A program made the position numbers and the translations under genes. Shown here piece after piece: positions 1 through 64,000 of a stretch of 64,000 nt of DNA (its first letter is position 1; every line of letters starts with the position of its first letter). The stretch is from positions 32,001-96,000 of the forward strand of contig JAVKHO010000008.1 of the NCBI GenBank assembly GCA_031459915.1, in the 5' to 3' direction. The notes beneath the pieces are model-generated. The model searched no databases. It saw only the letters and a list, made by a program, of their open reading frames with translations, and was not told the origin of the DNA. Origin of the DNA: Candidatus Tepidifontimicrobium thermophilum. Lineage in GTDB: Bacteria > Sysuimicrobiota > Sysuimicrobiia > Sysuimicrobiales > Sysuimicrobiaceae.

Positions 1-119
1 TGTAGTAGCGCGGTCCCGAGGGAGATCATGGAGCTACGCGTCCTCGCCCCGCGGCGGGCTCACCCGCCCGCGGGCCCCGCAAACCCCCAACGACTGCCCC
101 GCGCCGCGGAGGGGGTGCA

Positions 120-2168
120 GTGAGCGAGCTCGGTGGGTCCGCCGCTGCCCTCGCGCTCGCGCTCTGTGCGTATGCGGCAGGGGCTAGCTTCCACGGCGCC
201 CGCACGGGCAGCACACGCTGGGCGGACAGCGGGGCACGGGCTCTGTGGGCGGCGGGCGCTGCCCTGACCGTGTGCGTGGCGACGCTGCTGTACGCCCTGG
301 TGACGTGGGACTTCCGGCTGAGCTACGTGGTCCGCAACACCAGCCTCGCGACACCCCTGCTGTACCGGGTGACCGCCCTGTGGGGCGCGCAGGCGGGATC
401 CCTGCTGTTCTGGAGCTGGCTGCTGGCCCTGGTGGCCTCCGCCGCCGTGGCCGGGCAGCGCCGCCAGCACCCTCAGCTGTCCGCGTGGGCCTGCGCGGTG
501 CTGAGCGCGGTGCTGGGGTTTTTCCTGTTCCTGGTGGTCCTGGAGCGTCCGTTCCGGACCCTGCCGTTCGCGCCCGCAGACGGGCGCGGGCTGAACCCCC
601 TGCTGGAAGACCCCGGCATGGTGGCCCACCCGCCTTTGCTGTACCTGGGGTTCGTGGGGCTTGCCGTGCCCTACGCCTTCGCCATGGCCGCTTTAGTGAC
701 CCGGAGGCTGGACGCGGGCTGGGTCGCGGCCACCCGCCGCTGGACCGTGGCCAGCTGGCTCAGCCTGGGAGCCGGGCTGGTGGTGGGGGGGTGGTGGGCG
801 TACCGGACCCTGGGCTGGGGCGGGTACTGGGGCTGGGACCCGGTGGAGAACGCGGCTTTGGTCCCCTGGCTGGTCGCCACCGCGTACCTTCACTCCGCGG
901 TGGTGCAGGAGCGGCGCGGAGCCTTCGCCGCGTGGAACCTGACGCTGGTGGTGCTGGCGTTCGGCACCGCGGTCTTGGGCACCTTCCTCACGCGCACGGG
1001 GCTGGTGGTCTCCGTCCACAGCTTCGCGCGATCCGAGATCGGGCCGTACTTCCTCGGCTTCGTGGCGCTGCTGCTGGCGGCGTCCTTCGCCCTGGTGGCG
1101 TGGCGCTGGGACGACCTGCGGGGCAGCCCCCCGGTGGACGACCTGCGGTCGCGGGAGGGTGCTTTCCTGTTCAACAACGTGCTGTTTTTGAGCTTCGCGG
1201 GCGCGGTGCTGGTGGGCACCCTGTATCCGCTGGCGATCCAGGCGGCGGGAGGCCCGCAGGTGTTCGTGGGACCCCCGTACTTCCACGCGGTGGCCGCGCC
1301 CGTGGGCGTGGCGCTCCTCGTGCTGATGGGTGTCGCGGTGGGGCTGCCCTGGCGGCGCGCGGGTCCAGGTGTGGTGGCGCGTTTCCGCTACCCACTGTTC
1401 GCGGCGCTGATGGTGGCGATGGGATCCGGGGTGGTGCTGCGCCGTCCCGGCGTGGTGGCGGCCGCTGCGGCCCTGAGCTTCGCATTGTCCGCGACCCTGC
1501 AGGCGTTCCACGACGCGGGCCGGGCGGGCGCGCGGATCGGCCGGGGCTACCTCCAGGGCCTTCTGGAAGCGTTCCGGACGCAGCCCCGGCGCTACGGCGG
1601 CTACGTGGTGCACCTCGGGGTCCTGGTGATGGTGGTGGGCATCGTGGGGAGCCACGGGTACGTGCGGGAGCGCGAGGTGACGGTCCGCCCCGGTCAGACC
1701 TTCACCGTGGGCCCGTACGTTCTACGTTACCGGAGTTTGGAAGCGGGGGCCACGGCCCTGGCGGACGCACGCCGCGCCACGGTGGAGCTGAGGGAAGATG
1801 GACGCTCCCTGCTCCTGCAGCCGGTCCGGCTGTTCTACCCCAGGTGGGGGCAGGTGGTCAGCCGACCTGCGATCCGGTCCACCTGGCGGGAGGACGTGTA
1901 TGTGGTGCTGTGGGCCTTCCAGCCGGACGGCTCCGCCACGTTCCGCGCCTGGGTGAACCCCTTGGTGCGCTGGGTGTGGTTGGGCGCCCTCCTGGCGGCG
2001 GTGGGCACGGTGGTGACCCTGGGGCCGCGGGGAGGCAGCAGGCGAGCGGTCTTCGCCTTGGGCCCCTGGCCGTTGCGGCAGCAGCCTGCGCGGGACGGGC
2101 ACGGGGGGCGAGCGGTTCGGGAGGTGCTGCGGGCCCTGCGCGGCCCGAGGGCGGGCGGGGGACCGTGA
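120..2168 (+). CDS. ccmF: Cytochrome c-type biogenesis heme lyase CcmF/NrfE
   Basis: Polytopic membrane protein with the motifs WGGYWGWDPVENAALVPWL, GLNPLL...HPPLLYLG and SVHSFA. Confidence 0.95.
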   Translation: MSELGGSAAALALALCAYAAGASFHGARTGSTRWADSGARALWAAGAALTVCVATLLYALVTWDFRLSYVVRNTSLATPLLYRVTALWGAQAGSLLFWSWLLALVASAAVAGQRRQHPQLSAWACAVLSAVLGFFLFLVVLERPFRTLPFAPADGRGLNPLLEDPGMVAHPPLLYLGFVGLAVPYAFAMAALVTRRLDAGWVAATRRWTVASWLSLGAGLVVGGWWAYRTLGWGGYWGWDPVENAALVPWLVATAYLHSAVVQERRGAFAAWNLTLVVLAFGTAVLGTFLTRTGLVVSVHSFARSEIGPYFLGFVALLLAASFALVAWRWDDLRGSPPVDDLRSREGAFLFNNVLFLSFAGAVLVGTLYPLAIQAAGGPQVFVGPPYFHAVAAPVGVALLVLMGVAVGLPWRRAGPGVVARFRYPLFAALMVAMGSGVVLRRPGVVAAAAALSFALSATLQAFHDAGRAGARIGRGYLQGLLEAFRTQPRRYGGYVVHLGVLVMVVGIVGSHGYVREREVTVRPGQTFTVGPYVLRYRSLEAGATALADARRATVELREDGRSLLLQPVRLFYPRWGQVVSRPAIRSTWREDVYVVLWAFQPDGSATFRAWVNPLVRWVWLGALLAAVGTVVTLGPRGGSRRAVFALGPWPLRQQPARDGHGGRAVREVLRALRGPRAGGGP

Positions 2169-2569
2169 GGTGGGCCGGCCTGTTGGCCGCAGTCCTGACG
2201 GCGCTGTGGTGCGCGGGGGCCTGGGCCTCCGGGGATCTGGACGAGCGGGTTCGCGCGGTCGCTTCGCGGCTGATGTGCCCTGTGTGCGAGGGCCGCACGG
2301 TGGCGGACTCCACCTCAGAGCTGGCGGCGCAGATGCGGGCGGTGATCCGGGAAAAGCTGGCCCAGGGCGAGACCGAGGACGCAGTGCTGGCGTACTTCGT
2401 GGAGCGGTACGGGCCGTCGGTGCTGGCGACCCCTCCCGCCGCCGGGTCCGGTTGGGTGCTGTGGCTCGCGCCCGCGGCGCTGGCGGCCGGCGGGGCCGGC
2501 TACGTGGTGTACCGGTTCGGACGCCGCAGCCCGTGGACGTGGGCGGATGACGGCGAGGGAGAGGGCTGA
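2165..2569 (+). CDS. ccmH: Cytochrome c biogenesis protein CcmH (N-terminal redox domain)
   Basis: GTG overlaps the ccmF stop (GTGA); signal peptide, LMCPVCEG CxxC, YFVERYG and a C-terminal TM helix; this is the 3' part of ORF 245..2569. Confidence 0.9.
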   Translation: MRWAGLLAAVLTALWCAGAWASGDLDERVRAVASRLMCPVCEGRTVADSTSELAAQMRAVIREKLAQGETEDAVLAYFVERYGPSVLATPPAAGSGWVLWLAPAALAAGGAGYVVYRFGRRSPWTWADDGEGEG

Positions 2570-3512
2570 GGGGCAAGGCGGGCGGGGCCCTACCGGCCGG
2601 GTGGCCGTCCTGTTGGCTTGCGCCACGGCGCTGCTGACCACGGCCTCCGCGGCGGCGAGCCCGGTGGAGGGTGTGGTGGTGCACGGCGAAACGGGCCGAC
2701 CCGTGGCCGGCGTGGAGGTGCGGGTGGTGGGGATGGAACCCGGGGAGCCACCCGTGGAGGTGGTCTCCCGCACGGACCGAGGGGGCCGCTTCCAGGCACG
2801 GCTGCAGCCGGTGCGGCGCACGTACGTGGTGCAGGCCACGTTTGACGGGGTGACCTACACGAGCGGACCGTACCCGGCCTCTGGGGCCCTGTCGGCGGTG
2901 ACGCTCCGGGTGTTCGACGCCACCCGGGAACCTCCGGCGCTCCGGATCTCCCGGCGCGCACTGTTGCTGGATCGCGAGGGCCCGTGGTTTGTGGTGCGGG
3001 AGGTGACGGTCGTGCACAACCCGTCCCTACGCACCTACGTGGGAGCGGCGTCCAGCGCGGGGACGTGGCGGGTGCCGCTGCTGCGCGGCGCGCAGGACGT
3101 CCGGGTGGTCAGGGGGATGGTCCCCGCGGGCGTGGACCCGGATGGCGCCCTGGTGGACACCCTGCCGGTGCAGCCCGGCGAGCGGGCCGCGGTGGTGATG
3201 TACCGGGTGCGGGCGCGTGGGCCCTCCCTTCTGGAGCTGCCCACCGGGCTCGCCACCGAGTCCCTGGACGTGTTCGTAGCCGAACCCCTGCGGGTGGGGT
3301 CGGAGGTCCTGCGATTGCGGGAGGTCCGGCAGGTGGAGGGGATGCGGGTGGCGTGGCTGCAGGCGCGGGGTCTTCCGCCGGACGCAGTGGTCCCGCTGAG
3401 GGTGGAAGGCGTGCCCGAGGAGCCCCGTGGGGCGTCGCTCCTCCTGGCCGCGCTGCTGGCGGTGGGCTCCGCTACCTTCGTGGCCTGGCCCTGGTTGGCC
3501 CGGCGCGGTTGA
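2547..3512 (+). CDS. Exported, membrane-anchored hypothetical protein with an N-terminal carboxypeptidase-regulatory-like beta domain
   Basis: Signal peptide, VEGVVVHGETGRPVAGVEV...TDRGGRF pattern, C-terminal TM helix; overlaps ccmH. Confidence 0.7.
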   Translation: MTARERAEGQGGRGPTGRVAVLLACATALLTTASAAASPVEGVVVHGETGRPVAGVEVRVVGMEPGEPPVEVVSRTDRGGRFQARLQPVRRTYVVQATFDGVTYTSGPYPASGALSAVTLRVFDATREPPALRISRRALLLDREGPWFVVREVTVVHNPSLRTYVGAASSAGTWRVPLLRGAQDVRVVRGMVPAGVDPDGALVDTLPVQPGERAAVVMYRVRARGPSLLELPTGLATESLDVFVAEPLRVGSEVLRLREVRQVEGMRVAWLQARGLPPDAVVPLRVEGVPEEPRGASLLLAALLAVGSATFVAWPWLARRG

Positions 3513-3538
3513 TGCAGTCCGCGGCACTGGTCTACACT
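3509..3538 (+). promoter_or_regulatory. Putative sigma70 promoter TTGATG-N18-TACACT for the uORF/ABC operon
   Basis: -35 and -10 hexamers read directly; an ATG lies 9 nt downstream. Confidence 0.45.
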
Positions 3539-3547
3539 AGGGCCAGC

Positions 3548-3655
3548 ATGGGATGGCTGCACGCGCTGTACCTCCCGTTCGCGCCGCGGCAGTGCATCTG
3601 TCCTCCGCGGGGGCGGCGGGGTAGCTCCCGCCACGCCGACCCCCGCGTCGCCTGA
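3548..3655 (+). CDS. Putative 35-aa leader peptide containing Cys-Ile-Cys
   Basis: MGWLHALYLPFAPRQCICPPRGRRGSSRHADPRVA; sits just after the promoter and about 150 nt before the ABC substrate-binding gene. Confidence 0.35.
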   Translation: MGWLHALYLPFAPRQCICPPRGRRGSSRHADPRVA

Positions 3656-3805
3656 CCGCGCGCGGCCGCATCCTCACAGTTCCCGAGCAGTCCTAGACGT
3701 GTGCGGCCCGCGACCCCGGCCCGCCGCTGCGGGCAAGGTGGGTCCGTGGAGGGCCTGCCGGTGCGGCCGGGGTGGCTGAAGGACCCGGACGCAGGAGGTG
3801 ACGGG

Positions 3806-4873
3806 ATGCCGAGCAGGCACTTGGACCCGACGGAGCACTGCTGCCAGGAGCTGGCCGGGGACACAGCGCGGCTACCCCGGAGGCGGTTTTTGGCCTGGCT
3901 GGTGGCCGCGGGGCTGTCGGGGTGGCAGGCGCTGGCGCGCACCGGCTCTGCGCAGACCCGCCGCCGGGTGAGGTTGGGGTTCTGCGGGCAGCTGCTGTGC
4001 GTGGTCCCCTACGAGGTGGCCCGGCACCACGGCTACTTCGCGGAGCAGGGGCTGGACGTGGAACTGGTGTACTTCCGCGGCGGCGCGGCAGCCATGCAGG
4101 CCCTGGTGGCCGGCGCGGTGGACTACGCCGCCACGTCGTTCGACGTGGCGCTCGGGGCGCACGCGCGGGGCGCGCGCATCGTCCGCTTCTTCACCACCGG
4201 GAGGCTGCCGCTGTTCGCTCTGGTGACCGCGCCGGGCCAGGCGGATCGTATCCGGCGACTGGAGGACCTGGCGGGCCGGACGGTGGGGGTCTCAGGGCTC
4301 GGGAACGCTGACCACGTCCTGGCGCTGTACCTGGTTCGCCGGGCGGGGGTGGATCCCCAGCGGGTCCGGTTCGCGGTCTTGGGGCCTAACCTGTTCGACG
4401 CGCTGCGGGTGGGCCACGTGGACGCGGGGATGGTGCAGGAGCCCGCGCTGAGTCTTCTCAGCCGGAGCGGCGCGCGGGTGCTGGCGAACCTCATGGACTT
4501 GAAGCAGGCTGACCGCTTCCTGGGTGGTCCCTACGAGTTCATGGGGGTGGCGGTGCGCAGGGACGAGTGGCAGGCCCGCGAGGCGGAGATGCGGGCGCTG
4601 GCGCGGGCGCTCACGCGGGCCCTGCGCCTGATCCACTACGGGACCCCCCGGCTGGTGGTGCAGGCCCTCCCGCCGGAGCTGGTGGCGGGTGGAGATCGGG
4701 AACTGTTTGAGGCTGTGCTGGCGCGCCACCGTCGGTCCCTGTACCCGCAGTCAGGGCGCATCGACCTGACCGCCGCCCGTCGCGTCGCCGACCTGCAGGC
4801 CCAGGCGGGCGTACTGAGCCGGCCGGTGGATCCTGCGGAGCTGGTCAGCAACGCCATCGTGGAGGGGCTGTGA
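3806..4873 (+). CDS. NitT/TauT (SsuA/NMT1-like) ABC transporter substrate-binding protein with probable Tat signal
   Basis: RBS GGAGGT before ATG 3806; PRRRFL twin-arginine motif; GYFAEQGLDVELVYFRGGAAAMQALVAGAVD. Confidence 0.88.
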   Translation: MPSRHLDPTEHCCQELAGDTARLPRRRFLAWLVAAGLSGWQALARTGSAQTRRRVRLGFCGQLLCVVPYEVARHHGYFAEQGLDVELVYFRGGAAAMQALVAGAVDYAATSFDVALGAHARGARIVRFFTTGRLPLFALVTAPGQADRIRRLEDLAGRTVGVSGLGNADHVLALYLVRRAGVDPQRVRFAVLGPNLFDALRVGHVDAGMVQEPALSLLSRSGARVLANLMDLKQADRFLGGPYEFMGVAVRRDEWQAREAEMRALARALTRALRLIHYGTPRLVVQALPPELVAGGDRELFEAVLARHRRSLYPQSGRIDLTAARRVADLQAQAGVLSRPVDPAELVSNAIVEGL

Positions 4874-5649
4874 GCGCGCTGCGGATCCGCGGTCTGGAAG
4901 TCCGGTACGGATCTCACCGGGTCCTGGGCGGTGTGGACCTGGAGCTGGGCGAGGGCGAGTTTCTGGGTCTGGTGGGCCCCTCAGGTTGCGGGAAGAGCAC
5001 CCTGCTGCGGTGCGTGGCCGGGCTGGTGCAGCCCGAGGCCGGGCACGTGGAGGTATTCGGGAATCCCGTGCGGGGTCCCAGCCCCGAGGTCGGGATCCTG
5101 TTCCAGGACGACGCGCTGCTCCCCTGGCGGACGGCGCGGGAGAACGTGGCGCTACCCCTGCGTTTCCGCGGCGCCTCCCCGCGGGAGGCGCAAGAGCAGG
5201 CGGACCGGTGGCTTCGCCGGGTCGGGCTGGAGGGGTTCGGCGACCACTACCCCTCGGAGCTGTCCGGCGGGATGCGCAAGCGGGTGGCGCTGGCGCAGGT
5301 GCTGGCCGTGCGGCCCCGGCTGCTCCTGATGGACGAGCCCTTCGCCAGTGTGGACGCCATCGTACGCCACGTGCTGGAAGTGGACTTCTGCCGCCTGGTG
5401 GCTGAGGCGGGGACGGCGGTGTTGCTCGTGACTCACGACCTGGAGGAGGCTATCAGCCTCTGCGACCGGGTAGCGGTGATGTCCGCGGGACCCGCCGCGC
5501 GCATCGTGGCCGTGTACCAGATCCCCTTCGGACGGCCTCGGAATCCCGTGACCGTTCGCGCGGAGAACGAGTTCGGGCCGCTGGTGCGCGCGGTGTGGGA
5601 GACCTTGCAGGTGGAGGTGGCACGCATGGGCTGGGAGCTGTCGGCATGA
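4870..5649 (+). CDS. NitT/TauT ABC transporter ATP-binding protein
   Basis: GPSGCGKST, LLPWRTARENV, LSGGMRKRV, LLMDEPF. Confidence 0.93.
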   Translation: MSALRIRGLEVRYGSHRVLGGVDLELGEGEFLGLVGPSGCGKSTLLRCVAGLVQPEAGHVEVFGNPVRGPSPEVGILFQDDALLPWRTARENVALPLRFRGASPREAQEQADRWLRRVGLEGFGDHYPSELSGGMRKRVALAQVLAVRPRLLLMDEPFASVDAIVRHVLEVDFCRLVAEAGTAVLLVTHDLEEAISLCDRVAVMSAGPAARIVAVYQIPFGRPRNPVTVRAENEFGPLVRAVWETLQVEVARMGWELSA

Positions 5650-6446
5650 GCCGCGTGTTGGGCCTGACGCTGTTTCTGGGTGGCTGGGAGCTAGCCAGCC
5701 GTGCCCGCTGGCTGGATCCCTTCCTGTTCCCTCCCCCAAGCGGGGTAGGGTGGGTGATCTACGAGCTAGTCCGGTCAGGCCAGGTATGGCCCCACTTCCG
5801 GGTGACGGTCACGGAGGCGCTGGCAGGCCTCGTCCTGGGCACGGGCACTGGGGCGGCGTTGGGCCTGGTGTGCGCGGGCTTCCGCCCCCTGGCGGAGGTG
5901 GTGGAGCCTGCCATGGCGCTGCTGAACGCGATTCCGCGGGTGATCCTAGCCCCGCTCTTCGTGATCTGGTTGGGGATCGGGATGGCCTCCAAGGTGGCCC
6001 TCAGCTTCCTGCTCGTGATGGTGGTCATGTTCTTCGCCACCTACACCGGCATCCGGGAGGTGGACGGACGGCTGGTGGAGCGCGTCCGGACCCTGGGCGG
6101 GGGACGGCGCGAGGTGGTGCGGGAAGTGTACGTTCCGTCCGTGACCGCGTGGGTGGCCAGTGGCCTGAAGGTGGCGGTGGGCTTTGCCTTCACCGGCGCG
6201 GTGGTGGGTGAGTTCGTGGCTTCCAGCCAGGGCCTGGGGTACCTGCTGTCCTTTGCCCAGAGCACGTACAACGCGTCGCTAACGCTGGCGCTCATCGCGC
6301 TGGTGGTCGGGGTCATCCTGCTGCTCTTCTGGGGGTTCGGTTCGCTGGAGCGATGGTGGCTGCGGTGGAAGCCGGAGTACCGAAGCCGCCGGGCCTACCC
6401 GAAGGCCCTCCCGCGGACCGTCCGACCGGCCGAGCAAGTCCCCTGA
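5646..6446 (+). CDS. NitT/TauT ABC transporter permease
   Basis: ATGA overlap with the ATPase stop; IPRVILAPLFVIWLGIG, GAVVGEFVASSQGLG. Confidence 0.92.
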   Translation: MSRVLGLTLFLGGWELASRARWLDPFLFPPPSGVGWVIYELVRSGQVWPHFRVTVTEALAGLVLGTGTGAALGLVCAGFRPLAEVVEPAMALLNAIPRVILAPLFVIWLGIGMASKVALSFLLVMVVMFFATYTGIREVDGRLVERVRTLGGGRREVVREVYVPSVTAWVASGLKVAVGFAFTGAVVGEFVASSQGLGYLLSFAQSTYNASLTLALIALVVGVILLLFWGFGSLERWWLRWKPEYRSRRAYPKALPRTVRPAEQVP

Positions 6447-6476
6447 CGCCGGAGCGCCCGGCGGCTTCGGAGAGGC

Positions 6477-6980
6477 TCAGGACGTGGGAGCTGGCTGCCG
6501 GCTGGCCTTAACTCCGAGCCCGCTCCCCAGCAGCACGGCCAGCACCACGCCCGACAGCACGGCGGGCTCCGCGGGCACCGACAGGCCCAGGTGGGGGTCC
6601 AGCGCGTAGGCGCCGGGCCCGGTCAGGCCGACACCTACGGCGACCGCGGCGTTGACCAGCGGGTACTCAAAGCCGCCGTTCTCGGCCCAGAGCCCGTGGC
6701 GGGCATGCACCAGGACGGTGGCCGCCGCCATCACCGGGACCAACAGGACCGGGGCCAGGGGCGTGAGCAAGCCCAGGGCCAGCAACGCACCGCCCACCAG
6801 CTCTGCTAGCCCTGCGGCCAGCGCCCACACCCAGCCCGGCCGGAGGCCCAGCGACTCCATCCAGGCTCCCGTCTGGGCCAGGCCCGCCCCGGAGGGCCAG
6901 CCGAACAGCTTCTGAGCCCCGTGCCCGACGAACAGGAGCCCGACCACCGACCGCACGATCAGCAAGCCCAGGTCCAGCAT
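6477..6980 (-). CDS. DoxX family membrane protein
   Basis: HGAQKLFGW, AELVGG, NGGFEYPL, GPGAYALD; RBS AAAGGAGGT before ATG 6980. Confidence 0.9.
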   Translation of the reverse strand: MLDLGLLIVRSVVGLLFVGHGAQKLFGWPSGAGLAQTGAWMESLGLRPGWVWALAAGLAELVGGALLALGLLTPLAPVLLVPVMAAATVLVHARHGLWAENGGFEYPLVNAAVAVGVGLTGPGAYALDPHLGLSVPAEPAVLSGVVLAVLLGSGLGVKASRQPAPTS

Positions 6981-7100
6981 CGGACTCACCTCCTTTCGCC
7001 GTCACGGGTTGGCCTCACGGGACGATCTGTACGGAGCCCTCGCGGGCAGCGAGCTTTACTACGCTGTCCACTTCTGGGTAACGGACCCCCACCTCGCGAG

Positions 7101-7961
7101 CTATTCCCGGGGCCGGCCGGGGCCCCGACCCGGGACGGGCCGCGGCGTGGGTGGCGCGTACGGGATCGGCACGTACTCCACCGACGGCCGACGGGGCCCT
7201 GCTTGTGGGTACAGGGCCATGAGCCGGTGGACCTCCGGGGGCATGTCTGTGGACACACGCAGCCCCAGCTCCCGGGCCTCCTCCACGGTGATGGGGTAGT
7301 CGTGGGTCCACCTTCCGCAGCTCAGGGCGTCCGCCACGGCGTCCGCACGTTCAGGGGGCATTTTGTCCGCCAGCAGCTCCCGGACCGCCGTCCGGACCTG
7401 GCGCAGGGCCTTCTCCGCCACGTCGGCCAGGATCACCGTCTGGTCGTCCACCTCGTTGATGTTCTTGCGCTCCAGCACCTTGAGGACGGAGGCCGCGGGG
7501 TACTGGCCCAGCTGGGGATCCACGGGGCCCAGGACCGCGTGTGGGTCCATGACGATCTCGTCCGCGGCCAGGGCGATGAGGGTGCCGCCGGACATGGCGT
7601 AGTGGGGGACGAACACCGTGACCTTCCCCCGGTGGGCCTGGAGGGCCCGCGCGATCTGCTCCGCGGCCAGCACGAGACCTCCCGGGGTGTGCAGGATGAG
7701 GTCAATGGGCATCTCCGGAGGGGTGAAGCGCACCGCGCGCAGGACCGCCTCGGAGTCGTCGATGTCGATGTAGCGGACCAGGGGGAAACCCAGCAGGCTC
7801 ATGGTCTCCTGCCGGTGGATCATGGCGATCACCCTCGAGCCGCGCGCGCGTTCCAGCTCATGGATCAGGCGCAGCCGCGCGGCCTCCAGCCAGCGCCGCT
7901 GCAGGACGGGCTGCAGGGCCGAAGCGATGAAGAAGAACCACAGGATGTCCAGAGCGGTCAC
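7101..7961 (-). CDS. SDH/ClpP-class serine protease (DUF114-like)
   Basis: IDLILHTPGGLVLAAEQIA, PHYAMSGGTLIALAADEI, LGPVDPQ, WTHDYPIT; RBS GGAGGAGG before GTG. Confidence 0.88.
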   Translation of the reverse strand: MTALDILWFFFIASALQPVLQRRWLEAARLRLIHELERARGSRVIAMIHRQETMSLLGFPLVRYIDIDDSEAVLRAVRFTPPEMPIDLILHTPGGLVLAAEQIARALQAHRGKVTVFVPHYAMSGGTLIALAADEIVMDPHAVLGPVDPQLGQYPAASVLKVLERKNINEVDDQTVILADVAEKALRQVRTAVRELLADKMPPERADAVADALSCGRWTHDYPITVEEARELGLRVSTDMPPEVHRLMALYPQAGPRRPSVEYVPIPYAPPTPRPVPGRGPGRPRE

Positions 7962-8132
7962 GGTCCCTCCTCCTGTCAAGCAGTTCCTTTGATGGCCCCT
8001 GCGCCGACGTCGCCCGGGGGCGGGTGGGACGAGTATAGCGCGGATGGAGGAACGGGCAGCCCCGCGCCGGAGCTCCGAGGGGCTGGCGGGGGCCCTCCGC
8101 GGGCCGCGCGGGGACGCGCTACAATACGCCCG

Positions 8133-9071
8133 ATGGGGTTCACGGTGACCGACCTGGCCGACCTGTTGCGGCTGCTGGAGGAGCGGCCGGAGTGGAAGAA
8201 TGCCCTACGCACGGTCCTGCTGGGAGAAGAGTTCCTGCAGCTCCCGGAGCTCGTCCGGCGTCTTGCCGTGGGGCAGGAGCGGATCCAGCAGGAACTGGCG
8301 GCTCTCGCTGCGGAGGTGCGCGGTCTAGCGGAGGCGCAGCGGCGGACGGAGGAGCGGGTGGGGCGGCTGGAGCAGGCGCTGGCGGAGCTAGCGGAGGCGC
8401 AGCGACGGACGGAGGAGCGGGTAGGGCGGCTGGAGCAGGCGCTGGCGGAGCTAGCGGAGGCGCAGCGGCGGACGGAGGAGCGGGTGGGGCGGCTGGAGCA
8501 GGCGCTGGCGGAGCTAGCGGAGGCGCAGCGGCGGACGGAGGAGCGGGTGGGGCGGCTGGAGCAGGCGCTGGCGGAGCTAGCGGAGGCGCAGCGGCGGACG
8601 CAGCAGCAGCTTTCCGGGGTCGTGGGGGCGCTCCGCGTGGTGGAGGCGCGCCTGGGCCGCCTGGAAGACGCGCTCGGGTTGACCGTGGAGGAGCACGCGG
8701 AAGACATCCTGCTGATGGTTCTGGAGGACAAGGGCCTCCGCGTCCTGGAGGGGCCGCACCCGATCCCGGTGGACGGTGAGGGGCAGGTGGACCTGGCAGC
8801 GGTTTGCGAGGACGCTTCGGGCAACCGTCTGACCGTGGTGGTGGAGTCCAAGGCCCGGCTATCCGTGTCTGCGTTGCGCCGGTGGGCTGATCGGGTGGGG
8901 TCTAGCGCGTTTCGGGACAAGCTGCGGCAGGCCGGGCTGCCCGGCCCGTTCCTCGCGTACGCGTTCGGTATCCGGGTGGACCGGGCAGTGGAGCAGGCGG
9001 CTCGCGAGCGGGGTCTGGGTTTGCTGTCCGGCCGCGGTGAGCTTGTCGCCCCGGCCGGCCCTCTGGACTGA
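8133..9071 (+). CDS. Coiled-coil repeat protein with a C-terminal PD-(D/E)xK-like domain
   Basis: TACAAT 7 nt before the ATG (leaderless); 21-aa repeats [22 protein letters not shown]-terminal QVDLAAV...VVVESKARL. Confidence 0.8.
8325..8600 (+). repeat. In-frame 63-bp tandem repeat, 4 full copies plus a 24-bp partial copy
   Basis: Units start at 8325, 8388, 8451, 8514 and 8577; copy 2 carries two synonymous changes. Confidence 0.95.
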
Positions 9072-9120
9072 GATCCTCCCCGTAATCCTCCGACCCTCCG
9101 GCTCACCCAGTGCGGGCGGC

Positions 9121-9167
9121 TTGTCAAGGTGGGCACCTTGACAACCCGCCCCCGCACGCCGCACACT
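9121..9167 (+). promoter_or_regulatory. Perfect inverted repeat TTGTCAAGGTG-GG-CACCTTGACAA overlapping a TTGACA-N18-CACACT promoter
   Basis: Read directly at 9121-9144; -35 at 9138-9143, -10 at 9162-9167. Confidence 0.6.
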
Positions 9168-9206
9168 GGGAGGACGACGGAAGCAGAGGTGGAGGGGGCC
9201 TGCGGG

Positions 9207-10646
9207 ATGAACAGGACGGAGCGTTCGGCGCGGTTGGAGATCCGCCCCGGAGCCACCGTGCACGCCTCCGACGGCGTGGCCGGGGAGCTGGCGCAAGTGG
9301 TGGTGAGCCCCCGGGAGCGGCGCGTGGTCGCCGTGGTGGTCCGGCTGGGTTCGGGACGGGAAGTGGTACTCCCCGCGGAGGCGGTGGAGGACGCCACGGA
9401 GGAAGCCGTCTGGGTTCGCGGGTCGCTGGCGGAACTGGAACAGCTACCCAACTGGGAGGCGGAGGCCCACGCCCCGGCGTCCCTTTCGTGGCCCGGCTGG
9501 CGTCGGTTGCGGGAGGGCGGCGCCTGGCTCGCGCTGCCGGGTTCCCTGCGGCGGATGGAAGGGCTGCAGCGCCGGATGTCAGGGCCGGCGGAACCCCGCC
9601 CGGACGAGCGGTTGGTCACCATCCGCCGCGGGCAGCGGGTGCTGGCCAGCGACGGCCCCATCGGCCGGGTGGACCAGGTGCTGGTGGACGCAGCCACGGG
9701 GCGCGTGAAGCACTTGGTGATCCGCCAGGGGCTTCTGTTTTCCCGTGACGTCGCGATCCCTGCGGACTGGGTGGGTACGGTGGAGGACGGCGTGGTGGTC
9801 CTAGAAGCTTCCCGGGAGGCGGTCGGGCGCCTGCCCGGCTACCGGCCGGACGACGAGCTGGAGCGGGACGTAGAGGAGGCGCTCCAGCGAGAGGAGCTGC
9901 TCCGGACCCTGGCCATCCCCGTACGCGCCGAGGTGACCGACGGAGTGGTCCGGCTGCGGGGTCACGTCCACAACCGGGCCCTGGCCGGACGGGCGGAGGA
10001 GGTGGCGCGGTCGGTCCCCGGTGTGGTGGACGTACGCAACGAACTGGTGGTGGACCATGAACTCCTGCAGGAGGTCGTGGCGTCCGTGCAGGCGGACGAG
10101 GCCACGCGTCACCTCGTGGGCTACTACCTGCGGGTGCGGGACGGCGTGGTGGAACTCACGGGCACGCTCCCGTCCCTGGAGGCGGCGCGGGCGCTGGAAC
10201 GGGCTATCGCTCGGGTGCCCGGAGTGCGGGGAGTTGCGAACCACCTGACGGGTCTGGACATCCCCCCCAACTGGCGTCAGGTGGTGCAGCCGGAAGTTGG
10301 GCAGGCCGTGTACGCCACGGATCAGGAGGTGGGCCGGGTGGCGTCGGTGGTGGTGGATCCCGACAGCCGGCGGGTGCAGGCGGTGGTGGTGGCCGGCGAC
10401 TTTCCGGACCCGGGGTCCCCACCGTTCTCCGCGGGTCCGCTCTGGGAGCGGCGGGTGGTCGTACCCCTGGAGGACGTGGAGCGGGTGACCCCGTCTGGCG
10501 TGTTCCTGCGGGTGCACGCGGGGGAGGCCGCGGAGCGGCCGGACCTGCGGGAGGAAGACTACCCGCGCCCGCCGGCAGGGTGGACGCCGCCGTTCCCGTA
10601 CGAGGTCCACCAGGTCCGCTGGCCCCGCAAGGCCGAGGCGTCTTAG
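9207..10646 (+). CDS. PRC-barrel and BON domain protein (PRC-PRC-BON-BON-PRC)
   Basis: Three segments of the G-x-x-V-x-A-S/T-D-x-x-x-G-x-V-x-x-V-x-V type; two BON repeats ([10 protein letters not shown]...[23 protein letters not shown]...[11 protein letters not shown]). Confidence 0.8.
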
Positions 10647-10677
10647 TGTCAAAAGACTTGACAATGACGTTGTCACC
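10647..10677 (+). promoter_or_regulatory. HAIR-like operator CTTGACA-N7-TGTCACC with an upstream TGTCAA half-site, before hspR
   Basis: TGTCAAAAGACTTGACAATGACGTTGTCACC; same spacing as the HspR HAIR (CTTGAGT-N7-ACTCAAG). Confidence 0.6.
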
Positions 10678-10718
10678 CTGCTACTGGTGGACGTGGAAAC
10701 TGTCGGCGAGGTCGGGCT

Positions 10719-11039
10719 GTGGCGGAGCGCACCGTCCGGCGGGAGGAGTTGCCCGTGTACGTGATCAGCGTGGCCGCGGAGCTGGCGGGGGTGCACCCGC
10801 GGACCTTGCGGATCTACGAAGCGAAGGGCCTGATCCGTCCGGCCCGACGCAAGCACATCCGGCTGTTCAGTGAGCGGGATGTGCAGCGGGTGAGGTTGAT
10901 CCAGTACCTGACGCAGGAGGTGGGGCTGAACCTGGCCGGGGTCCGGCTGTTCCTGGAGATCCAGGAACGGCACGAGGAGGTGGCCCGGTGGTTGCTGGAG
11001 CTGTGCGACACCCAAACCGAAAGGAGGGGAAGGCGATGA
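10719..11039 (+). CDS. hspR: MerR-family heat-shock repressor HspR
   Basis: PVYVISVAAELAGVHPRTLRIYE...GLNLAGV; heads the chaperone operon. Confidence 0.9.
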   Translation: MAERTVRREELPVYVISVAAELAGVHPRTLRIYEAKGLIRPARRKHIRLFSERDVQRVRLIQYLTQEVGLNLAGVRLFLEIQERHEEVARWLLELCDTQTERRGRR

Positions 11040-11488
11040 GCATTCTGCGGTGGGATCCCTTCGAGGAGCTGCGGGAGATGCAGCGGTCGCTGGACCGGCT
11101 GTTCGACGAGCTGACCGGCCGGCGGCCCGTGCGGCGTCGGGAGCCGCGGGAGCCGGTGGTGTGGGAGCCCGCGGTGGAGGTGTTCGAGACGGACCAGGAC
11201 GTGGTGGTCCGCGCAGAGCTGCCGGGCGTGGACCCCAAGAACGTGAACGTGACGGTCCAGGACAACACCGTCACCATCGAGGCGGAGGCGAAGGAGGAGC
11301 AGGAGGAGCGCGGCCGCAACTACCTGCGGCGGGAGCTGCGCTACGGACAGTTCTGCCGGACCCTGGCGCTGCCTACGGAGGTGAAGGCAGAGGAGGCCAA
11401 GGCCACCTACCGCAACGGCCTGCTGGAGCTGCGAGTGCCCAAGAGCGAACGGGCCAAGCCCAAGCAGGTGAAGGTGGAGGTCCGGTGA
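11036..11488 (+). CDS. Hsp20/alpha-crystallin small heat-shock protein
   Basis: RWDPFEEL, PAVEVFET, AELPGVD, YGQFCRTLALP, ATYRNGLLELRVPK. Confidence 0.95.
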   Translation: MSILRWDPFEELREMQRSLDRLFDELTGRRPVRRREPREPVVWEPAVEVFETDQDVVVRAELPGVDPKNVNVTVQDNTVTIEAEAKEEQEERGRNYLRRELRYGQFCRTLALPTEVKAEEAKATYRNGLLELRVPKSERAKPKQVKVEVR

Positions 11489-11550
11489 GCTGAGGTCGTC
11501 GACAGCTGGGGGCGGCCCCCGAGGGGCCGCCCCCAGGAGGAGGGAGAGAC

Positions 11551-13434
11551 ATGGGCAGGGTCGTCGGCATCGATCTGGGAACCACCAACTCGGTCATCGC
11601 GGCCATGGTGGGCGGGGAGCCGGTGGTGATCCCGAACCGGGAGGGCAGCCGTCTTACGCCTTCCGTGGTGGCCTTCACGAAGACGGGGGAGCGGCTGGTG
11701 GGCCAGATGGCCAAGCGTCAGGCCATCCTGAACCCCGAGAACACCATCTACTCCATCAAACGCTTCATGGGGCGCCGCTTCCACGAGGTGGAAGTGGAGC
11801 GGAAGATGGTGCCCTACAAGGTGGTGGAGGGCCAGCACGGGATGGCGGTGGTGGAGATCCCCGCGGCAGGCCGCACCTTCACCCCGGAGGAGATCTCCGC
11901 CATGATCCTGCAGAAGCTGAAGGAGGACGCGGAGGCCTACCTGGGGGAGAAGGTGGAGGCCGCGGTGATCACCGTACCCGCGTACTTCAACGACGCCCAG
12001 CGGACCGCCACGAAGAACGCCGGGGAGATCGCGGGGTTGAAGGTCCTGCGGATCATCAACGAGCCCACCGCCGCCTGCCTGGCGTACGGGCTGGACAAGA
12101 AGGGTTCGGAGACGGTGTTGGTGTGGGACCTGGGTGGGGGGACCTTTGACGTCTCCGTCCTGGAGATCGGTGAGGGCGTGTTCCAGGTGCGGGCCACCGC
12201 CGGGGACACCCACCTCGGCGGGGATGACTGGGACGAGCGGATCGTGAACTGGCTGGCCGACGAGTTCCGCAAGCAGCACGGCATCGACCTGCGGCAGGAC
12301 CGGCAGGCCCTGCAGCGGCTCCGGGAGGCGGCGGAGCGGGCCAAGATCGAACTCAGCACGATGGTGCAGACCACCATCAACCTCCCGTTCATCACCGCCG
12401 ACGCCACGGGGCCCAAGCACCTGGACATGGTGCTGACCCGGGCCAAGTTCGAGGAGCTCACCGCGGACCTCGTGGAACGGTGCATCGGCCCCTTCCGGCA
12501 GGCCCTGCAGGACGCCAAGCTCAGCGAGCGGGACCTGCACGAGGTCATCCTGGTGGGCGGCAGCACCCGCATGCCCATGATCCAGGAGCTGGTGCGCCGG
12601 CTCACGGGGAAGGAGCCCAACAAGGAGGTGCACCCGGACGAGGTGGTGGCCATCGGAGCCGCCATCCAGGCGGGCGTGCTGGCGGGCGAGGTGCGGGACG
12701 TGGTACTCCTGGACGTGACCCCGCTGTCCCTGGGCATCGAGACCCTGGGCGGGGTGATGACCGTCCTGATCCCCCGCAACACCACCATCCCCACCCGCAA
12801 GAGCGAGACCTTCACCACCGCGGAGGACGGCCAGACGCAGGTGGAGATCCACGTGCTTCAGGGGGAGCGGCCCATGGCCCGCGACAACCGCACCCTGGGC
12901 CGGTTCATCCTGGACGGGATCCCGCCTGCGCCGCGGGGCGTGCCCAAGATCGAGGTGACCTTTGACATCGACGCCAACGGGATCCTGGCGGTGTCCGCCA
13001 AGGACCTGGCCACGGGCCGCGAGCAGTCCATCAAGATCACCGGCACCTCCACCCTGACCCGGGAGGAGGTGGAGCGGATGATCCGGGAGGCGGAGGCCCA
13101 CGCGGAGGAGGACCGCCGGAAGCGGGAGGAGGCGGAGATCCTGAACCGCGGGGACAGCCTCGCCTACCAGACGGAGCGGCTGCTCCGGGACCAGGCCAAG
13201 GTAGTGTCCGAAGCGGACCGGCGGGAGTTGGAACAGAAGGTGGCGGAGCTTCGCCAGGCGGTGCAGGCCCGGGACGTGGCCCGGGTCCGGCAGCTGTCGG
13301 ACGAGGTGCAGCGGCTCACCTACAGGTTGAGCGAGCTGTTGTACCGGGGTGCCGCCACGGGCGCCAGCACCGGGGGCAAGGAGACCCGGGGCGACGGCGA
13401 GGTGATCGACGCGGACTACAAGCCCAGCGACTAG
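11551..13434 (+). CDS. dnaK: Molecular chaperone DnaK
   Basis: [47 protein letters not shown]. Confidence 0.99.
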
Positions 13435-13517
13435 GCGTGGGGCGACGAGACGCGTGACGGGTACCCAAGGCCCCGTGGACGGGTTCTGGGGCCCGGCAGG
13501 CGCGGAGGGTTCGGAGG

Positions 13518-14135
13518 ATGTCGGAGGAGCTTCGGGAGCCGGAGGGCGTGGAGCCGCAGGGGGACGACGTGGAGCCGCCGCAGGCAGGGGCAGAAAAGAC
13601 CGGCGGGGTGGCCGAGGAGCCGGCCCCGGAAGCCGCCGGGGCGGTGAGGCCTGAGGAGGTGGCGGCCCTGCGGGAGGAGCTGGAGCGCTACCGCCAGGAG
13701 GCGGAGCGGAACTGGCAGCAGTTCCTCCACGCGGCTGCGGACCTGGAGAACTACAAGAAGGCCGCAGCCCGGATGCAGCGGGACGCGGTGGAGCGCACCC
13801 GCCGGCAGATGCTGCTGGTGGTGCTTTCCGCCGTGGACGATCTGGAACGGGCCATCGGGTACGCGGAGCGCGGCGCGGACCACGAGCTGGTGGCGGGGAT
13901 CCTGGAGGGGCTGCGGATGACCCACCGGTCCCTGCTGGAGCACCTGCGCAGCTTGGGGGTGGAGCGCATGGAGGCCGTGGGCGAGCCCTTCGACCCCGGA
14001 AGGCACGAGGCGGTGGAGGTGGCCTCCGCAGAGGAGGCGGGAGTGGAACCCGGGACCGTGCTGGGAGTGATCCAGCCCGGGTACGTGCTGGACGGTCGGG
14101 TCCTGCGGCCCGCGCGGGTACGGGTGGCCCAGTAG
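13518..14135 (+). CDS. grpE: Nucleotide exchange factor GrpE
   Basis: ADLENYKK, FDPGRHEAV, QPGYVLDGRVLRPARVRV. Confidence 0.96.
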   Translation: MSEELREPEGVEPQGDDVEPPQAGAEKTGGVAEEPAPEAAGAVRPEEVAALREELERYRQEAERNWQQFLHAAADLENYKKAAARMQRDAVERTRRQMLLVVLSAVDDLERAIGYAERGADHELVAGILEGLRMTHRSLLEHLRSLGVERMEAVGEPFDPGRHEAVEVASAEEAGVEPGTVLGVIQPGYVLDGRVLRPARVRVAQ

Positions 14136-14156
14136 GGGGCCGCGGACTTGAACGCC

Positions 14157-15068
14157 ATGGAGTTCAAGGACTACTACCGGATCCTGGGCGTAGACCGGAA
14201 GGCCGACAGCAGGGCCATCGGGGAGGCCTTCCGGCGGCTGGCGCGGCAGTACCACCCCGACGTGAACAAGGACCCCCAGGCTGCAGAGAAGTTCAAGGAG
14301 ATCAACGAAGCCTACCAGGTGCTGAGCGACCCCGAGAAGCGCGCCCGCTACGACCAGATGCTGGAGCTCCGGGAGCGGGGGATGCCCTGGGAGCAGGTCT
14401 TCACTCGCCCCGGCGGGGGGCCTCGTCCGGAGGAGTGGACCGTCCTGTTCGAGCAGCCCCAGGACCTGTTCGGAGGGTTCTCCGAGTTCTTCCGCAGGTT
14501 CTTCGCAGACCTGGGTGGGGAGCCCTTCGAGGCGAGCCGGCTCTGGCCGAGGCCGCCGGTGGCCGCCACCGCGGAGATCAGCCTGGAGGAGGCCTTCCGG
14601 GGTACGGAGCGCGAGCTGGTGGTGCGCAACGGCTTCCCGCGGCGGGTCACGGTGCGCATCCCGCCCGGGGTCCGGACCGGGCAGAAGGTCCGGGTGCGGG
14701 GCGCTGCGGACGGAGACGTCTACGTGGAGGTCCGGGTGCAACCCCACCCCGTGTTCACCCGGGAGGGCGATGACCTGATCTGCGAGATCCCCGTCTCGTT
14801 GACGGAGGCACTCCTAGGAGCGGAGATCGAAGTGCCCACCCTGGAGGGGAAGGTCAAGGTACGGGTACCCCCGGAGACGCAGCAGGGTCAGGTGCTGCGG
14901 CTCCGGGGTCTGGGGATGCCCCGGCTGCGGGGCGGGGGACGCGGCGACCTGCTGGTGCGGGTGAAGGTGCTGCTGCCGCGCGGGCTGTCCGCGGAGGAGC
15001 GGAGGCTGGTGGAGCAGCTGGCGAAGCTGCGGCGAGACAACCCCCGGGCCGGAATGGGGCTCAAGTAG
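14157..15068 (+). CDS. J-domain protein, DnaJ/CbpA type lacking the zinc finger
   Basis: KDYYRILGV, HPD motif, C-terminal DnaJ substrate domain; no CxxCxGxG repeats. Confidence 0.92.
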   Translation: MEFKDYYRILGVDRKADSRAIGEAFRRLARQYHPDVNKDPQAAEKFKEINEAYQVLSDPEKRARYDQMLELRERGMPWEQVFTRPGGGPRPEEWTVLFEQPQDLFGGFSEFFRRFFADLGGEPFEASRLWPRPPVAATAEISLEEAFRGTERELVVRNGFPRRVTVRIPPGVRTGQKVRVRGAADGDVYVEVRVQPHPVFTREGDDLICEIPVSLTEALLGAEIEVPTLEGKVKVRVPPETQQGQVLRLRGLGMPRLRGGGRGDLLVRVKVLLPRGLSAEERRLVEQLAKLRRDNPRAGMGLK

Positions 15069-15092
15069 GGGTCGGAGACGAGGTGGAGGCCG

Positions 15093-17699
15093 ATGCGGTG
15101 GGAGAAGCTGACGGAGAAGTCCCAGGAGGCCATGCTCCGGGCCCAGGAGCTGGCCCGGGAGCGCCACCACCCCCAGGTGGACACGGAGCACCTGCTGGTG
15201 GCGCTGCTGGACCAGGCGGACGGCGTGGTGCCGCAGGTGCTGCAGCGGGCCGGGGCTTCCGTGCCGCGGATCCGGCAACAGACAGAGCAGGCGCTGGCGG
15301 TCCTGCCGCAGGTGCACGGCACCGCGGAGCTGTACGTGGCGCCCGGGCTGCGACGGGTGTGGGAAGCGGCGGAGCGCGAGGCGCAGCGCATGGGCGACGA
15401 GTACACCAGCACGGAGCACTTCCTCCTCGCCCTCGCGGACGCTCCCCAGACGGGAGCCGGTCGGGTGCTCCAGCAGAACGGGGTCACCAAGGAGGTGGTG
15501 CTGCGGGCCCTGTCGGAGGTCCGGGGACGTGTGCGGGTCACCGACCCCCGGCCGGAGGCCAAGTACCAGGTGCTGGAGCGTTACGGCCGTGACCTAACCG
15601 AGCTGGCGCGGCAGGGCAAGCTGGACCCCGTGATCGGGCGGGACGAGGAGATCCGCCGGGTGATCCACGTGCTGAGCCGCCGGACGAAGAACAACCCGGT
15701 GCTCATCGGGGAGCCGGGGGTCGGGAAGACGGCGATCGTGGAGGGCCTGGCCCAGCGCATGGTCCGGGGGGACGTTCCGGAGCAGCTCAAGCACAAGCGG
15801 ATCTTCCAGCTGGACATGGGCGCCCTCGTGGCCGGGACCAAGTACCGGGGGGAGTTCGAGGAGCGGCTCAAGGCGGTGCTGAAGGAGATCGCGGACAGCC
15901 AGGGCGAGATCATCCTGTTCATCGACGAGATCCACACGGTAGTGGGGGCGGGCGCCGCGGAGGGCGCCGCCATGGACGCGGCGAACATCCTCAAGCCCAT
16001 GCTGGCCCGCGGCGAGCTGCACTGCATCGGCGCTACCACCCTGGACGAGTACCGGAAGCACATCGAGAAGGACCCCGCCCTGGAACGCCGTTTCCAGCCG
16101 GTGTACGTGGGCGAGCCGTCCGTGGAGGACACCATCTCCATCCTCCGGGGCCTCAAGGAGAAGTACGAGGTCCACCACGGGGTCCGGATCACAGACGCGG
16201 CCGTGATCGCCGCGGCCACCCTGTCGACCCGGTACATCAGCGACCGGTTCCTGCCCGACAAGGCCATCGACCTGGTCGACGAGGCGGCGGCGAAGCTCCG
16301 GATGGAGATCGACAGCAAGCCCGCGGAGCTGGACGAGATCGACCGTCGGATCATGCAGCTGGAGATCGAGCGGGAGGCGCTGCGGAAGGAGACGGACCCC
16401 GCGGCACAGGAACGCCTGGCGAAGCTGGAGCAGGAACTGGGCCGGCTGCGGCAGGACAGCGAGGCGCTGCGGCGGCGCTGGGAGCAGGAGAAGCAGATCG
16501 TCCAGCGCATCCGGCAGGTGAAAGCGGAGATCGACCGCACGAAGGTGGAACTGGAGCAATCGGAGCGGGTGGCAGACCTGGAACGGGCCGCCCGGCTGCG
16601 CTACGGCACGCTGCCGGAGCTGCAGAAGCAGCTGGCCGCGGCGGAGGCGGAGCTGCGGTCCTTGGGCCCGCAGCGGCTGCTGAAGGAGGAGGTGGACGCG
16701 GAGGACATCGCGGAGGTGGTGAGCAAGTGGACGGGCATCCCCGTGACTCGGCTTTTGGAGGGCGAGATGCACAAGCTCCTCCACCTAGAGGACCGGCTGC
16801 ACCAGCGGGTGGTGGGGCAGGAGGAGGCGGTGCAGGCGGTGGCGGACGCCATCCGGCGGGCCCGGGCTGGGCTGAAGGATCCCAAGCGCCCCATCGGCGC
16901 GTTCCTGTTCCTCGGGCCCACGGGGGTCGGGAAGACGGAGCTGGCCCGGGCGCTGGCGGAGGTGTTGTTCGACTCTGAGGACGCCATGGTGCGCCTGGAC
17001 ATGTCGGAGTACCAGGAGAAGCACACGGTGTCCCGACTGGTGGGTGCTCCGCCCGGCTACGTGGGCTACGAGGAGGGCGGACAGCTCACCGAGGCGGTAC
17101 GCCGTCGGCCCTACCGGGTGGTGCTGTTCGACGAGGTGGAGAAGGCGCACCCGGACGTGCTCAACGTGCTGCTGCAGGTGATGGAGGACGGCCGGCTCAC
17201 GGACGCCCAGGGACGGACCGTGGACTTCAAGAACACGGTGTTGATCCTCACCAGCAACGTCGGCAGCCACCACCTGCAGCACCTGGACCCTGAAGACCCC
17301 GCCGCCTTCGAGCTGGCCAAGGTGTACGTGATGGACGAGCTGCGCCGGACCTTCCGGCCCGAGTTCCTGAACCGGCTGGACGAGGTGATCGTTTTCCGGC
17401 CGCTCTCTAAGGCGCAGCTGGAGCAGATCGTGGACCTGCAGCTGGCCCAGCTGGAGCGCCGGCTGGCGGACCTGAAGATCCGGGTGGAGGTCACCCCGGA
17501 GGCGCGGGCGTGGCTGGCGCAGGAGGGCTACAGCCCCGAGTACGGTGCCCGTCCCCTGCGGCGGCTGATCCAGCGGACGGTGGAGAACACCCTGAGCCGC
17601 ATGGTCCTGCGGGGGGACCTGAAGGAGGGCGACGTGGCGGTGGTCACGGTTCGGGGTGGGGCGATCGCCATCGAGCGCAAAGAGCCGGTGCCGGCCTAA
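15093..17699 (+). CDS. clpB: ATP-dependent disaggregase ClpB
   Basis: Two AAA+ modules ([16 protein letters not shown]) and a long coiled-coil middle domain; no IGF loop. Confidence 0.97.
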
Positions 17700-17741
17700 C
17701 GGAAGCCCCCGAAGGCCGACCGCGTGTCGGATCCCGGGAAC

Positions 17742-18113
17742 TCACCCGTACCCCAGTTCCTCCAGGCGGTCCTCGTCCAGGCCGAAGTAGTGGCCGAGCT
17801 CGTGGAGGACCGTCCGGCGGATTTCCTCCCGCAGCTCGTCTTCGTTGTCGCACGCCTCTTCCAGGGGGCCCTGGAACAGGGTGATGCGGTCCGGCAACAG
17901 CGGGGGTTCGATGCCGCGCTCTGGCAGCGGGGTGCCCTCGTACAGCCCGAACAGCACACCGTCTTCGGGCAGGCCCACCGAGGCCAGCTGCTCGGCCGTG
18001 GGCCAGTCCTCCACCACCACGTGCACGTTGTCCAGGGCCTGGCGGAAGGCTTCGGGGACCCCTGCCAGGGCTTCCTCCACCAGCTGCTGGAAGCGGCGGC
18101 GGCTCAACCGCAT
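17742..18113 (-). CDS. Zincin-like minimal metallopeptidase family protein
   Basis: LFGLYEGTPL, PDRITLFQGPL, TVLHELGHYFG. Confidence 0.9.
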   Translation of the reverse strand: MRLSRRRFQQLVEEALAGVPEAFRQALDNVHVVVEDWPTAEQLASVGLPEDGVLFGLYEGTPLPERGIEPPLLPDRITLFQGPLEEACDNEDELREEIRRTVLHELGHYFGLDEDRLEELGYG

Positions 18114-18119
18114 GGCTTC

Positions 18120-19298
18120 TCAACGCCGGAACAGGCCGGCCGCTGCGCGGGCCGGCAAGGGCACCCCGCAGCGCCGCAGCTGGTCTAGCCGCTCTGCCAC
18201 CTGCTCCGGATGGTCCGCGCACACCGTCACGTGGCCTACCTTCCGTCCTGGCCGCACCGCCTTGCCGTACCAGTGGAAGGACGTCCCGGGGACCCGGAGC
18301 ACGGCCGCGGGGTCCGGCCGGTGGCCGATGAGGTTCACCATGGCGCACCATCCGCGAGGCCGGGGCGATCCCAGGGGCAAGCCCGCCACCGCCCGCACGT
18401 GGTTGGCGAACTGACTGGTAGACGCGCCCTCGATGGTCCAGTGGCCGGAGTTGTGCACCCGCGGGGCCATCTCGTTGGCCAGGAGCCGGCCGTCCACCTC
18501 GAACAGCTCCACGCACAGGACGCCCACGTAGTCCAGCGCTTCCAGGGCGCGGCGGGCGTAAGCGTGTGCCAGCTCCTCCAAGGCGGGGTCCAGGTCCGGG
18601 GCGGGGCCGAGGGACAGCCGCAGGATGCCGCCCTCGTGGTGGTTCTCCACCACCGGGTAGCAGACCACCTCCCCCCAGCTGTCCCGCGCGGCCAGCACCG
18701 ATAGCTCCCTCCGGAACGGGACCAGGGCTTCCGCCAGCAGACCTCCTGACAACCCGTCCACGCGCGGCGTGGGGAGGGGGGAACTTCCGGTCCGAGGGCC
18801 GGTCAGCGCCTCCCACGCCGCCTGGAGGTCCTCCGGTGCCATGAGGATCCGCTGCCCTTTTCCGTCGTAGCCCATCCGGCGGGTCTTGAGCACCGCGGGC
18901 AGTCCCAAGTGGGCCACTGCGGCTTCCAGGTCCTCCAGGGAGTCCACCGCCGCGAACTCCGCCGTGGGGATCCCCAGGGAGCGGAAGAACTCCTTCTCCC
19001 TGAGCCGGTCTTGGGCCACCTCGAGGGCTGGGGGCGGAGGATACACCGGTACGGAGCGCACAAGCTCCGCGGCGGCCTGAAACGGCACGTTCTCGAACTC
19101 GTACGTGGCGCGCTCGCAGGTGCGGGCGAGTTCGTGGAGGGCGTCTGGGTCGGTATAGGCCGCTCGCAGGTGCCGGCCCACCGCCGCGGCACACGCTTCC
19201 TCCGAAGGGTCGAGGAAGGTGAACTGCACCCCGAGGGGCAGGCCGGCCAAGCCCAGCATCCGCCCCAGCTGCCCACCGCCGAGGACCCCGATCCTCAC
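18120..19298 (-). CDS. purK: N5-carboxyaminoimidazole ribonucleotide synthase
   Basis: [40 protein letters not shown]. Confidence 0.97.
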
Positions 19299-19789
19299 GG
19301 TGCCGTACGGGGGTCTGGTTGCTCCAGGACCGCCTGGGTTTGCGCGGTGCGGTAACGGCGCAGGGCTTCCCGCACGTGTGGGTGTTTGTTCCCGAGGATG
19401 CTGGCCGCGAGGATGGCGGCGTTCACCGCGCCCGCCCGCCCGATGGCCAAAGTCCCCACCGGCACGCCCGCGGGCATCTGCACGATGGACAGCAGGGAGT
19501 CCAGACCTCCGAGGGCCTGGGTCTCCACCGGCACCCCCAACACGGGCAGGACGGTGTTGGCCGCGGTCATCCCAGGGAGGTGGGCGGCGCCCCCTGCCCC
19601 CGCGATGATCACCTCCAGGCCGCGCTCCTCCGCGCTCTTCGCGTACTCGTACAGCAGGTCGGGCGTGCGGTGGGCCGACACCACGCGGACCTCGTACGGA
19701 ACCCCCAGCTGGTCCAGGGTGTCCGCAGCGTGGCGCAGGGTCTCCCAGTCAGACCGGGAGCCCATGATCAGGCCGACCAGGGGCTGCAT
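19295..19789 (-). CDS. purE: N5-CAIR mutase
   Basis: [32 protein letters not shown] 7 nt before the ATG. Confidence 0.98.
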
Positions 19790-19810
19790 CAAGGCGATTG
19801 TACCAGCGGT

Positions 19811-20524
19811 CTAACCAAGGGGCTTGCGGGCCCGGAGGGTGACCGACCGCAGGGACACCCTCCAAGGATCGCCGCAGTCGGCCCGCGACTCCTCCAGGAC
19901 TTCCGCGGCCTGGAAGCCCGCCTCCGCCAAGAGCCGGAAGTACTCCCGCAAGCTCACCGCGCCGGCCACGCAAGCGCTCCAGGCCCGTGGGTCCTCCCGG
20001 AGTTCCGGGGAGAGGGGGCGGTCTGCTACCACGTCGGAGACCACGAGGCGTCCACCGGGCCGCAGCACCCGGTGGGCTTCCCGGAACGCCTGCGCCTTGT
20101 CCGGGACCAGGTTCACCACGCAGTTGCTGAGGACCACGTCCGCGAAGCCCTCGGGCAGCGGCAGCGACTCGAGTTCAGCCACCACGAAGCGGGCGTTGGC
20201 GACACCCAGGGCCGCGGCGTTCCGCCGGGCCAGGACGACCATCTCCGCCGTCATGTCCACGCCCACCGCCTGCCCGTAGGGTCCGACCGCCTGAGCGGCA
20301 CGGAGCACCTCCAGACCTGCGCCGCTTCCGAGGTCCACCACGACTTCTCCTGGGGCCAGGTCTGCGTGGGAGACTGGGCTTCCGCAACCCAACGACAACG
20401 GCACCACACCGGAGTTCTGTGAAGCCGGTGGGGGCGCACAGCCACACCCACAGCCAGCGCTACCCTCCCGGGCGAGCGCGGCGTAATGCGACCGCACTGC
20501 GTGCTTCACCGCCCCGGCGGACAT
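19811..20524 (-). CDS. arsM: Arsenite S-adenosylmethionine methyltransferase
   Basis: SLGCGSP, DLGSGAG, SNCVVNLVPDK, WSACVAGA; Cys-rich N-terminus; in an arsR operon. Confidence 0.85.
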   Translation of the reverse strand: MSAGAVKHAVRSHYAALAREGSAGCGCGCAPPPASQNSGVVPLSLGCGSPVSHADLAPGEVVVDLGSGAGLEVLRAAQAVGPYGQAVGVDMTAEMVVLARRNAAALGVANARFVVAELESLPLPEGFADVVLSNCVVNLVPDKAQAFREAHRVLRPGGRLVVSDVVADRPLSPELREDPRAWSACVAGAVSLREYFRLLAEAGFQAAEVLEESRADCGDPWRVSLRSVTLRARKPLG

Positions 20525-20540
20525 GGCCCCCCGAACATCT

Positions 20541-20993
20541 TTAATCGATATCGATCAATTCTTCGACCGCCAGGGCCATGAGCCGGGCGGTCTGGGGACA
20601 CGTCCCGGCGAGTTCCTGGGAGGCCTGAAGCCGCGGGTCCGCTTCCGCCCGCGGGACTTCCTGGAACTTGAACTGACGCGCGAAGTAGTCGGCCGCGGTC
20701 TCCGTGAGGAGGTAGACCCGGCGCACGCCCATCCGGGCGGCCTCCGCGAGGGCTTCCCGGCACAGCTGGTGTGCGATCCCCCGGTTCCGGCACGACGGGT
20801 CGGTGGCCACGGACCGCAGCAAGGCTACCTCCCCGTACACCTCCAGCCCCGCGGTCGCTATGACTCCCTCCGGTTCCTCCGCAAGCCAGAAGGTCTGCAG
20901 GTGGTCCCGCACGCCCGCGCTGGGTAACCCACAGCGGGCCAGCAGCGCCAGCACGGAGGGCTCGTCGTGCGGGGTGGCGCGCCGGACGTTCAC
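20541..20993 (-). CDS. arsN: ArsN2-like GNAT N-acetyltransferase
   Basis: GLEVYGEVALLRSVA, VYLLTETAADYF, C-terminal CPQTA; RBS AGGAGGT before GTG 20993. Confidence 0.8.
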   Translation of the reverse strand: MNVRRATPHDEPSVLALLARCGLPSAGVRDHLQTFWLAEEPEGVIATAGLEVYGEVALLRSVATDPSCRNRGIAHQLCREALAEAARMGVRRVYLLTETAADYFARQFKFQEVPRAEADPRLQASQELAGTCPQTARLMALAVEELIDID

Positions 20994-21046
20994 GTCCGCA
21001 CCTCCTGGAAGGGGTCCGCACATACCTCGGCCGCGGTCTGCGCCGG

Positions 21047-21400
21047 CTACAGGAGATCCAGCAGCTCCCCCGCCAAGCGCTTGAGCGCGTCCTTCCGGAT
21101 CCGGTAGTAGGCCCACGGCCCGCGCCGTTCCACCTCCACCAGCCCCGCCTCCCTGAGCACCTTCAGGTGGTGGGACACGGTGGGCTGGCTCAGGAGCAAG
21201 GCCCCCTGCAGCTGGCACACGCAGAGGGTCCCGCGCCGCGCCAGGAGCCGGAGCGCGAGCAGCCTGGCGGGCTCGCCCAGGGCTGCAAACCCGGCCGCTA
21301 GCGCAACCGAGCGCTGTCGGGCCTCTTCCGGCACCTCAGGGACCCCAGATCGCGTCTGGGACAGCTCGAGGGGAACTGCCGTCACCTGCACCGGATCCAT
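21047..21400 (-). CDS. arsR: ArsR/SmtB metalloregulator
   Basis: TLCVCQL box, SQPTVSHHLKVLREAGLV. Confidence 0.92.
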   Translation of the reverse strand: MDPVQVTAVPLELSQTRSGVPEVPEEARQRSVALAAGFAALGEPARLLALRLLARRGTLCVCQLQGALLLSQPTVSHHLKVLREAGLVEVERRGPWAYYRIRKDALKRLAGELLDLL

Positions 21401-21436
21401 GGCCCCAGGCTAGTCGCTGCATCGAAAAATGTCAAT
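21401..21436 (-). promoter_or_regulatory. Leaderless arsR promoter TTGACA-N17-TAGCCT with an overlapping ATTGA-N6-TCGAT operator
   Basis: -35 at 21430-21435, -10 at 21407-21412, 6 nt to the ATG; the same operator recurs at 20544-20559. Confidence 0.7.
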
Positions 21437-21437
21437 A

Positions 21438-22685
21438 CTACAGCGCCCGGGTAGCCCCCCGGCCCAGGACCACCAGCCCCGAGGGGTCCGTGTGGTACCG
21501 GCGCGCGTCCTCCTCCGGGTCGAAGCCGATCACGGTGCCCGGCTCCAGGGTGTTGAACCGATCCACGATGACCCGGCGCAGCCGCACCCCCGGCCGCAGG
21601 ACGCAGTAGTCCATCACCACCGACTCCTCCACCTCCACGTCCTCCTCCACGCGCACCTCGCGGCCCAGCACCGACCGCACGACCCGGCCGCCGTGGATCA
21701 CGCAACCTTCTCCTACCAGGGAATCCCGTACCTCCCCGAACACGATGCGGGCAGAGGGGCCCGCGTACGGTGCGCCCTTGATGGGCCACAGGTGGTTGGA
21801 GAGGTCGAACCGGGGTTCCGGCCCCAGCAGGTCCATGTGCGCGCGCCAGTACGCTTCGAGAGTCCCCACATCGCGCCAGTAGCCGGGCTCTTCGTACGGC
21901 TTGGTGCCAGGGATGCGGTTGGTGTGGAAGTCGTACGCGAACACGCGGTGGTGGGAAACCAGGGCCGGCAGGATGCTCCGACCGAAGTCGTGCTCCGTGT
22001 CCCTGGAGGCGTCCTCTGTCACCGCCTCCACCAGAAGGCGGGCGTCGAACAGATAGTTGCCCATGGAGGCCAGGGCGAACCCGGGCCGACCCGGCATGGG
22101 GCGGGGCTGGACGGGCTTCTCCTCGAAGCCTCGCACCCGCCCGTCGGCGTCGGTCTCCAGCACCCCCATGCGAGGGGCCTCCTGGAGGGGCACGGGCAGG
22201 GCGGCCACCGTCACCTCAGCGTCGCGCTCAAGGTGGAAGTCCACCATCTGCGAGACGTCCATCCGGTAGATGTGGTCGGCCCCAAACACGGCTACCAGGG
22301 CGGGCCCGAAGTCGCGGATGAGGTTCAGGTTCTGGTACACGGCGTCTGCGGTGCCCCGGTACCAGGAGTCGCCCCACCGCATCTGGGGCGGCACCACCAG
22401 GACGAAGTGGTCCTCGTGCAGCCCGCTGGCCCGCCAGGCGTGCCGGAGGTGGTCGATCAGGGACTGAGACTTGTACTGTACCAGGATGTACAGGGAGAAG
22501 ACGTTGGAGTTGATCAGGTTGCTGAGCACGAAGTCCACGATCCGGTACTTGCCCCCGAATGGGACCGCAGGCTTGCTGCGGTCTCGGGTCAGAGGGTGCA
22601 GCCGTTCACCGCGCCCGCCCGCCAGTACCAAGCCGAGGATACGTCGGCGGCCACCGGGAGAGGGCCGGTCGGAAATCCCGGTCAC
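21438..22685 (-). CDS. glgC: Glucose-1-phosphate adenylyltransferase
   Basis: LAGGRGERLHPLT, KPAVPFGGKYRIVDF, WYRGTADAV, ASMGNY, YWRDVGT. Confidence 0.95.
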   Translation of the reverse strand: MTGISDRPSPGGRRRILGLVLAGGRGERLHPLTRDRSKPAVPFGGKYRIVDFVLSNLINSNVFSLYILVQYKSQSLIDHLRHAWRASGLHEDHFVLVVPPQMRWGDSWYRGTADAVYQNLNLIRDFGPALVAVFGADHIYRMDVSQMVDFHLERDAEVTVAALPVPLQEAPRMGVLETDADGRVRGFEEKPVQPRPMPGRPGFALASMGNYLFDARLLVEAVTEDASRDTEHDFGRSILPALVSHHRVFAYDFHTNRIPGTKPYEEPGYWRDVGTLEAYWRAHMDLLGPEPRFDLSNHLWPIKGAPYAGPSARIVFGEVRDSLVGEGCVIHGGRVVRSVLGREVRVEEDVEVEESVVMDYCVLRPGVRLRRVIVDRFNTLEPGTVIGFDPEEDARRYHTDPSGLVVLGRGATRAL

Positions 22686-22704
22686 GGATCCCCCACGTCC
22701 CCCA

Positions 22705-23553
22705 TCATATCGGCCACGGGCTTGCCGACAGCGCCTGAACCGCAATCCCGGCGTCCCGGAACGCCTCCCGAAGCTGCCAGCGCAGCTGGCGCTCCGCCTC
22801 CGCCCGGTACGGGGGGAGGACCGGGATGGCCACGCGGAGGATGACACCCGCCGGCGACAGCTCCACCAGGGGGTCCACCTCCACGGGACCGGTGACCCAG
22901 TCCGGGTGCGCCGCAGCCCAGGTCCCCACCACCCGCTGCGCCACCGCTGCCGCGGCCTCCAGGTCCGCGTCCGCGGGCAGGGTCGCGAGCACCACCGCGC
23001 GCAGGTAGCCGCGGCTGAGGTTCGCGAAGCGGGTGATCTCGCCGTTGGGGATGGTCACCAGCTCCCCCGTGTACCGGCGGATCTGGGTGTTCCGCAGGGT
23101 GATCTGCTCTACCTGGCCCACTTCCCCCCCCACGGACACCACGTCGCCCACCTGCAGGCCGCCGTCCAGCAGCAGGAAGAACCCGGACAGGCTGTCCCGC
23201 ACCAGGGTCTGGGCGCCCAGCCCCACTGCCAGCCCCGCGATCCCGGCGCTGGCGAGGACCGCGGTGGCGTCCACGTGGACCTGCCGTAGGATCATCACCA
23301 GCGCCACGAAGTACACGGTGTAGCGCACCACGCTGTGGGCCAGGGACGCCAGGGTCCGGGCGCGGGCCAGCCGTGCCTCGTAGTCCCGGACTCCCGGCGA
23401 GGGTTGAAGCAGGCGGTCCAGCGCGCGCCGCGACAGGGACACCACGCCTGCCGCTGCGGCTACGATGACCGCTACGGCCACCAGGGTCCGCGCTGCGGCT
23501 GCAAGCTGGACCGGAGACGCCAGCTCGCGAAGGACTTCCCGCGCAAACTCCAC
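22705..23553 (-). CDS. Small-conductance mechanosensitive channel (MscS family)
   Basis: ASAGIAGLAVGLGAQTLVRD, VGDVVSVGGEVGQVEQITLRNTQIR, IPNGEI. Confidence 0.92.
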   Translation of the reverse strand: MEFAREVLRELASPVQLAAAARTLVAVAVIVAAAAGVVSLSRRALDRLLQPSPGVRDYEARLARARTLASLAHSVVRYTVYFVALVMILRQVHVDATAVLASAGIAGLAVGLGAQTLVRDSLSGFFLLLDGGLQVGDVVSVGGEVGQVEQITLRNTQIRRYTGELVTIPNGEITRFANLSRGYLRAVVLATLPADADLEAAAAVAQRVVGTWAAAHPDWVTGPVEVDPLVELSPAGVILRVAIPVLPPYRAEAERQLRWQLREAFRDAGIAVQALSASPWPI

Positions 23554-23554
23554 G

Positions 23555-25333
23555 TTAGATCTCCCCCTGGGCGCGGCGCACGGCGAGGTCGATGAACAGC
23601 GCCGCGGACCACCCGAAGGCCGGAGCCGCCTTGGTGCCCGGTTGGCCCGTCTCGGGGTGGTAGTACTCGCGTATGTCCGGGAAGGCCGCCACCATGTCCA
23701 GGGTGCGGTCGCACAGCTCACGGGCGCGGTCTGGGTAGCCGCAGCGCAGCAGCGCGTCGATCAGCAGGTAGTTGACGTTGACCCACACGGGGCCCCGCCA
23801 CATCCGGTCCGGGTCGTAGGTGGGGTCCGAGCGGGCCACGGTGGGTACCGGGTAGGGGGTCCAGAAGCTCTCCGGGTCCTCCAGGCGGTCCACCAAAGAA
23901 GCGCGGACGTCTTCCGGCATCCGGCCGGTGAGCAGGGGGAACAGGGAGACCGCGGCGAGGACGGGTACTCGCTCGTGGCCCTGCTCTGTCATCCGCTGGG
24001 CCCAGAAGACCCTGGCCTTCGGGTCGTAGAGGTGCTGCAAAAGTGATGCGGCCAGCTGGTCCGCCTGGGCCCGCCACAGCGCGGCCTCCTCTGGAAGGCT
24101 CAGGGCCGCCGCCATCTGGCCCAAGGACTCCGCCTGCAGGCACAGGTAACTGTTGAGGTCCGGTGACTCCACCGGCATCCCGCGATCCCACAGGGGGCTG
24201 TCGTCCAGGCCTGACGAGAAAGGGTGGTCGTACTGGCAGACGCCGTCGCCGTCCCGGTCGCACCGCTCCAGCCACCACCGCTGCCACCGGGTCAGGGGCT
24301 CGTACATCTCGTCCAGGAAGTCCGTGTCCCCCGTGGCTTCGTACACGCGCCACAGGCACCACCCCGCCACCGGCGGCTTGGTCACGGACGCGTCCACGGG
24401 GTACCCCATACGCTCCACCAGCCCCTCGTCAAACACGCAGTCCGGGACCATGCCGTCGGGCCGCTGGTGGTCGAACAGCACCCGGAACTGGTCGTGGGCC
24501 AGCTGGGCGTCCACGTGCCGGTAGGCCAGGGCGTGGAAGAAGGCGTCCCACTGCCACAGCCCCACGTAGTGGACCTTGGAGGGGACCATGGCTTCCCGGG
24601 TGACGTAGAACCGGCTGCTGATGAGCCCGGCCCGCATCAGGTACCAGGCGTACAGGTAGGCGGCGCGCAGGTTAGGCGGGCACGGGGGGACGCGGTCGAA
24701 CCACTGCCGCCACCGCCGCTCCGCGTCCTCGAACAGGCCCAGGGGCTGGATCCGGCGGTCGAACCCGAGCCGAGGGGTGATGTTGAGGGTGAAAAGCGGC
24801 TGTGGGTGGTCGTCCACCTCCACCGTCACCCGCCACTGACCGGCCTCCGTAGCCACCGCCTGGTTCCGCAGGATCCGGGCGTTGGTGGTGTACGCGACGT
24901 TGCGGACCCCTCTCGCCCGGCCGCCCCGGCGGTCCGGGGTGAAGTGGTCCGCGCGCACTACAAACCGGATACCCCAACGGCCGCGGGGCGGGCGCAGAGC
25001 CAGCAGCTCCGGCGTGGCGAAGCACAGCTCGAACCGTCCCGCGGGCGTGTGAAACACCAGCACGTGCGGGTAGGCGGCCAGGTCCCACGCCAGGGGCTGT
25101 CCGTCCCCGTCCAGCAGCTCCACCTCCTTCAGCAGGGGCGGCCGGACCCGATACGTCCCTTCCGCGTACTCCAGCTTCGGCCACCGCTCGCACACCCTCA
25201 CATACAGCCGGTGCCGGTGGGGCTCCCGGAACACCAGGATGCGGCTGCCCCGGTCAGTGAAGGGGACGGTGGTCGGGTCCAGGCGCGACCGGACGGTCTC
25301 CAGTGGGTCCAGGGGGCGATCAGCCATCGCCAC
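23555..25333 (-). CDS. GH63-like (alpha/alpha)6 glycoside hydrolase, mannosyl/glucosylglycerate hydrolase-like
   Basis: YVGLWQWDAFF, TKPP, SGLDDSPLWD, WRGPVWVNVNY, REYYHPETG, FGWSAAL. Confidence 0.82.
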   Translation of the reverse strand: MAMADRPLDPLETVRSRLDPTTVPFTDRGSRILVFREPHRHRLYVRVCERWPKLEYAEGTYRVRPPLLKEVELLDGDGQPLAWDLAAYPHVLVFHTPAGRFELCFATPELLALRPPRGRWGIRFVVRADHFTPDRRGGRARGVRNVAYTTNARILRNQAVATEAGQWRVTVEVDDHPQPLFTLNITPRLGFDRRIQPLGLFEDAERRWRQWFDRVPPCPPNLRAAYLYAWYLMRAGLISSRFYVTREAMVPSKVHYVGLWQWDAFFHALAYRHVDAQLAHDQFRVLFDHQRPDGMVPDCVFDEGLVERMGYPVDASVTKPPVAGWCLWRVYEATGDTDFLDEMYEPLTRWQRWWLERCDRDGDGVCQYDHPFSSGLDDSPLWDRGMPVESPDLNSYLCLQAESLGQMAAALSLPEEAALWRAQADQLAASLLQHLYDPKARVFWAQRMTEQGHERVPVLAAVSLFPLLTGRMPEDVRASLVDRLEDPESFWTPYPVPTVARSDPTYDPDRMWRGPVWVNVNYLLIDALLRCGYPDRARELCDRTLDMVAAFPDIREYYHPETGQPGTKAAPAFGWSAALFIDLAVRRAQGEI

Positions 25334-27140
25334 GTGATCCCGCAGCCAGGGCCTGGCGACGGGCCCGGTACTCGGGGACGGTGACCATGGGCGGTCGCTC
25401 CGCCTCCACCACCTCCCGCTCCTCCAAAGACAGCCGCCCTTCCTCGTAGCGCACCAGCTTCAGCGTCCGGGCCGCGGCGTCCAACAGGGGTGTGCCCAGC
25501 CGGTCCTCCAGCCGCCGCGCGATCACCTGCACGATCTGGAACGCCATCAGGGACAGGCTCTGCAGCGACTGGTTCCGGTGGACCCGCTGCTCCAGGTCCA
25601 CCTGCCCGATGGCCTCCAGCCCGAACCGGTTCAGCAGGTCGATCAGCATCCCCGTCTCCACTCCGTAGCCGGTGAAGAAGGGGATCTGCTCCAGCGCGTC
25701 CCTCCGCCCCGCGTACTCGCCCGCCAGGGGCTGGATGAGGCCCGACAGCTGCGGGAAGAAAAGGTTCAGCAGGGGACGCGCTACCAACTCCGTCACCCGG
25801 CCCCCGCCGGTCTCGTACAGCCGGTCGCCGATCTGGACGGGACGGCGGTAGTACCCCTTCACGAACAGGATGCGGTCCTCCCGCAGGAGCGGCCCCACCA
25901 GGCCATAGACGAACTTCGGGTGCATGTTGCGGATGTCCGTGTCCACCCAAACCACCACGTCGCCCCGAAGCACGTACAGGCTCTTCCACAAGGCCTCCCC
26001 CTTGCCCCGGTACGAGCCGAGGTGGGGGAGGACCTCCCGGTGGCGGTAGACGGGGATCCCCTCCTCCTCTGCGATCTCCCGCGTCCGGTCGGTGGAGTCG
26101 CTGTCGATGAGCACAATCTCGTCCAGCAGCGGGACGTCGCGCATCAGGCGGTCCCGCAGCACCCGGATGATGGCCCCCACGGTTTCCTCCTCGTTGAGGG
26201 CCGGCAGTCCCAGGCTGATGGTCCAGGCGCGCCGGCGCTTGAGCTCCACCAGCCGGTCCAGGTCCTGGAACTCCCGGGCGTGGAAGGTGTTCTCCGCGAA
26301 CCACTTCTCGACTTCTGGCCTGGACCAGCGGGCCGGCGCGGTGGCGTGCTCTGCCAGCCACGTCTGCACAGACTGCCCGCTGCGCACCACCACCAGGGGC
26401 TCCACCGCCCGGAGGACAGGCTGGACCGCAGGGCGGCTGGGATCCGCGGTGGCGCCTACGACCACCGCGGTGTACGCGGGCGCCTCGCGGGCGATCACGT
26501 GGGCGGCGCTGCCGGCCGCGATGCGCTTGCGCACCGATCGCTCGGCCCGCTGCATCACCACCAGGTAAGGGCGCTCCTCCCGCCAGCGGTCCCGCTCGGA
26601 GATGTCCTCCCGGAACACGTGCAGGGCGGTGACCTCCCCGCCCGAGGCCTCCGCCAGTGCCTGAGCCACGCGCAGCGCCAGTTCCGCGTTGGGCCCGCCG
26701 CGCACGCCCACCAGCAGTCGGCACAGTGCCTCCGCAGGCAGGACGGGCGCGAGGACCGTGTCGCAGGGCGCACTGCGCAGCAGCTCGTCCGCGGAGTGCC
26801 CGAACAGGGGTTCGTCCAGACCCTTGGGCCGGAGGAGCACTAGGAGTTCCGCACCCTCCTCCTTGCATGCGGCAGTGATTTCCCTCCACGGCTCGTAGCC
26901 GGCCCGCACCAGGGTCCGCACGGGGGGGTCTGCCCCCAGCTCCCGCACCGCGGCTTCCAGCAGCTCCCGGCAGCGTTGCGCCGCGGTGGCCGCGCTGCTG
27001 AGCGGTTCCCGCTGCGGCACTGCCACGGGCTGGCACAGGACGGGCTCTACACTCCAGGCGCGGCTGAGGGGCAAAAGTAGGGTCAGGGCGGCCCGGGCGT
27101 CCTCTGGGCGCGCTAGGGCGGCCAGCACGCAGCGACCCAT
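25320..27140 (-). CDS. gpgS: Glucosyl/mannosyl-3-phosphoglycerate synthase (GT81-like) with N-terminal USP domains
   Basis: LPALNEEETVG, GKGEALWKSL, DTD, GGGRVTELVARPLL, QPLAGEYA, GYGVE; N-terminus with USP motifs (FGHSADELLRSAPCDTV; GGPNAELAL). Confidence 0.88.
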   Translation of the reverse strand: MGRCVLAALARPEDARAALTLLLPLSRAWSVEPVLCQPVAVPQREPLSSAATAAQRCRELLEAAVRELGADPPVRTLVRAGYEPWREITAACKEEGAELLVLLRPKGLDEPLFGHSADELLRSAPCDTVLAPVLPAEALCRLLVGVRGGPNAELALRVAQALAEASGGEVTALHVFREDISERDRWREERPYLVVMQRAERSVRKRIAAGSAAHVIAREAPAYTAVVVGATADPSRPAVQPVLRAVEPLVVVRSGQSVQTWLAEHATAPARWSRPEVEKWFAENTFHAREFQDLDRLVELKRRRAWTISLGLPALNEEETVGAIIRVLRDRLMRDVPLLDEIVLIDSDSTDRTREIAEEEGIPVYRHREVLPHLGSYRGKGEALWKSLYVLRGDVVVWVDTDIRNMHPKFVYGLVGPLLREDRILFVKGYYRRPVQIGDRLYETGGGRVTELVARPLLNLFFPQLSGLIQPLAGEYAGRRDALEQIPFFTGYGVETGMLIDLLNRFGLEAIGQVDLEQRVHRNQSLQSLSLMAFQIVQVIARRLEDRLGTPLLDAAARTLKLVRYEEGRLSLEEREVVEAERPPMVTVPEYRARRQALAAGSRGDG

Positions 27141-27194
27141 GGCAAGGGCAGTTTACCGCCTGACGGGGGGCTGCCGCACCGCCTCAGGAGAGGG

Positions 27195-28283
27195 GTGCCA
27201 GGGCTGGATCCCGAAGAGATGACCATCGTGAGCTACGTGTTGGACGACGCGGGACGCCGTTCCGCCCTGGACCCCCAGGACATGGTGGGGTTGGTCGTGC
27301 GCACCCCCGAGTTCCTGCGGGAGGGGTGGGAGCTGGGGTTGCACCTCGGGTCCCCCCCACCATCTCCCCGACACCTGCTGGTCCTGGGCATGGGCGGATC
27401 CGGGATCGGCGGAGACCTCCTACGCGGCCTCCTGTACGACCGGGTCGGCTTCCCCGTCACGGTGGTGAAGGACTACAGCCTGCCCGCGTGGGTGGGCCCC
27501 CAGGACGTGGTGTTCGCCTGCTCGTACTCCGGGAACACGGAGGAGACCCTGAGCGCGTACGGGGCAGCGGGCAGGGCGGGCGCGCGGCGCGTGGCGGTGA
27601 CCTCGGGCGGCCAGCTGGCAGACCGGGCCCAGGCGGAGGGAATCCCGTGGGTGCGGATTCCTCCGGGCCTACCTCCCCGGGCGGCTCTGGGCTACCTGCT
27701 GGGCCCGATGCTGGGAGCCCTGCACCGCTGGGGGTGGACGGAGGGGCTGGAGGAGGAGGTGGGCGAGGCGGTGGCAGTCTTGCGGGAGCTGTCCGCTCGG
27801 TGGGGCCCGGAAGTACCCACCGTGGACAACCCCGCCAAGCAGCTGGCGAGGGCCCTGGTGGGCCGCCTCCCCGTGGTCTACGCCACCTCCCGCCTGTCGG
27901 AGGCGGCCGCGCTGCGTTGGAAGACGCAGCTCAACGAGAACAGTAAGGTGTACGCCACGTGGAACGTCTTCCCGGAGCTGAACCACAACGAGACGGTGGG
28001 CTGGGCGCTGGCCGGACAGCCGGAGGGGCTGCTGGAGGTAGTGATCCTTCGGGACCCAGAGGATCCGCCGAGGCTCGTGCGCCGCCTGGAGGTCACCCGG
28101 GAGGTGGCGCTGGGCGCGGCGGGCTTCCACGAGGTGTGGGCCCACGGCCACGGGCGCCTCAGCCGGGTGCTGTCCCTCGTCTTGTTCGGGGATCTCGTGA
28201 GCGTGTATCTTGCTTATCTGAACGAGGTGGATCCGACCCCCGTGGCGGCCATCGACGAGCTCAAGCGGCGCCTGGAATCCTAG
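27195..28283 (+). CDS. Bifunctional phosphoglucose/phosphomannose isomerase
   Basis: GMGGSGIGGD, SYSGNTEET, TSGG, RWKTQLNENSK, PELNHNE. Confidence 0.93.
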   Translation: MPGLDPEEMTIVSYVLDDAGRRSALDPQDMVGLVVRTPEFLREGWELGLHLGSPPPSPRHLLVLGMGGSGIGGDLLRGLLYDRVGFPVTVVKDYSLPAWVGPQDVVFACSYSGNTEETLSAYGAAGRAGARRVAVTSGGQLADRAQAEGIPWVRIPPGLPPRAALGYLLGPMLGALHRWGWTEGLEEEVGEAVAVLRELSARWGPEVPTVDNPAKQLARALVGRLPVVYATSRLSEAAALRWKTQLNENSKVYATWNVFPELNHNETVGWALAGQPEGLLEVVILRDPEDPPRLVRRLEVTREVALGAAGFHEVWAHGHGRLSRVLSLVLFGDLVSVYLAYLNEVDPTPVAAIDELKRRLES

Positions 28284-28315
28284 TCGGGGACAGACCGAAG
28301 GAGGCGAAATCCGGC

Positions 28316-29422
28316 ATGGCCCGGGTGTTCCTGGAGAACGTAACGAAGCGGTTCGGGAACGTGGTGGCGGTGAACCGGGTGACGTTGGAGATCCCGGACC
28401 GGCAGTTCACGGTTCTGGTGGGGCCCTCCGGGTGCGGGAAGACCACCTGCCTGCGCCTGATCGCGGGGCTGGAGGAGGCCACGGAGGGGAACATCTACAT
28501 CGGAGACCGGTTGGTGAACGACGTCCCGCCCAAGGACCGGGACATCGCCATGGTGTTCCAGAACTACGCCCTGTACCCGCACATGACCGTGTACGACAAC
28601 ATGGCCTTCGGGCTGCGGTTGCGGAAGTACCCGAAGGCGGAGATCGACCGGCGGGTCCGGGAGGCGGCCGCCATGCTGGGCATCGAGAACCTGCTGGACC
28701 GGAAGCCGCGGCAGCTGTCGGGCGGGCAGCGGCAGCGGGTGGCGGTGGGCCGGGCCATCGTGCGGGAGCCGCAGGTGTTCCTCATGGACGAGCCCCTCAG
28801 CAACCTGGATGCGGCCCTGCGGGTCCAGACCCGCGCGGAGCTCAAGAAGCTGCACGCGAGGCTGCAGACCACCACCGTGTACGTGACCCACGACCAGGTG
28901 GAGGCCATGACCATGGGGGACCGCATCGTGGTGATGCGGGACGGGGTGGTGCAGCAGGTGGACAGCCCCATGAACCTGTACGAGAAGCCCGCCAACCTGT
29001 TCGTGGCGGGCTTCATCGGCAGCCCCTCCATGAACTTCGTGCCGGGCGAGGTCCGTCAGCGGAACGGGACCCTGGTGTTCGACGCGGGGGCCTGGCAGGT
29101 CCCCATCCCCCCCGACCTGCACGAGTACGTGCGGCCGTGGGAGGGACAGCGGGTGATCTTCGGGATCCGGCCAGAGCACATGGAGGACGTGGCCCTGCGC
29201 GACGGACAGCTGCCCCCCTCCTTCGTCACCCTGCGCGCGAAGGTGGAGGTCCACGAGCCCCTGGGTTCCGACGTGATCCTGTACCTGGACGCGGGCGGGC
29301 ACTCCCTGGTAGCCCGGGTGGACGCCCACAGCCAGGCGAAGATGGGGGACGAGGTCACGGTGGCCATGGACCTGCGGAAGATGCACCTCTTCAACGCGCA
29401 GACCCACGAGGCCATCGTGTAG
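28316..29422 (+). CDS. Carbohydrate ABC transporter ATP-binding protein (MalK/MsmX/UgpC type)
   Basis: GPSGCGKTT, VFQNYALYPHM, LSGGQRQRV, C-terminal TOBE domain; no cognate permease genes adjacent. Confidence 0.95.
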   Translation: MARVFLENVTKRFGNVVAVNRVTLEIPDRQFTVLVGPSGCGKTTCLRLIAGLEEATEGNIYIGDRLVNDVPPKDRDIAMVFQNYALYPHMTVYDNMAFGLRLRKYPKAEIDRRVREAAAMLGIENLLDRKPRQLSGGQRQRVAVGRAIVREPQVFLMDEPLSNLDAALRVQTRAELKKLHARLQTTTVYVTHDQVEAMTMGDRIVVMRDGVVQQVDSPMNLYEKPANLFVAGFIGSPSMNFVPGEVRQRNGTLVFDAGAWQVPIPPDLHEYVRPWEGQRVIFGIRPEHMEDVALRDGQLPPSFVTLRAKVEVHEPLGSDVILYLDAGGHSLVARVDAHSQAKMGDEVTVAMDLRKMHLFNAQTHEAIV

Positions 29423-29426
29423 CCGG

Positions 29427-30296
29427 CTACCCGGACGGCCCCTTGTCCTCCACGGCCTTCTGAGCCAGGTCGCCCAGGGGTGCCAGCAGCCGCGTGAACT
29501 CCATGGGGAACACGAACTTGGTGGCGGGGCTCTCGCCCAGGGCCTTCAGAGCCTCCAGGTACTGCAGCGTCATGGTCTTGCTGTCCACGTTGCGGGCCAC
29601 GCTGAAGATCTTGTCCAGGGCCAGGGCGAACCCCTCCGCCCGCAGGATGGCCGCCTGGCGGTCTCCCTCCGCCTTCAGGATGGCTGCCTGCTTTTCGCCC
29701 TCCGCCACCTTGATGGCCGCCTCGCGTTTGCCGTCTGCCTCGGTCACCACCGCCCGGCGGTTGCGCTCCGCGGACATCTGACGGGTCATGGCCTCCTGGA
29801 CCTCCCGCGGCGGGAGGATCTCCCGGATCTCCACCGCGGTCACCTTTACACCCCACCGCTCGGTCACCTCGTCCAGCTTGGCCCGCAGCACGTGGTTGAT
29901 CTGCTCCCGCCGGGCCAGGACGTCGTCCAGGACGATGTCCCCGATCACAGCGCGGAGCGTGGTGGTGGCGATGCCCCGGGCCGCGCCCGCGAAGTCCGCC
30001 ACCTGGATCACGGAGGCCTCGGGCTCCACCACCTTCCAGTAGATCAGAAAGTCGATGTTGATGGGCGCATTGTCCTTGGTGATGCACGTCTGGGAGGGGA
30101 TCTCCAGGAAAGCCTCCCGCAGGTCCACCCACACGGCGCGGTCCACGAAGGGGATGAGGAAGACGATGCCGGGACCCCGCTGGCCCACGGACCGCCCGAA
30201 CCGGAACACCACCAGCCGCTGGTACTCCCGCACGATCTTCACCGCGGAGTACAGCAGCCACAGGCCGAGGACGGCGGCCGCTACCAGGTACGTCAT
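29427..30296 (-). CDS. SPFH/band 7 (stomatin-like) protein
   Basis: REYQRLVVFRFG, GPGIVFLIPFVD, ITKDNA, WGVKVTAVEI. Confidence 0.93.
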   Translation of the reverse strand: MTYLVAAAVLGLWLLYSAVKIVREYQRLVVFRFGRSVGQRGPGIVFLIPFVDRAVWVDLREAFLEIPSQTCITKDNAPINIDFLIYWKVVEPEASVIQVADFAGAARGIATTTLRAVIGDIVLDDVLARREQINHVLRAKLDEVTERWGVKVTAVEIREILPPREVQEAMTRQMSAERNRRAVVTEADGKREAAIKVAEGEKQAAILKAEGDRQAAILRAEGFALALDKIFSVARNVDSKTMTLQYLEALKALGESPATKFVFPMEFTRLLAPLGDLAQKAVEDKGPSG

Positions 30297-30384
30297 CGTT
30301 CACCTCCCGCGGTACGCCCGTGGGTTCGTAGCGTATCTTTGAGCTCGAAGGGCCGGGTTCCTGCAGGGAGTCGGGAGGTGTGCG

Positions 30385-31326
30385 GTGGCGCAGGCCGCGG
30401 TGGCCGTGGACCTGGGCGGGACCTGGATCCGGGCAGGGCGGGTGAGCCCGGCGGGGGCGGTGATGGAGGCGGTGCGGGTGCCCACACCGCAGACGGGGCC
30501 CGAGGCGGTGGCGGACGCCATCGGGGAGCTGGTCCGACGCCTGGGGCCTCTGCCGCCGGGCAGGGTGGGCGTGGCGGTGCCGGGCCCCCTGAGCGTGCGG
30601 GAGGGCGTGGTGTTCGAGCCCCCCAACCTGAAGGGCTGGAGGGACGTTCCCCTGCGCGGGATGCTGGAGGAACGGCTGGGCCGGCCCGTGGTGCTGGAGA
30701 ACGACGCCAACGCTGCTGCGGTGGGCGAGTGGTGGTGCGGGGCGGGACGCGGCAGCCGGCACCTGGTGTACGTGACGGTCAGCACGGGGGTAGGAGGCGG
30801 CTTGGTGCTGGACGGGCGGCTTTACCGGGGGGCCACCGACACCGCGGGGGAGATCGGACACGTGCTGGTGGACCCGGAAGGACCGGTGTGCTCGTGCGGC
30901 CGGCGTGGCCACCTTGAGGGCATCGCCTCAGGCCCTGCCATCGCCCGCTGGGTGCAGGAGCGCATCCGGGAGGGCCGGCCCAGCGTTCTGGCGACGGGGC
31001 GGCCATTTTCCGCGCGGGAGGTGGCCGAGGCCGCGGAGGCCGGCGACGCCCTGGCCCGGGAAGCCTTTGAGAGGGCCGGAAGGTACCTGGGCTGGACGGT
31101 GGCGGGTTTGCTGAACCTGCTCAACCCGGAGGTGGTGGTGATCGGCGGGGGGGTGGCGCGGGCGGGGCGTTGGCTGTTCGACCCCCTGCGGGAGGCTGCC
31201 CGGGAGGCCAGCTTCGAGCGTCCGTGGCAGGCGGCGCGCATCGTGCCCGCAGCGCTGGGAGACCGGGCGGGTTTAGTGGGAGCCGCGTACGTGGCGATGG
31301 AGGAAGGAGGGATCTCTGGTGGCTAG
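30385..31326 (+). CDS. ROK family sugar kinase (glucokinase-like)
   Basis: [32 protein letters not shown]. Confidence 0.92.
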
Positions 31327-31882
31327 AGTCTCGGTCCGCGTAGGGGGAGGAGTGCTAGAGCTGGTGCAGGGCGACATCACGCGGCAGGCCACCGAAGCCA
31401 TCGTGAACGCGGCCAACCCGAGCCTGATGGGCGGAGGGGGCGTGGACGGTGCCATCCACAGGGCCGGGGGACCGGCCATCCTGGAGGAGTGCAAGCAGAT
31501 CGTGAAGACCCTCCCGGGACGGCGGCTTCCGCCAGGCCAGGCGGTGATCACCACCGGTGGGAACCTGCCGGCCCGCTACGTGATCCACACCGTGGGGCCC
31601 GTGTGGCGGGGCGGCCAGGAGGGAGAGGACGAGGTCCTGGCCAGCGCTTACCGGTCCAGCCTGTTTCTGGCCAAGGAGAGAGGGCTGCGGTCGGTGGCGT
31701 TCCCCTCCATCAGCACCGGGGCGTACGGCTTCCCCGTGGAGCGCGCGGCACGCATCGCGCTGCGCACCCTGCTGGAGTTCCTGCGGCAACACCCCGGGAG
31801 CTTCGACGTGGTGCGCATGGTCCTGTGGAGCCCCCAGGACTTCGAGACGTACCGGCGGGCTCTGGAAGAGCTGGCGGGCTAG
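31319..31882 (+). CDS. Macrodomain O-acetyl-ADP-ribose deacetylase (YmdB-like)
   Basis: [39 protein letters not shown]. Confidence 0.95.
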
Positions 31883-31913
31883 GGGGGCCCGGGGACCCGC
31901 CGGCCCCACGCGG

Positions 31914-33104
31914 TCACAGAAGCAGCCGCACGGGGTTCTCCAGCAGGCGCTTCACGTTCACCAGGAACTGGGCGGCCCCCACCCCGTCGGTCACCCGGTG
32001 GTCCGCGGACACCGTAAGCTGCAGCACTGACCGCACCACCACCTGTCCGGATCGCACCACGGGGCGCTCCTGCGCCCGACCCACGGCCAGGATCCCCGCC
32101 TGCGGCGGCTGGATGATGGCCACGAAGTTGACCACGTCGTACATGCCCAGGTTGCTGACCGAGAAGGTGGCACCCGCGTACTCCTCCTGCCGCAGCCGCC
32201 GGGCGTGGGCGCCTTCCACCAGGCGCCGGGCCTCCTTGGCGAGCTGCAGCAGGGGCAGACGGTCCGCGTCCCGCAGCACGGGGGCGATGAGGCCATCCGG
32301 GGTGGCCACCATGATCCCGAGGTGGACGCGGCGGAACCGCCGCAGGGTCCGTTCGTCGACGACCTGGCTGTTGAGGTCCGGATGCTGTCGCAGGGCCAGG
32401 GCGGTCGCCTTGAGAACCAGGTCGTTCACCGTCACCCGCCCTTCTTCGCCCAGGGCTTCCTGCAGCTGCTCCCGCAGCTCGAGGGCACGGGTGAGGTCCA
32501 CCTCCGCGGTGACGTAGAAGTGGGGGATTTGCTGCTTGCTGTGGGTGACCACCCGGCTGATGGCCTGGCGCATGCGGCTCAGGGGGACGTCCTCGTACTC
32601 GGCCTCCGCGGGAGCAGGGGCCCTCGTCGCCCGGCTCTCCAGGTAGGCCAGCACGTCGCGCTCCACCACCCGTCCGCCGGGCCCGGTCCCGCGTACCTGG
32701 GCAAGGTCGATGCCGTGCTCGGCCGCGATGCGGCGCGCCAGGGGCGAGGCTTTCACCCGGGGGGGAGCGACCTCCGTGGGAGGTCCGCTGGGCGCCGGAG
32801 CAGGTTCCGCGGCGGGAGCCTGCTCGGGCTGCGCGGCCGGTGAAGGAGCCTGCCGCGCCGCAGCCTCAGCAGGCTGTCCGTCGATGTACGCGATCACCTG
32901 CCCCACGGGCACCACCTGGCCCTCGGGGACCAGGATCTGGAGGATCCCCGAGGCCTCGGCCTCGATCTCCACGTTCACCTTGTCCGTCTCGATCTCCGCC
33001 AAGACCTCGCCCTTCTCCACCCGGTCCCCGTGACGCTTGCGCCACGAGAGGATCTTGCCCTCGGTCATGGCGTCGCCCATCTTGGGCATGATCACCTCGG
33101 CCAT
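31914..33104 (-). CDS. pdhC: Dihydrolipoamide acetyltransferase (E2), single lipoyl domain
   Basis: IETDKV lipoyl motif, ASPLARRIA E3-binding domain, DHRVTDG. Confidence 0.92.
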   Translation of the reverse strand: MAEVIMPKMGDAMTEGKILSWRKRHGDRVEKGEVLAEIETDKVNVEIEAEASGILQILVPEGQVVPVGQVIAYIDGQPAEAAARQAPSPAAQPEQAPAAEPAPAPSGPPTEVAPPRVKASPLARRIAAEHGIDLAQVRGTGPGGRVVERDVLAYLESRATRAPAPAEAEYEDVPLSRMRQAISRVVTHSKQQIPHFYVTAEVDLTRALELREQLQEALGEEGRVTVNDLVLKATALALRQHPDLNSQVVDERTLRRFRRVHLGIMVATPDGLIAPVLRDADRLPLLQLAKEARRLVEGAHARRLRQEEYAGATFSVSNLGMYDVVNFVAIIQPPQAGILAVGRAQERPVVRSGQVVVRSVLQLTVSADHRVTDGVGAAQFLVNVKRLLENPVRLLL

Positions 33105-33119
33105 GCCCACCTCCGGTCG

Positions 33120-34094
33120 CTACTGCAACACCCGTCGGACCGCGCGGGCAATGCGGTCCTCGTCGGGGAACGCGAGCTTCTCGAGGTTGCGGGCGTAGGG
33201 GGCGGGCACGTCCTCCCCGGTGACGCGCTCCACGGGCGCGTCCAGGTCGTCGAAGCACCGTTCGTAGATGCCCGCAGCCACCTCCGCGGCGGCCCCGAAA
33301 AGCGGCCACTGCTCCTGCACTACCACCGCCCGGTGCGTGCGCCGCACCGACTCGGCCACCGTGTCCATGTCGAGGGGGCGTAGGCTGCGCAGGTCCACCA
33401 CCTCGCACTCCACACCTTCGCGGGCGAGCTCGTCCGCGGCCGCCAGGGCTAGGTGCAGCATGCGGCTGTACGCCACCACAGTGACGTGCCGGCCCGGGCG
33501 GACCACCGCGGCTTGGCCGAAGGGGACGGTGTAGTCCCCGTCGGGCACGGGCCCCTTGATCCCGTACAGGGCCGCGTGCTCGAGGAAGATCACGGGGTCC
33601 TCGGACCGGAGGGCGGTGCGCAGCAACCCTTTGGCGTCCGCGGGGGTGGCGGGAGCCACTACCCGCAGGCCGGGGAAGTGGCCGTAGAAAGACTCCAGGG
33701 ACTGGGAGTGCTGGGCGGAAAGCTGGACGCCCGCTCCGTTGGGGCCCCGGATGACCAGGGGCACGGAAACCTGCCCGCCGGAGAAGTAGCGCACCTTGGC
33801 GGCGTTCTGCAGGATCTGGTCCGCGGCGGGCAGGGAGAAGTTCCAGGTCATGACCTCCACCACCGGCCGCAGCCCCAGCAGGGCCATGCCGATGGCGGCG
33901 CCAATGAACCCCAGCTCCGAGATGGGGGTGTCGATGACCCGCTTGGGTCCGTAGCGGTCCAGCAGCCCCTCCGTGATCCGGAAGGTGCCCTGGTAGACGC
34001 CGATGTCCTCGCCCAGGAGCAGCACCCGCGGGTCGCGGTCCATCTCCTCCACCAGGGTGGATCGCAGGGCTTCCCGGTAGGTCATCTCGGTCAT
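33120..34094 (-). CDS. pdhB: Pyruvate dehydrogenase E1 beta subunit
   Basis: MTYREAL, DTPISE, AQHSQSLE, DLRSLRPLD. Confidence 0.92.
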   Translation of the reverse strand: MTEMTYREALRSTLVEEMDRDPRVLLLGEDIGVYQGTFRITEGLLDRYGPKRVIDTPISELGFIGAAIGMALLGLRPVVEVMTWNFSLPAADQILQNAAKVRYFSGGQVSVPLVIRGPNGAGVQLSAQHSQSLESFYGHFPGLRVVAPATPADAKGLLRTALRSEDPVIFLEHAALYGIKGPVPDGDYTVPFGQAAVVRPGRHVTVVAYSRMLHLALAAADELAREGVECEVVDLRSLRPLDMDTVAESVRRTHRAVVVQEQWPLFGAAAEVAAGIYERCFDDLDAPVERVTGEDVPAPYARNLEKLAFPDEDRIARAVRRVLQ

Positions 34095-34099
34095 GTCCC

Positions 34100-35095
34100 T
34101 CACGCCCCGTACACGTCCCGATACAGCTCCTCCGGCGGCGGTTCGGGGCTGGATTCCGCGAAGCTCACCGCTTCCTGCACCCGTTTTTCCGCCCAGGCCT
34201 CCACCTCGCGAACCGCCTCGTCGTCCAGGGCGCCCGCTTCCCGGAGCCGCCGCTCCAGCACGAGGATGGGGTCGCGTTGCCGCCAGCGTTCCACCTCCTG
34301 CTTGGTACGGTAGGGCTGGAACAGGTCCGCGGCGCCGTGGCCGGAGAACCGGTAGGTGAGGGCCTCCACCGCGTAGGGCCGGCCCGTGCGGCGCACCTCC
34401 TCCACGACCCGCCGGGCCACCTCGTAGACGGCTACCACGTCCATCCCGTCGCATCGTTCGTTCGGGATGTCGTACGCGTCGAACCGCCGCGCCAGCTCCA
34501 CCACCGCGGAGGCGCGTTCCACGGAGGTGCCCATCCCGTACTGGTTGTTCTCCACCACGAAGACCACGGGGCACAGGCCCTCGCGGCCCCACAGCCCCGC
34601 CAGGTTGGCGCCCTCGTGGAGGGCTCCGCTGTTCATCGCGCCGTCCCCGAAGAAGCACAGGCACACCCGGTCGGTCCCCTGGTAGCGGAGCGCGTACGCA
34701 GCCCCCACCGCCAGCGGGATGTGTCCCCCCACGATCCCGTAGCCGCCGTAGTTTCCCCGGGCGACGTCGAACAGGTGCATGGATCCCCCCTTGCCCTTAC
34801 ACGTGCCCCCGAGCTTCCCGTACAGCTCCGCCATCACCGTGCCCGGGTCCGTGCCCCGGACCAGGGTGTGCACGTGGTCCCGGTACGAGACGAAGAACAC
34901 GTCGTCCGGACGGATGGCGGACAGAAAGCCCAGGGGGACCGCCTCCTGGCCGATGGCCACGTGCAGGTAGCCTCCGATCTTCCCGCGCCGGAAGCTCCGC
35001 TCCGTCTGCTCCTCGAAGCGACGGCAGAAGACCAGGGTCCGGTACCACTCCAGGAGGGTGTCCACCGGCACGGTTATCGGCTCCGCGTGCTGCAT
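34100..35095 (-). CDS. pdhA: Pyruvate dehydrogenase E1 alpha subunit
   Basis: GKIGGYLH, GKGGSMH, GDGA...ENNQYGMGT (TPP motif), TYRFSGH. Confidence 0.92.
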   Translation of the reverse strand: MQHAEPITVPVDTLLEWYRTLVFCRRFEEQTERSFRRGKIGGYLHVAIGQEAVPLGFLSAIRPDDVFFVSYRDHVHTLVRGTDPGTVMAELYGKLGGTCKGKGGSMHLFDVARGNYGGYGIVGGHIPLAVGAAYALRYQGTDRVCLCFFGDGAMNSGALHEGANLAGLWGREGLCPVVFVVENNQYGMGTSVERASAVVELARRFDAYDIPNERCDGMDVVAVYEVARRVVEEVRRTGRPYAVEALTYRFSGHGAADLFQPYRTKQEVERWRQRDPILVLERRLREAGALDDEAVREVEAWAEKRVQEAVSFAESSPEPPPEELYRDVYGA

Positions 35096-35113
35096 GGGTC
35101 CTCCCCTCCGTGC

Positions 35114-36481
35114 TCACGACGACCAGCGGCCGAGCTGGCCGAGGTCCACCCGGCGCTGGACGAAGTTCGTGTACACCTCGCCGCGCCGGAAGAAGGCGTT
35201 GTCCAGGATGGCCCGGTGAAGCGGGAGGGTGGTGCGGATCCCCGTGATCTCGAACTCCCGGAGCGCCCGCTCCATGCGGGCGATGGCCTCCATCCGGTCC
35301 CGTCCCCAGGCCACCACCTTTGCCACCAGTGAATCATAGTACGGGGGGATCGTGTAGCCCGCGTACACGTGGGTGTCCACCCGCACCCCGGGGCCGCCGG
35401 GCGGCACGAAGGACACCACCCGACCCGGGGACGGGCGGAAGTCCCGCGCGGGGTCCTCCGCGTTGATCCGGCACTCCAGGGCGTGGCCGCGGAACTCCAC
35501 CTCCCGCTGGCTGAAGCGGAGGCGCTCTCCCGCGGCGATGCGGATCTGCTCGGCCACCAGGTCCAGGCCCGTGATGGCTTCCGTGACGGGGTGCTCCACC
35601 TGGATGCGGGTGTTCATCTCCAGGAAATAGAAGTTGTCCTGGCGGTCCACCAGGAACTCCACGGTGCCCGCGTTCACGTATCCGATGGTGCGGACCAGGC
35701 GCAGGGCCGCACGGTACAGCTGCGCCCGCAGGCGGGGGGATAATCCGGGGGCCGGTGCTTCTTCCAACAGCTTCTGGTGGCGGCGCTGGATGGAGCACTC
35801 CCGGTCGCCGAGGTGGATGGCGTTGCCCCGGCTGTCCGCGAGGACCTGCACCTCCACGTGCCGGGGCTCCTCCAGGTACTTCTCCAGGTACAGCTCGCCG
35901 CTGCCGAAGGCGGCCTCCGCCTCCCGCTGCGCAGTTTGCAGGGCGCGGGCGAGGTCCTCGCGGTTGTGCACCACCCGCATGCCGCGCCCCCCGCCGCCCG
36001 CGGAGGCCTTCACCAGCAGCGGGTAGCCGATGCGGTCGGCGATCTGGTAGGCCTCCCGCTCGTTCCGTACAGGTCCGGGGCTCCCGGGGACCACGGGGAC
36101 GCCCGCGCGCTGGGCGATCTCCCGGGCTCGGGCTTTGTTGCCCATGGCCTCGATGGCCTCGGGGGGCGGGCCGATGAAGGCGATCCGGGCGTCCCGACAG
36201 ATCTCCGCGAACCGCGGGTCCTCCGACAGGAAGCCGTAGCCCGGGTGGATGGCGTCCACCCCAAGCAGCTCCGCGGTGCTCAGGATGTTGGGCACGTTCA
36301 GGTAGCTCTCGGAAGCCGGAGGCGGGCCGATGCAGAACGCCTCGTCCGCTAGCCGGACGTGCAGGCTGTCCCGGTCCGCCTCGGAGTACACGGCCACGGT
36401 GCGGATCCCGAGCTCCCGGCACGCCCGGATCACCCGTACCGCGATCTCGCCCCGGTTGGCTACGAGGACCTTCCGGAACAT
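35114..36481 (-). CDS. accC: Acetyl-CoA carboxylase biotin carboxylase
   Basis: [33 protein letters not shown]. Confidence 0.97.
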
Positions 36482-36490
36482 GCGGGGAGG

Positions 36491-36952
36491 CTACCCTTGA
36501 GGGTCGATGAGGAACAGGGGCTGCCCGTACTCCACGGGAGCCCCGTTCTCCGCCAGCACCCGCACCACCCGCCCGGACACCTCCGCGGGGATCTCGTTGA
36601 ACATCTTCATCGCCTCGATGATGCACAGGGTCTGGCCAGCTTCCACCCGGTCGCCCTCCTGGACGAAGGGCGGCTGGTCCGGTCCGGGAGCCCGGTAGAA
36701 GGTGCCGACCATGGGCGCGGTGACGGGGACCCAGTGGGGGCTGTGTGCCTCCGGGGCCGGGGCAGCAGGGGCGGGGGCTGCGGCCGGAGGGTTGACCGGG
36801 GTAGGCGGCGCAGTCCCGCGGGGGGCCTTCCGGATGGCCACCCGGAGGTGCCCGGCCTCCACCTCCAGCTCCGTGATGTCCGCTTCGCTGGCGATCCGCA
36901 CCAGCTCGCGGATCTCGTCGAAGTTCAGCGAGGGCCGCTGGTCGTCCGACAT
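36491..36952 (-). CDS. accB: Biotin carboxyl carrier protein
   Basis: [16 protein letters not shown]. Confidence 0.97.
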
Positions 36953-36975
36953 CGGCGCTCCTTTTCGGGGCGGGT

Positions 36976-37965
36976 TCACCAACCGCCTGCCAGCAGGTCC
37001 GAGGGGTGAGAGGTGAACCGGCCCATCCGCCGGTACTTATCGTAGCGGCGCCGTAGCCGCTCCTCAGGAGGGACGGCCTGGACCTCCCGCAGGTGCCGTA
37101 CCAGCGCCTCGCGCAGGGCCTGGGCGGCGCGTTCCGGGTCCAGGTGGGCGCCCCCTAAGGGCTCCGGGACCACCTCGTCCACCACGCCGAGCTCCAGGAG
37201 GTCCTGCGCGGTGAGTTTGAGGGCTGACGCGGCCTCCTCCTTGCGGGCGGCGTCCCGCCACAGGATGGCGGCGCAGCCCTCGGGCGGGATCACGGAGTAA
37301 ATGGCGTACTGCATCATGAGCACCCGGTCTCCGACCCCGATGGCCAGCGCCCCGCCGCTGCCGCCCTCGCCGGTGATTGCCACCACCACGGGCGACCGCA
37401 GCTGCACCAGGGTCAGGATGCTGCGGGCGATGGCTTCTGCCTGGCCGCGCTCCTCCGCCTCCACGCCCGGGTACGCCGCGGGAGTGTCCACCAGCGCCAC
37501 CGCGGGCAACCCCAGTTTGTCCGCCAGGCGCAGGACCCGCGCGGCCTTCCGGTAGCCCTCCGGGTTCGGCATGCCCCAGCGCCGGTGCACGTTCTCCCGC
37601 GTGTCCTTGCCCTTGTGGTGGCCCACCACCACCACCGGCTGGCCGTCCAGGCGCGCGAGCCCGCAGAACATGGCGGGGTCGTCGCCGAACAGGCGGTCCC
37701 CGTGCAGCTCCACCACGTCCGTGAACAGCCTCTGCAGGTAGTCCGCGAGCTTGGGGCGCTGCGGGTGACGGGCGGCCTGCACCACTTGCCAGGGCGTGGG
37801 CTGGCGCCACAGGGCCTCCCGCAGGACCTGCACCCGCTCCCGCAGAGCCTGCAGGCGGGCCTCCAGGTCGGGGACGTCGGGACTCGCCGCCTGCAGCTGC
37901 GCCAGCTGCTCCTCCAGCTGCTGCAGCTCCCGCTCCTGCTCGCTCCGGTCAGGCGCGGTGGTCAA
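36976..37965 (-). CDS. accA: Acetyl-CoA carboxylase carboxyltransferase alpha
   Basis: [37 protein letters not shown]. Confidence 0.97.
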
Positions 37966-38806
37966 CGGTCACCTCTCCGCCCACGCTCATCAGCCGCAGC
38001 AGGCGCGCCACGGTGCGCTTCAGCTCTGACCGGGGCACGATGAGGTCCACGAGCCCGCAGCGCAGGAGGAACTCCGCGGTCTGGAAGCCCTCGGGGAGCT
38101 TCTGCCGGATGGTCTGCTCGATGACGCGGGCGCCCGCGAAGCCGATGAGGGCTCCCGGTTCGGCCACGTGCACGTCGCCCAGCATCGCGAAGGACGCGGT
38201 GACCCCGCCCGTGGTGGGGTCGCACAGAACGGACACGAAGGGCAACCCCGCCGCGTGCAGCCGGCCCACCGAGGCCACCGTCTTGGCCAGCTGCATGAGG
38301 GACAGGACGCCTTCCTGCATCCGGGCTCCGCCACTGGCGCTGCAGGTGACCACGGGAAGCCGGAGCTCCACAGCCCGCTCGAACGTCCGGGCGACCTTCT
38401 CGCCCACCACGGAGCCCATGCTGCCGCCGAGGAACTCGAAGTCCAGCACCGCCACCGCCGCCTCCACACCCTCGATGCGGCCGCGGCCGGTGAGCACCGC
38501 CTCCCGACGGCCCGTGCGCTGCACCGCCTGACGGTAGCGGTCCGCATACTCCGGGAAGCCCAAAGGGTCTACGGAGGCGAGCTCCGCGTCCCACTCCTCG
38601 AAGGTCCCCTCGTCCACCAGCAGCCGGAGCCGCTCGGGCCCGCTCAGGCGGTGGTGGTAGCCGCACTTGGGACACACCTTCAGGTTGCGTTCCAGCTCCT
38701 TGCGGTACACCAGCTGCGCGCACCGGGGACATTTGGCCCACAGTCCCGCGGGGATGTCCCGCCGCTCCACGGACTCGTACTTGGGACGGCGCAACCAGTT
38801 CAACAC
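37949..38806 (-). CDS. accD: Acetyl-CoA carboxylase carboxyltransferase beta
   Basis: 3' part of ORF 37949..40051; CPRC...CPKC zinc finger, GGSMGSVVGEK, GGARMQEG, PTTGGVTASFA. Confidence 0.97.
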   Translation of the reverse strand: MLNWLRRPKYESVERRDIPAGLWAKCPRCAQLVYRKELERNLKVCPKCGYHHRLSGPERLRLLVDEGTFEEWDAELASVDPLGFPEYADRYRQAVQRTGRREAVLTGRGRIEGVEAAVAVLDFEFLGGSMGSVVGEKVARTFERAVELRLPVVTCSASGGARMQEGVLSLMQLAKTVASVGRLHAAGLPFVSVLCDPTTGGVTASFAMLGDVHVAEPGALIGFAGARVIEQTIRQKLPEGFQTAEFLLRCGLVDLIVPRSELKRTVARLLRLMSVGGEVTVDHRA

Positions 38807-38875
38807 GGTTTCGGCTTTTCGGGTCTCCCGGTGCGGAATCCTGCCCGCACAATGGGTCAGGAGGGAGGTGACCGG

Positions 38876-39991
38876 ATGGTCCGGAAGGTGGGTGCCCTGG
38901 TGGTGCTGGCCGCGGTGTGGCTGAGTGCTTCGGGTGCTATCCACGCGGGCGCGGTGGACGAAGTGGAGGTTTACCGCTGGCGGCTGGAGAACGCGGCCGG
39001 GGGGGCGGTGGAGGCCAGCGAGGACGGCGGCCGCACGTGGAGGGTGATCGGGCGGGTCGTACGTCCCGCGGTGAGCTCCGCGGTGGGGTTCACGGCCAGC
39101 CGATGGGGCCGGACGGGCACGGTGGTGGCCAGCGGTGCCAACGCGGTGCACGTGAAGGTAGGAGAGGCTGCCGACGGCCGTGGGCTCATTTTCAGCGTGT
39201 GGCCCCGTGGCACGCCGTGGGCACCCCACGGGATCCTCACGGACATCCCTGGCGGCCGCGGGATCTTCGGCGGGCGCTACAGCGCCTTCGTGGGCAACGA
39301 GGTCCTGGCGGAGGGGCCGGACGGGCTGCGGCCTGTGGCCGGCTGGGTCCCCACCGTGGGCGTGCGGCTGTGGGTGGTGGTCCGGCGGCCTGCCCGCTAC
39401 CCCGCAGAGGTGGAGTTCGAGAACCGGTTCGGCGGCTTGATCCGGGCCCGCTACCTGGACGGCACGGAGGAGCTGCTGGCGGTGGTGCTGCGGCCCGTGG
39501 CGGGCGTGGGCCGGTTCCAGGGGACGCAGTACGTGGGCATCGGCCGCGTGCGGGCCAACCACCCGGGCGTCATCGACATCTCTACCTCGCCCGTGGGGCA
39601 AGTGGGCGGGTTCCAGATCATCCCCCGGGACCACGCCCACAGCCCGGAGCTGGTGGGCGCGGTGCTGGGGACGCAGTGGATGGTGGTGGGTCCCCTCAAC
39701 CCGCTCGACCCCTCGCCCCAGGGGACCGCGCCGCTGTTCTCCGCGTTCATCGCGCCGCGCTACGACCCCGACGACCTGCTGGACGAGGAGGAGTGGCAGC
39801 GGCGGGTCGCGGAGCGGTTTTTGGTGATGTGCCGGGTGGACGCGGGTCCGTGGACCCTGTTCCCGCCCTTGGTGGGCCGTCGGGACGACGCCCTCCTGCG
39901 GGTGACCCACATCAAGATCCTCATGCCCCTTTGGTCCCGCCAGACGGCGCCGGAGCCTGAGGGCCCGCGAAAGGGAGGCCGGGGGTTGTGA
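38876..39991 (+). CDS. Secreted hypothetical protein
   Basis: RBS GGAGGT, signal peptide, Asp-box-like SEDGGRTW; protein-like composition. Confidence 0.75.
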   Translation: MVRKVGALVVLAAVWLSASGAIHAGAVDEVEVYRWRLENAAGGAVEASEDGGRTWRVIGRVVRPAVSSAVGFTASRWGRTGTVVASGANAVHVKVGEAADGRGLIFSVWPRGTPWAPHGILTDIPGGRGIFGGRYSAFVGNEVLAEGPDGLRPVAGWVPTVGVRLWVVVRRPARYPAEVEFENRFGGLIRARYLDGTEELLAVVLRPVAGVGRFQGTQYVGIGRVRANHPGVIDISTSPVGQVGGFQIIPRDHAHSPELVGAVLGTQWMVVGPLNPLDPSPQGTAPLFSAFIAPRYDPDDLLDEEEWQRRVAERFLVMCRVDAGPWTLFPPLVGRRDDALLRVTHIKILMPLWSRQTAPEPEGPRKGGRGL

Positions 39992-40041
39992 GATTATGGG
40001 GGAGAAGGGCAGGGAGAATTGTCCGAGCGGAGGGTAGAGGG

Positions 40042-41196
40042 ATGTCGACACCCTATTCCGTGTACGGACCGGCTCAAGATACCCCGCCGCCCACTAGGCC
40101 GCGCGGCCCCGGGTTCGGGGTGTGGGTGGCGGTGGTGGTGCTGGCGGTGGCCAGCGGGGCCGTGGGCGGCTATCTGTCCGCGCGACGGCTGGCCGGCCCG
40201 ACCCCTGTGGTGGTCGCCTCCCCACAGGCACCGTCGGCCCCGGGCGGGGTGGTCCGGGTGCAGGCGGAAGAGTCCGTGGTCATCCAGGTGGTGGAGAAGG
40301 TCCGGCCCGCGGTGGTGAACATCCAAACCCGCGGCTTCGCACCGGACTTCTTCGGCCAGCTGTTCCCGCAGGAGGGAGCGGGCTCGGGCGTCATCGTCAG
40401 CGAGGACGGGTACATCCTCACCAACAACCACGTGATCCGGAACGCGACTCAGATCCGGGTGCGGCTGCTAGACGGCACCGAGCTGGAGGGTCGCGTGGTG
40501 GGGACCGACCCGCCCTCGGACCTGGCGGTGATCAAGGTGGATCCCAGGGGCCGGAAGCTCCCGGCAGCAGAACTGGGGGACTCCCACGCCCTGCGGGTGG
40601 GCCAGCTGGCCATCGCCATCGGGAACCCCTTCGGGTTGGGGAGCACGGTGACGGTAGGGGTGGTGAGCGCCCTCAACCGCTCCATCCAGGTGCCCGGGTT
40701 CGTCATCGACAACCTGATCCAGACCGACGCCGCCATTAACCCTGGCAACAGCGGGGGCGCCCTGGTGAACAGCGCGGGCCAGGTGATCGGCATCAACACC
40801 GCCATCATCCCTCAGGCCCAGGGCATCGGCTTCGCCATTCCCTCCTCGGTGGCGCGGTCCGTGATGGAACAGCTGATCCGCACGGGCAGCGTGCAGCGGC
40901 CCTTCTTCGGCGTGGCGTACGTGGAGGTGACCCGAGAGCTGGCGCAGGCGTACGGACTGGCGGCAGACCACGGGGTGCTGGTCCAGCAGGTGGTGCCGGG
41001 CAGCGGAGCGGAGGCGGCGGGCGTCAAGCCCCTGGACATCATCGTGGAGATGCAGGGCAAGCGGATCGAGGGTGCTTCGGACTTCCAGCGGGAGATCCTG
41101 CAGCGCCGGGTGGGCGACGTGGTGACGGTGACGGTGGTCCGGGGCGGGCAGCGGCTGCAGCTGCGGGTGCGGCTGGGACCGCGGCCGCCGCAGTGA
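40042..41196 (+). CDS. htrA: HtrA/DegP-family serine protease with one PDZ domain
   Basis: TM anchor, [26 protein letters not shown]. Confidence 0.95.
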
Positions 41197-41203
41197 GGGT
41201 GCC

Positions 41204-42175
41204 GTGGAACGAGCCCTGATGTTGGAGTTCGTGCAGGTGACAGAGGCTGCAGCCCTGGCCGCGGCCCGCCTCATGGGACGGGGCGACGGTGAGGCGGTGG
41301 ACCGGGTGGCGGTGGAGGCCATGCGGGGCGCGCTGGCCCAGCTACCCATCCGCGGCCGGGTGGTCATCGGGGAGGGCGAGCGGGACGAGGCGCCCATGCT
41401 GTACATCGGCGAGGAGGTGGGCGCGGGTACGGGCTACCCGGTGGACATGGCGGTGGATCCCGTGGAGGGCACCACCCTGGTGGCTCGGGGTCAGCCCAAC
41501 GCCATCTCCGTCATTGCCGCCAGCGAGCGGGGCGGGATCCTGCACGCTCCCGACGTGTACATGGAAAAGCTCATCGTCGGGCCTGCCGCGGCGGGCCGGG
41601 TGGATCTGCGGTGGCCGACAGCGCGGAACCTGAGCACCATCGCCAGCTCCCTGCGGCGGAGCGTGCAGGACATCACGGTGGTGATCCTGGACCGGCCCCG
41701 CCACGCGGGACTCATCGAGCAGGTGCGCGAGGCGGGCGCCCGGATCCGGTTGATTTCCGACGGGGACGTCAGCGCCGCCATCGCGGCCGCCCTCTCGGGC
41801 ACCGGGGTGCACGCGGTGATGGGGATCGGGGGCGCTCCGGAGGGAGTGCTGGCGGCCGCGGCCCTGCGCTGTCTCGGCGGGGAGATCCAGGGCCGGTTCT
41901 GGTTCCGCAACGACGAGGAGCGGGAGCGGGTCCGGGGGATGGGGGTGGACGACCCCGACCGGGTCTTCCTCACCGAGGACCTGGTCCCGGGGCGCGAGGT
42001 GGTGTTCTCCTGCACCGGGATCACGGACGGGGACCTGTTCAAGGGGGTGTTGTTCTTCGCCGGTGGTCAGCGCACCCATACCCTGGTCATGGGTGCGCGC
42101 TGCGGGGAGATCCGATTCGTGGATTCCGTGCACGTGGCCGACCGTGAGCGGGTAGGGCCCATCCGGCTCTTCTGA
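41204..42175 (+). CDS. glpX: Class II fructose-1,6-bisphosphatase
   Basis: [33 protein letters not shown]. Confidence 0.97.
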
Positions 42176-42181
42176 AGGGCT

Positions 42182-43531
42182 TCAGGCCCGGGCGCGAGAC
42201 TCCCACTCGTGGAGCCAGTTGCGCAGCAGGTCCGCGAGGGTCGGGGAGCCCACCTCCTCCAGCTCGTACCGGACCCTGGCGGCGGGCTTGTCCAGGCGCA
42301 GCAACCGTCGCAGGTCCACGGGGGTTCCCACCACCACCGCGTCCGCCTCGGCGCGCAGGAGGGTTTGCTCGAGCTCCCGCAGCTGCTCGCCTCCGTACCC
42401 CATGGCCGGCAGCACCTGGGTGAGGTGCGGGTAGTCGCGGAACACTTGCTGCAGGCTGCCCACCGCGTACGGCCGCGGGTCCACCACCACCGCCCCCAGT
42501 CGGCGGGCGGCCAGAAGCCCGGCGCCGTAAGGCATCCCGCCGTGCGTCACGGTGGGCCCGTCCTCCACGACGACCACCCTACATCCCACCACTACCTCCG
42601 GGCGATCCACCTGGATGGGCGAGGCCGCCTCCACCACCACCGCGCCGGGGTTGGCGGACCGGACGTTCCGCACCACCTCCTCCACCGCCTCCCGGGGTGC
42701 GGTGTCCACCTTGTTGACCACCACCACGTGGGCCATGCGGAGGTTGACCTCTCCAGGGTGGTAGCGCAGCTCGTGGCCGGCCCGGTGGGGGTCGGCTACC
42801 ACCACGTAGCGGTCGGGCCAGACGAACGGGAAGTCGTTGTTGCCTCCGTCCCACACCAGGACCTCGGCCTCCGCCTCGGCTCTGCGGAACACCTCCCCGT
42901 AGTCCACACCCGCGTACACCGGCACGCCCACGGCCACGTGGGGCTCGTACTCCTCGCGCTCCTCCACCGTCAGGGGCGTGCGGTCCAGGTCCTCCCACGA
43001 AGCGAATCGCTGCACCGCCTGGGCCACGAGGTCGCCGTAGGCCATGGGGTGGCGGACCACCACCACCCGCTTCCCCCACTCGCGCAAAAGGCGCGCCAGC
43101 TTGCGGGCCGTCTGGCTCTTGCCGCTGCCCGTGCGCACCGCACCGACGGCCACCACCGGCACGCGGACCCGCAACATGGTGTCTTCTGGGCCCAGGAAGC
43201 GGACGCTGCTGCCCGCGGCCAGCGCCCGGGAGGCCACGTGCATCACGTGCTCGTGGGAGACGTCACTGTAGCTGAACACCACCTCCCGGACGCCCTCCCG
43301 GCGGATCCACGCCTCCATCTCCTCCTCGGGCACGATGGGGATCCCCTCCGGGTAGCCGGGACCTGCTAGCTCCGGTGGGTACCGTCGGCCTGCGAGGTTG
43401 GGGATCTGGGTGGCGGTGAACGCCACCACCCGGTAGTCCGGCCGGTGGCGGAAGTACACGTTGAAGTTGTGGAAGTCCCGGCCGCCGGCCCCCAAGATCA
43501 GCACGCGGACGGGTTCGGCCACCACGCTCAC
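42182..43531 (-). CDS. COG2403 P-loop enzyme (annotated cyclic 2,3-diphosphoglycerate synthase-like/GTPase; probable ArcE arginine synthetase subfamily)
   Basis: GAGGRDFHNFN, AFTATQIP, RTGSGKSQT, EEREEYEPH, WDGGNND, EDGPTVTHGGM; GTG overlaps the argS stop. Confidence 0.8.
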   Translation of the reverse strand: MSVVAEPVRVLILGAGGRDFHNFNVYFRHRPDYRVVAFTATQIPNLAGRRYPPELAGPGYPEGIPIVPEEEMEAWIRREGVREVVFSYSDVSHEHVMHVASRALAAGSSVRFLGPEDTMLRVRVPVVAVGAVRTGSGKSQTARKLARLLREWGKRVVVVRHPMAYGDLVAQAVQRFASWEDLDRTPLTVEEREEYEPHVAVGVPVYAGVDYGEVFRRAEAEAEVLVWDGGNNDFPFVWPDRYVVVADPHRAGHELRYHPGEVNLRMAHVVVVNKVDTAPREAVEEVVRNVRSANPGAVVVEAASPIQVDRPEVVVGCRVVVVEDGPTVTHGGMPYGAGLLAARRLGAVVVDPRPYAVGSLQQVFRDYPHLTQVLPAMGYGGEQLRELEQTLLRAEADAVVVGTPVDLRRLLRLDKPAARVRYELEEVGSPTLADLLRNWLHEWESRARA

Positions 43532-45357
43532 ATGACCTCGGGGGCGGGGACCCCCAACAGTTCCAGGCCGGTACGCAGCACGTCCCGCACCTGGCGCACC
43601 AGGGCCAGCCGGACGCCCCGCAGCCCCGGCGGTGCCTGGAGGACGGGGGTAGCGGGGCTTCCGTCCGGGCGGCGGGCGTTGTAGTAAGCGTTCCACGCGG
43701 CGGCTAGGTCCAGCAGGTACTGGGCCAGAACGTGCGGGGTGCGCTGGGCCGCGGCCGCGGCCACCACGTCCGGGAAGTCCAGCAACGCGCGGGCCACCGG
43801 CCTCTCGTACTCCGTGGCCTGCGCGAAGTCCGGTTCCTCGGTCAGCACGCCCGCCTCCTCCGCCCGGCGCAGGATGGAGGCCGCCCGGGCGTGGGCGTAC
43901 TGCACGTACGGCCCGCTGTCCCCGTCGAAGGACAGGGCCTGCTCCCAGCGGAAGTCGATCTGCCGGCGGGGTTCTGTCTTCACCATGGCGAACCGTACCG
44001 CGCCGATCCCCACCTGCTCGGCGGCCGACTCCGGGTCGGGGTGTTCAGGGTTCTTTTCCGCCACCACCGCCCGCGCCCTGCGGTGCGCCTCGTCCAGCAC
44101 CTCGTCCACGGAGACCGTGTGACCCCGGCGGCCAGAGATCCGGCGGCCCTCCAGGGTCACGGTCTCGTAGGCCAGGTGGTGGGCGCCCTCCGCCAGGTCC
44201 GGCCGGCCGGCCACGGCCAGGGCGGTCCGCACCACCCGCTGGGGGTAGCTCTGGGTGGCGTCGATGACGTTGATGGTCTCCTCGCAGCCTCCGAACCGCA
44301 CCGAGCGGTCGCCCTCCGGGTGGGAGGTGTACAGGAGGCGGCCGGAGGGCTGCCGGGTGAAAGGCCGGAAGCCCAGGCCCTGCAGCAGCCCCATCTTCCA
44401 GAACTGGAAGGCGATGTCCTTGGCCGGGTAGGTGGCGGTGCCATCGGACCGGACCAGTACCAGGTAGGGGTCCTCCAGCCCCTGTACGAACGACGACGTG
44501 TCCATCACCAGGGCCCCCGCGTACTTCCCCTCACGGGGTCGTTGCACGTAGGGGGTGTGTTCCAACAGGGCCAGGGCCTGCTGCAGGAGACCTTCCCGTA
44601 CGAGGTCAGACTCCCACACCAGCGCGTCGTACTCCGCGCCCAGGCGCCACATGGTGTCCAGCTGCGCCCGCAGGACGCGCTCTACCGCCGACCGCAGCTC
44701 CCCGGCTTCCAGCCGGTGGAGCACCGCCCGCACGCCTGCCTCGAGCTCCTCCCGGAGGCGCGGATCCTCCATCTCCCGGTGCAGGCGGACGTACGCCTGG
44801 CCCACCCAGTGGTCGTACTTGGTGACGCCGTCGTAGCGCAGCCCGTACCGCTCCACGGCGAACAAGGTCTCCGCCACCTGGCGGCCGGTGTCGTCGATGT
44901 AGTTGAGGACCTGGACCTCATAGCCGGCGTATCGGAGGATGCGGCTCAGGGCGTCACCTAGGGCGATGTTGCGCAGGTGGCCCACGTGCAGCTCTTTGTT
45001 CGGGTTGACGGAGGTGTGCTCCACCAGCACCCTCCGCCCCACCGGCGCAGGCGGGCGGAGGGGTTCGGTGGCTGCCCGGACCAACTCTCCTAGCCCCACG
45101 GTGAAGTTCACATACCCGCCTGCTGCCTCCGCACCGACCACGCCGGGCGGCAGGCAGACCCGGGCGGCCAGCTCCTGAGCGATCTCCGCGGGAGGACGGC
45201 GCAGGACTCGCGCGAGGGAGAAGGCCACCGGGGTGCCGTAGTCGCCGGGCCGGTCCGGCGGGGTCGGTTGCACCGGCACGTCCACGGACTCCTCCACCCC
45301 GAGCAGGGCCAGTGCCTGCTCTAGGGCCCTTTGCAGCTCCGCCTTGAGGTTCCGCAC
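43528..45357 (-). CDS. argS: Arginine--tRNA ligase
   Basis: VEHTSVNPNKELHVGHLRN (HIGH), RSDGTATY, GPYVQYAHAR, C-terminal APEVM. Confidence 0.96.
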   Translation of the reverse strand: MRNLKAELQRALEQALALLGVEESVDVPVQPTPPDRPGDYGTPVAFSLARVLRRPPAEIAQELAARVCLPPGVVGAEAAGGYVNFTVGLGELVRAATEPLRPPAPVGRRVLVEHTSVNPNKELHVGHLRNIALGDALSRILRYAGYEVQVLNYIDDTGRQVAETLFAVERYGLRYDGVTKYDHWVGQAYVRLHREMEDPRLREELEAGVRAVLHRLEAGELRSAVERVLRAQLDTMWRLGAEYDALVWESDLVREGLLQQALALLEHTPYVQRPREGKYAGALVMDTSSFVQGLEDPYLVLVRSDGTATYPAKDIAFQFWKMGLLQGLGFRPFTRQPSGRLLYTSHPEGDRSVRFGGCEETINVIDATQSYPQRVVRTALAVAGRPDLAEGAHHLAYETVTLEGRRISGRRGHTVSVDEVLDEAHRRARAVVAEKNPEHPDPESAAEQVGIGAVRFAMVKTEPRRQIDFRWEQALSFDGDSGPYVQYAHARAASILRRAEEAGVLTEEPDFAQATEYERPVARALLDFPDVVAAAAAQRTPHVLAQYLLDLAAAWNAYYNARRPDGSPATPVLQAPPGLRGVRLALVRQVRDVLRTGLELLGVPAPEVM

Positions 45358-45394
45358 TCCCGGACCATGGTAACAGGACCCGCGCGGCTCCGGA

Positions 45395-45409
45395 TGGTAT
45401 AATGCGGCC
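45395..45409 (+). promoter_or_regulatory. Extended -10 promoter TGgTATAAT for a leaderless gene
   Basis: TATAAT at 45398-45403, 6 nt before GTG 45410. Confidence 0.7.
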
Positions 45410-45745
45410 GTGAGCGCGGCGCGGGAGCTGCTGGACCGGGTGGTGCGCTCGGTGCGGGAGGGTGCCACCTCGGTGGCGCGCGAGTCCGAGAGGCTCGCCC
45501 GGGCGGCCCGGGTGCGTCTGGAGATCGGGACGCTGCAGGCCCGCCTGGAAAACCGCTACACGGACATCGGGCGGCTGGTGCACGCGAGGTACCGGGCGGG
45601 CACCCTGCAGGACCCAGAGCTGGCGGCCCTGTGCGAGCCCGCGGAGGCGCTGGAAGTGGAGATCCGCCGGCTCGAACAGGAGCTGGCGGACCTGCGCAGC
45701 GCGGAGGCGGCCCGGGTCGGGCCTGACCACCGTCCCGGCGAGTAG
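45410..45745 (+). CDS. Small helical/coiled-coil hypothetical protein
   Basis: Consensus promoter directly upstream; heptad-rich 111-aa ORF. Confidence 0.7.
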   Translation: MSAARELLDRVVRSVREGATSVARESERLARAARVRLEIGTLQARLENRYTDIGRLVHARYRAGTLQDPELAALCEPAEALEVEIRRLEQELADLRSAEAARVGPDHRPGE

Positions 45746-45836
45746 CTAGTCCCGGCACGTGGGGACGCCAGGCCCAGGGGAACGGGTTGCCGCGTCGGTG
45801 AGCAGTTCCCCCTTGACGGAGACCTGAGGAGGTCCA

Positions 45837-47090
45837 GTGGGTGTGTTTGGCCGGAGGCACGTTTGCGCGGTCCTGCTGGCGGCCGTGCTCGCCCTACCCG
45901 CGTGGGGCCAGATCTTCACCGACGTGGCGGGCCGGCCGGAGCAGCGGATGCTGGACAAGCTGGCGGCCAGAGGGGTGTTCCCCATCCCCCAGGACCGCCG
46001 CTTCCAGCCGGAAGAACGCATCACCCGTCTGGACTTCTTCACCGCCCTGGCCCGGGCGGTGGGACTGCGGGAGGGCGGGGGCGCCCTGCCGGACTACCGG
46101 GACGCTCAGGAGATCCCCTCCGGTGCGCGCGGCCTGCTGGCGGCCCTGGCCAGCGCGGGAACCGTCAACCAGCGCAAGGCGGTCCGCAAGGTGCAGGAGT
46201 GGGAGGTGATCCTGGAGACGGACAAGGGGACCTACGGGCCCGGGGAGGAGATCGGGCTCACCCTGTCCCTGCGCAACACGTCCGGCCAGGCCGCTCAGGT
46301 GGAGTTCCCCACGTCGCAGCGCTACGACTTCGTGATCCGCAGCCCGTCCGGGGAGGAGGTGGCCCGCTGGTCTTTGGGCCAGCAGTTCACCGCCCAGGGC
46401 CTGAAGCTGACGGTGCAGCCCAACCAGCAGGTGGTCCTCGGGGACACGAAGTGGAAGCAGCTGGACCAGAACGACCGGCCGGTGCCGCCGGGCCGGTACG
46501 AGTTGGTGGGCGTGGTCACCGCGCGGCCCCAGCCCATGACGGTGACCATCTTTTTCACCAAGGGGTTCGTGACCAGCTTCCCCGACAACACCTTCCGGCC
46601 GCGGGCGCCCATCTCGCGGGCGGAGGTGGCGGAGCTGGCCGCGCGGGTGAGCGGGCTGGAGCAGGAGGCGCTGGCCAAGCGCGGTGGCCCCATCCCCGCG
46701 CAGGACGCCCAGGAGGTGAAACCGGAACACCGCGGATACGTGGCCCTGGCGGTGGAACGGAAGTTCCTCCTGCTCTCGGACGGACGGGTGCGGGCCAACG
46801 ACCCCGCCACGCGGCTGGACGCGGCGGTAGCGCTGGACGGGGTCATGAACGTCCTGGGCCGGTACAGCTTCGTGCGCGGCCGCTTCCGGTCCATCCAGCC
46901 CGGGAACCCGTCCATCCTGTCCGTGACCGACGGGCCCACCATCCGCAGCTTCCGCCTGGGCCCGGTGGTGGCGGTTTACCGGAACGACCGGCCCGCTCAG
47001 CTTCAGGACTTGAAGCCCAACGACGAATTGGCCATGCTGTTGCTGGGGGACGTGGGAGACGTGAGCTACATTGAGGCGAAGGGACCGTAG
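45837..47090 (+). CDS. S-layer homology (SLH) protein with an inserted BsuPI-like (proteinase inhibitor) domain
   Basis: Signal peptide; SLH motifs FTDV...FQPEERITR, FPDNTFRPRAPISRAE, ANDPATRLDAA; insert FPTSQRYDFVI...VARWSLGQQF. Confidence 0.8.
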   Translation: MGVFGRRHVCAVLLAAVLALPAWGQIFTDVAGRPEQRMLDKLAARGVFPIPQDRRFQPEERITRLDFFTALARAVGLREGGGALPDYRDAQEIPSGARGLLAALASAGTVNQRKAVRKVQEWEVILETDKGTYGPGEEIGLTLSLRNTSGQAAQVEFPTSQRYDFVIRSPSGEEVARWSLGQQFTAQGLKLTVQPNQQVVLGDTKWKQLDQNDRPVPPGRYELVGVVTARPQPMTVTIFFTKGFVTSFPDNTFRPRAPISRAEVAELAARVSGLEQEALAKRGGPIPAQDAQEVKPEHRGYVALAVERKFLLLSDGRVRANDPATRLDAAVALDGVMNVLGRYSFVRGRFRSIQPGNPSILSVTDGPTIRSFRLGPVVAVYRNDRPAQLQDLKPNDELAMLLLGDVGDVSYIEAKGP

Positions 47091-47102
47091 CGGAGCCCGC
47101 GC

Positions 47103-47786
47103 ATGCGCCTCTTCCTGGACACCGCCAACCCTGACCAGATCCGTACCGCGGCGTCGTGGGGGATCCTGGACGGGGTGACCACGAACCCGACCCTGATGGC
47201 GCGGGAGGGGCGGGAGCCGCGGGAGCTCGTGCGGGAGATCGCCCGCTGGGTCTCCGGCCCCATCAGCGTGGAGACCACCAGCCTGGACGCGGAGGGCATG
47301 ATCCAGGAGGCCCGGGAGTTTGTGGGCTGGGCTCCGAACGTGGTGGTCAAGGTGCCCATGACGCCGGAGGGCTTGCGGGCGGTGGTGGCCCTCCGGGGGG
47401 AGGGCATCCGCACCAACGTGACTCTGGTGTTCACGCCGGTGCAGGCGTTGCTGGCGGCGAAGGCGGGTGCGACGTTCGTCAGCCCCTTCGTGGGTCGGCT
47501 GGACGACATCGGCCACGTGGGGATGGACACGGTCCGGCAGGCGGTGGAGATCCTGCGGCGGTACGGGTTCCCCACCCAGGTGCTGGCCGCCAGCCTGCGG
47601 CACCCCCTGCACGTGCTGGAAGCGGCACGGGCAGGAGCGGACATCGCCACCATGCCCTTCGCCACGATGGAGCAGCTGTTCCGCCACCCGCTCACGGACC
47701 AGGGGCTGGAGCGGTTCCTGGCGGACTGGCGCAGGCTGCAGGCGGAGCTATCTAGCCGCACCGCCGCGCCCGCCGGGGGGTCGTAG
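47103..47786 (+). CDS. tal: Transaldolase / fructose-6-phosphate aldolase (FSA/TalC family)
   Basis: [38 protein letters not shown]. Confidence 0.93.
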
Positions 47787-47900
47787 GAGCGACCCGCACC
47801 CCGGGCGCGGAGCTTCGGAACGGCGCGCCTTGCAGAACGCCGAGACGTCCCCGGTCGGCCCGGCCGGGCGGCAGCGGACACACGGGCACAGGAACTGGAG

Positions 47901-49181
47901 GTGGCAACGATTCTCGCGCTGGCGGAACTGGAAGCCAAGAACCTGAACGAGCTCCAGGAGATTGCGAAGGAGCTGAACATCCCCAACTACCGCCGGTACC
48001 GCAAGCAGGAGCTCATCATGCGGATCCTGCAGGCGCAGACCGAGCAGTCGGGGCTCATGTTCCGCTCCGGGATCCTGGAGATCATGCCGGAGGGCTACGG
48101 GTTCCTGCGATCCAGCGGGTACCTGCCCGGCTCGGAGGACATCTACGTGTCCCCCTCCCAGATCAAACGGTTCGGGCTGCGGGTGGGGGACGAGGTCCTG
48201 GGACAGGTGAGGCCCCCCAAGGACAACGAAAAGTACTACGCCCTCCTGCGGGTGGAGGCGGTGAACGGCCTGGATCCCGAGCAGGCGCGCAGCCGTCCCC
48301 ACTTCGAGCAACTGACCCCGGTCTTCCCGTACGAGCGCTTCCGCCTGGAGACCGGCAGCGACCTGACCACCCGGGTGGTGGATCTGTTCGCGCCCATCGG
48401 CAAGGGGCAGCGGGCCATGATCGTGTCCCCTCCCAAGGCGGGGAAGACCACGCTGTTGAAGAAGATCGGGCAGGCCATCGTGCAGAACCACCCCGAGGTG
48501 TACCTCATGGTGCTGCTGCTGGACGAGCGGCCGGAGGAGGTCACCGACATGCGTCGGTCCGTGGAGGCGGAGGTGGTGGCCAGTACCTTCGACCGGCCGC
48601 CGGAAGAGCACGTGCAGGTGGCGGACCTGGTGCTGGAGCGAGCCAAGCGGATCGTGGAGGGTAAGCGGGACGTGGTGATCCTCCTGGACAGCCTAACGCG
48701 GTTCGCGCGGGCCAACAACCTGGTGATCCCGCCCTCAGGTCGCACCCTGTCCGGTGGCCTGGATCCCGCGGCCCTGCACCGGCCCAAGCGGTTCTTCGGA
48801 GCCGCGCGCAAGATCGAGGAGGGGGGCAGCCTAACCATCGTGGCCACCGCCCTCATCGACACCGGCAGCCGTATGGACGACATGATCTACGAGGAGTTCA
48901 AGGGCACGGGGAACATGGAGCTGCACCTGAACCGCAAGCTCCAGGAGCGGCGCACGTTCCCCGCTATCGACATCAAGATGTCCGGCACCCGGCGCGAGGA
49001 ACTCCTGCTGACGGAGGAGGAGCTGCGCAAGGTGTGGGTGCTCCGCAAGTCTCTGGAGCAGCTGGACACGGTGGCCATGACGGAGCTGATCCTGGACCGG
49101 ATGCGCAAGACCCCCAACAACGCGGCCTTCCTCCGGTCCATCGTGAAGTCCTCCGAGGAAGAGATCCGGGTGGGTTCCTAA
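47901..49181 (+). CDS. rho: Transcription termination factor Rho
   Basis: [37 protein letters not shown]. Confidence 0.99.
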
Positions 49182-49375
49182 AGAACAACGGATCCCCCAA
49201 CCTCGCCAGGGGCCACGCGCGAAGCTGGGATAGATTGAGGGCCAGGTCGCTCGTGGCGGGCATTCGTTCGAATCTATCCCTGTTGACAACCTAGCCTATA
49301 ATCTATGCGTCCGCTGTTGCGCGGGCGTCGTCCGTAGCAGCAACCATACTCAGGTAAGGATACCCGGGAGGGGCG

Positions 49376-50389
49376 TTGCGACGCGCCGCTTTCCGAGCCC
49401 TGGCTGTGTGCGTGGTGCTGTTGCTCCCGGGCCCGCGCACCGGCTCCACAGAGGTTCACAGGGCCACTGACCGCGCGGCTTCGGGTTCCGTGGTGTTCCG
49501 CGAGCCTCCGCGTCCGCGGCTGCCCGAGGTCGTCCAGCCTCCGGCGTTTCTGGTGGCCCGCGACAGGCCCCGTGGTTCACCGGCGAGCACCCCCAAGGCT
49601 GACCGGCGCCCGAAGAAGAGGGCTCCGCAGATGGCGGCTCAGGGGGTAGCGTCCCAGCGGTACACCGTGGTGGAGGGGGACACCCTGTGGGGAATCGCGC
49701 GCCGGTTCGGGACCACGGTGGACGCGCTGGTGGAGGTCAACGGGATCTCGGAGGCAGAGTTCCTCCGCCCGGGTCAGGTTCTTCGGGTCCCCTCCCCAGG
49801 CGAAGGTACCAGACGCCGCCCGGCGGTGGCGTCCACCTACACCGTCCGTAAGGGCGACACCCTGTGGGCCATCGCCCTCAAGACCGGGGTGCCGGTGGAG
49901 CAGCTGGCGGAGGTCAACGGGATCCGCGGGGACCGCCTCCAGATCGGGCAGAAGCTGGTGATCCCCACGGGCCCTGCCGCGGGCCCGCAGGCCGCCCGGG
50001 CTTTACCCCGCACCCGCGCGGCGGTGGCATACCTGTGGCCGGCCCGGGGTGTGGTGACCTCGCGGTTCGGCACCCGATGGCGCCGCCACCACACCGGGGT
50101 GGACATCGCGGCACCGCGCGGAACGCCCATCCACGCCGCGCGGGACGGGCGGGTGGTGCGGGCGGGCTGGTACGGCGGGTACGGACTGGTGGTGGTTCTG
50201 GACCACGGGGACGGTATGGAGACGTGGTACGGCCATGCCTCGGCAGTGCTCGTGCGGGTCGGACAGCAGGTGGACCGCGGGCAGGTCATCGGCCGGGTGG
50301 GTTGTACGGGCGCGTGCACCGGCCCGCACGTGCACTTTGAGGTCCGGGTCCGTGGCCAGCCCGTAAACCCCCTGCGCTACCTGCCGTAG
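49376..50389 (+). CDS. LysM x2 + M23 peptidoglycan DD-metalloendopeptidase
   Basis: YTVVEGDTLWGIA, YTVRKGDTLWAIA; HTGVD, YGH, TGPHVHFE; start codon uncertain. Confidence 0.93.
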   Translation: MRRAAFRALAVCVVLLLPGPRTGSTEVHRATDRAASGSVVFREPPRPRLPEVVQPPAFLVARDRPRGSPASTPKADRRPKKRAPQMAAQGVASQRYTVVEGDTLWGIARRFGTTVDALVEVNGISEAEFLRPGQVLRVPSPGEGTRRRPAVASTYTVRKGDTLWAIALKTGVPVEQLAEVNGIRGDRLQIGQKLVIPTGPAAGPQAARALPRTRAAVAYLWPARGVVTSRFGTRWRRHHTGVDIAAPRGTPIHAARDGRVVRAGWYGGYGLVVVLDHGDGMETWYGHASAVLVRVGQQVDRGQVIGRVGCTGACTGPHVHFEVRVRGQPVNPLRYLP

Positions 50390-50520
50390 CCCTCTGGGTT
50401 GCCCACGCTGTCGTGCCCGGGTACTTCGGGATGGGGCGGGGGGGTTCCGACGTTTTCCCCGTTGAGGACTTAGACCTGCTGGTTTGCTGGGGGCGGCCGC
50501 GGGTCCGGTAGGATGGAAGC

Positions 50521-51426
50521 GTGACAGGGCGTCTGAGCTCCCCACCGAGGGCCACCATCGGCGGTCAGGCGGTCCTCGAGGGCGTGATGATCCGCGGGCC
50601 CCACTGGGTCAGCACCGCGGTGCGCCGCCCGGACGGGGCCATCGCGGAGGAGGTGCTGCACCGACCGAGCGCGCTGGTCCGCAGGCGGTGGGCGCGGCTG
50701 CCGGTGGTCCGTGGGGCGGTGGTGCTGTGGGAGGCCCTGGTGCTGGGCACGCGGGCGCTCGTGTACTCCGCCAGCCAGGCGGTAGCGGGCGAGCTGGGAC
50801 GGCCCCTCTCGAGCCGCGAGGTAGCCCTGAGCTTGGGGCTGGGCGTGGGCCTCGCGGTGGGCCTGTTCTTCGTGTTGCCCACGGTGTTGGTGCGGTGGGT
50901 GGATCCCGGTTGGGGGGTGGTGTCGTTCAACCTGGTGGAGGGGCTGGTGCGCGCTGGGGTCCTGGTGTTGTACGTGGGCGCGGTGGGGGCGTTCCCGGAG
51001 ATCCGCCGGGTGTTCATGTACCACGGCGCCGAGCACAAGGTGGTGAACGCGTGGGAGCGCGGAGTGCCGCTGGTGGTGGACGAGGTGCAGAAGCAGAGCC
51101 GGTTCCACCCCCGGTGCGGGACGTCGTTCTTGCTGGTAGTGGTCCTGGTGGCGGTGGGGGTGTTCTCGCTGCTGGGCAAGCCGCCCCTGTGGGCGCGGGT
51201 GGTTTCGCGGGTGCTGCTGGTCCCGCTGATCGCGGGCGTGGCGTACGAGGTCATCCGGGCCGGGGCGCGGTCGCGGTGGCTGCGCCCCCTGGTGGCGCCG
51301 GGGATCTGGCTGCAGCGGTTGACCACGCGGGAACCGGATCCCCGCCAGGTGGAGGTGGCCATCCGCGCCCTGCAGGCGGTGCTGGATCGAGAGGACTCAG
51401 GGTCGTTGGAGCGGACGGTGGTGTGA
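50521..51426 (+). CDS. DUF1385 domain membrane protein
   Basis: [35 protein letters not shown]. Confidence 0.92.
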
Positions 51427-52511
51427 TGAAGAGCGTGCGGGATCTGCTGGAGGAGCGCGTGGCGCGGCTGGAGCAGCGGTATGAGGAACTGGGCCGGCTG
51501 CTCGGGGACCCGTCCGTCCTGCAGGATCCCGGACGGTACCGGGAGCTGGCCAAGGAGTACGCGGAGCTGGAAGAGGTGACCCAGCGGGCTAGGGCGCTGC
51601 GCCAGGTGGAGGCGGAGCGGGCCCAGGCCGAGGCCCTGCTACAGGACCCCGACCCGGCGCTGCGGGACCTGGCGGCCCAGGAGCTGGAGAGGCTGGACGG
51701 GTTGAGGCAGGCCCTGCGGTCGGAGCTGGAGGATCTGCTGGCACCCAGGGACCCGTACGACGACCGCAACATCTTCCTTGAGATCCGACCCGCCGCGGGC
51801 GGCGAGGAGGCCGCCTTGTTCGCCGGGGACTTGCTCCGGATGTACACCCGGTACGCAGAGCGGCGCGGGTGGAAGGTGGAGGTGCTGGAGCTGAGCCCCT
51901 CGGACCTGGGCGGGGTGAAGTCCGCCACGTTGAGCATCGCGGGCAAGGGGGCGTACAGCCGGTTGAAGTACGAGAGCGGCGTGCACCGGGTCCAGAGGGT
52001 CCCCGCCACCGAGGCCGCGGGCCGCATCCACACCTCCACCGCCACCGTGGCGGTGCTGCCGGAGGCGGAGGAGGTGGAGGTGGAGATCCGGCCGGAGGAG
52101 CTGGAGGTGGACACCTTCCGGGCTGGCGGCGCGGGCGGCCAGAACGTGAACAAGGTGGAGACCGCGGTGCGGATCAAGCACCTCCCCACGGGGATCGTGG
52201 TGACGTGCCAGGACGAGCGGTCCCAGCACCAGAACCGGGAGAAGGCCCTGCGGATCCTGCGGGCGCACCTGCTGGAGCTGCGGCGCCGGGAGCAGCAGGC
52301 GCGCATCGCGGCTACCCGGCGGCAGCAGGTGGGCACCGGGGAGCGCAGCGAGAAGATCCGGACGTACAACTTCCCGCAGAACCGCGTCACCGATCACCGG
52401 ATCGGTCTGACCCTGCACCGCCTGGACGCAGTGCTGGACGGGGAGCTGGACCCCATCCTGGACGCCCTGGTGGCCCACGCCCGCGGCCAGGCGGCTCAGG
52501 CGGCGCGCTGA
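51426..52511 (+). CDS. prfA: Peptide chain release factor 1
   Basis: VQRVPATE (PxT motif), [23 protein letters not shown]. Confidence 0.98.
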
Positions 52512-52520
52512 AGGAAGCGC

Positions 52521-53426
52521 ATGCGGCCAGTTCCTCCCCGGACCGCTTTCTGCAAAAGCGCGGTACCCAGTAGCGTCCGCGAGGCGTACCTGTGGGGCAG
52601 GGAACACCTGAGCGCCTGCGGGGTGGAGGCGGCCGCCCTGGAGGCGGAGGTCCTGCTGCGCTGTGCCCTCGGGGTGACCCGGGCGCAGCTGTACGTGCGG
52701 TGGCCGGCCCCGGTGGAGGAGGGTGCCTGGCGCCGCTACGTGGAGCTGCTGGAGCAGCGCGGGTCCGGGAGGCCGCTGGCGTACCTGGTAGGCGAGCGGG
52801 AGTTCTGCGGGCTGCCGTTCTGGGTGGACGAGCGGGTGCTGGTGCCTCGACCCGAGACGGAGCACCTGGTGGAGGTGGTTCTGGAGGCCACGCGGGACGT
52901 GAAGGATCCCGCGTACGTGGACGTGGGCACGGGTAGCGGCGCGGTGGCCGTGGCGCTGGCGGTCCGTCGGCCGGACGCCACGGTGTACGCCACGGACGTG
53001 TCCCGGGACGCCCTGGCCGTGGCGGAGCGGAACGCAGGACGCCACGGGGTGTCCGGGCGCGTGCAGCTGTTGCACGGGGACGCGCTGGAGCCGTTGCTGC
53101 AGGCTGGCCTGCGGGCGCACGCGGTGGCGGCGAACCCGCCGTACGTGCCTCCCTCCGCGCGCTCGGAGCTGCCCCCGGAGGTGCTGGCCGAGCCGGAGGT
53201 GGCGGTGTTCGCGCCCGGCCCGCGCGGGGTTGAGCTGCACGAGCGGATCGCGGACCAGGCGCGGGCGGTGTTGCGGGAAAGCGGGGTCCTCGCGTTGGAG
53301 GTAGCGGCAAAGTGGGACCAGGCGCGGCAGGTCATGCGGACCCTGGAGCGGATGGGCTACCGGGAGGTGCGGGCGGTGAGGGATCTGGCGGGGCTGGAGC
53401 GCGTGGTGGTGGCGCGGTGGAGGTGA
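52521..53426 (+). CDS. prmC: Release factor glutamine methyltransferase
   Basis: VLVPRPETE, DVGTGSG, NPPY; follows prfA. Confidence 0.95.
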   Translation: MRPVPPRTAFCKSAVPSSVREAYLWGREHLSACGVEAAALEAEVLLRCALGVTRAQLYVRWPAPVEEGAWRRYVELLEQRGSGRPLAYLVGEREFCGLPFWVDERVLVPRPETEHLVEVVLEATRDVKDPAYVDVGTGSGAVAVALAVRRPDATVYATDVSRDALAVAERNAGRHGVSGRVQLLHGDALEPLLQAGLRAHAVAANPPYVPPSARSELPPEVLAEPEVAVFAPGPRGVELHERIADQARAVLRESGVLALEVAAKWDQARQVMRTLERMGYREVRAVRDLAGLERVVVARWR

Positions 53427-53518
53427 GCGATCGCCGGTTGCGGCGCTGGCCCCACGGCCGTACAGTGGGGCCGAGGCCCGCTTCGACCGGCCATCCGTTC
53501 GTGGAGGGACCTGAGCCT

Positions 53519-54190
53519 ATGGTGGAGCTGCTGTTGAACCCCGTAGCGGTGCTGCGTGTGGACGCCGACGCTCCAGTTCCCAGAAGGGCTGTGGAGGCCC
53601 TCCGGGCGGGGGACGTGGTGGTTTACCCCACCGACACCGTGTACGGGCTGGGCTGTGACGCCACCAACCCATCCGCCGTCCGCCGGGTCTTCGAGATCAA
53701 GGGAAGGCCTCCGGACCAGCCCGTGCCCGTGCTGCTCGCGGACGTCCGACAGGCCGATGAGCTCGCGGAGATCCCTGAAGGAGCTCGCAGGCTCATGAAG
53801 CGGTTCTGGCCCGGACCGCTCACGGTCGTGCTGCCGTCCCGGGGTGTGGTGGCGGAGCTGGTCACCGCGGGGACAGGCACCGTGGGCCTGCGGGTGCCGG
53901 ACCACCCCGTGCCGAGGGCACTGGTGAGGGCGTGCGGGTCCCCGCTGGTGGGGACAAGCGCCAACTCTACGGGAAGGCCCGCGCCGGTGACGGTGGCGCA
54001 GGTGCTGTCGGACCTGGACGGCCGTGTGGGCCTGGTGCTGGACGGCGGCCGCTTGGCGGGCCGGCCCTCCACCGTGGTGGACTGCACCGGGGTCCGGCCG
54101 CGGGTGCTGCGGCCCGGCCCCATCCCTGCGGAGGTCGTGGAGCGCGTGTGGGACGCCGGGCAGGTGGAGGTGGTCTCGGCCGCGAAGTAA
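53519..54190 (+). CDS. tsaC: L-threonylcarbamoyladenylate synthase (Sua5/TsaC)
   Basis: YPTDTVYGLG, KGRP, FWPGPLT, TSAN. Confidence 0.93.
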   Translation: MVELLLNPVAVLRVDADAPVPRRAVEALRAGDVVVYPTDTVYGLGCDATNPSAVRRVFEIKGRPPDQPVPVLLADVRQADELAEIPEGARRLMKRFWPGPLTVVLPSRGVVAELVTAGTGTVGLRVPDHPVPRALVRACGSPLVGTSANSTGRPAPVTVAQVLSDLDGRVGLVLDGGRLAGRPSTVVDCTGVRPRVLRPGPIPAEVVERVWDAGQVEVVSAAK

Positions 54191-54200
54191 CGACCCGGCC

Positions 54201-54653
54201 GTGCGCATCGCCATCGCCAGCGACCACGCGGGCTACGCCCTCAAAGAGGAGCTGAAACGGTTCGTCCAGGACCTGGGACACGAGGTCCAGGACTTCGGCA
54301 CCCACACTCCGGACCCCGTGGACTACCCGGACTTCGTGGTCCCCGCGGCGGAAGCGGTGGCGCGGGGGGAATGTGACCTCGGCATCGTGCTGGGCGGCAG
54401 CGGCAACGGGGAGGCCATGGCGGCCAACAAGGTACCGGGCGTGCGGTGCGCGGTGTGCTGGGAGTCCTACACCGCGCGGATGGCGAGGGCCCACAACGAC
54501 GCCAACGTGCTGTCCCTGGGGGCGCGGGTGATCGGGCCGGAGCTGGCCCGGGAGATCGTGCGCACGTGGCTGGAGGCCCGCTACGAGGGCGGCCGGCACG
54601 ACCGGCGGCTCGCGAAGATCCGGGCGGTGGAACGAAAGTACGGGAGGGGGTGA
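54201..54653 (+). CDS. rpiB: Ribose-5-phosphate isomerase B
   Basis: IASDHAG, DYPDF, GSGNGE, HNDANVL, GGRHDRR. Confidence 0.96.
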
Positions 54654-54660
54654 ACCTGTC

Positions 54661-55935
<1,275 letters not shown>

Positions 55936-55981
55936 GGAGCGTGGGGGGCTTCGGGCGGGTCAGGCGGAAAGGGGTGCGAGG

Positions 55982-56611
55982 GTGTCCAAGGTCTTCGTGG
56001 TGGATCACCCCCTGATCCAGCACAAGGTGGCGATCCTGCGCGACCGCAACACCCCCCACAAGGAGTTCCGGGAGCTAGTGGAGGAACTCAGCATGCTCCT
56101 GGCCTTCGAGGCTACCCGGGACCTGCGGACGCGGGACGTGGAGGTGGAAACGCCCCTCGCCCGGACCCGGGGGAAGTCCATCGCCGGCTACGAGCTGGCG
56201 GTGGTCCCCATCCTGCGGGCGGGTCTGGGGATGGAGCCGGGCATCACCAAGCTGATGCCCACGGCGCGGGTGGGGCACGTGGGCATCTGGCGGGACCCCG
56301 AGACGTTGGAACCGGTCACCTACTACGTCAAGCTGCCCCCGGACATCGCGGAGCGGGAGGTCATGGTGTTGGACCCCATGCTGGCCACAGGCGGGTCCGC
56401 GGCGGAGTGCGTGCGGCTCATCAAGGAGCGCGGGGCGACGCGGTTCAAGCTCATGTGCCTGATCGCGGCGCCCGAGGGCATCGCGCGGGTACACCGGGAC
56501 CACCCGGACGTGGTCATCTACACCGCGGCGGTGGACGAGCGGCTCAACGACCACGGCTACATCCTCCCGGGCCTGGGGGACGCAGGGGACCGGCTGTTCG
56601 GCACCAGATAG
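55982..56611 (+). CDS. upp: Uracil phosphoribosyltransferase
   Basis: [29 protein letters not shown]. Confidence 0.98.
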
Positions 56612-56612
56612 G

Positions 56613-57092
56613 GTGGAGCGGCCCGGCTGGGACGAGTACTTCATGAGCATGGCGGCTTTGGCCGCCACGCGGTCCACCTGTACCCGGCGGCGCGTGGGTG
56701 CCGTGGTGGTGAAGGACCGCATGGTGCTGTCCACCGGGTACAACGACACCCCGAGGGGACTCCGGAACTGCGGCGACGGTGGCTGCGCGCGCTGTGCGGG
56801 GGCTACTCCGCCGGGGACCGGCCACGACACGTGCCTGTGTATCCACGCCGAGCAGAACGCCATCATCCAGGCGGCCTACCACGGGGTGGCCATCGCGGGG
56901 GCCACGCTGTACTCCACCTACCAGCCGTGCCTGGTGTGCGCGAAGATGATCGTGAACGCGGGGATCCGCCGGGTGGTGTACGCGGGCGACTATCCGGACC
57001 CCATGGCAGCCCGGCTCCTGCAGGAGGCGGGCGTGGAGCTCGTGCGGTACACGGGTCCCTTGCAGGCCCTGGCGCCGGCCGCCTTCCCCTGA
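56613..57092 (+). CDS. dCMP deaminase family protein
   Basis: RPGWDEYFM, HAEQNA, PCLVCAK. Confidence 0.93.
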   Translation: MERPGWDEYFMSMAALAATRSTCTRRRVGAVVVKDRMVLSTGYNDTPRGLRNCGDGGCARCAGATPPGTGHDTCLCIHAEQNAIIQAAYHGVAIAGATLYSTYQPCLVCAKMIVNAGIRRVVYAGDYPDPMAARLLQEAGVELVRYTGPLQALAPAAFP

Positions 57093-57093
57093 G

Positions 57094-57765
57094 ATGGCGG
57101 CCCGGATCCTAGTGGTGGACGACGAGCCGCCCCTGGTCGACGCCATCCGGTTCGCCCTCCAGCGGGAGGGCCACGAGGTGGCGGAGGCCCTGGACGGCCT
57201 GCGGGCCCTGGAGCTGGCCCGGTCCGAGCGGTTCGACCTGATCCTACTGGACGTCATGCTGCCGGGCATGAGCGGGTTCGAGCTGTGCCGGATCCTGCGG
57301 CAGGACAGCGACGTCCCCATCGTGCTGCTCACCGCCCGGTCGGACGAGACCGACCGCGTGGTGGGGTTGGACCTCGGTGCGGACGACTACGTCACCAAGC
57401 CTTTCTCCATGCGGGAGCTCATGGCCCGGGTGCGGGCGGCCCTGCGTCGGCGGGGGATCCAGCAGACAGCTCCTCTGTCGGTGGGCGACCTGGTGTTGGA
57501 CCCCGCGCGCCACGAGGTGCGTTGCGGCGGCCGGTCCTTGCCCCTGAGCCCCAAGGAGTACGACCTGCTGGAGGTCCTGTTGCGAAACGCACGGCGGGTC
57601 CTCAGCCGCGGCCAGCTGCTGGAGCGGGTGTGGGGCTACGACTATGAGGGGGACGAGCGCACCGTGGACGTGCACGTCTCGTGGCTTCGGCGCAAGCTGC
57701 GGGAGGCGGGCTCCGCGGTGCGCATCGAGACCGTGCGCGGAGTTGGGTACCGTCTGGAACCCTGA
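57094..57765 (+). CDS. OmpR/PhoB family response regulator
   Basis: ILVVDDE, LLDVMLP, DDYVTKPF, RTVDVH, TVRGVGY. Confidence 0.96.
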   Translation: MAARILVVDDEPPLVDAIRFALQREGHEVAEALDGLRALELARSERFDLILLDVMLPGMSGFELCRILRQDSDVPIVLLTARSDETDRVVGLDLGADDYVTKPFSMRELMARVRAALRRRGIQQTAPLSVGDLVLDPARHEVRCGGRSLPLSPKEYDLLEVLLRNARRVLSRGQLLERVWGYDYEGDERTVDVHVSWLRRKLREAGSAVRIETVRGVGYRLEP

Positions 57766-57792
57766 TCCGCCCTGTACAGGGCACCCAGCATC

Positions 57793-59094
57793 GTGAGTCC
57801 CCGGACATGGTGGGTTCTGGCGGCGGTGGCCGGTGCCGCGGCCGCGTGGGCTTGGGCCGCGGCGGACCGGTGGGCTGCGGCCTTCGGGTGGCTGGCCTGC
57901 GTCGCATTCCTGGTGGCGGGCTGGCGGGAGTGGTCCTGGCGGCGGGCCGTTCGGGCTGTCGCGCAGGGACTCCGCGACCCGCGCGCCTTGGAGCGGGAGG
58001 GGGCTTCTGGCCGGGAGCTGGCCGCGGCGGTGGAGTCCGTGCTGCGGGAGGTGCGGGAGGACCTGCAACGGGCCCGGGCCCGGGGGAGCCACCTCCGGGA
58101 GCTGGTGGAGGCGCTCCCGTGGGGTCTCGTGGAGCTGGACCACCGGCGGCGGGCGGTGTGGGTGAACCGTCCCGCGGCGGCCCTGCTGGGCGTCCAGCGC
58201 GAGCAGGCGGCGGACACGTCCGCGGTGGCGCTCTTTCGACGCCACGAGGTGGACGAACTACTGGACCGTGCAGAGCGGGCCGGCGAGGCGGTGCGGGACC
58301 TGGAGCTGGGCGGCGTGCTGCAGGTGGTGGCCCGTCGGCTGGCCTCAGGCGGGTTCTTGCTCCTGGTGCAGGACGTGACCCAGGATCGTCGGGCGGAGGC
58401 GGTGCGGCGCGACTTCGTGGCCAACGTCTCCCACGAGCTGCGCACCCCCCTTGCGTCGGTGCGGGCCATGGCGGAGGCGCTGCGGGACGGCGCACTGGAA
58501 GACCCACAGCTGGCGGCCCGGTTCCTCGCTCAGATGCTCCAGGAGGTGGACCGTATGAGCCGGCTGGTGAACGACCTGCTGGACCTGTCCGCCCTGGAGG
58601 CCGGGGTGGTGCGCCTGCGGTGGGAGGACCTCGAGGCGGAGGAACTGCTGGAGGCGGTGGCGCGGCGGTACGCGGCCGCAGCCGAGCGGAAGGGAGTGGC
58701 CCTGGTGGTCCAGCCCGGAAAGGCGCGGGTCCGGGGCGACCGGGATCGGCTGGAGCAGGCCCTTGGGAACCTGGTGGACAACGCGGTCAAGTACACACCG
58801 TCTGGCGGCCAGGTGGTGCTCAAGGTAGAGCTACGCGACGGGGAGGTGTCTCTGGTGGCGGAGGACACGGGCCCAGGGATCCCTCCAGAGCACCTCCCCC
58901 GGGTGTTCGAGCGCTTCTACCGCGCCGACCCTTCCCGCAGCCGGGCGGAGGGAGGGACAGGGCTGGGGCTGGCCATCACCAAGCACATCGCCCTGGCTCA
59001 CGGGGGCCGGGTGGAGGCGGCCAACCGCCCGACCGGCGGCGCCCGGCTGGCGGTGGTCCTGCCTGCGGCCGGCGGCGGAACGCGGGAACGGTAG
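57793..59094 (+). CDS. PhoR-like sensor histidine kinase (PAS + HisKA + HATPase)
   Basis: FVANVSHELRTPL, NLVDNAVKY, DTGPGI, GTGLGL. Confidence 0.95.
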   Translation: MSPRTWWVLAAVAGAAAAWAWAAADRWAAAFGWLACVAFLVAGWREWSWRRAVRAVAQGLRDPRALEREGASGRELAAAVESVLREVREDLQRARARGSHLRELVEALPWGLVELDHRRRAVWVNRPAAALLGVQREQAADTSAVALFRRHEVDELLDRAERAGEAVRDLELGGVLQVVARRLASGGFLLLVQDVTQDRRAEAVRRDFVANVSHELRTPLASVRAMAEALRDGALEDPQLAARFLAQMLQEVDRMSRLVNDLLDLSALEAGVVRLRWEDLEAEELLEAVARRYAAAAERKGVALVVQPGKARVRGDRDRLEQALGNLVDNAVKYTPSGGQVVLKVELRDGEVSLVAEDTGPGIPPEHLPRVFERFYRADPSRSRAEGGTGLGLAITKHIALAHGGRVEAANRPTGGARLAVVLPAAGGGTRER

Positions 59095-59099
59095 CCGGC

Positions 59100-60716
59100 T
59101 CAGCCAGACCGCGCACCCACGCCCGATACGGCACCAGTCCCGAAGACCCGCTGGTAGACGTCCTCCGCGTGGCTGGTGGGTAGCGGCTCCGCCTCCACCA
59201 TGCGGTACGTGCGCCGGCCCTGGGCGTCCCGCTCCGCCCGCAGGAACAGCACGGAGCCGGATCGCCGGGCGCGGAAGCGATCCGCCAGTTCGAAGAAGTG
59301 AGTAACGAAGAACACGCGGACCCCCGCTTCCGTCAACGCGTCCAGAACCTGGCAGGCGATCTCCGACCCCTCGCGCTCGTGGGTGGCGGAGAAGGACTCG
59401 TTGCACAGGAACACCGAGCGCGCGGTGGCGAGGTCCACGAGGGTTCGCATGCGACGGAGTTCCTCCACGAACTTGCCGGACTCCAGGCGCGGGTCCTCCT
59501 CCCGCTTGAAGTGGGTCAGCACCCCGTCACAGACGCTTACGGCGAAGGACTGGGCGGGCACGAACAGGCCCGCCTGCGCCATCAGCCAGGCGATCCCCAC
59601 GCTCCGGAGGAAGGTGGTCTTGCCCCCGGAGTTGGGCCCGGTGATCAGGACGAGGCGCTTGCCGTTCGCCTCGAGGTCGTTGGGGACGACAGTTCGGTCG
59701 GTTGCCAGGGCCAGCACGGGGTCGTAGAGGCCTCGGGCGGAAAGGTTGTAGCCTGCGGGATGCACGGAGGGCAGGCAGGTGGGGAATCCGCGCCGGCGAA
59801 GCTGAGTGTGCAGCCGCAGACCGCCCACGTAGAAGGCGAGTTCGGCGCGCAGGCAGGAGAAGAAGTCCCGGACGTGGTCGGCGGCCTGGCCCACGGCCGT
59901 GGCTGCTGAGGCCAGAGCCCGGTCCCGCAGGGCCTCCAGGGCCTTGACACCCGCCTCATCGCGAGGAGACAGCTCGAAGGTGTAGGCATCCTGGCCCCGA
60001 CGGAACCACGCCTTCCACCGCTCCAGCCAGCTCCGGGGGCCCTCCGGAGGCGGGTGCAGGAGGAGGTCGGTGGGCTTGTTGGCAGGCCCAAGACGCGCGC
60101 TCCAAAGGTGGCCGTGTGGTAGCCTCAGAGCGTCCAGGTGGTGTTGCATCTCACCGAGATAGGAGTCCTCCAGGTCACGGTGCAGCGCTGCGAACAAGCG
60201 CCTCCAGCCCTCGCTGTGGAAGCGAGGCGCGTGGCGATCCGCGGCGGACTTCAGCCGGCGGAGGGAGCCCAGCAGCGCCGCGAGAGTCCCGACGGACTCG
60301 CGCAGCACCCAGTCGGGGTAGCGGGCGAGGACGCCCAGATACCGGCCTTTGAGTTTGTCTGCGGCCTCCAGACTGACCCCATACAGCTCCAGAACAGCGT
60401 CCGGGTTGTCCAGACAGTCTGCCAGTACGGCCTGTCGGTGGGCCACCACAGCAGGGTCTGCGGACGTGCCCTCCAGCAGGAGCCTCCGGCTGACCTCGAA
60501 GACCAGGTCGTCCTCCCCGGCCATGGCCTCCAGGAGGGGTAACAGCCCCAGGTCCTGGACTAGGTCGTCCACGTTTGGGGGAAGTCCCGCGGAAGGATCG
60601 AAGCCTGGGGGAGGGGCAGTGTGGTGGCCGGCCCGCAGGCCCGCTCGGACCGTGGCGGCCTGCAGGGCCCAGCGCCAGTCGAAATCCCGGTCGGGGTACA
60701 GTAGGCGCGGGGTCAT
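59100..60716 (-). CDS. Short MutS-family ATPase B (domain V, no mismatch-recognition or Smr domain; MutS4-like)
   Basis: GLYDPVL, ITGPNSGGKTTFLRSVG, AQAGLFVPA, SGKFVEEL, FLCNESFSAT, FVTH. Confidence 0.88.
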   Translation of the reverse strand: MTPRLLYPDRDFDWRWALQAATVRAGLRAGHHTAPPPGFDPSAGLPPNVDDLVQDLGLLPLLEAMAGEDDLVFEVSRRLLLEGTSADPAVVAHRQAVLADCLDNPDAVLELYGVSLEAADKLKGRYLGVLARYPDWVLRESVGTLAALLGSLRRLKSAADRHAPRFHSEGWRRLFAALHRDLEDSYLGEMQHHLDALRLPHGHLWSARLGPANKPTDLLLHPPPEGPRSWLERWKAWFRRGQDAYTFELSPRDEAGVKALEALRDRALASAATAVGQAADHVRDFFSCLRAELAFYVGGLRLHTQLRRRGFPTCLPSVHPAGYNLSARGLYDPVLALATDRTVVPNDLEANGKRLVLITGPNSGGKTTFLRSVGIAWLMAQAGLFVPAQSFAVSVCDGVLTHFKREEDPRLESGKFVEELRRMRTLVDLATARSVFLCNESFSATHEREGSEIACQVLDALTEAGVRVFFVTHFFELADRFRARRSGSVLFLRAERDAQGRRTYRMVEAEPLPTSHAEDVYQRVFGTGAVSGVGARSG

Positions 60717-62245
60717 GGGACGAAGCGCTGGCGGACGTCGTGGTACGTGAGTCGGTACCTCTGGGCCAGGGCCTCCGCGTACGCGCGCCCGTCCGCTGGA
60801 CGACGCAGCACGCGGAAGGTGCGCCCTTCGGGCTGGCCTGGCGGCACCGTGGCTACCAGGCTCACGGTCTTCTCGTTCAGGGAAGCCAGCTCATCGAGGA
60901 ACGTCACCCACACGCACAGGCCGCCAATCTCCAAGAGCCGGCCCAGCAGCCGTCGGCTCAGGGTGCGGGCGTCGCGGAGGGCGGTGGAGGAGAGGATCTC
61001 GTTGACGATCACCACACTTTTGGGGGTCGCAACCTGGAGGATCTCACGGATCCTCAGAAGGTCGTCTTCCAGTTTGCCGTGCAGGTCCAGCGTGTACTCT
61101 CCGCGGGGAAAGTGGGTGAGGACGTGGTCCGGCACCGGAAGGGCGGCCTGCCGGCCAGGGACCGGGCAACCGAGCGAAGCCAGGTAGAAGACCTGACCCA
61201 CCGCGCGGGCGAAGGTAGTCTTTCCGCCCTGGTTGGGACCGGTGACCACCAGGGCCCGCTCCGGAGAACGGAAGAGGAAGTCGTTGAGGACCGGCACCCG
61301 GCCGTGCGCCACCAGCTTCGCGGCCAGTGCGAGGTCGAAGCAGCCCTGGGCGAAGGCTTCTGAATTGTCCGCGCGCAGGGTGGGCAAGCAGAAGGGCAGG
61401 CCTGCCGCCTCGAGGGGAGCGAGGAAGTCTAGGTAGCCCAGGTAGAACTGGGCCTCCCGGTCGAAGGCGTCGATCCAACGTGCCGGCAGTCCCCCGCACG
61501 TTCTCCGGAAGTCCGCCACCCGAAAGAACAGGTCCGGGTTCAGGCGGGAAACCCCTTCCAGGATCTGCGCTTCCACGTGGTTCAGCTCCGCGGAGTGCCG
61601 GAACTCGAAGGCGTACGGGGTGCCGTGGGCCTGTCGGAAACGCTCGAAGGTGGACCGCACCACTTCCGCGTAGTCGGGCTCCCCCCGGTAGGGGCGGACG
61701 GTGACCCTCAGGCCCTGGACGAGCACCGCAAAGCGCAGGGACGATAGCTCCGCCTGCAGGCTCTCGGCGGCCTCCGCGAGGCTGCGGAATGCGGGGGAAG
61801 CGGCGTACGCGGCCAGCAGGTCGCGGAAGCGCACGAGCCCACGGCTGTGGAGCGGACAGGAGGACAGGCCCTCCAACAGCGCGAGGACTGCCTGCACGTA
61901 GAGGTGGGCCGCGTCAAGGAACCAGCGGTCTTTCTCCAGCGTGGAGTATGCCTTGTCCGCACGGCGCAGGTGGGCCCGCACCGCGCGGAGGGCCGAAGCG
62001 AAGGCACGGACCGCGTCCGACACTCGGGGCTCCCGGAAATCGCGGAAGACCTCCTGGCGGAAGGAGACCGTGTCGCTGTCCCGCAGCGGGGTGTAGAAGA
62101 CGGGTTCCAGGCCGTACTCCCCCCGGTCCGCCACGATGGCCTCCACCACCCGGTCCAGCTCTAAGTCCCGCAGGCATGCGGGCGGTCGTTCCCGGAGCGC
62201 CGGAGGTTGGCCTGAAGGAAAAAGGAGGCTCGAAACCTCGTCCAT
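60713..62245 (-). CDS. Short MutS-family ATPase A (domain V; MutS4-like)
   Basis: VTGPNQGGKTTFAR, LGCPVP, GKLEDDL, VIVNEILSST, WVTF; its stop overlaps the start of partner B (ATGA). Confidence 0.88.
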   Translation of the reverse strand: MDEVSSLLFPSGQPPALRERPPACLRDLELDRVVEAIVADRGEYGLEPVFYTPLRDSDTVSFRQEVFRDFREPRVSDAVRAFASALRAVRAHLRRADKAYSTLEKDRWFLDAAHLYVQAVLALLEGLSSCPLHSRGLVRFRDLLAAYAASPAFRSLAEAAESLQAELSSLRFAVLVQGLRVTVRPYRGEPDYAEVVRSTFERFRQAHGTPYAFEFRHSAELNHVEAQILEGVSRLNPDLFFRVADFRRTCGGLPARWIDAFDREAQFYLGYLDFLAPLEAAGLPFCLPTLRADNSEAFAQGCFDLALAAKLVAHGRVPVLNDFLFRSPERALVVTGPNQGGKTTFARAVGQVFYLASLGCPVPGRQAALPVPDHVLTHFPRGEYTLDLHGKLEDDLLRIREILQVATPKSVVIVNEILSSTALRDARTLSRRLLGRLLEIGGLCVWVTFLDELASLNEKTVSLVATVPPGQPEGRTFRVLRRPADGRAYAEALAQRYRLTYHDVRQRFVP

Positions 62246-62667
62246 CAGTGGACCACCATCACGGGGCAGTGGGCGTACCGGAGCACGCGCTCGGAGACCG
62301 AGCCCAGCATCCAGCGCTGCACAGGCGTGAGCCCGCGTCGGCCCAGGACGATGAGGTCGAAGGCTTCTTCACGGGCCACCCGTACCAGGACCTCTGCGGG
62401 GTGGCCCACCTCGGTGCGCAGGGTCACCGGAACCCCCGCCTTGCGGGCCTGGTCCCGGGCCCAGCGGAAGGCCTCCGCCAACGGTCCACGGGACTGAGCC
62501 ACGGCTGCGTCCACCTCGCCCTGCAGCTCCGCGAACTCCGGCGGACGCACTACCGCCAGCGCGACCACGTCCGCGCGGTACCGGCTGGCCAGGTCCAGAG
62601 CGGCCAGCAGCGCCTTTCGGGCTGCCGGGGATCCGTCGTAGCCGACCAGTACGCGCCGGAACATCAT
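62245..62667 (-). CDS. Universal stress protein
   Basis: VLVGYDGSPAA, GHPAEVL, DLIVLGRRG, LGSVSERVLRYAHCPVMVV. Confidence 0.95.
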   Translation of the reverse strand: MMFRRVLVGYDGSPAARKALLAALDLASRYRADVVALAVVRPPEFAELQGEVDAAVAQSRGPLAEAFRWARDQARKAGVPVTLRTEVGHPAEVLVRVAREEAFDLIVLGRRGLTPVQRWMLGSVSERVLRYAHCPVMVVH

Positions 62668-63851
62668 TCACCTCCGGGGGCCAGGGCCAGCTCGGGAGCC
62701 GCCTGCTGCACGTGGTGGGCGGGAAGGAAGAAGCGGTTGGCGATCCAGGTGGGCACCACCGCGCTGGCCACGACCGCGCTCACGAGGAAGGAGTACTGCG
62801 CCTGGTCGATGATGCCGTGGGTGAGGCCGTACAGGGAGGAAATGGTCCCGAAGGTGAGCCCGGTGGACATCAGCAGGGTCGTGTACATGGCCTCGTCCCG
62901 CGCGTACCGGTACGCCCGGGTCAACGGGAACACGCCGGCAAACTTGCTCAGGGCTTTGGCCGCGAAGAGCACCGCGAACGTCCCCAGACCGCCCGCCACG
63001 ACGGGGAGCTGGACCAGCAGCCCCGCGCGGATGAAGTAGAAGGGGGTGAGCAGCCCGAAGGTGAGGCTGCGCAGGCGTCGGACCAGTTCGTGGTGGCGGC
63101 CCACGGTCCCCGCCAGGGCCATTCCCAACACGTACGCGGGGAGGACCGCTTCGGACCCGGACCACGCCGCCAGGGCGCCCAGGGCGAACAGCACCCCCAG
63201 GAGGAATTTCACTTCCAGCTCAGAGGTCCGGCCAGCGAAGCGGCGCAGCACGGGCCGGGCGGCGCGGGCGCAACCCCATAGGGCGACCCCGAGAGCTGCG
63301 ACGAACACTACGGTGCGCCAGCTGAAGGGAGCGAACAGGAGCCCCAGAGCCACCACCGTCCCCAGGTCGTTGATGAAGCACGCTGCGAGGATGACCTTGC
63401 CGTACTCGGTGCGGTTGATCCCCAGTTCCAGGAGCACCGCGTACACGACCGCCACGGAGGTGGTGGACAGGGCGACCCCTGCGACCCAGCTGGCCTGGGG
63501 AGCCCACCCCAGGACCTGCCGGGCGGCCCACGCGGCGCCCAAAAAGGGAGCCAGGAAGCCGGCCAGACCCATCACCGTGGCCTCCTTCCAGCGCCTGCGG
63601 AAGGCGTCTGGGTCGAGCTCGGCTCCCGCGAGGAAGGTGAGGACCACCGATCCGGTACCCGCGAGGAAAGCCACCCAGCCATCCCGGACTCCGGGCAACG
63701 AGGTGTGGCCGAAAACCCCCATGAGCAGCTGGCTCAAGATTCCGACGAGGATCTCGGTGAGGGCTACGGAGACCCGCAGCCAGCTTCCCAGAAGGGCGGC
63801 GAGCAGGGCGAGGGCCAGCCACGCTGCCGCGGTCCACCAGATGGTTTCCAT
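62664..63851 (-). CDS. Cation:proton antiporter (CPA2/Na+/H+ exchanger family)
   Basis: Highly hydrophobic polytopic protein; FLAGAELD, ALSTTSVAVV, ACFINDL, PFYFIRAG. Confidence 0.9.
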   Translation of the reverse strand: METIWWTAAAWLALALLAALLGSWLRVSVALTEILVGILSQLLMGVFGHTSLPGVRDGWVAFLAGTGSVVLTFLAGAELDPDAFRRRWKEATVMGLAGFLAPFLGAAWAARQVLGWAPQASWVAGVALSTTSVAVVYAVLLELGINRTEYGKVILAACFINDLGTVVALGLLFAPFSWRTVVFVAALGVALWGCARAARPVLRRFAGRTSELEVKFLLGVLFALGALAAWSGSEAVLPAYVLGMALAGTVGRHHELVRRLRSLTFGLLTPFYFIRAGLLVQLPVVAGGLGTFAVLFAAKALSKFAGVFPLTRAYRYARDEAMYTTLLMSTGLTFGTISSLYGLTHGIIDQAQYSFLVSAVVASAVVPTWIANRFFLPAHHVQQAAPELALAPGGE

Positions 63852-63880
63852 GGAGTCGACCTCCGGCGGGGTAGAGGCCG

Positions 63881-63917
63881 AAAAAGATTGGCCCCTACCC
63901 GACTTGGGTAGGAGCCA
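63881..63917 (-). terminator. Riboswitch-linked intrinsic terminator
   Basis: Minus strand GGCTCCTACCC-AAGTC-GGGTAGGGGCC followed by AATCTTTTT; the 5' arm overlaps the aptamer 3' end. Confidence 0.75.
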
Positions 63918-63957
63918 TCAGCCTCCGTGGGAGGCGGTTCGGGCGGGCTCCATCGCC
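63908..63957 (-). ncRNA. Fluoride (crcB motif) riboswitch aptamer
   Basis: Minus strand GGCGATGGAGCCCGCCCGAACCGCCTCCCACGGAGGCTGATGGCTCCTAC matches the recalled consensus GGCGATGGxGTTCGCC...AAxCGC-hairpin-GCTGATGxCTCCTAC, including the pseudoknot pairing GGAGCC/GGCTCC. Confidence 0.93.
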
Positions 63958-63964
63958 CGCGGGC

Positions 63965-63994
63965 ATTATCCGGCAAGCTCCCCGCGGCCGTCAA
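63965..63994 (-). promoter_or_regulatory. Sigma70 promoter TTGACG-N18-GATAAT for the riboswitch operon
   Basis: The -10 ends 7 nt before the aptamer's first G. Confidence 0.75.
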
Positions 63995-64000
63995 TGCCAT

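Follow-up and report, generated by a model that had tools for sequence, protein, structure and literature searches.

Which functions does a bacterium place under fluoride control when no known fluoride exporter is found in its genome, and do the genes concerned act as one system? We studied this question in a window of 64,000 nucleotides (the whole stretch of DNA that was analysed) from Candidatus Tepidifontimicrobium thermophilum (assembly GCA_031459915.1, contig JAVKHO010000008.1, positions 32,001-96,000 of the forward strand). Four overlapping minus-strand genes lie there behind a fluoride riboswitch, and we confirmed their identity as follows: a CPA-family (NhaA-fold) exchanger of 395 aa, belonging to a fluoride-linked subfamily (62664..63851; PF00999, E 2e-38), a universal stress protein (USP) of 140 aa (62245..62667; PF00582, E 4e-36), a MutS4A-type ATPase of 510 aa (60713..62245; PF00488), and a MutS4B-type ATPase of 538 aa (59100..60716; PF00488). 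Read off the sequence, the gene junctions are ATGA, TGATG and ATGA; stops and starts overlap at all three, at the coordinates given in an earlier interpretation made from the letters of this DNA (hereafter, the sequence-only reading), and the translational coupling proposed there is supported. A two-component pair at 57094-59094 is convergent with the operon and was left out of the unit because it is encoded on the opposite (plus) strand. A terminator-like hairpin at 62239-62225 was rejected as an internal stop: there are 8 such sites versus 3.8 expected, and six relatives have not preserved the U-tract. Four RNA runs yielded low-depth contigs in two cases (possibly DNA), 2 reads in one case, and zero reads in the last.

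The only Rfam match in the window is the fluoride riboswitch aptamer (crcB motif, RF01734; 63902..63966, minus strand), with 54 bits versus a gathering score of 34 and an E-value of 3.6e-12; the aptamer noted in the sequence-only reading is recovered by the covariance model. The promoter and terminator claimed with it were found as well. The sigma70-like promoter (63965..63994, minus strand; TTGACG-18 nt-GATAAT, 10 of 12 consensus matches) abuts the aptamer, and the intrinsic terminator (63879..63917, minus strand; 12 bp and a U-tract, at 63917-63889) overlaps the 3' pseudoknot strand of the aptamer, which is the layout of an ON switch; in shuffles of the leader region, 0.0 such promoters and 0.3 such terminators are expected. 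The terminator hairpin is present in the ligand-free fold (z -4.76). Across 16 homologues, P1, pseudoknot and P3 pairing is kept in 96.9% of 192 alignment cells, compared to 37-55% in slid controls, and both pairing sides have changed in 7 cells, although this comparison leans towards pairing, since the structure was drawn from these same sequences; the window aptamer itself has a compensatory C-G pair in the pseudoknot. Fluoride-riboswitch control of the operon, with ON logic, is supported by these features: following established riboswitch behaviour, fluoride binding would stabilise the pseudoknot, the terminator would be blocked, and the operon would be switched on. The aptamer, the overlapping terminator and the ON logic are the same as in the RF01734 regulons described in the passages considered here of Weinberg 2010 (PMC2864571) and of Stockbridge and Wackett 2024 (PMC11139923); the window genome differs in that no Fluc or CLC-F was found there. 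Another riboswitch unit, with a weaker match and encoding a small protein, DUF6062 and an MFS protein, is located just outside the window, upstream of its edge.

The absence of known exporters, noted at first for the window, holds for the genome: PF02537 (Fluc) and PF00654 (CLC) had no matches across the whole assembly, which is 96.25% complete, tblastn of the genome with five Fluc queries and one CLC-F query gave no match, and none of the four operon genes matches PF02537 or is a PF00654 protein bearing the CLC-F signature. A fluoride response that lacks a known exporter is supported. Across the phylum sample of 73 genomes, just 6 yielded a Fluc match. Among 61 order-level genomes, there are 19 antiporter carriers, of which one has Fluc and four have CLC, none of the latter with the CLC-F signature, versus an exporter in over 85% of GEBA genomes, a figure from the passages considered of PMC11139923. 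The carrier counts, and the negative searches of the window genome, favour a less probable but serious rival explanation: the antiporter itself may export fluoride, as a third structural class of exporter (NhaA fold) that takes over where Fluc and CLC-F are missing. The antiporter clade of the window (13/14 from Fluc-free genomes) and three wholly Fluc-free clades (5/5, 3/3 and 4/4) are consistent with it, and so are five genomes (G078, G081, G084, G087 and G090) in which the single riboswitch found heads the antiporter gene. However, the lack of Fluc in carriers, which the sequence-only reading had proposed to examine, holds for the order (18/19) and fails in more distant genomes, where 34 of 50 carriers have Fluc. 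Fluc is found at 28 of 63 antiporter loci, and Fluc accompanies 35 of 45 rows of the largest antiporter clade, in many cases within one operon, the core residues of the antiporter being the same. It should be noted that two plasmid islands carry Fluc and CLC-F together; thus, co-occurrence of the antiporter and Fluc does not exclude redundancy. In a sample consisting mostly of incomplete assemblies, 34 of the 61 order genomes lack Fluc, CLC and the antiporter alike, so that the lack of Fluc is a trait of the lineage, and mutual exclusion of the antiporter and Fluc at the family level is not significant (antiporter only, 5; Fluc only, 4; both, 1; neither, 2; Fisher p 0.24). A riboswitch-linked MFS (23 of 73 genomes) is an equally placed exporter candidate.

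The protein features of the antiporter bear on the same choice. The PF00999 match, the NhaA fold and two CPA-motif residues (D7 and K/R8) place the protein in the CPA superfamily; it scores below every NCBIfam cut-off; the predicted model (pLDDT 86) matches MjNhaP1 and SOS1 with Z 34.9. D162 and K303 are present in 40 of 40 antiporters and N161 in 34 of 40, the remaining six having T; these positions align with D157, K305 and D156 of NapA. K+-selective Kef-like CPA2 proteins are marked by Ser/Thr at motif position 4; in the antiporter, motif positions 1-4 are T-T-S-V, with a non-polar residue at position 4, which resembles NapA, and a polar one at position 1. The acidic residue at motif position 6, which completes the DD hallmark of electrogenic NhaA/NapA, is absent from all 40 sequences. 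Because a CPA2 protein without this acid is expected to be electroneutral (PMC6181914), the antiporter is predicted to be an electroneutral CPA2. Compared with CPA2 proteins NapA (4bwz, 5bz2) and KefC (8bxg), and with CPA1 protein MjNhaP1 (4czb), the NhaA fold, the TM5 aspartate and the TM10 lysine are common to all; the window antiporter differs in having ND instead of DD, the TM11 crossover STGLTF (40 of 40) instead of the PRGE of NapA, and a second invariant lysine, K299, and in having a separate USP gene instead of the KTN domain of Kef-like CPA2, which is absent from it. The replacement of PRGE by STGLTF, together with the invariant K299, suggests that the substrate may be other than a simple cation. 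This unusual core (STGLTF, K299, K303) is what an exporter of fluoride might have, and two anion carriers, PIN8 (Z 18.2) and SbtA (Z 17.1), share the fold; conversely, the cation-binding aspartate is invariant in the antiporters, which argues against that explanation.

The USP accompanies the antiporter at 47 of 63 loci and contains the nucleotide-binding motif G-2X-G-9X-GS. For a complex of the antiporter and two copies of the USP, structure prediction (score 0.01, mark 0.32) speaks neither for nor against an interaction. To detect riboswitches, a strict pattern (3 loci) and a looser one (15/63) were replaced by a sequence-only model, which has rough E-values and whose weak matches lack Rfam confirmation; with this model, a riboswitch-like match was located within 450 nt upstream at 52 of 63 antiporter loci, 13 of them belonging to the training set of the model, and 41 matches reached at least 20 bits. 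An Rfam match is directly upstream of the antiporter in 18 of 19 carriers of the order. Because of these two results, the antiporter subfamily is predicted to be fluoride-dedicated. The sequence-only reading knew of no mechanism for such genes; in this respect it was wrong, since the passages considered of the 2024 review (PMC11139923) assign riboswitch-linked Na+/H+ antiporters to pH homeostasis, citing no test on this antiporter subfamily. The antiporter has retained the residues expected of an electroneutral CPA2, in line with the published pH-homeostasis idea, to which we give about even odds. Fluoride entry would bring an acid load, and the antiporter and USP would counter it by one-for-one cation/proton exchange. 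Similar odds apply to an exchange of Na+ or K+ for H+ by this protein, with the USP tuning it by its nucleotide state.

The sequence-only reading proposed that the transporter, the USP and the ATPases act together. Understood as a single obligate machine of four proteins, in which the USP and the two ATPases drive or gate the transporter, this view is very improbable and is largely refuted by the distribution of the genes. The translational coupling of all three junctions is in its favour, as is the recurrence of the four-gene order behind a riboswitch on a Citrobacter plasmid and of the same order on two Klebsiella plasmids, at 37-58% identity to the window. However, only 4 of the 63 antiporter loci contain the MutS pair, and 10 of 80 MutS loci have all four genes in this order; the order does recur, but in a minority of loci and, among those surveyed, only in the lineage of the window and on enterobacterial plasmids. 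MutS genes beside the antiporter at three loci (L208-L210) were left out of the MutS4 count; the L208 ORF is presumably an ordinary MutS2. Ten of the 19 antiporter genomes in the order lack the MutS4A-type gene, close relatives G056, G058 and G060 keep the riboswitch and the MutS pair without the antiporter or USP, and the plasmid copies have roughly 240 nt between the USP and MutS4A. The plasmid branch is long in a quick MutS4A tree, and independent assembly of the four-gene order is therefore not proven. The plasmid copies of the unit adjoin a GI3-type gene set; a USP in a riboswitch-led operon is common to GI3 and the window, whereas GI3, as tabulated, has Fluc and is without the antiporter or MutS pair. 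The antiporter with its USP forms one module and the ATPase pair another; the two can occur apart, and as a rule each has a separate riboswitch at its head. Our main reading, with a probability of about 0.5, is that they are two stress modules: a cation/proton exchanger with a USP, and a MutS4A/B remodelling ATPase.

The ATPase pair corresponds to the MutS4A/B subfamily as described in PMC2190696: two genes with MutS ATPase domains are neighbours, and the stop of one overlaps the start of the other, as is also the case in 50 of 52 intact pairs among relatives. Both proteins fall outside the other MutS classes: with 510 and 538 aa and MutS_V only, they score 54-86 bits versus the NCBIfam cut-offs of 480-642 for MutS1 mismatch repair; they end with the ATPase domain, have no Smr match and score 44 and 84 bits versus 400 for MutS2 (TIGR01069); and their matches to the KamC reactivase ATPase (NF052383) are weak, 28 and 70 bits versus 300. 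Neither domain search nor fold comparison found mismatch-recognition, connector or Smr domains in the pair. The predicted MutS4B model (pLDDT 81.8) is best matched by T. maritima MutS2 (9kce; Z 28.3, rmsd 3.3, 338 residues aligned), and the shared core begins at MutS2 residue 1. Compared to MutS2 cores (9kce; T. thermophilus 7vuf; B. subtilis 7qv3), the lever and ATPase core are alike, whereas the window pair has 18% identity, no C-terminal KOW/Smr region, two paralogues, and a Walker B Asp that is replaced by Asn. MutS4A is a full-length paralogue of MutS4B with an intact Walker A, Walker B NE (63/63) and a degenerate H-loop TF (63/63); MutS4B has Walker B NE (50/51) and an intact H-loop TH (51/51). 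The heterodimer claimed in the sequence-only reading is probable. Similar to the pairs of Lin, Nei and Ma 2007 (PMC2190696) and Kim 2017 (PMC5742357), these genes are tandem, with overlap of the A stop and B start, patchy and mobile, and the pair of Mycobacterium branderi shows 42% identity. Both papers presuppose a role in DNA metabolism and draw no connection with fluoride, whereas here most pairs are behind fluoride riboswitches (a riboswitch-like match is within 500 nt at 35 of 62 loci, rising to 46 of 62 when the distance is extended to 3.2 kb) and have NE Walker B and asymmetric H-loops.

Should the MutS4 pair act on DNA, in recombination or a damage response induced by fluoride DNA damage, the antiporter module would be an unrelated passenger of the regulon. 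The MutS fold suggests such a role, Weinberg 2010 places mutS under DNA repair in the passages considered (PMC2864571), and in the sole MutS4 experiment found, M. yongonense MutS4A/B in M. smegmatis gave 55 versus 22 recombinant colonies (PMC5742357). Nevertheless, we regard this explanation as rather unlikely: that effect is small, no mismatch-recognition, connector or Smr domain was found in the window pair, the window genome has two other full-length MutS genes, and the M. yongonense island also contains enolase and hydrogenase-like genes, which are typical of fluoride regulons, although the paper does not mention fluoride. The main reading, with its two modules, assigns to a putative MutS4A/B heterodimer, in which one site is complete and the other degenerate, an ATP-driven release of proteins or RNPs stalled by metal fluoride; by analogy with MutS2, which splits stalled ribosomes, it would remodel fluoride-trapped complexes rather than repair mismatches. 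This part is tentative; the weak KamC match, below the cut-off, is consistent with it. According to the published passages considered, MutS2 is recruited via SMR and KOW domains; their lack in the window pair is a point against a remodeller. Somewhat less probable is a combination of a third-class NhaA-fold fluoride exporter, serving lineages without Fluc or CLC-F, with a MutS4A/B reactivase that frees magnesium-fluoride-trapped enzymes or ribosomes.

Lists of genes located behind fluoride riboswitches have included antiporters and mutS since 2010-2012. In the passages considered of PMC2864571 and PMC11139923, the regulated genes named include mutS and genes for K+/Na+-H+ transport, Na+/H+ antiporters being the next commonest class after exporters, with no analysis of subfamilies or residues and no experiment on these genes. 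Our literature search found no publication identifying riboswitch-linked mutS as MutS4 and no direct test of either gene. Since the pairing was already known, the value of this locus is in its testability rather than in surprise: the operon is a compact unit for testing, in a phylum sample with few Fluc genes, and a transport assay could separate pH homeostasis from a new exporter class. Fluoride tolerance is also relevant to the engineering of organofluorine degradation, and the four-gene unit travels on enterobacterial plasmids. The MutS4 pair is now tied to a concrete signal that would induce it, and this speaks against its annotation as mismatch repair.

The operon feature is real. Its leader contains a fluoride riboswitch (RF01734; 63902-63966, minus strand) that matches the Rfam covariance model above the gathering threshold (54 bits, E 3.6e-12) and is the sole Rfam match at that threshold within the 64-kb window. 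The promoter TTGACG-18-GATAAT ends on the first bases of the aptamer, and a terminator of 12 pairs with a U-tract lies at 63917-63889 on the minus strand; shuffled sequence yielded 0.0 and 0.3 such sites, respectively, and all three elements proposed in the sequence-only reading are confirmed. According to folding prediction, the 3' pseudoknot strand of the aptamer doubles as a terminator strand, and the terminator is present in the ligand-free fold. This predicted arrangement matches the ON-switch design that Weinberg 2010 (PMC2864571) describes for the crcB-type motif. Among 16 homologues, P1, pseudoknot and P3 pairing was kept in 96.9% of cells, with both sides changed in 7 cells; this comparison is biased in favor of the aptamer because the structure was derived from the same 16 sequences. 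Acidobacterial aptamer variants (loci L014, L019, L022, L027, L033 about 6855-6935) have GAAGG instead of GAUGG, a longer P3 and additional downstream pairing, and score low with the 16-aptamer sequence model.

The four overlapping minus-strand genes, an antiporter (62664-63851), a USP (62245-62667) and two MutS-type ATPases, MutS4A (60713-62245) and MutS4B (59100-60716), match PF00999, PF00582, PF00488 and PF00488 in the Pfam scan; their positions and stop/start overlaps, as first read, were borne out by ORF reading and the sequence. The absence of Fluc/CrcB and CLC-F, initially noticed for the window, extends to the whole genome (2.6 Mb, 96.25% complete): profile searches yielded no Fluc and no CLC matches (the controls were positive in 11 and 12 of 14 genomes, respectively), and tblastn with five Fluc proteins and one CLC-F protein found no match. 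The genome carries two additional full-length MutS genes and one additional PF00999 gene. On the plus strand, a response regulator paired with a PAS-HisKA histidine kinase (57094-59094) converges on the operon; we take the two to be PhoB/PhoR-like. The stop of this pair and that of MutS4B are 6 nt apart, and a terminator search of the interval found none.

A second riboswitch-like element lies just outside the window (contig positions 98859-98925), 2.9 kb upstream of the first, and scores 28 bits, below the Rfam gathering threshold. This second unit (L007, the window's neighborhood, 6028-8955, i.e., contig positions 96027-98954, minus strand) comprises a promoter, the sub-threshold aptamer with its own terminator, an unannotated ORF, DUF6062 and an MFS gene, and these genes terminate immediately above the promoter of the four-gene operon. 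Across the 8.8 kb scanned, there are just two promoter-like sites, one abutting each aptamer. The unannotated ORF is a single frame here, whereas most relatives give two distinct matches for it. The unit (ORF, DUF6062, MFS) recurs downstream of riboswitches across the phylum, and its MFS protein is a further candidate fluoride exporter. Divergent from the second promoter are plus-strand ORFs (L007 about 9060-11774) that by eye we presume to be heavy-metal P-type ATPase-like and MerR-like.

We surveyed 63 antiporter loci (relatives at 51-92% identity, from Acidobacteriota, Pseudomonadota, Myxococcota, Spirochaetota, Chloroflexota and others), using a sequence-only riboswitch model built from 16 aptamers. 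A riboswitch-like match is located ≤450 nt upstream of the antiporter in 52 loci (41 at ≥20 bits; 13 of the 52 are training sequences), and the neighbors include USP (47 loci), DUF190 (40), Fluc (28) and the MutS pair (4). Within the order of the window's genome, 19 of 61 genomes carry the antiporter, and by coordinate comparison an Rfam fluoride riboswitch is directly upstream in 18 of the 19, the exception being a 72% complete genome. Because of these riboswitch and USP frequencies, the antiporter is a predicted fluoride-dedicated subfamily, with the USP as its travelling companion. A riboswitch-led antiporter in two pieces (L197 332-1210, genome G076) escaped the 1e-40 search; therefore, the carrier counts are lower bounds. 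Large riboswitch operons (L016, L022, L023, L028, L032-L036) contain the antiporter, USP, Fluc and DUF6062, as well as dynamin-like GTPases, three DUF190 genes and an AAA ATPase. Three genomes (L208 1417-2673, L209, L210) have a chromate transporter gene (PF02417) directly after the riboswitch-antiporter.

It had been proposed that the transporter, USP and ATPases act together. The four-gene order does recur, in 10 of the best 80 of 156 ATPase loci and in three enterobacterial records (identities to the window of 58, 37, 37 and 38%; the riboswitch was confirmed in the one record checked, from Citrobacter). However, the MutS pair occurs in just 4 of the 63 antiporter loci, with only two having it inside the operon, both close kin of the window, and the five of those 10 loci that entered the MutS4A tree all group with the window. 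Genomes of the order carry both antiporter and MutS4A in 9 cases, the antiporter only in 10 and MutS4A only in 3, and in close relatives the riboswitch stands directly ahead of the MutS pair. In four plasmid records (Rhodococcus, Burkholderia, Alicyclobacillus, Mycobacterium), the pair lacks the antiporter and sits among Rfam-grade fluoride riboswitches and genes that include crcB, enolase and hydrogenase-like subunits. Because antiporter and MutS4A occur apart, and the riboswitch directly leads the pair in kin, one obligate machine is highly improbable; the modules are separable.

The predicted antiporter model has an NhaA fold (pLDDT 86; versus MjNhaP1, Z 34.9, rmsd 3.6, 368 aligned). Across 40 aligned antiporters, D162, K303 and an atypical second lysine, K299, do not vary, while position 161 carries N in 34 sequences and T in 6; positions 161/162 fall on the two paired aspartates of NapA and K303 on its lysine. 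The TM11 crossover is likewise atypical: the subfamily has STGLTF, whereas NapA has PRGE. All 40 members match TIGR00932, the window's protein far under the cut-off. By CPA motif rules (Masrati 2018, PMC6181914), the antiporter is expected to be a CPA2 protein, predicted electroneutral, with ambiguous Na+/K+ preference. We assign cation/proton exchange a probability of about 0.5; a review (PMC11139923) ranks Na+/H+ antiporters second only to exporters among the gene classes linked to this riboswitch, and gives them a role in pH homeostasis.

That the antiporter itself exports fluoride is the less probable reading. In its favor, only 1 of the 19 carriers of the order has Fluc and 4 have a CLC; exporters are present in over 85% of GEBA genomes (PMC11139923). 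The CLC-F signature, described in part in that review, is absent from all 27 CLC loci examined from 22 genomes but present in both plasmid controls. Fluc-free carriers fall into four groups of a 67-row FastTree phylogeny (13/14 in the window's clade, 5/5 in another, 3/3 in Spirochaetota, 4/4 in Pseudomonadota), two of which have a long-branch warning. In five genomes the antiporter is led by the single riboswitch found, followed in three by the chromate-transporter gene. However, a rarity of Fluc in carrier genomes applies to some clades of the sample but not to the largest: Fluc is above the cut-off in 34 of 50 testable genomes from the 63 loci and accompanies 35 of 45 rows of the largest antiporter clade, where the core residues are unchanged. 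Moreover, 34 of the 61 order genomes are without Fluc, CLC and antiporter alike, and of 73 phylum genomes ≥85% complete, 18 have the antiporter, 23 the MFS and 6 Fluc (the last count including one unpublished genome, G119); most of the genomes compared are incomplete and related to one another.

For the first ATPase we examined the 80 best-matching loci out of 156 from metagenomes. Of the 66 with enough room downstream, 65 have the second ATPase following the first according to a scripted rule (the 66th also has it), and the stop/start overlap, the signature of MutS4A/B (Lin 2007, PMC2190696), is found in 50 of 52 intact pairs. In the 62 of these loci with enough sequence, a riboswitch-like match is upstream of the pair within 500 nt in 35 and within 3.2 kb in 46; 16 have none. 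The window's ATPases are full-length paralogues (26% identity). Walker A is kept in both, Walker B is Asn-Glu in 63/63 A and 50/51 B proteins, and the H-loop is TF in 63/63 A and TH in 51/51 B proteins; this asymmetry suggests a heterodimer with one degenerate and one full site. Of the pair, MutS4B was folded (pLDDT 81.8), and the top structural match of the model is the core of T. maritima MutS2 (Z 28.3, rmsd 3.3, 338 aligned; residues 1-477); MSH6 ties within 1 Z unit, but with rmsd 6.9. Domain scans of the pair and the fold comparison of B revealed neither a mismatch-recognition domain nor an Smr domain. MutS2 splits stalled ribosomes, being recruited through SMR and KOW domains (PMC10897456), and the pair has a weak, below-cut-off match to the reactivase KamC. 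By these analogies the pair may be a remodeller of metal-fluoride-trapped complexes, a tentative assignment at somewhat less than even odds. The rival is a role on DNA: MutS4A/B from an M. yongonense island is reported to have raised the number of recombinant colonies in M. smegmatis (55 versus 22; Kim 2017, PMC5742357). However, that island also holds enolase and hydrogenase-like genes, and fluoride is nowhere mentioned in that paper. Genome G099 has a MutS4 pair behind a riboswitch and, downstream of it, a CLC gene that lacks the CLC-F signature (L164, 12815 onward).

Weinberg 2010 lists mutS among riboswitch genes, although a fuller gene list in its supplements may have been missed. The E. 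cloacae GI3 island contains uspA (PMC5533749; also PMC11777429). No paper testing riboswitch-linked antiporters or tying MutS4 to fluoride was found in the literature covered, in which subscription papers are thinly represented. In a genome without a detected known exporter, the locus is a joining of two known fluoride-regulon modules with predicted functions.

Follow-up and report, generated by a model that had tools for sequence, protein, structure and literature searches.

A MutS4A/MutS4B gene pair behind a fluoride riboswitch, a candidate two-subunit clamp for coping with fluoride

Why would an operon headed by a fluoride riboswitch end with two short MutS proteins, both altered in their ATP sites? 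We examined this question in a 64,000-nucleotide stretch of a Candidatus Tepidifontimicrobium thermophilum contig (hereafter the window). It touches two older ones: no function has been assigned to the MutS4 proteins since 2007, and the 'mutS' gene found behind fluoride riboswitches has counted as a DNA-repair gene since 2010.

The operon, its regulatory RNA and its relatives

The operon carries, in order, genes for an antiporter, a universal stress protein (USP), MutS4A and MutS4B, with a fluoride riboswitch, a promoter and a terminator at its head. In window coordinates, its features are as follows.

63965-63994, minus strand: sigma-70-type promoter-like site TTGACG-18-GATAAT (2 sites vs 0.1 expected in shuffles)
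63902-63966, minus strand: fluoride riboswitch aptamer (crcB motif, RF01734; 54 bits, gathering 34, E 3.6e-12)
63880-63917, minus strand: intrinsic-terminator-like hairpin and U run (12-pair stem; z -4.4; 0 of 200 shuffles fold equally well)
62664-63851, minus strand: CPA2-type cation:proton antiporter, 395 aa, operon gene 1 (PF00999 132 bits; TIGR00932 below cut-off)
62245-62667, minus strand: USP, 140 aa (PF00582 125 bits; its stop overlaps the MutS4A start)
60713-62245, minus strand: MutS4A, 510 aa (lever core, small clamp-equivalent, ABC ATPase)
59100-60716, minus strand: MutS4B, 538 aa (architecture as in MutS4A)

The MutS4A stop and the MutS4B start overlap in an ATGA at 60713-60716. The covariance-model score of the aptamer exceeds the gathering cut-off, and an expression platform is present upstream of the genes, namely the terminator-like hairpin, which shares sequence with the aptamer's 3' end; the arrangement is a predicted transcription ON switch. 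A recent foreign insertion was considered on composition and rejected, GC being 0.68-0.71 vs 0.71 for the contig.

An aptamer with an overlapping terminator in front of an antiporter and a USP is also found in the known RF01734 regulon (PMC2864571; E. cloacae FRM operon, PMC5533749). A downstream 'mutS' is already named there, as 'DNA repair (mutS)' (Weinberg 2010, PMC2864571), and is not found in the text supplements of that paper; here it resolves to a MutS4 pair. The host genome differs from the regulon in that, at 96% completeness, it gave no match for CrcB or CLC.

The riboswitch accompanies the pair in most relatives. Among the genomes of the host's class, MutS4 is found in 15 of 94, nine of these 15 belonging to one family, and a same-strand Rfam riboswitch lies at most 2.1 kb upstream of MutS4A in 14 of the 15. 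We also analyzed 80 wider loci, which lean to close relatives because they are the best 80 among about 570 confirmed matches. A riboswitch match was detected in 64 of them, and within 500 nt in 40 of the 66 with room upstream, for a chance expectation of about 2.5% per 22 kb if riboswitches were scattered. No match was found in 16 of the 80 loci (7 of 61 among those of 12 kb or more), and in one locus (G421) the lone match lies at a distance of 0.7 kb and on the other strand. In eight further loci, from archaea of the Thermoplasmatota, none reached the Rfam gathering cut-off (the one inspected by E-value scored 27.5 bits), and the sole match of the model lies directly before A in all eight. 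The published M. branderi MutS4A also stands directly behind a riboswitch. Fluoride control, which the first-pass annotation had assumed, is thus backed both by the aptamer of the window and by those of its relatives, and the arrangement of these sequences makes it highly probable that the pair is induced by fluoride. A riboswitch is also present in 27 of the 79 class genomes devoid of MutS4, which indicates that the regulon can do without the pair.

As judged from annotation, the neighbours of MutS4 are fluoride genes. In the 80 loci we counted enolase 26 times, group-4 hydrogenase-like subunits 24, DUF190/CBS 18, MFS 17, CrcB 16, His-phosphatase 15, CPA2 9 and PPase 8; no DNA-repair gene is recurrent among the annotated neighbours (43 clusters). 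The USP is not a fixed partner of the pair (15 of 80 loci), and the antiporter was rejected as a fixed partner on its CPA2 count. CrcB is present in 3 of the 15 MutS4-positive genomes of the class, and MutS4 occurs in 48 plasmid records.

Family membership and the rebuilt ATP sites

The pair almost certainly belongs to the MutS4A/MutS4B subfamily described by Lin, Nei and Ma in 2007 (PMC2190696) and treated again by Kim et al. in 2017 (PMC5742357). In the accessible part of the former, MutS4 is defined by a MutSac (MutS_V) domain with no mismatch or Smr domain. This is what both proteins have: MutS_V is the sole Pfam domain above cut-off (57 bits in MutS4A, 85 bits in MutS4B), the Pfam scan detected neither a mismatch-recognition nor an Smr domain, and GxFYE, present in the MutS1 of the same genome, is absent from the two sequences. 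ESM Atlas matches are MutS_V clusters only. MutS4A shares 42% identity over 503 aa with the published MutS4A WP_083134047, and MutS4B 43-49% over about 490 aa with three published MutS4B proteins, the references being the MutS4 accessions of Kim Table S3 matched to genes of three of our loci (L001, L003, L006). In quick trees both proteins cluster with their published MutS4A and MutS4B counterparts and separately from MutS1 and from MutS2 (SH-aLRT 97 and 99 for A, 95 and 79 for B, 98 and 93 for A+B). The earlier suggestion of a MutS4-type pair outside MutS1 and MutS2 agrees with this grouping and with the 42-49% identity to the four Kim proteins.

Three other memberships were rejected. The MutS1 model TIGR01070 gives 48 (A) and 83 (B) bits vs a cut-off of 642, with no GxFYE, and the MutS2 model TIGR01069 gives 44 and 84 bits vs 400, with no Smr and a different place in the trees. 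KamC is, going by its NCBIfam family name, a MutS-like ATPase that helps reactivate an aminomutase; our literature search found no paper on its function. The pair resembles it in being short, MutS-like and an ATPase with a role other than mismatch repair. It remains far under the cut-off of the family model NF052383 (28 bits for A and 70 for B vs 300), which scores higher on the genome's own MutS2 (213 bits) and MutS1 (179 bits), and no aminomutase is found among the annotated neighbours. No KamC above cut-off was found in five genomes searched.

Within its subfamily the present copy is an ordinary member, distinguished by nothing: members share the tandem of A then B, the stop/start overlap and an ATPase as sole recognised domain, and they form separate A and B groups, each with bacterial and archaeal members. 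A lies directly before B in 76 of the 80 loci, and four of five long matches are A-B fusions in a single chain. In one fusion, P0246, the end of A is altered, which may be a frameshift artefact. The natural fusions and the fixed gene order indirectly favour the heterodimer proposed in the first-pass annotation, and A and B probably assemble together.

The motifs reported at first reading were all recovered in these coupled proteins. Walker A is intact, GPNQGGKT in MutS4A (336-343; 61217-61240) and GPNSGGKT in MutS4B (360-367; 59616-59639). Walker B carries NE in both, as VIVNEILSST in MutS4A (N415, E416; NE codons 60998-61003) and FLCNESFSAT in MutS4B (N439, E440; NE codons 59397-59402). The H-loop reads VTF in MutS4A (F449, 60899-60901) and VTH in MutS4B (H473, 59298-59300). 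NE is near-invariant: it is found in 121 of 121 A and 120 of 120 B close homologues, queries counted, and the H-loop residue is Phe in all of these A and His in all of these B. In the loci across many phyla, NE is found in 88 of 88 A and 91 of 93 B proteins, the other two B having NK (one A fragment without Walker A was excluded; five A and one H-loop row were read by eye), and DE in 20 of 20 archaeal MutS1. The signature S-T is replaced by G-K in both subunits (G390/K391 and G414/K415), with at least 90% conservation. The riboswitch, fluoride, and the NE, G-K and F changes are not mentioned in the accessible parts of PMC2190696 and PMC5742357.

The His-to-Phe change removes one catalytic residue from one type of site, and the ATP sites are probably asymmetric, as far as can be judged from these residues. 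The first-pass idea of one more degenerate site therefore stands as regards the Phe, which is confined to A, and fails as regards the Asp-to-Asn change, which is in both subunits and keeps the catalytic Glu. The same change was engineered in E. coli MutS, where D693N leaves the metal site empty (PDB 3k0s), weakens Mg binding, shifts the affinity for ATP from 0.034 to 0.5 uM and keeps ATPase activity (PMC2857095). Since this mutant is active, NE as the mark of a dead site was rejected, and NE would rather mark an altered coupling to Mg. D693N was engineered into a homodimer and impairs it, whereas the MutS4 change is natural, near-invariant and accompanied by further changes in the site. By this analogy, a Mg-loose, fluoride-tolerant ATP site is a tentative proposal.

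Structure, candidate substrate and rival explanations

Predicted models (pLDDT 89 and 86) align to the lever-to-ATPase part of MutS (Z 24-30, rmsd 3.5-11), and also to residues about 1-500 of MutS2. The clamp-equivalent segment, partly of low confidence in both models, is basic in B (mean +4.8, positive in 94% of 93 homologues) and neutral in A (mean -0.2, positive in 44% of 80). According to PMC5742357, M. smegmatis gave more recombinants with MutS4 (55 vs 22 colonies), a small effect in a foreign host with no fluoride. A non-DNA substrate had been suggested at first; given the basic segment of B and this one published experiment, a DNA phenotype, it is not supported over DNA, and DNA could be the substrate with slightly less than even probability. 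That the pair moves between bacteria and archaea would fit a universal substrate.

Riboswitch control and the rebuilt ATP site of both proteins suggest that the pair is likely a two-subunit clamp for coping with fluoride. With promoter, aptamer, overlapping terminator and four coupled genes read from the sequence, fluoride binding would, as for riboswitches elsewhere, block the terminator and turn the operon on. A and B would pair as a single MutS-type dimer containing two composite sites, of which the B-built one, its His kept, would hydrolyse ATP and the A-built one, its His changed to Phe, would mainly bind it. By analogy with D693N, Asn would loosen Mg in both sites, the conserved signature Lys may replace the missing positive charge across the dimer, and the motor would consequently be hard to trap as ADP-MgFx. 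The weakest step is the last, in which the substrate would be DNA (recombination or stalled intermediates). Taken together, these steps tentatively describe an ATPase clamp of two subunits, induced by fluoride, that might grip DNA with no regard to mismatches and clear or process protein-DNA complexes stalled under fluoride. Still more speculative is a fluoride-rescue motor, whose loose-Mg sites would escape trapping and which would free other machines stuck as Mg-fluoride complexes, be they enzymes bound to DNA, ribosomes or enzymes of metabolism.

Several other explanations were weighed. Ribosome rescue, in which the dimer would split fluoride-stalled ribosomes like the MutS2 motor (for example on GDP-MgFx-trapped elongation factors), the riboswitch replacing the collision sensor, is rather unlikely. 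MutS2 shares the lever core, clamp and ABC ATPase from the N-terminus (PMC10897456; PDB 7qv3, 7vuf, 9kce), and a model aligns over residues 20-510 to residues 1-507 of a B. subtilis disome-bound MutS2 chain (Z 27.1, rmsd 5.7, 421 aligned); MSH2 and MutS1, however, match as well or better. A basic clamp would suit rRNA equally as DNA, and the accessible part of PMC10897456 reports that MutS2 splits disomes by ATP hydrolysis, Smr mutants still doing so in vitro. Yet the same text has KOW and Smr bringing MutS2 to collisions, and the MutS4 pair, made of two different subunits, lacks coiled coil, KOW and Smr, has NE and G-K instead of DE and S-T, is not nested in MutS2 in the trees, and would have to serve the differing ribosomes of bacteria and archaea. 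A KamC-like reactivase that pries Mg-fluoride-phosphate from enolase, phosphoglycerate mutase or pyrophosphatase seems unlikely. The KamC model, with 508 positions, is of similar length and matches B weakly, and enolase, His-phosphatase and PPase are frequent neighbours; against this stand the scores given above, higher for the genome's MutS2 and MutS1, and the lack of any enzyme as constant neighbour or in the present operon. Somewhat less probable again is a sink or sensor of nucleotide-Mg-fluoride, or a dimer powering or regulating the neighbouring antiporter or MFS as fluoride exporter. An ABC-type ATPase with an amide in its metal site, and the missing or rare CrcB and CLC, would suit it, but no membrane partner is constant (CPA2, MFS or CrcB), conservation includes the lever and clamp region, a dimer of 115 kDa makes a poor sponge, and weak Mg binding, as extrapolated from D693N (PMC2857095), would disfavour MgFx capture.

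That MutS4 is a passenger, a general recombination factor carried along by mobile fluoride islands and playing no part in fluoride stress, accords with its patchy spread in the class and on plasmids and with a recombination phenotype obtained without fluoride (PMC5742357, accessible part). It is very improbable given that the riboswitch directly precedes A in the 40 of 66 loci and in all eight archaeal ones, including M. branderi's published copy among riboswitch-headed cases, while gene contexts otherwise differ. Ordinary mismatch repair, suggested by database names and by the label in PMC2864571, is hardly credible: the pair has no mismatch-recognition domain, the host genome encodes a separate full MutS1 with MutL adjoining, and a MutL match is missing in 20 of 58 MutS4 genomes. 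A role outside mismatch repair, as first proposed, is upheld on the same grounds.

Our search found no paper equating the riboswitch-linked 'mutS' with MutS4, subscription papers such as Baker 2012, figures and some supplements lying beyond its reach. The equation gives MutS4 an inducer, a screenable phenotype and precise residues to revert, so that its function becomes a directly testable question. Should the rebuilt site prove tolerant of fluoride, it would illustrate a way for a P-loop ATPase to avoid being trapped by Mg-fluoride, which may be useful for microbes producing or degrading organofluorines. A fluoride-rescue motor, if true, would add to export and enzyme overproduction a third means of resisting fluoride, common to bacteria and archaea.

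The MutS4 gene pair and its operon

The first-pass annotation had reported two coupled short MutS paralogues at 59100..62245, and both reading frames are indeed found there, joined by an ATGA overlap. The region reads as follows.

63902-63966 (-): fluoride riboswitch (Rfam), the only RNA found by Rfam in the window
60713-62245 (-): MutS4A (A), 510 aa
59100-60716 (-): MutS4B (B), 538 aa
50521-59094 (+): run which, from translations, we take to be housekeeping (prfA, prmC, Sua5, rpiB, glyA, upp, dCMP deaminase), with a PhoP/PhoR-like two-component pair at its 3' end

Four overlapping genes follow the riboswitch, encoding a CPA2 antiporter, a universal stress protein (USP), A and B; the convergent histidine kinase gene (+) ends at 59094, 5 nt from the stop of B. 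The riboswitch thus heads the operon, in line with the fluoride control assumed in the annotation. A promoter-like site lies immediately 5' of it, and overlapping its 3' end are a hairpin of 12 pairs and a U run, which together make up the transcription ON switch layout described for the crcB motif in the part of PMC2864571 available. Directly upstream of this operon, past the window end (contig 96027-98925; 2028-4927 of fetched region L089), another fluoride riboswitch, which scores lower in Rfam (28 bits) and has a similar promoter and terminator, precedes the genes of a DUF6062 protein and of an MFS transporter.

A Pfam scan and a MutS subfamily phylogeny, both suggested by the annotation, place the pair outside MutS1 and MutS2. 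MutS_V is the sole domain above cut-off in each protein, and scores against the MutS1, MutS2 and KamC models are far below each cut-off. In two quickly built ATPase-domain trees (56 and 37 rows, picked as subsets for taxonomic spread), A and B each form their own group, jointly apart from MutS1 and MutS2 (support in the two trees: A 97/99, B 95/79, A+B 98/93). MutS4 was defined by Lin et al. as a pair of neighbouring genes, A and B, whose stop and start codons overlap, its function being unstudied (PMC2190696, in part). Four of the MutS4 accessions listed by Kim et al. (PMC5742357, in part) correspond to genes in plasmid regions retrieved for this analysis; A shows 42% identity over 503 aa to the MutS4A among them, and B 43-49% identity to the three MutS4B. 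The window pair is a real, ordinary member of MutS4. In the ATPase part, 191 residues of A and B align with 38% identity. B has an N-terminal insertion at about residues 8-45, present in the nearest relatives and missing from most MutS4B (about 500 aa).

Fluoride riboswitches near MutS4 in relatives

A scan of part of the species-genome set gave at least 570 confirmed relatives, of which the best 80 loci were kept. Our riboswitch model was built from 39 pattern-found riboswitches, so that the loci test is partly circular: 64/80 loci hold a match of at least 25 bits (54/61 when only those of 12 kb or longer are counted). Of the 66 loci in which 500 nt or more precede A, 40 have a same-strand match no farther than 500 nt from it. 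Rfam found the fluoride riboswitch in 49/49 of the genomes behind these loci (50 of the 80 loci submitted), at about one per Mb; a scattered distribution at that density predicts 2.5% per 22 kb, the counts being lower bounds. Base pairs covary, pseudoknot included, in a structure picked from the consensus.

A test independent of our model was made in the host's class, where MutS4A occurs in 15 of 94 genomes (93 without the unpublished genome G374). All 15 have an Rfam riboswitch match, in 14 on the same strand and at most 2.1 kb upstream, and in the remaining one (G421) 0.7 kb away on the opposite strand; these genomes are not independent, since nine belong to one family. The riboswitch is also present in 27/79 class genomes without MutS4A (26/78 without G374).

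Nine of 301 Thermoplasmatota genomes sampled carry the pair. Eight of these loci are newly seen, with a single model match per region, directly before A, scoring under the Rfam gathering threshold and therefore missed by standard annotation. The first stem of these variants (L120-L127) is shortened. About 30 nt separate the published M. branderi MutS4A from a riboswitch upstream of it, and the island of Kim et al. (enolase, hydrogenase-like genes, MutS4) has the same composition as the fluoride islands found here (PMC5742357, in part). Locus L067 holds three MutS4 pairs in 12 kb, with a model match near each, and archaeal locus L121 a HEARO RNA match (18373-18611, 89 bits).

Neighbours of MutS4 among the best 80 loci

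Dynamin-like or DUF6062: 29/80 (dynamin-like alone 24)
Enolase: 26/80
Hydrogenase-like subunits: 24/80
DUF190/CBS: 18/80
MFS: 17/80
CrcB: 16/80
USP: 15/80
His-phosphatase: 15/80
CPA2: 9/80
PPase: 8/80

No neighbour is constant, which points to A+B as the unit. The dynamin-like GTPases of 24/80 loci have intact G1/G3/G4 motifs and are often the first gene behind a fluoride riboswitch of their own (L046:7360-9183, L025:3872-5770, L073:4221-6023, L055:14276-16033 and others). On an Enterobacter plasmid, the same four genes as in the window lie beside crcB, gpmA and eno, which belong to the tested FRM resistance operon; the passages of PMC5533749 on that operon do not mention MutS. Searches for CrcB and CLC gave no match in the host genome (96% complete). 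Among eight genomes of its genus, several incomplete, MutS4 without CrcB occurs in five, CrcB without MutS4 in two, and both in one, which leaves the antiporter or the MFS protein as a candidate for an exporter not yet recognised as such.

A probably paired ATPase with a rebuilt ATP site

A lies directly before B in 76/80 loci (two are split, two have no A in view), and four of the five proteins yielded by a search for longer forms are A-B single chains (P0242, P0243, P0244 and P0246), as would be expected of the heterodimer proposed in the annotation. The fifth is a DUF6062-MutS4A chain (P0245). Three A-B chains, from three different sources, are mutually related at 73-77%; one A-B chain is possibly a frameshift. 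Such natural single chains are useful constructs for structure work. Single-chain models are confident (pLDDT 89 and 86) and match MutS from lever core through ATPase (Z 24-30); they also align end to end with about residues 1-500 of MutS2. With borders set by eye, the clamp-equivalent segment has about 55 residues, versus roughly 85 in host MutS1 and 100 in host MutS2; that of B is basic (+4.8), that of A neutral.

The Walker B Asp->Asn change (NE) is conserved, being invariant in 121/121 A and 120/120 B (best 120 matches each, plus query) and present in 88/88 A, one fragment left out, and 91/93 B (two read NK) from loci spanning many bacterial phyla and archaea; all 20 archaeal MutS1 compared have DE. 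The annotation had also expected one more degenerate site. The asymmetry stands, judging from the sequences, on the H-loop, which has F in every A and H in every B of the same best matches, and not on NE, which both subunits share. In a further change that the annotation did not note, the MutS signature S-T-F has become G-K-L/F in both proteins, and the G-x-G pattern of the loop following Walker B is lost. The engineered E. coli MutS D693N has an empty metal site, about 15-fold lower ATP affinity and an ATPase uncoupled from DNA, and keeps a turnover of 1.9 per min at 10 mM Mg, higher at high Mg (PMC2857095, in part). Because this mutant empties its metal site yet turns over, NE by analogy suggests that Mg is only loosely coupled at either site of the pair.

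The signature Lys may replace the charge of the metal. NTPases can be trapped by MgFx, and a site so rebuilt may resist ADP-MgFx trapping.

Substrate and significance

Sequence and gene context give good support to the prediction that the pair is fluoride-induced and forms a MutL-independent dimer. The host has its own full MutS1 (GxFYE present, Walker B DE), with MutL on the same contig, and a MutS2 (Walker B DE). MutL had no match in 20/58 MutS4 genomes, many incomplete, in agreement with the proposed role outside mismatch repair.

As to the substrate, A/B might split ribosomes, an activity described for MutS2 in the available part of PMC10897456, reactivate enzymes, or act as a transporter partner or sink. 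We tentatively favour DNA over these rivals because B keeps a basic clamp, because transfer of the pair crosses the boundary of bacteria and archaea, and because the sole published experiment gave more and longer recombinants (55 vs 22 colonies, in a small test without fluoride; PMC5742357, in part).

Already in print are the MutS4 family, the arrangement of its A and B genes, and the occurrence of 'mutS' downstream of the crcB motif (PMC2190696, PMC5742357, PMC2864571, each in part); PMC7266159, in the part available, repeats the label 'DNA repair proteins' for those genes, and the word 'MutS' is absent from the review PMC11139923. In the open-access literature searched, we found no paper linking MutS4 with fluoride and none on its rebuilt ATP site. 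Together, the fluoride link and the altered ATP site turn the old MutS4 question into a testable one.
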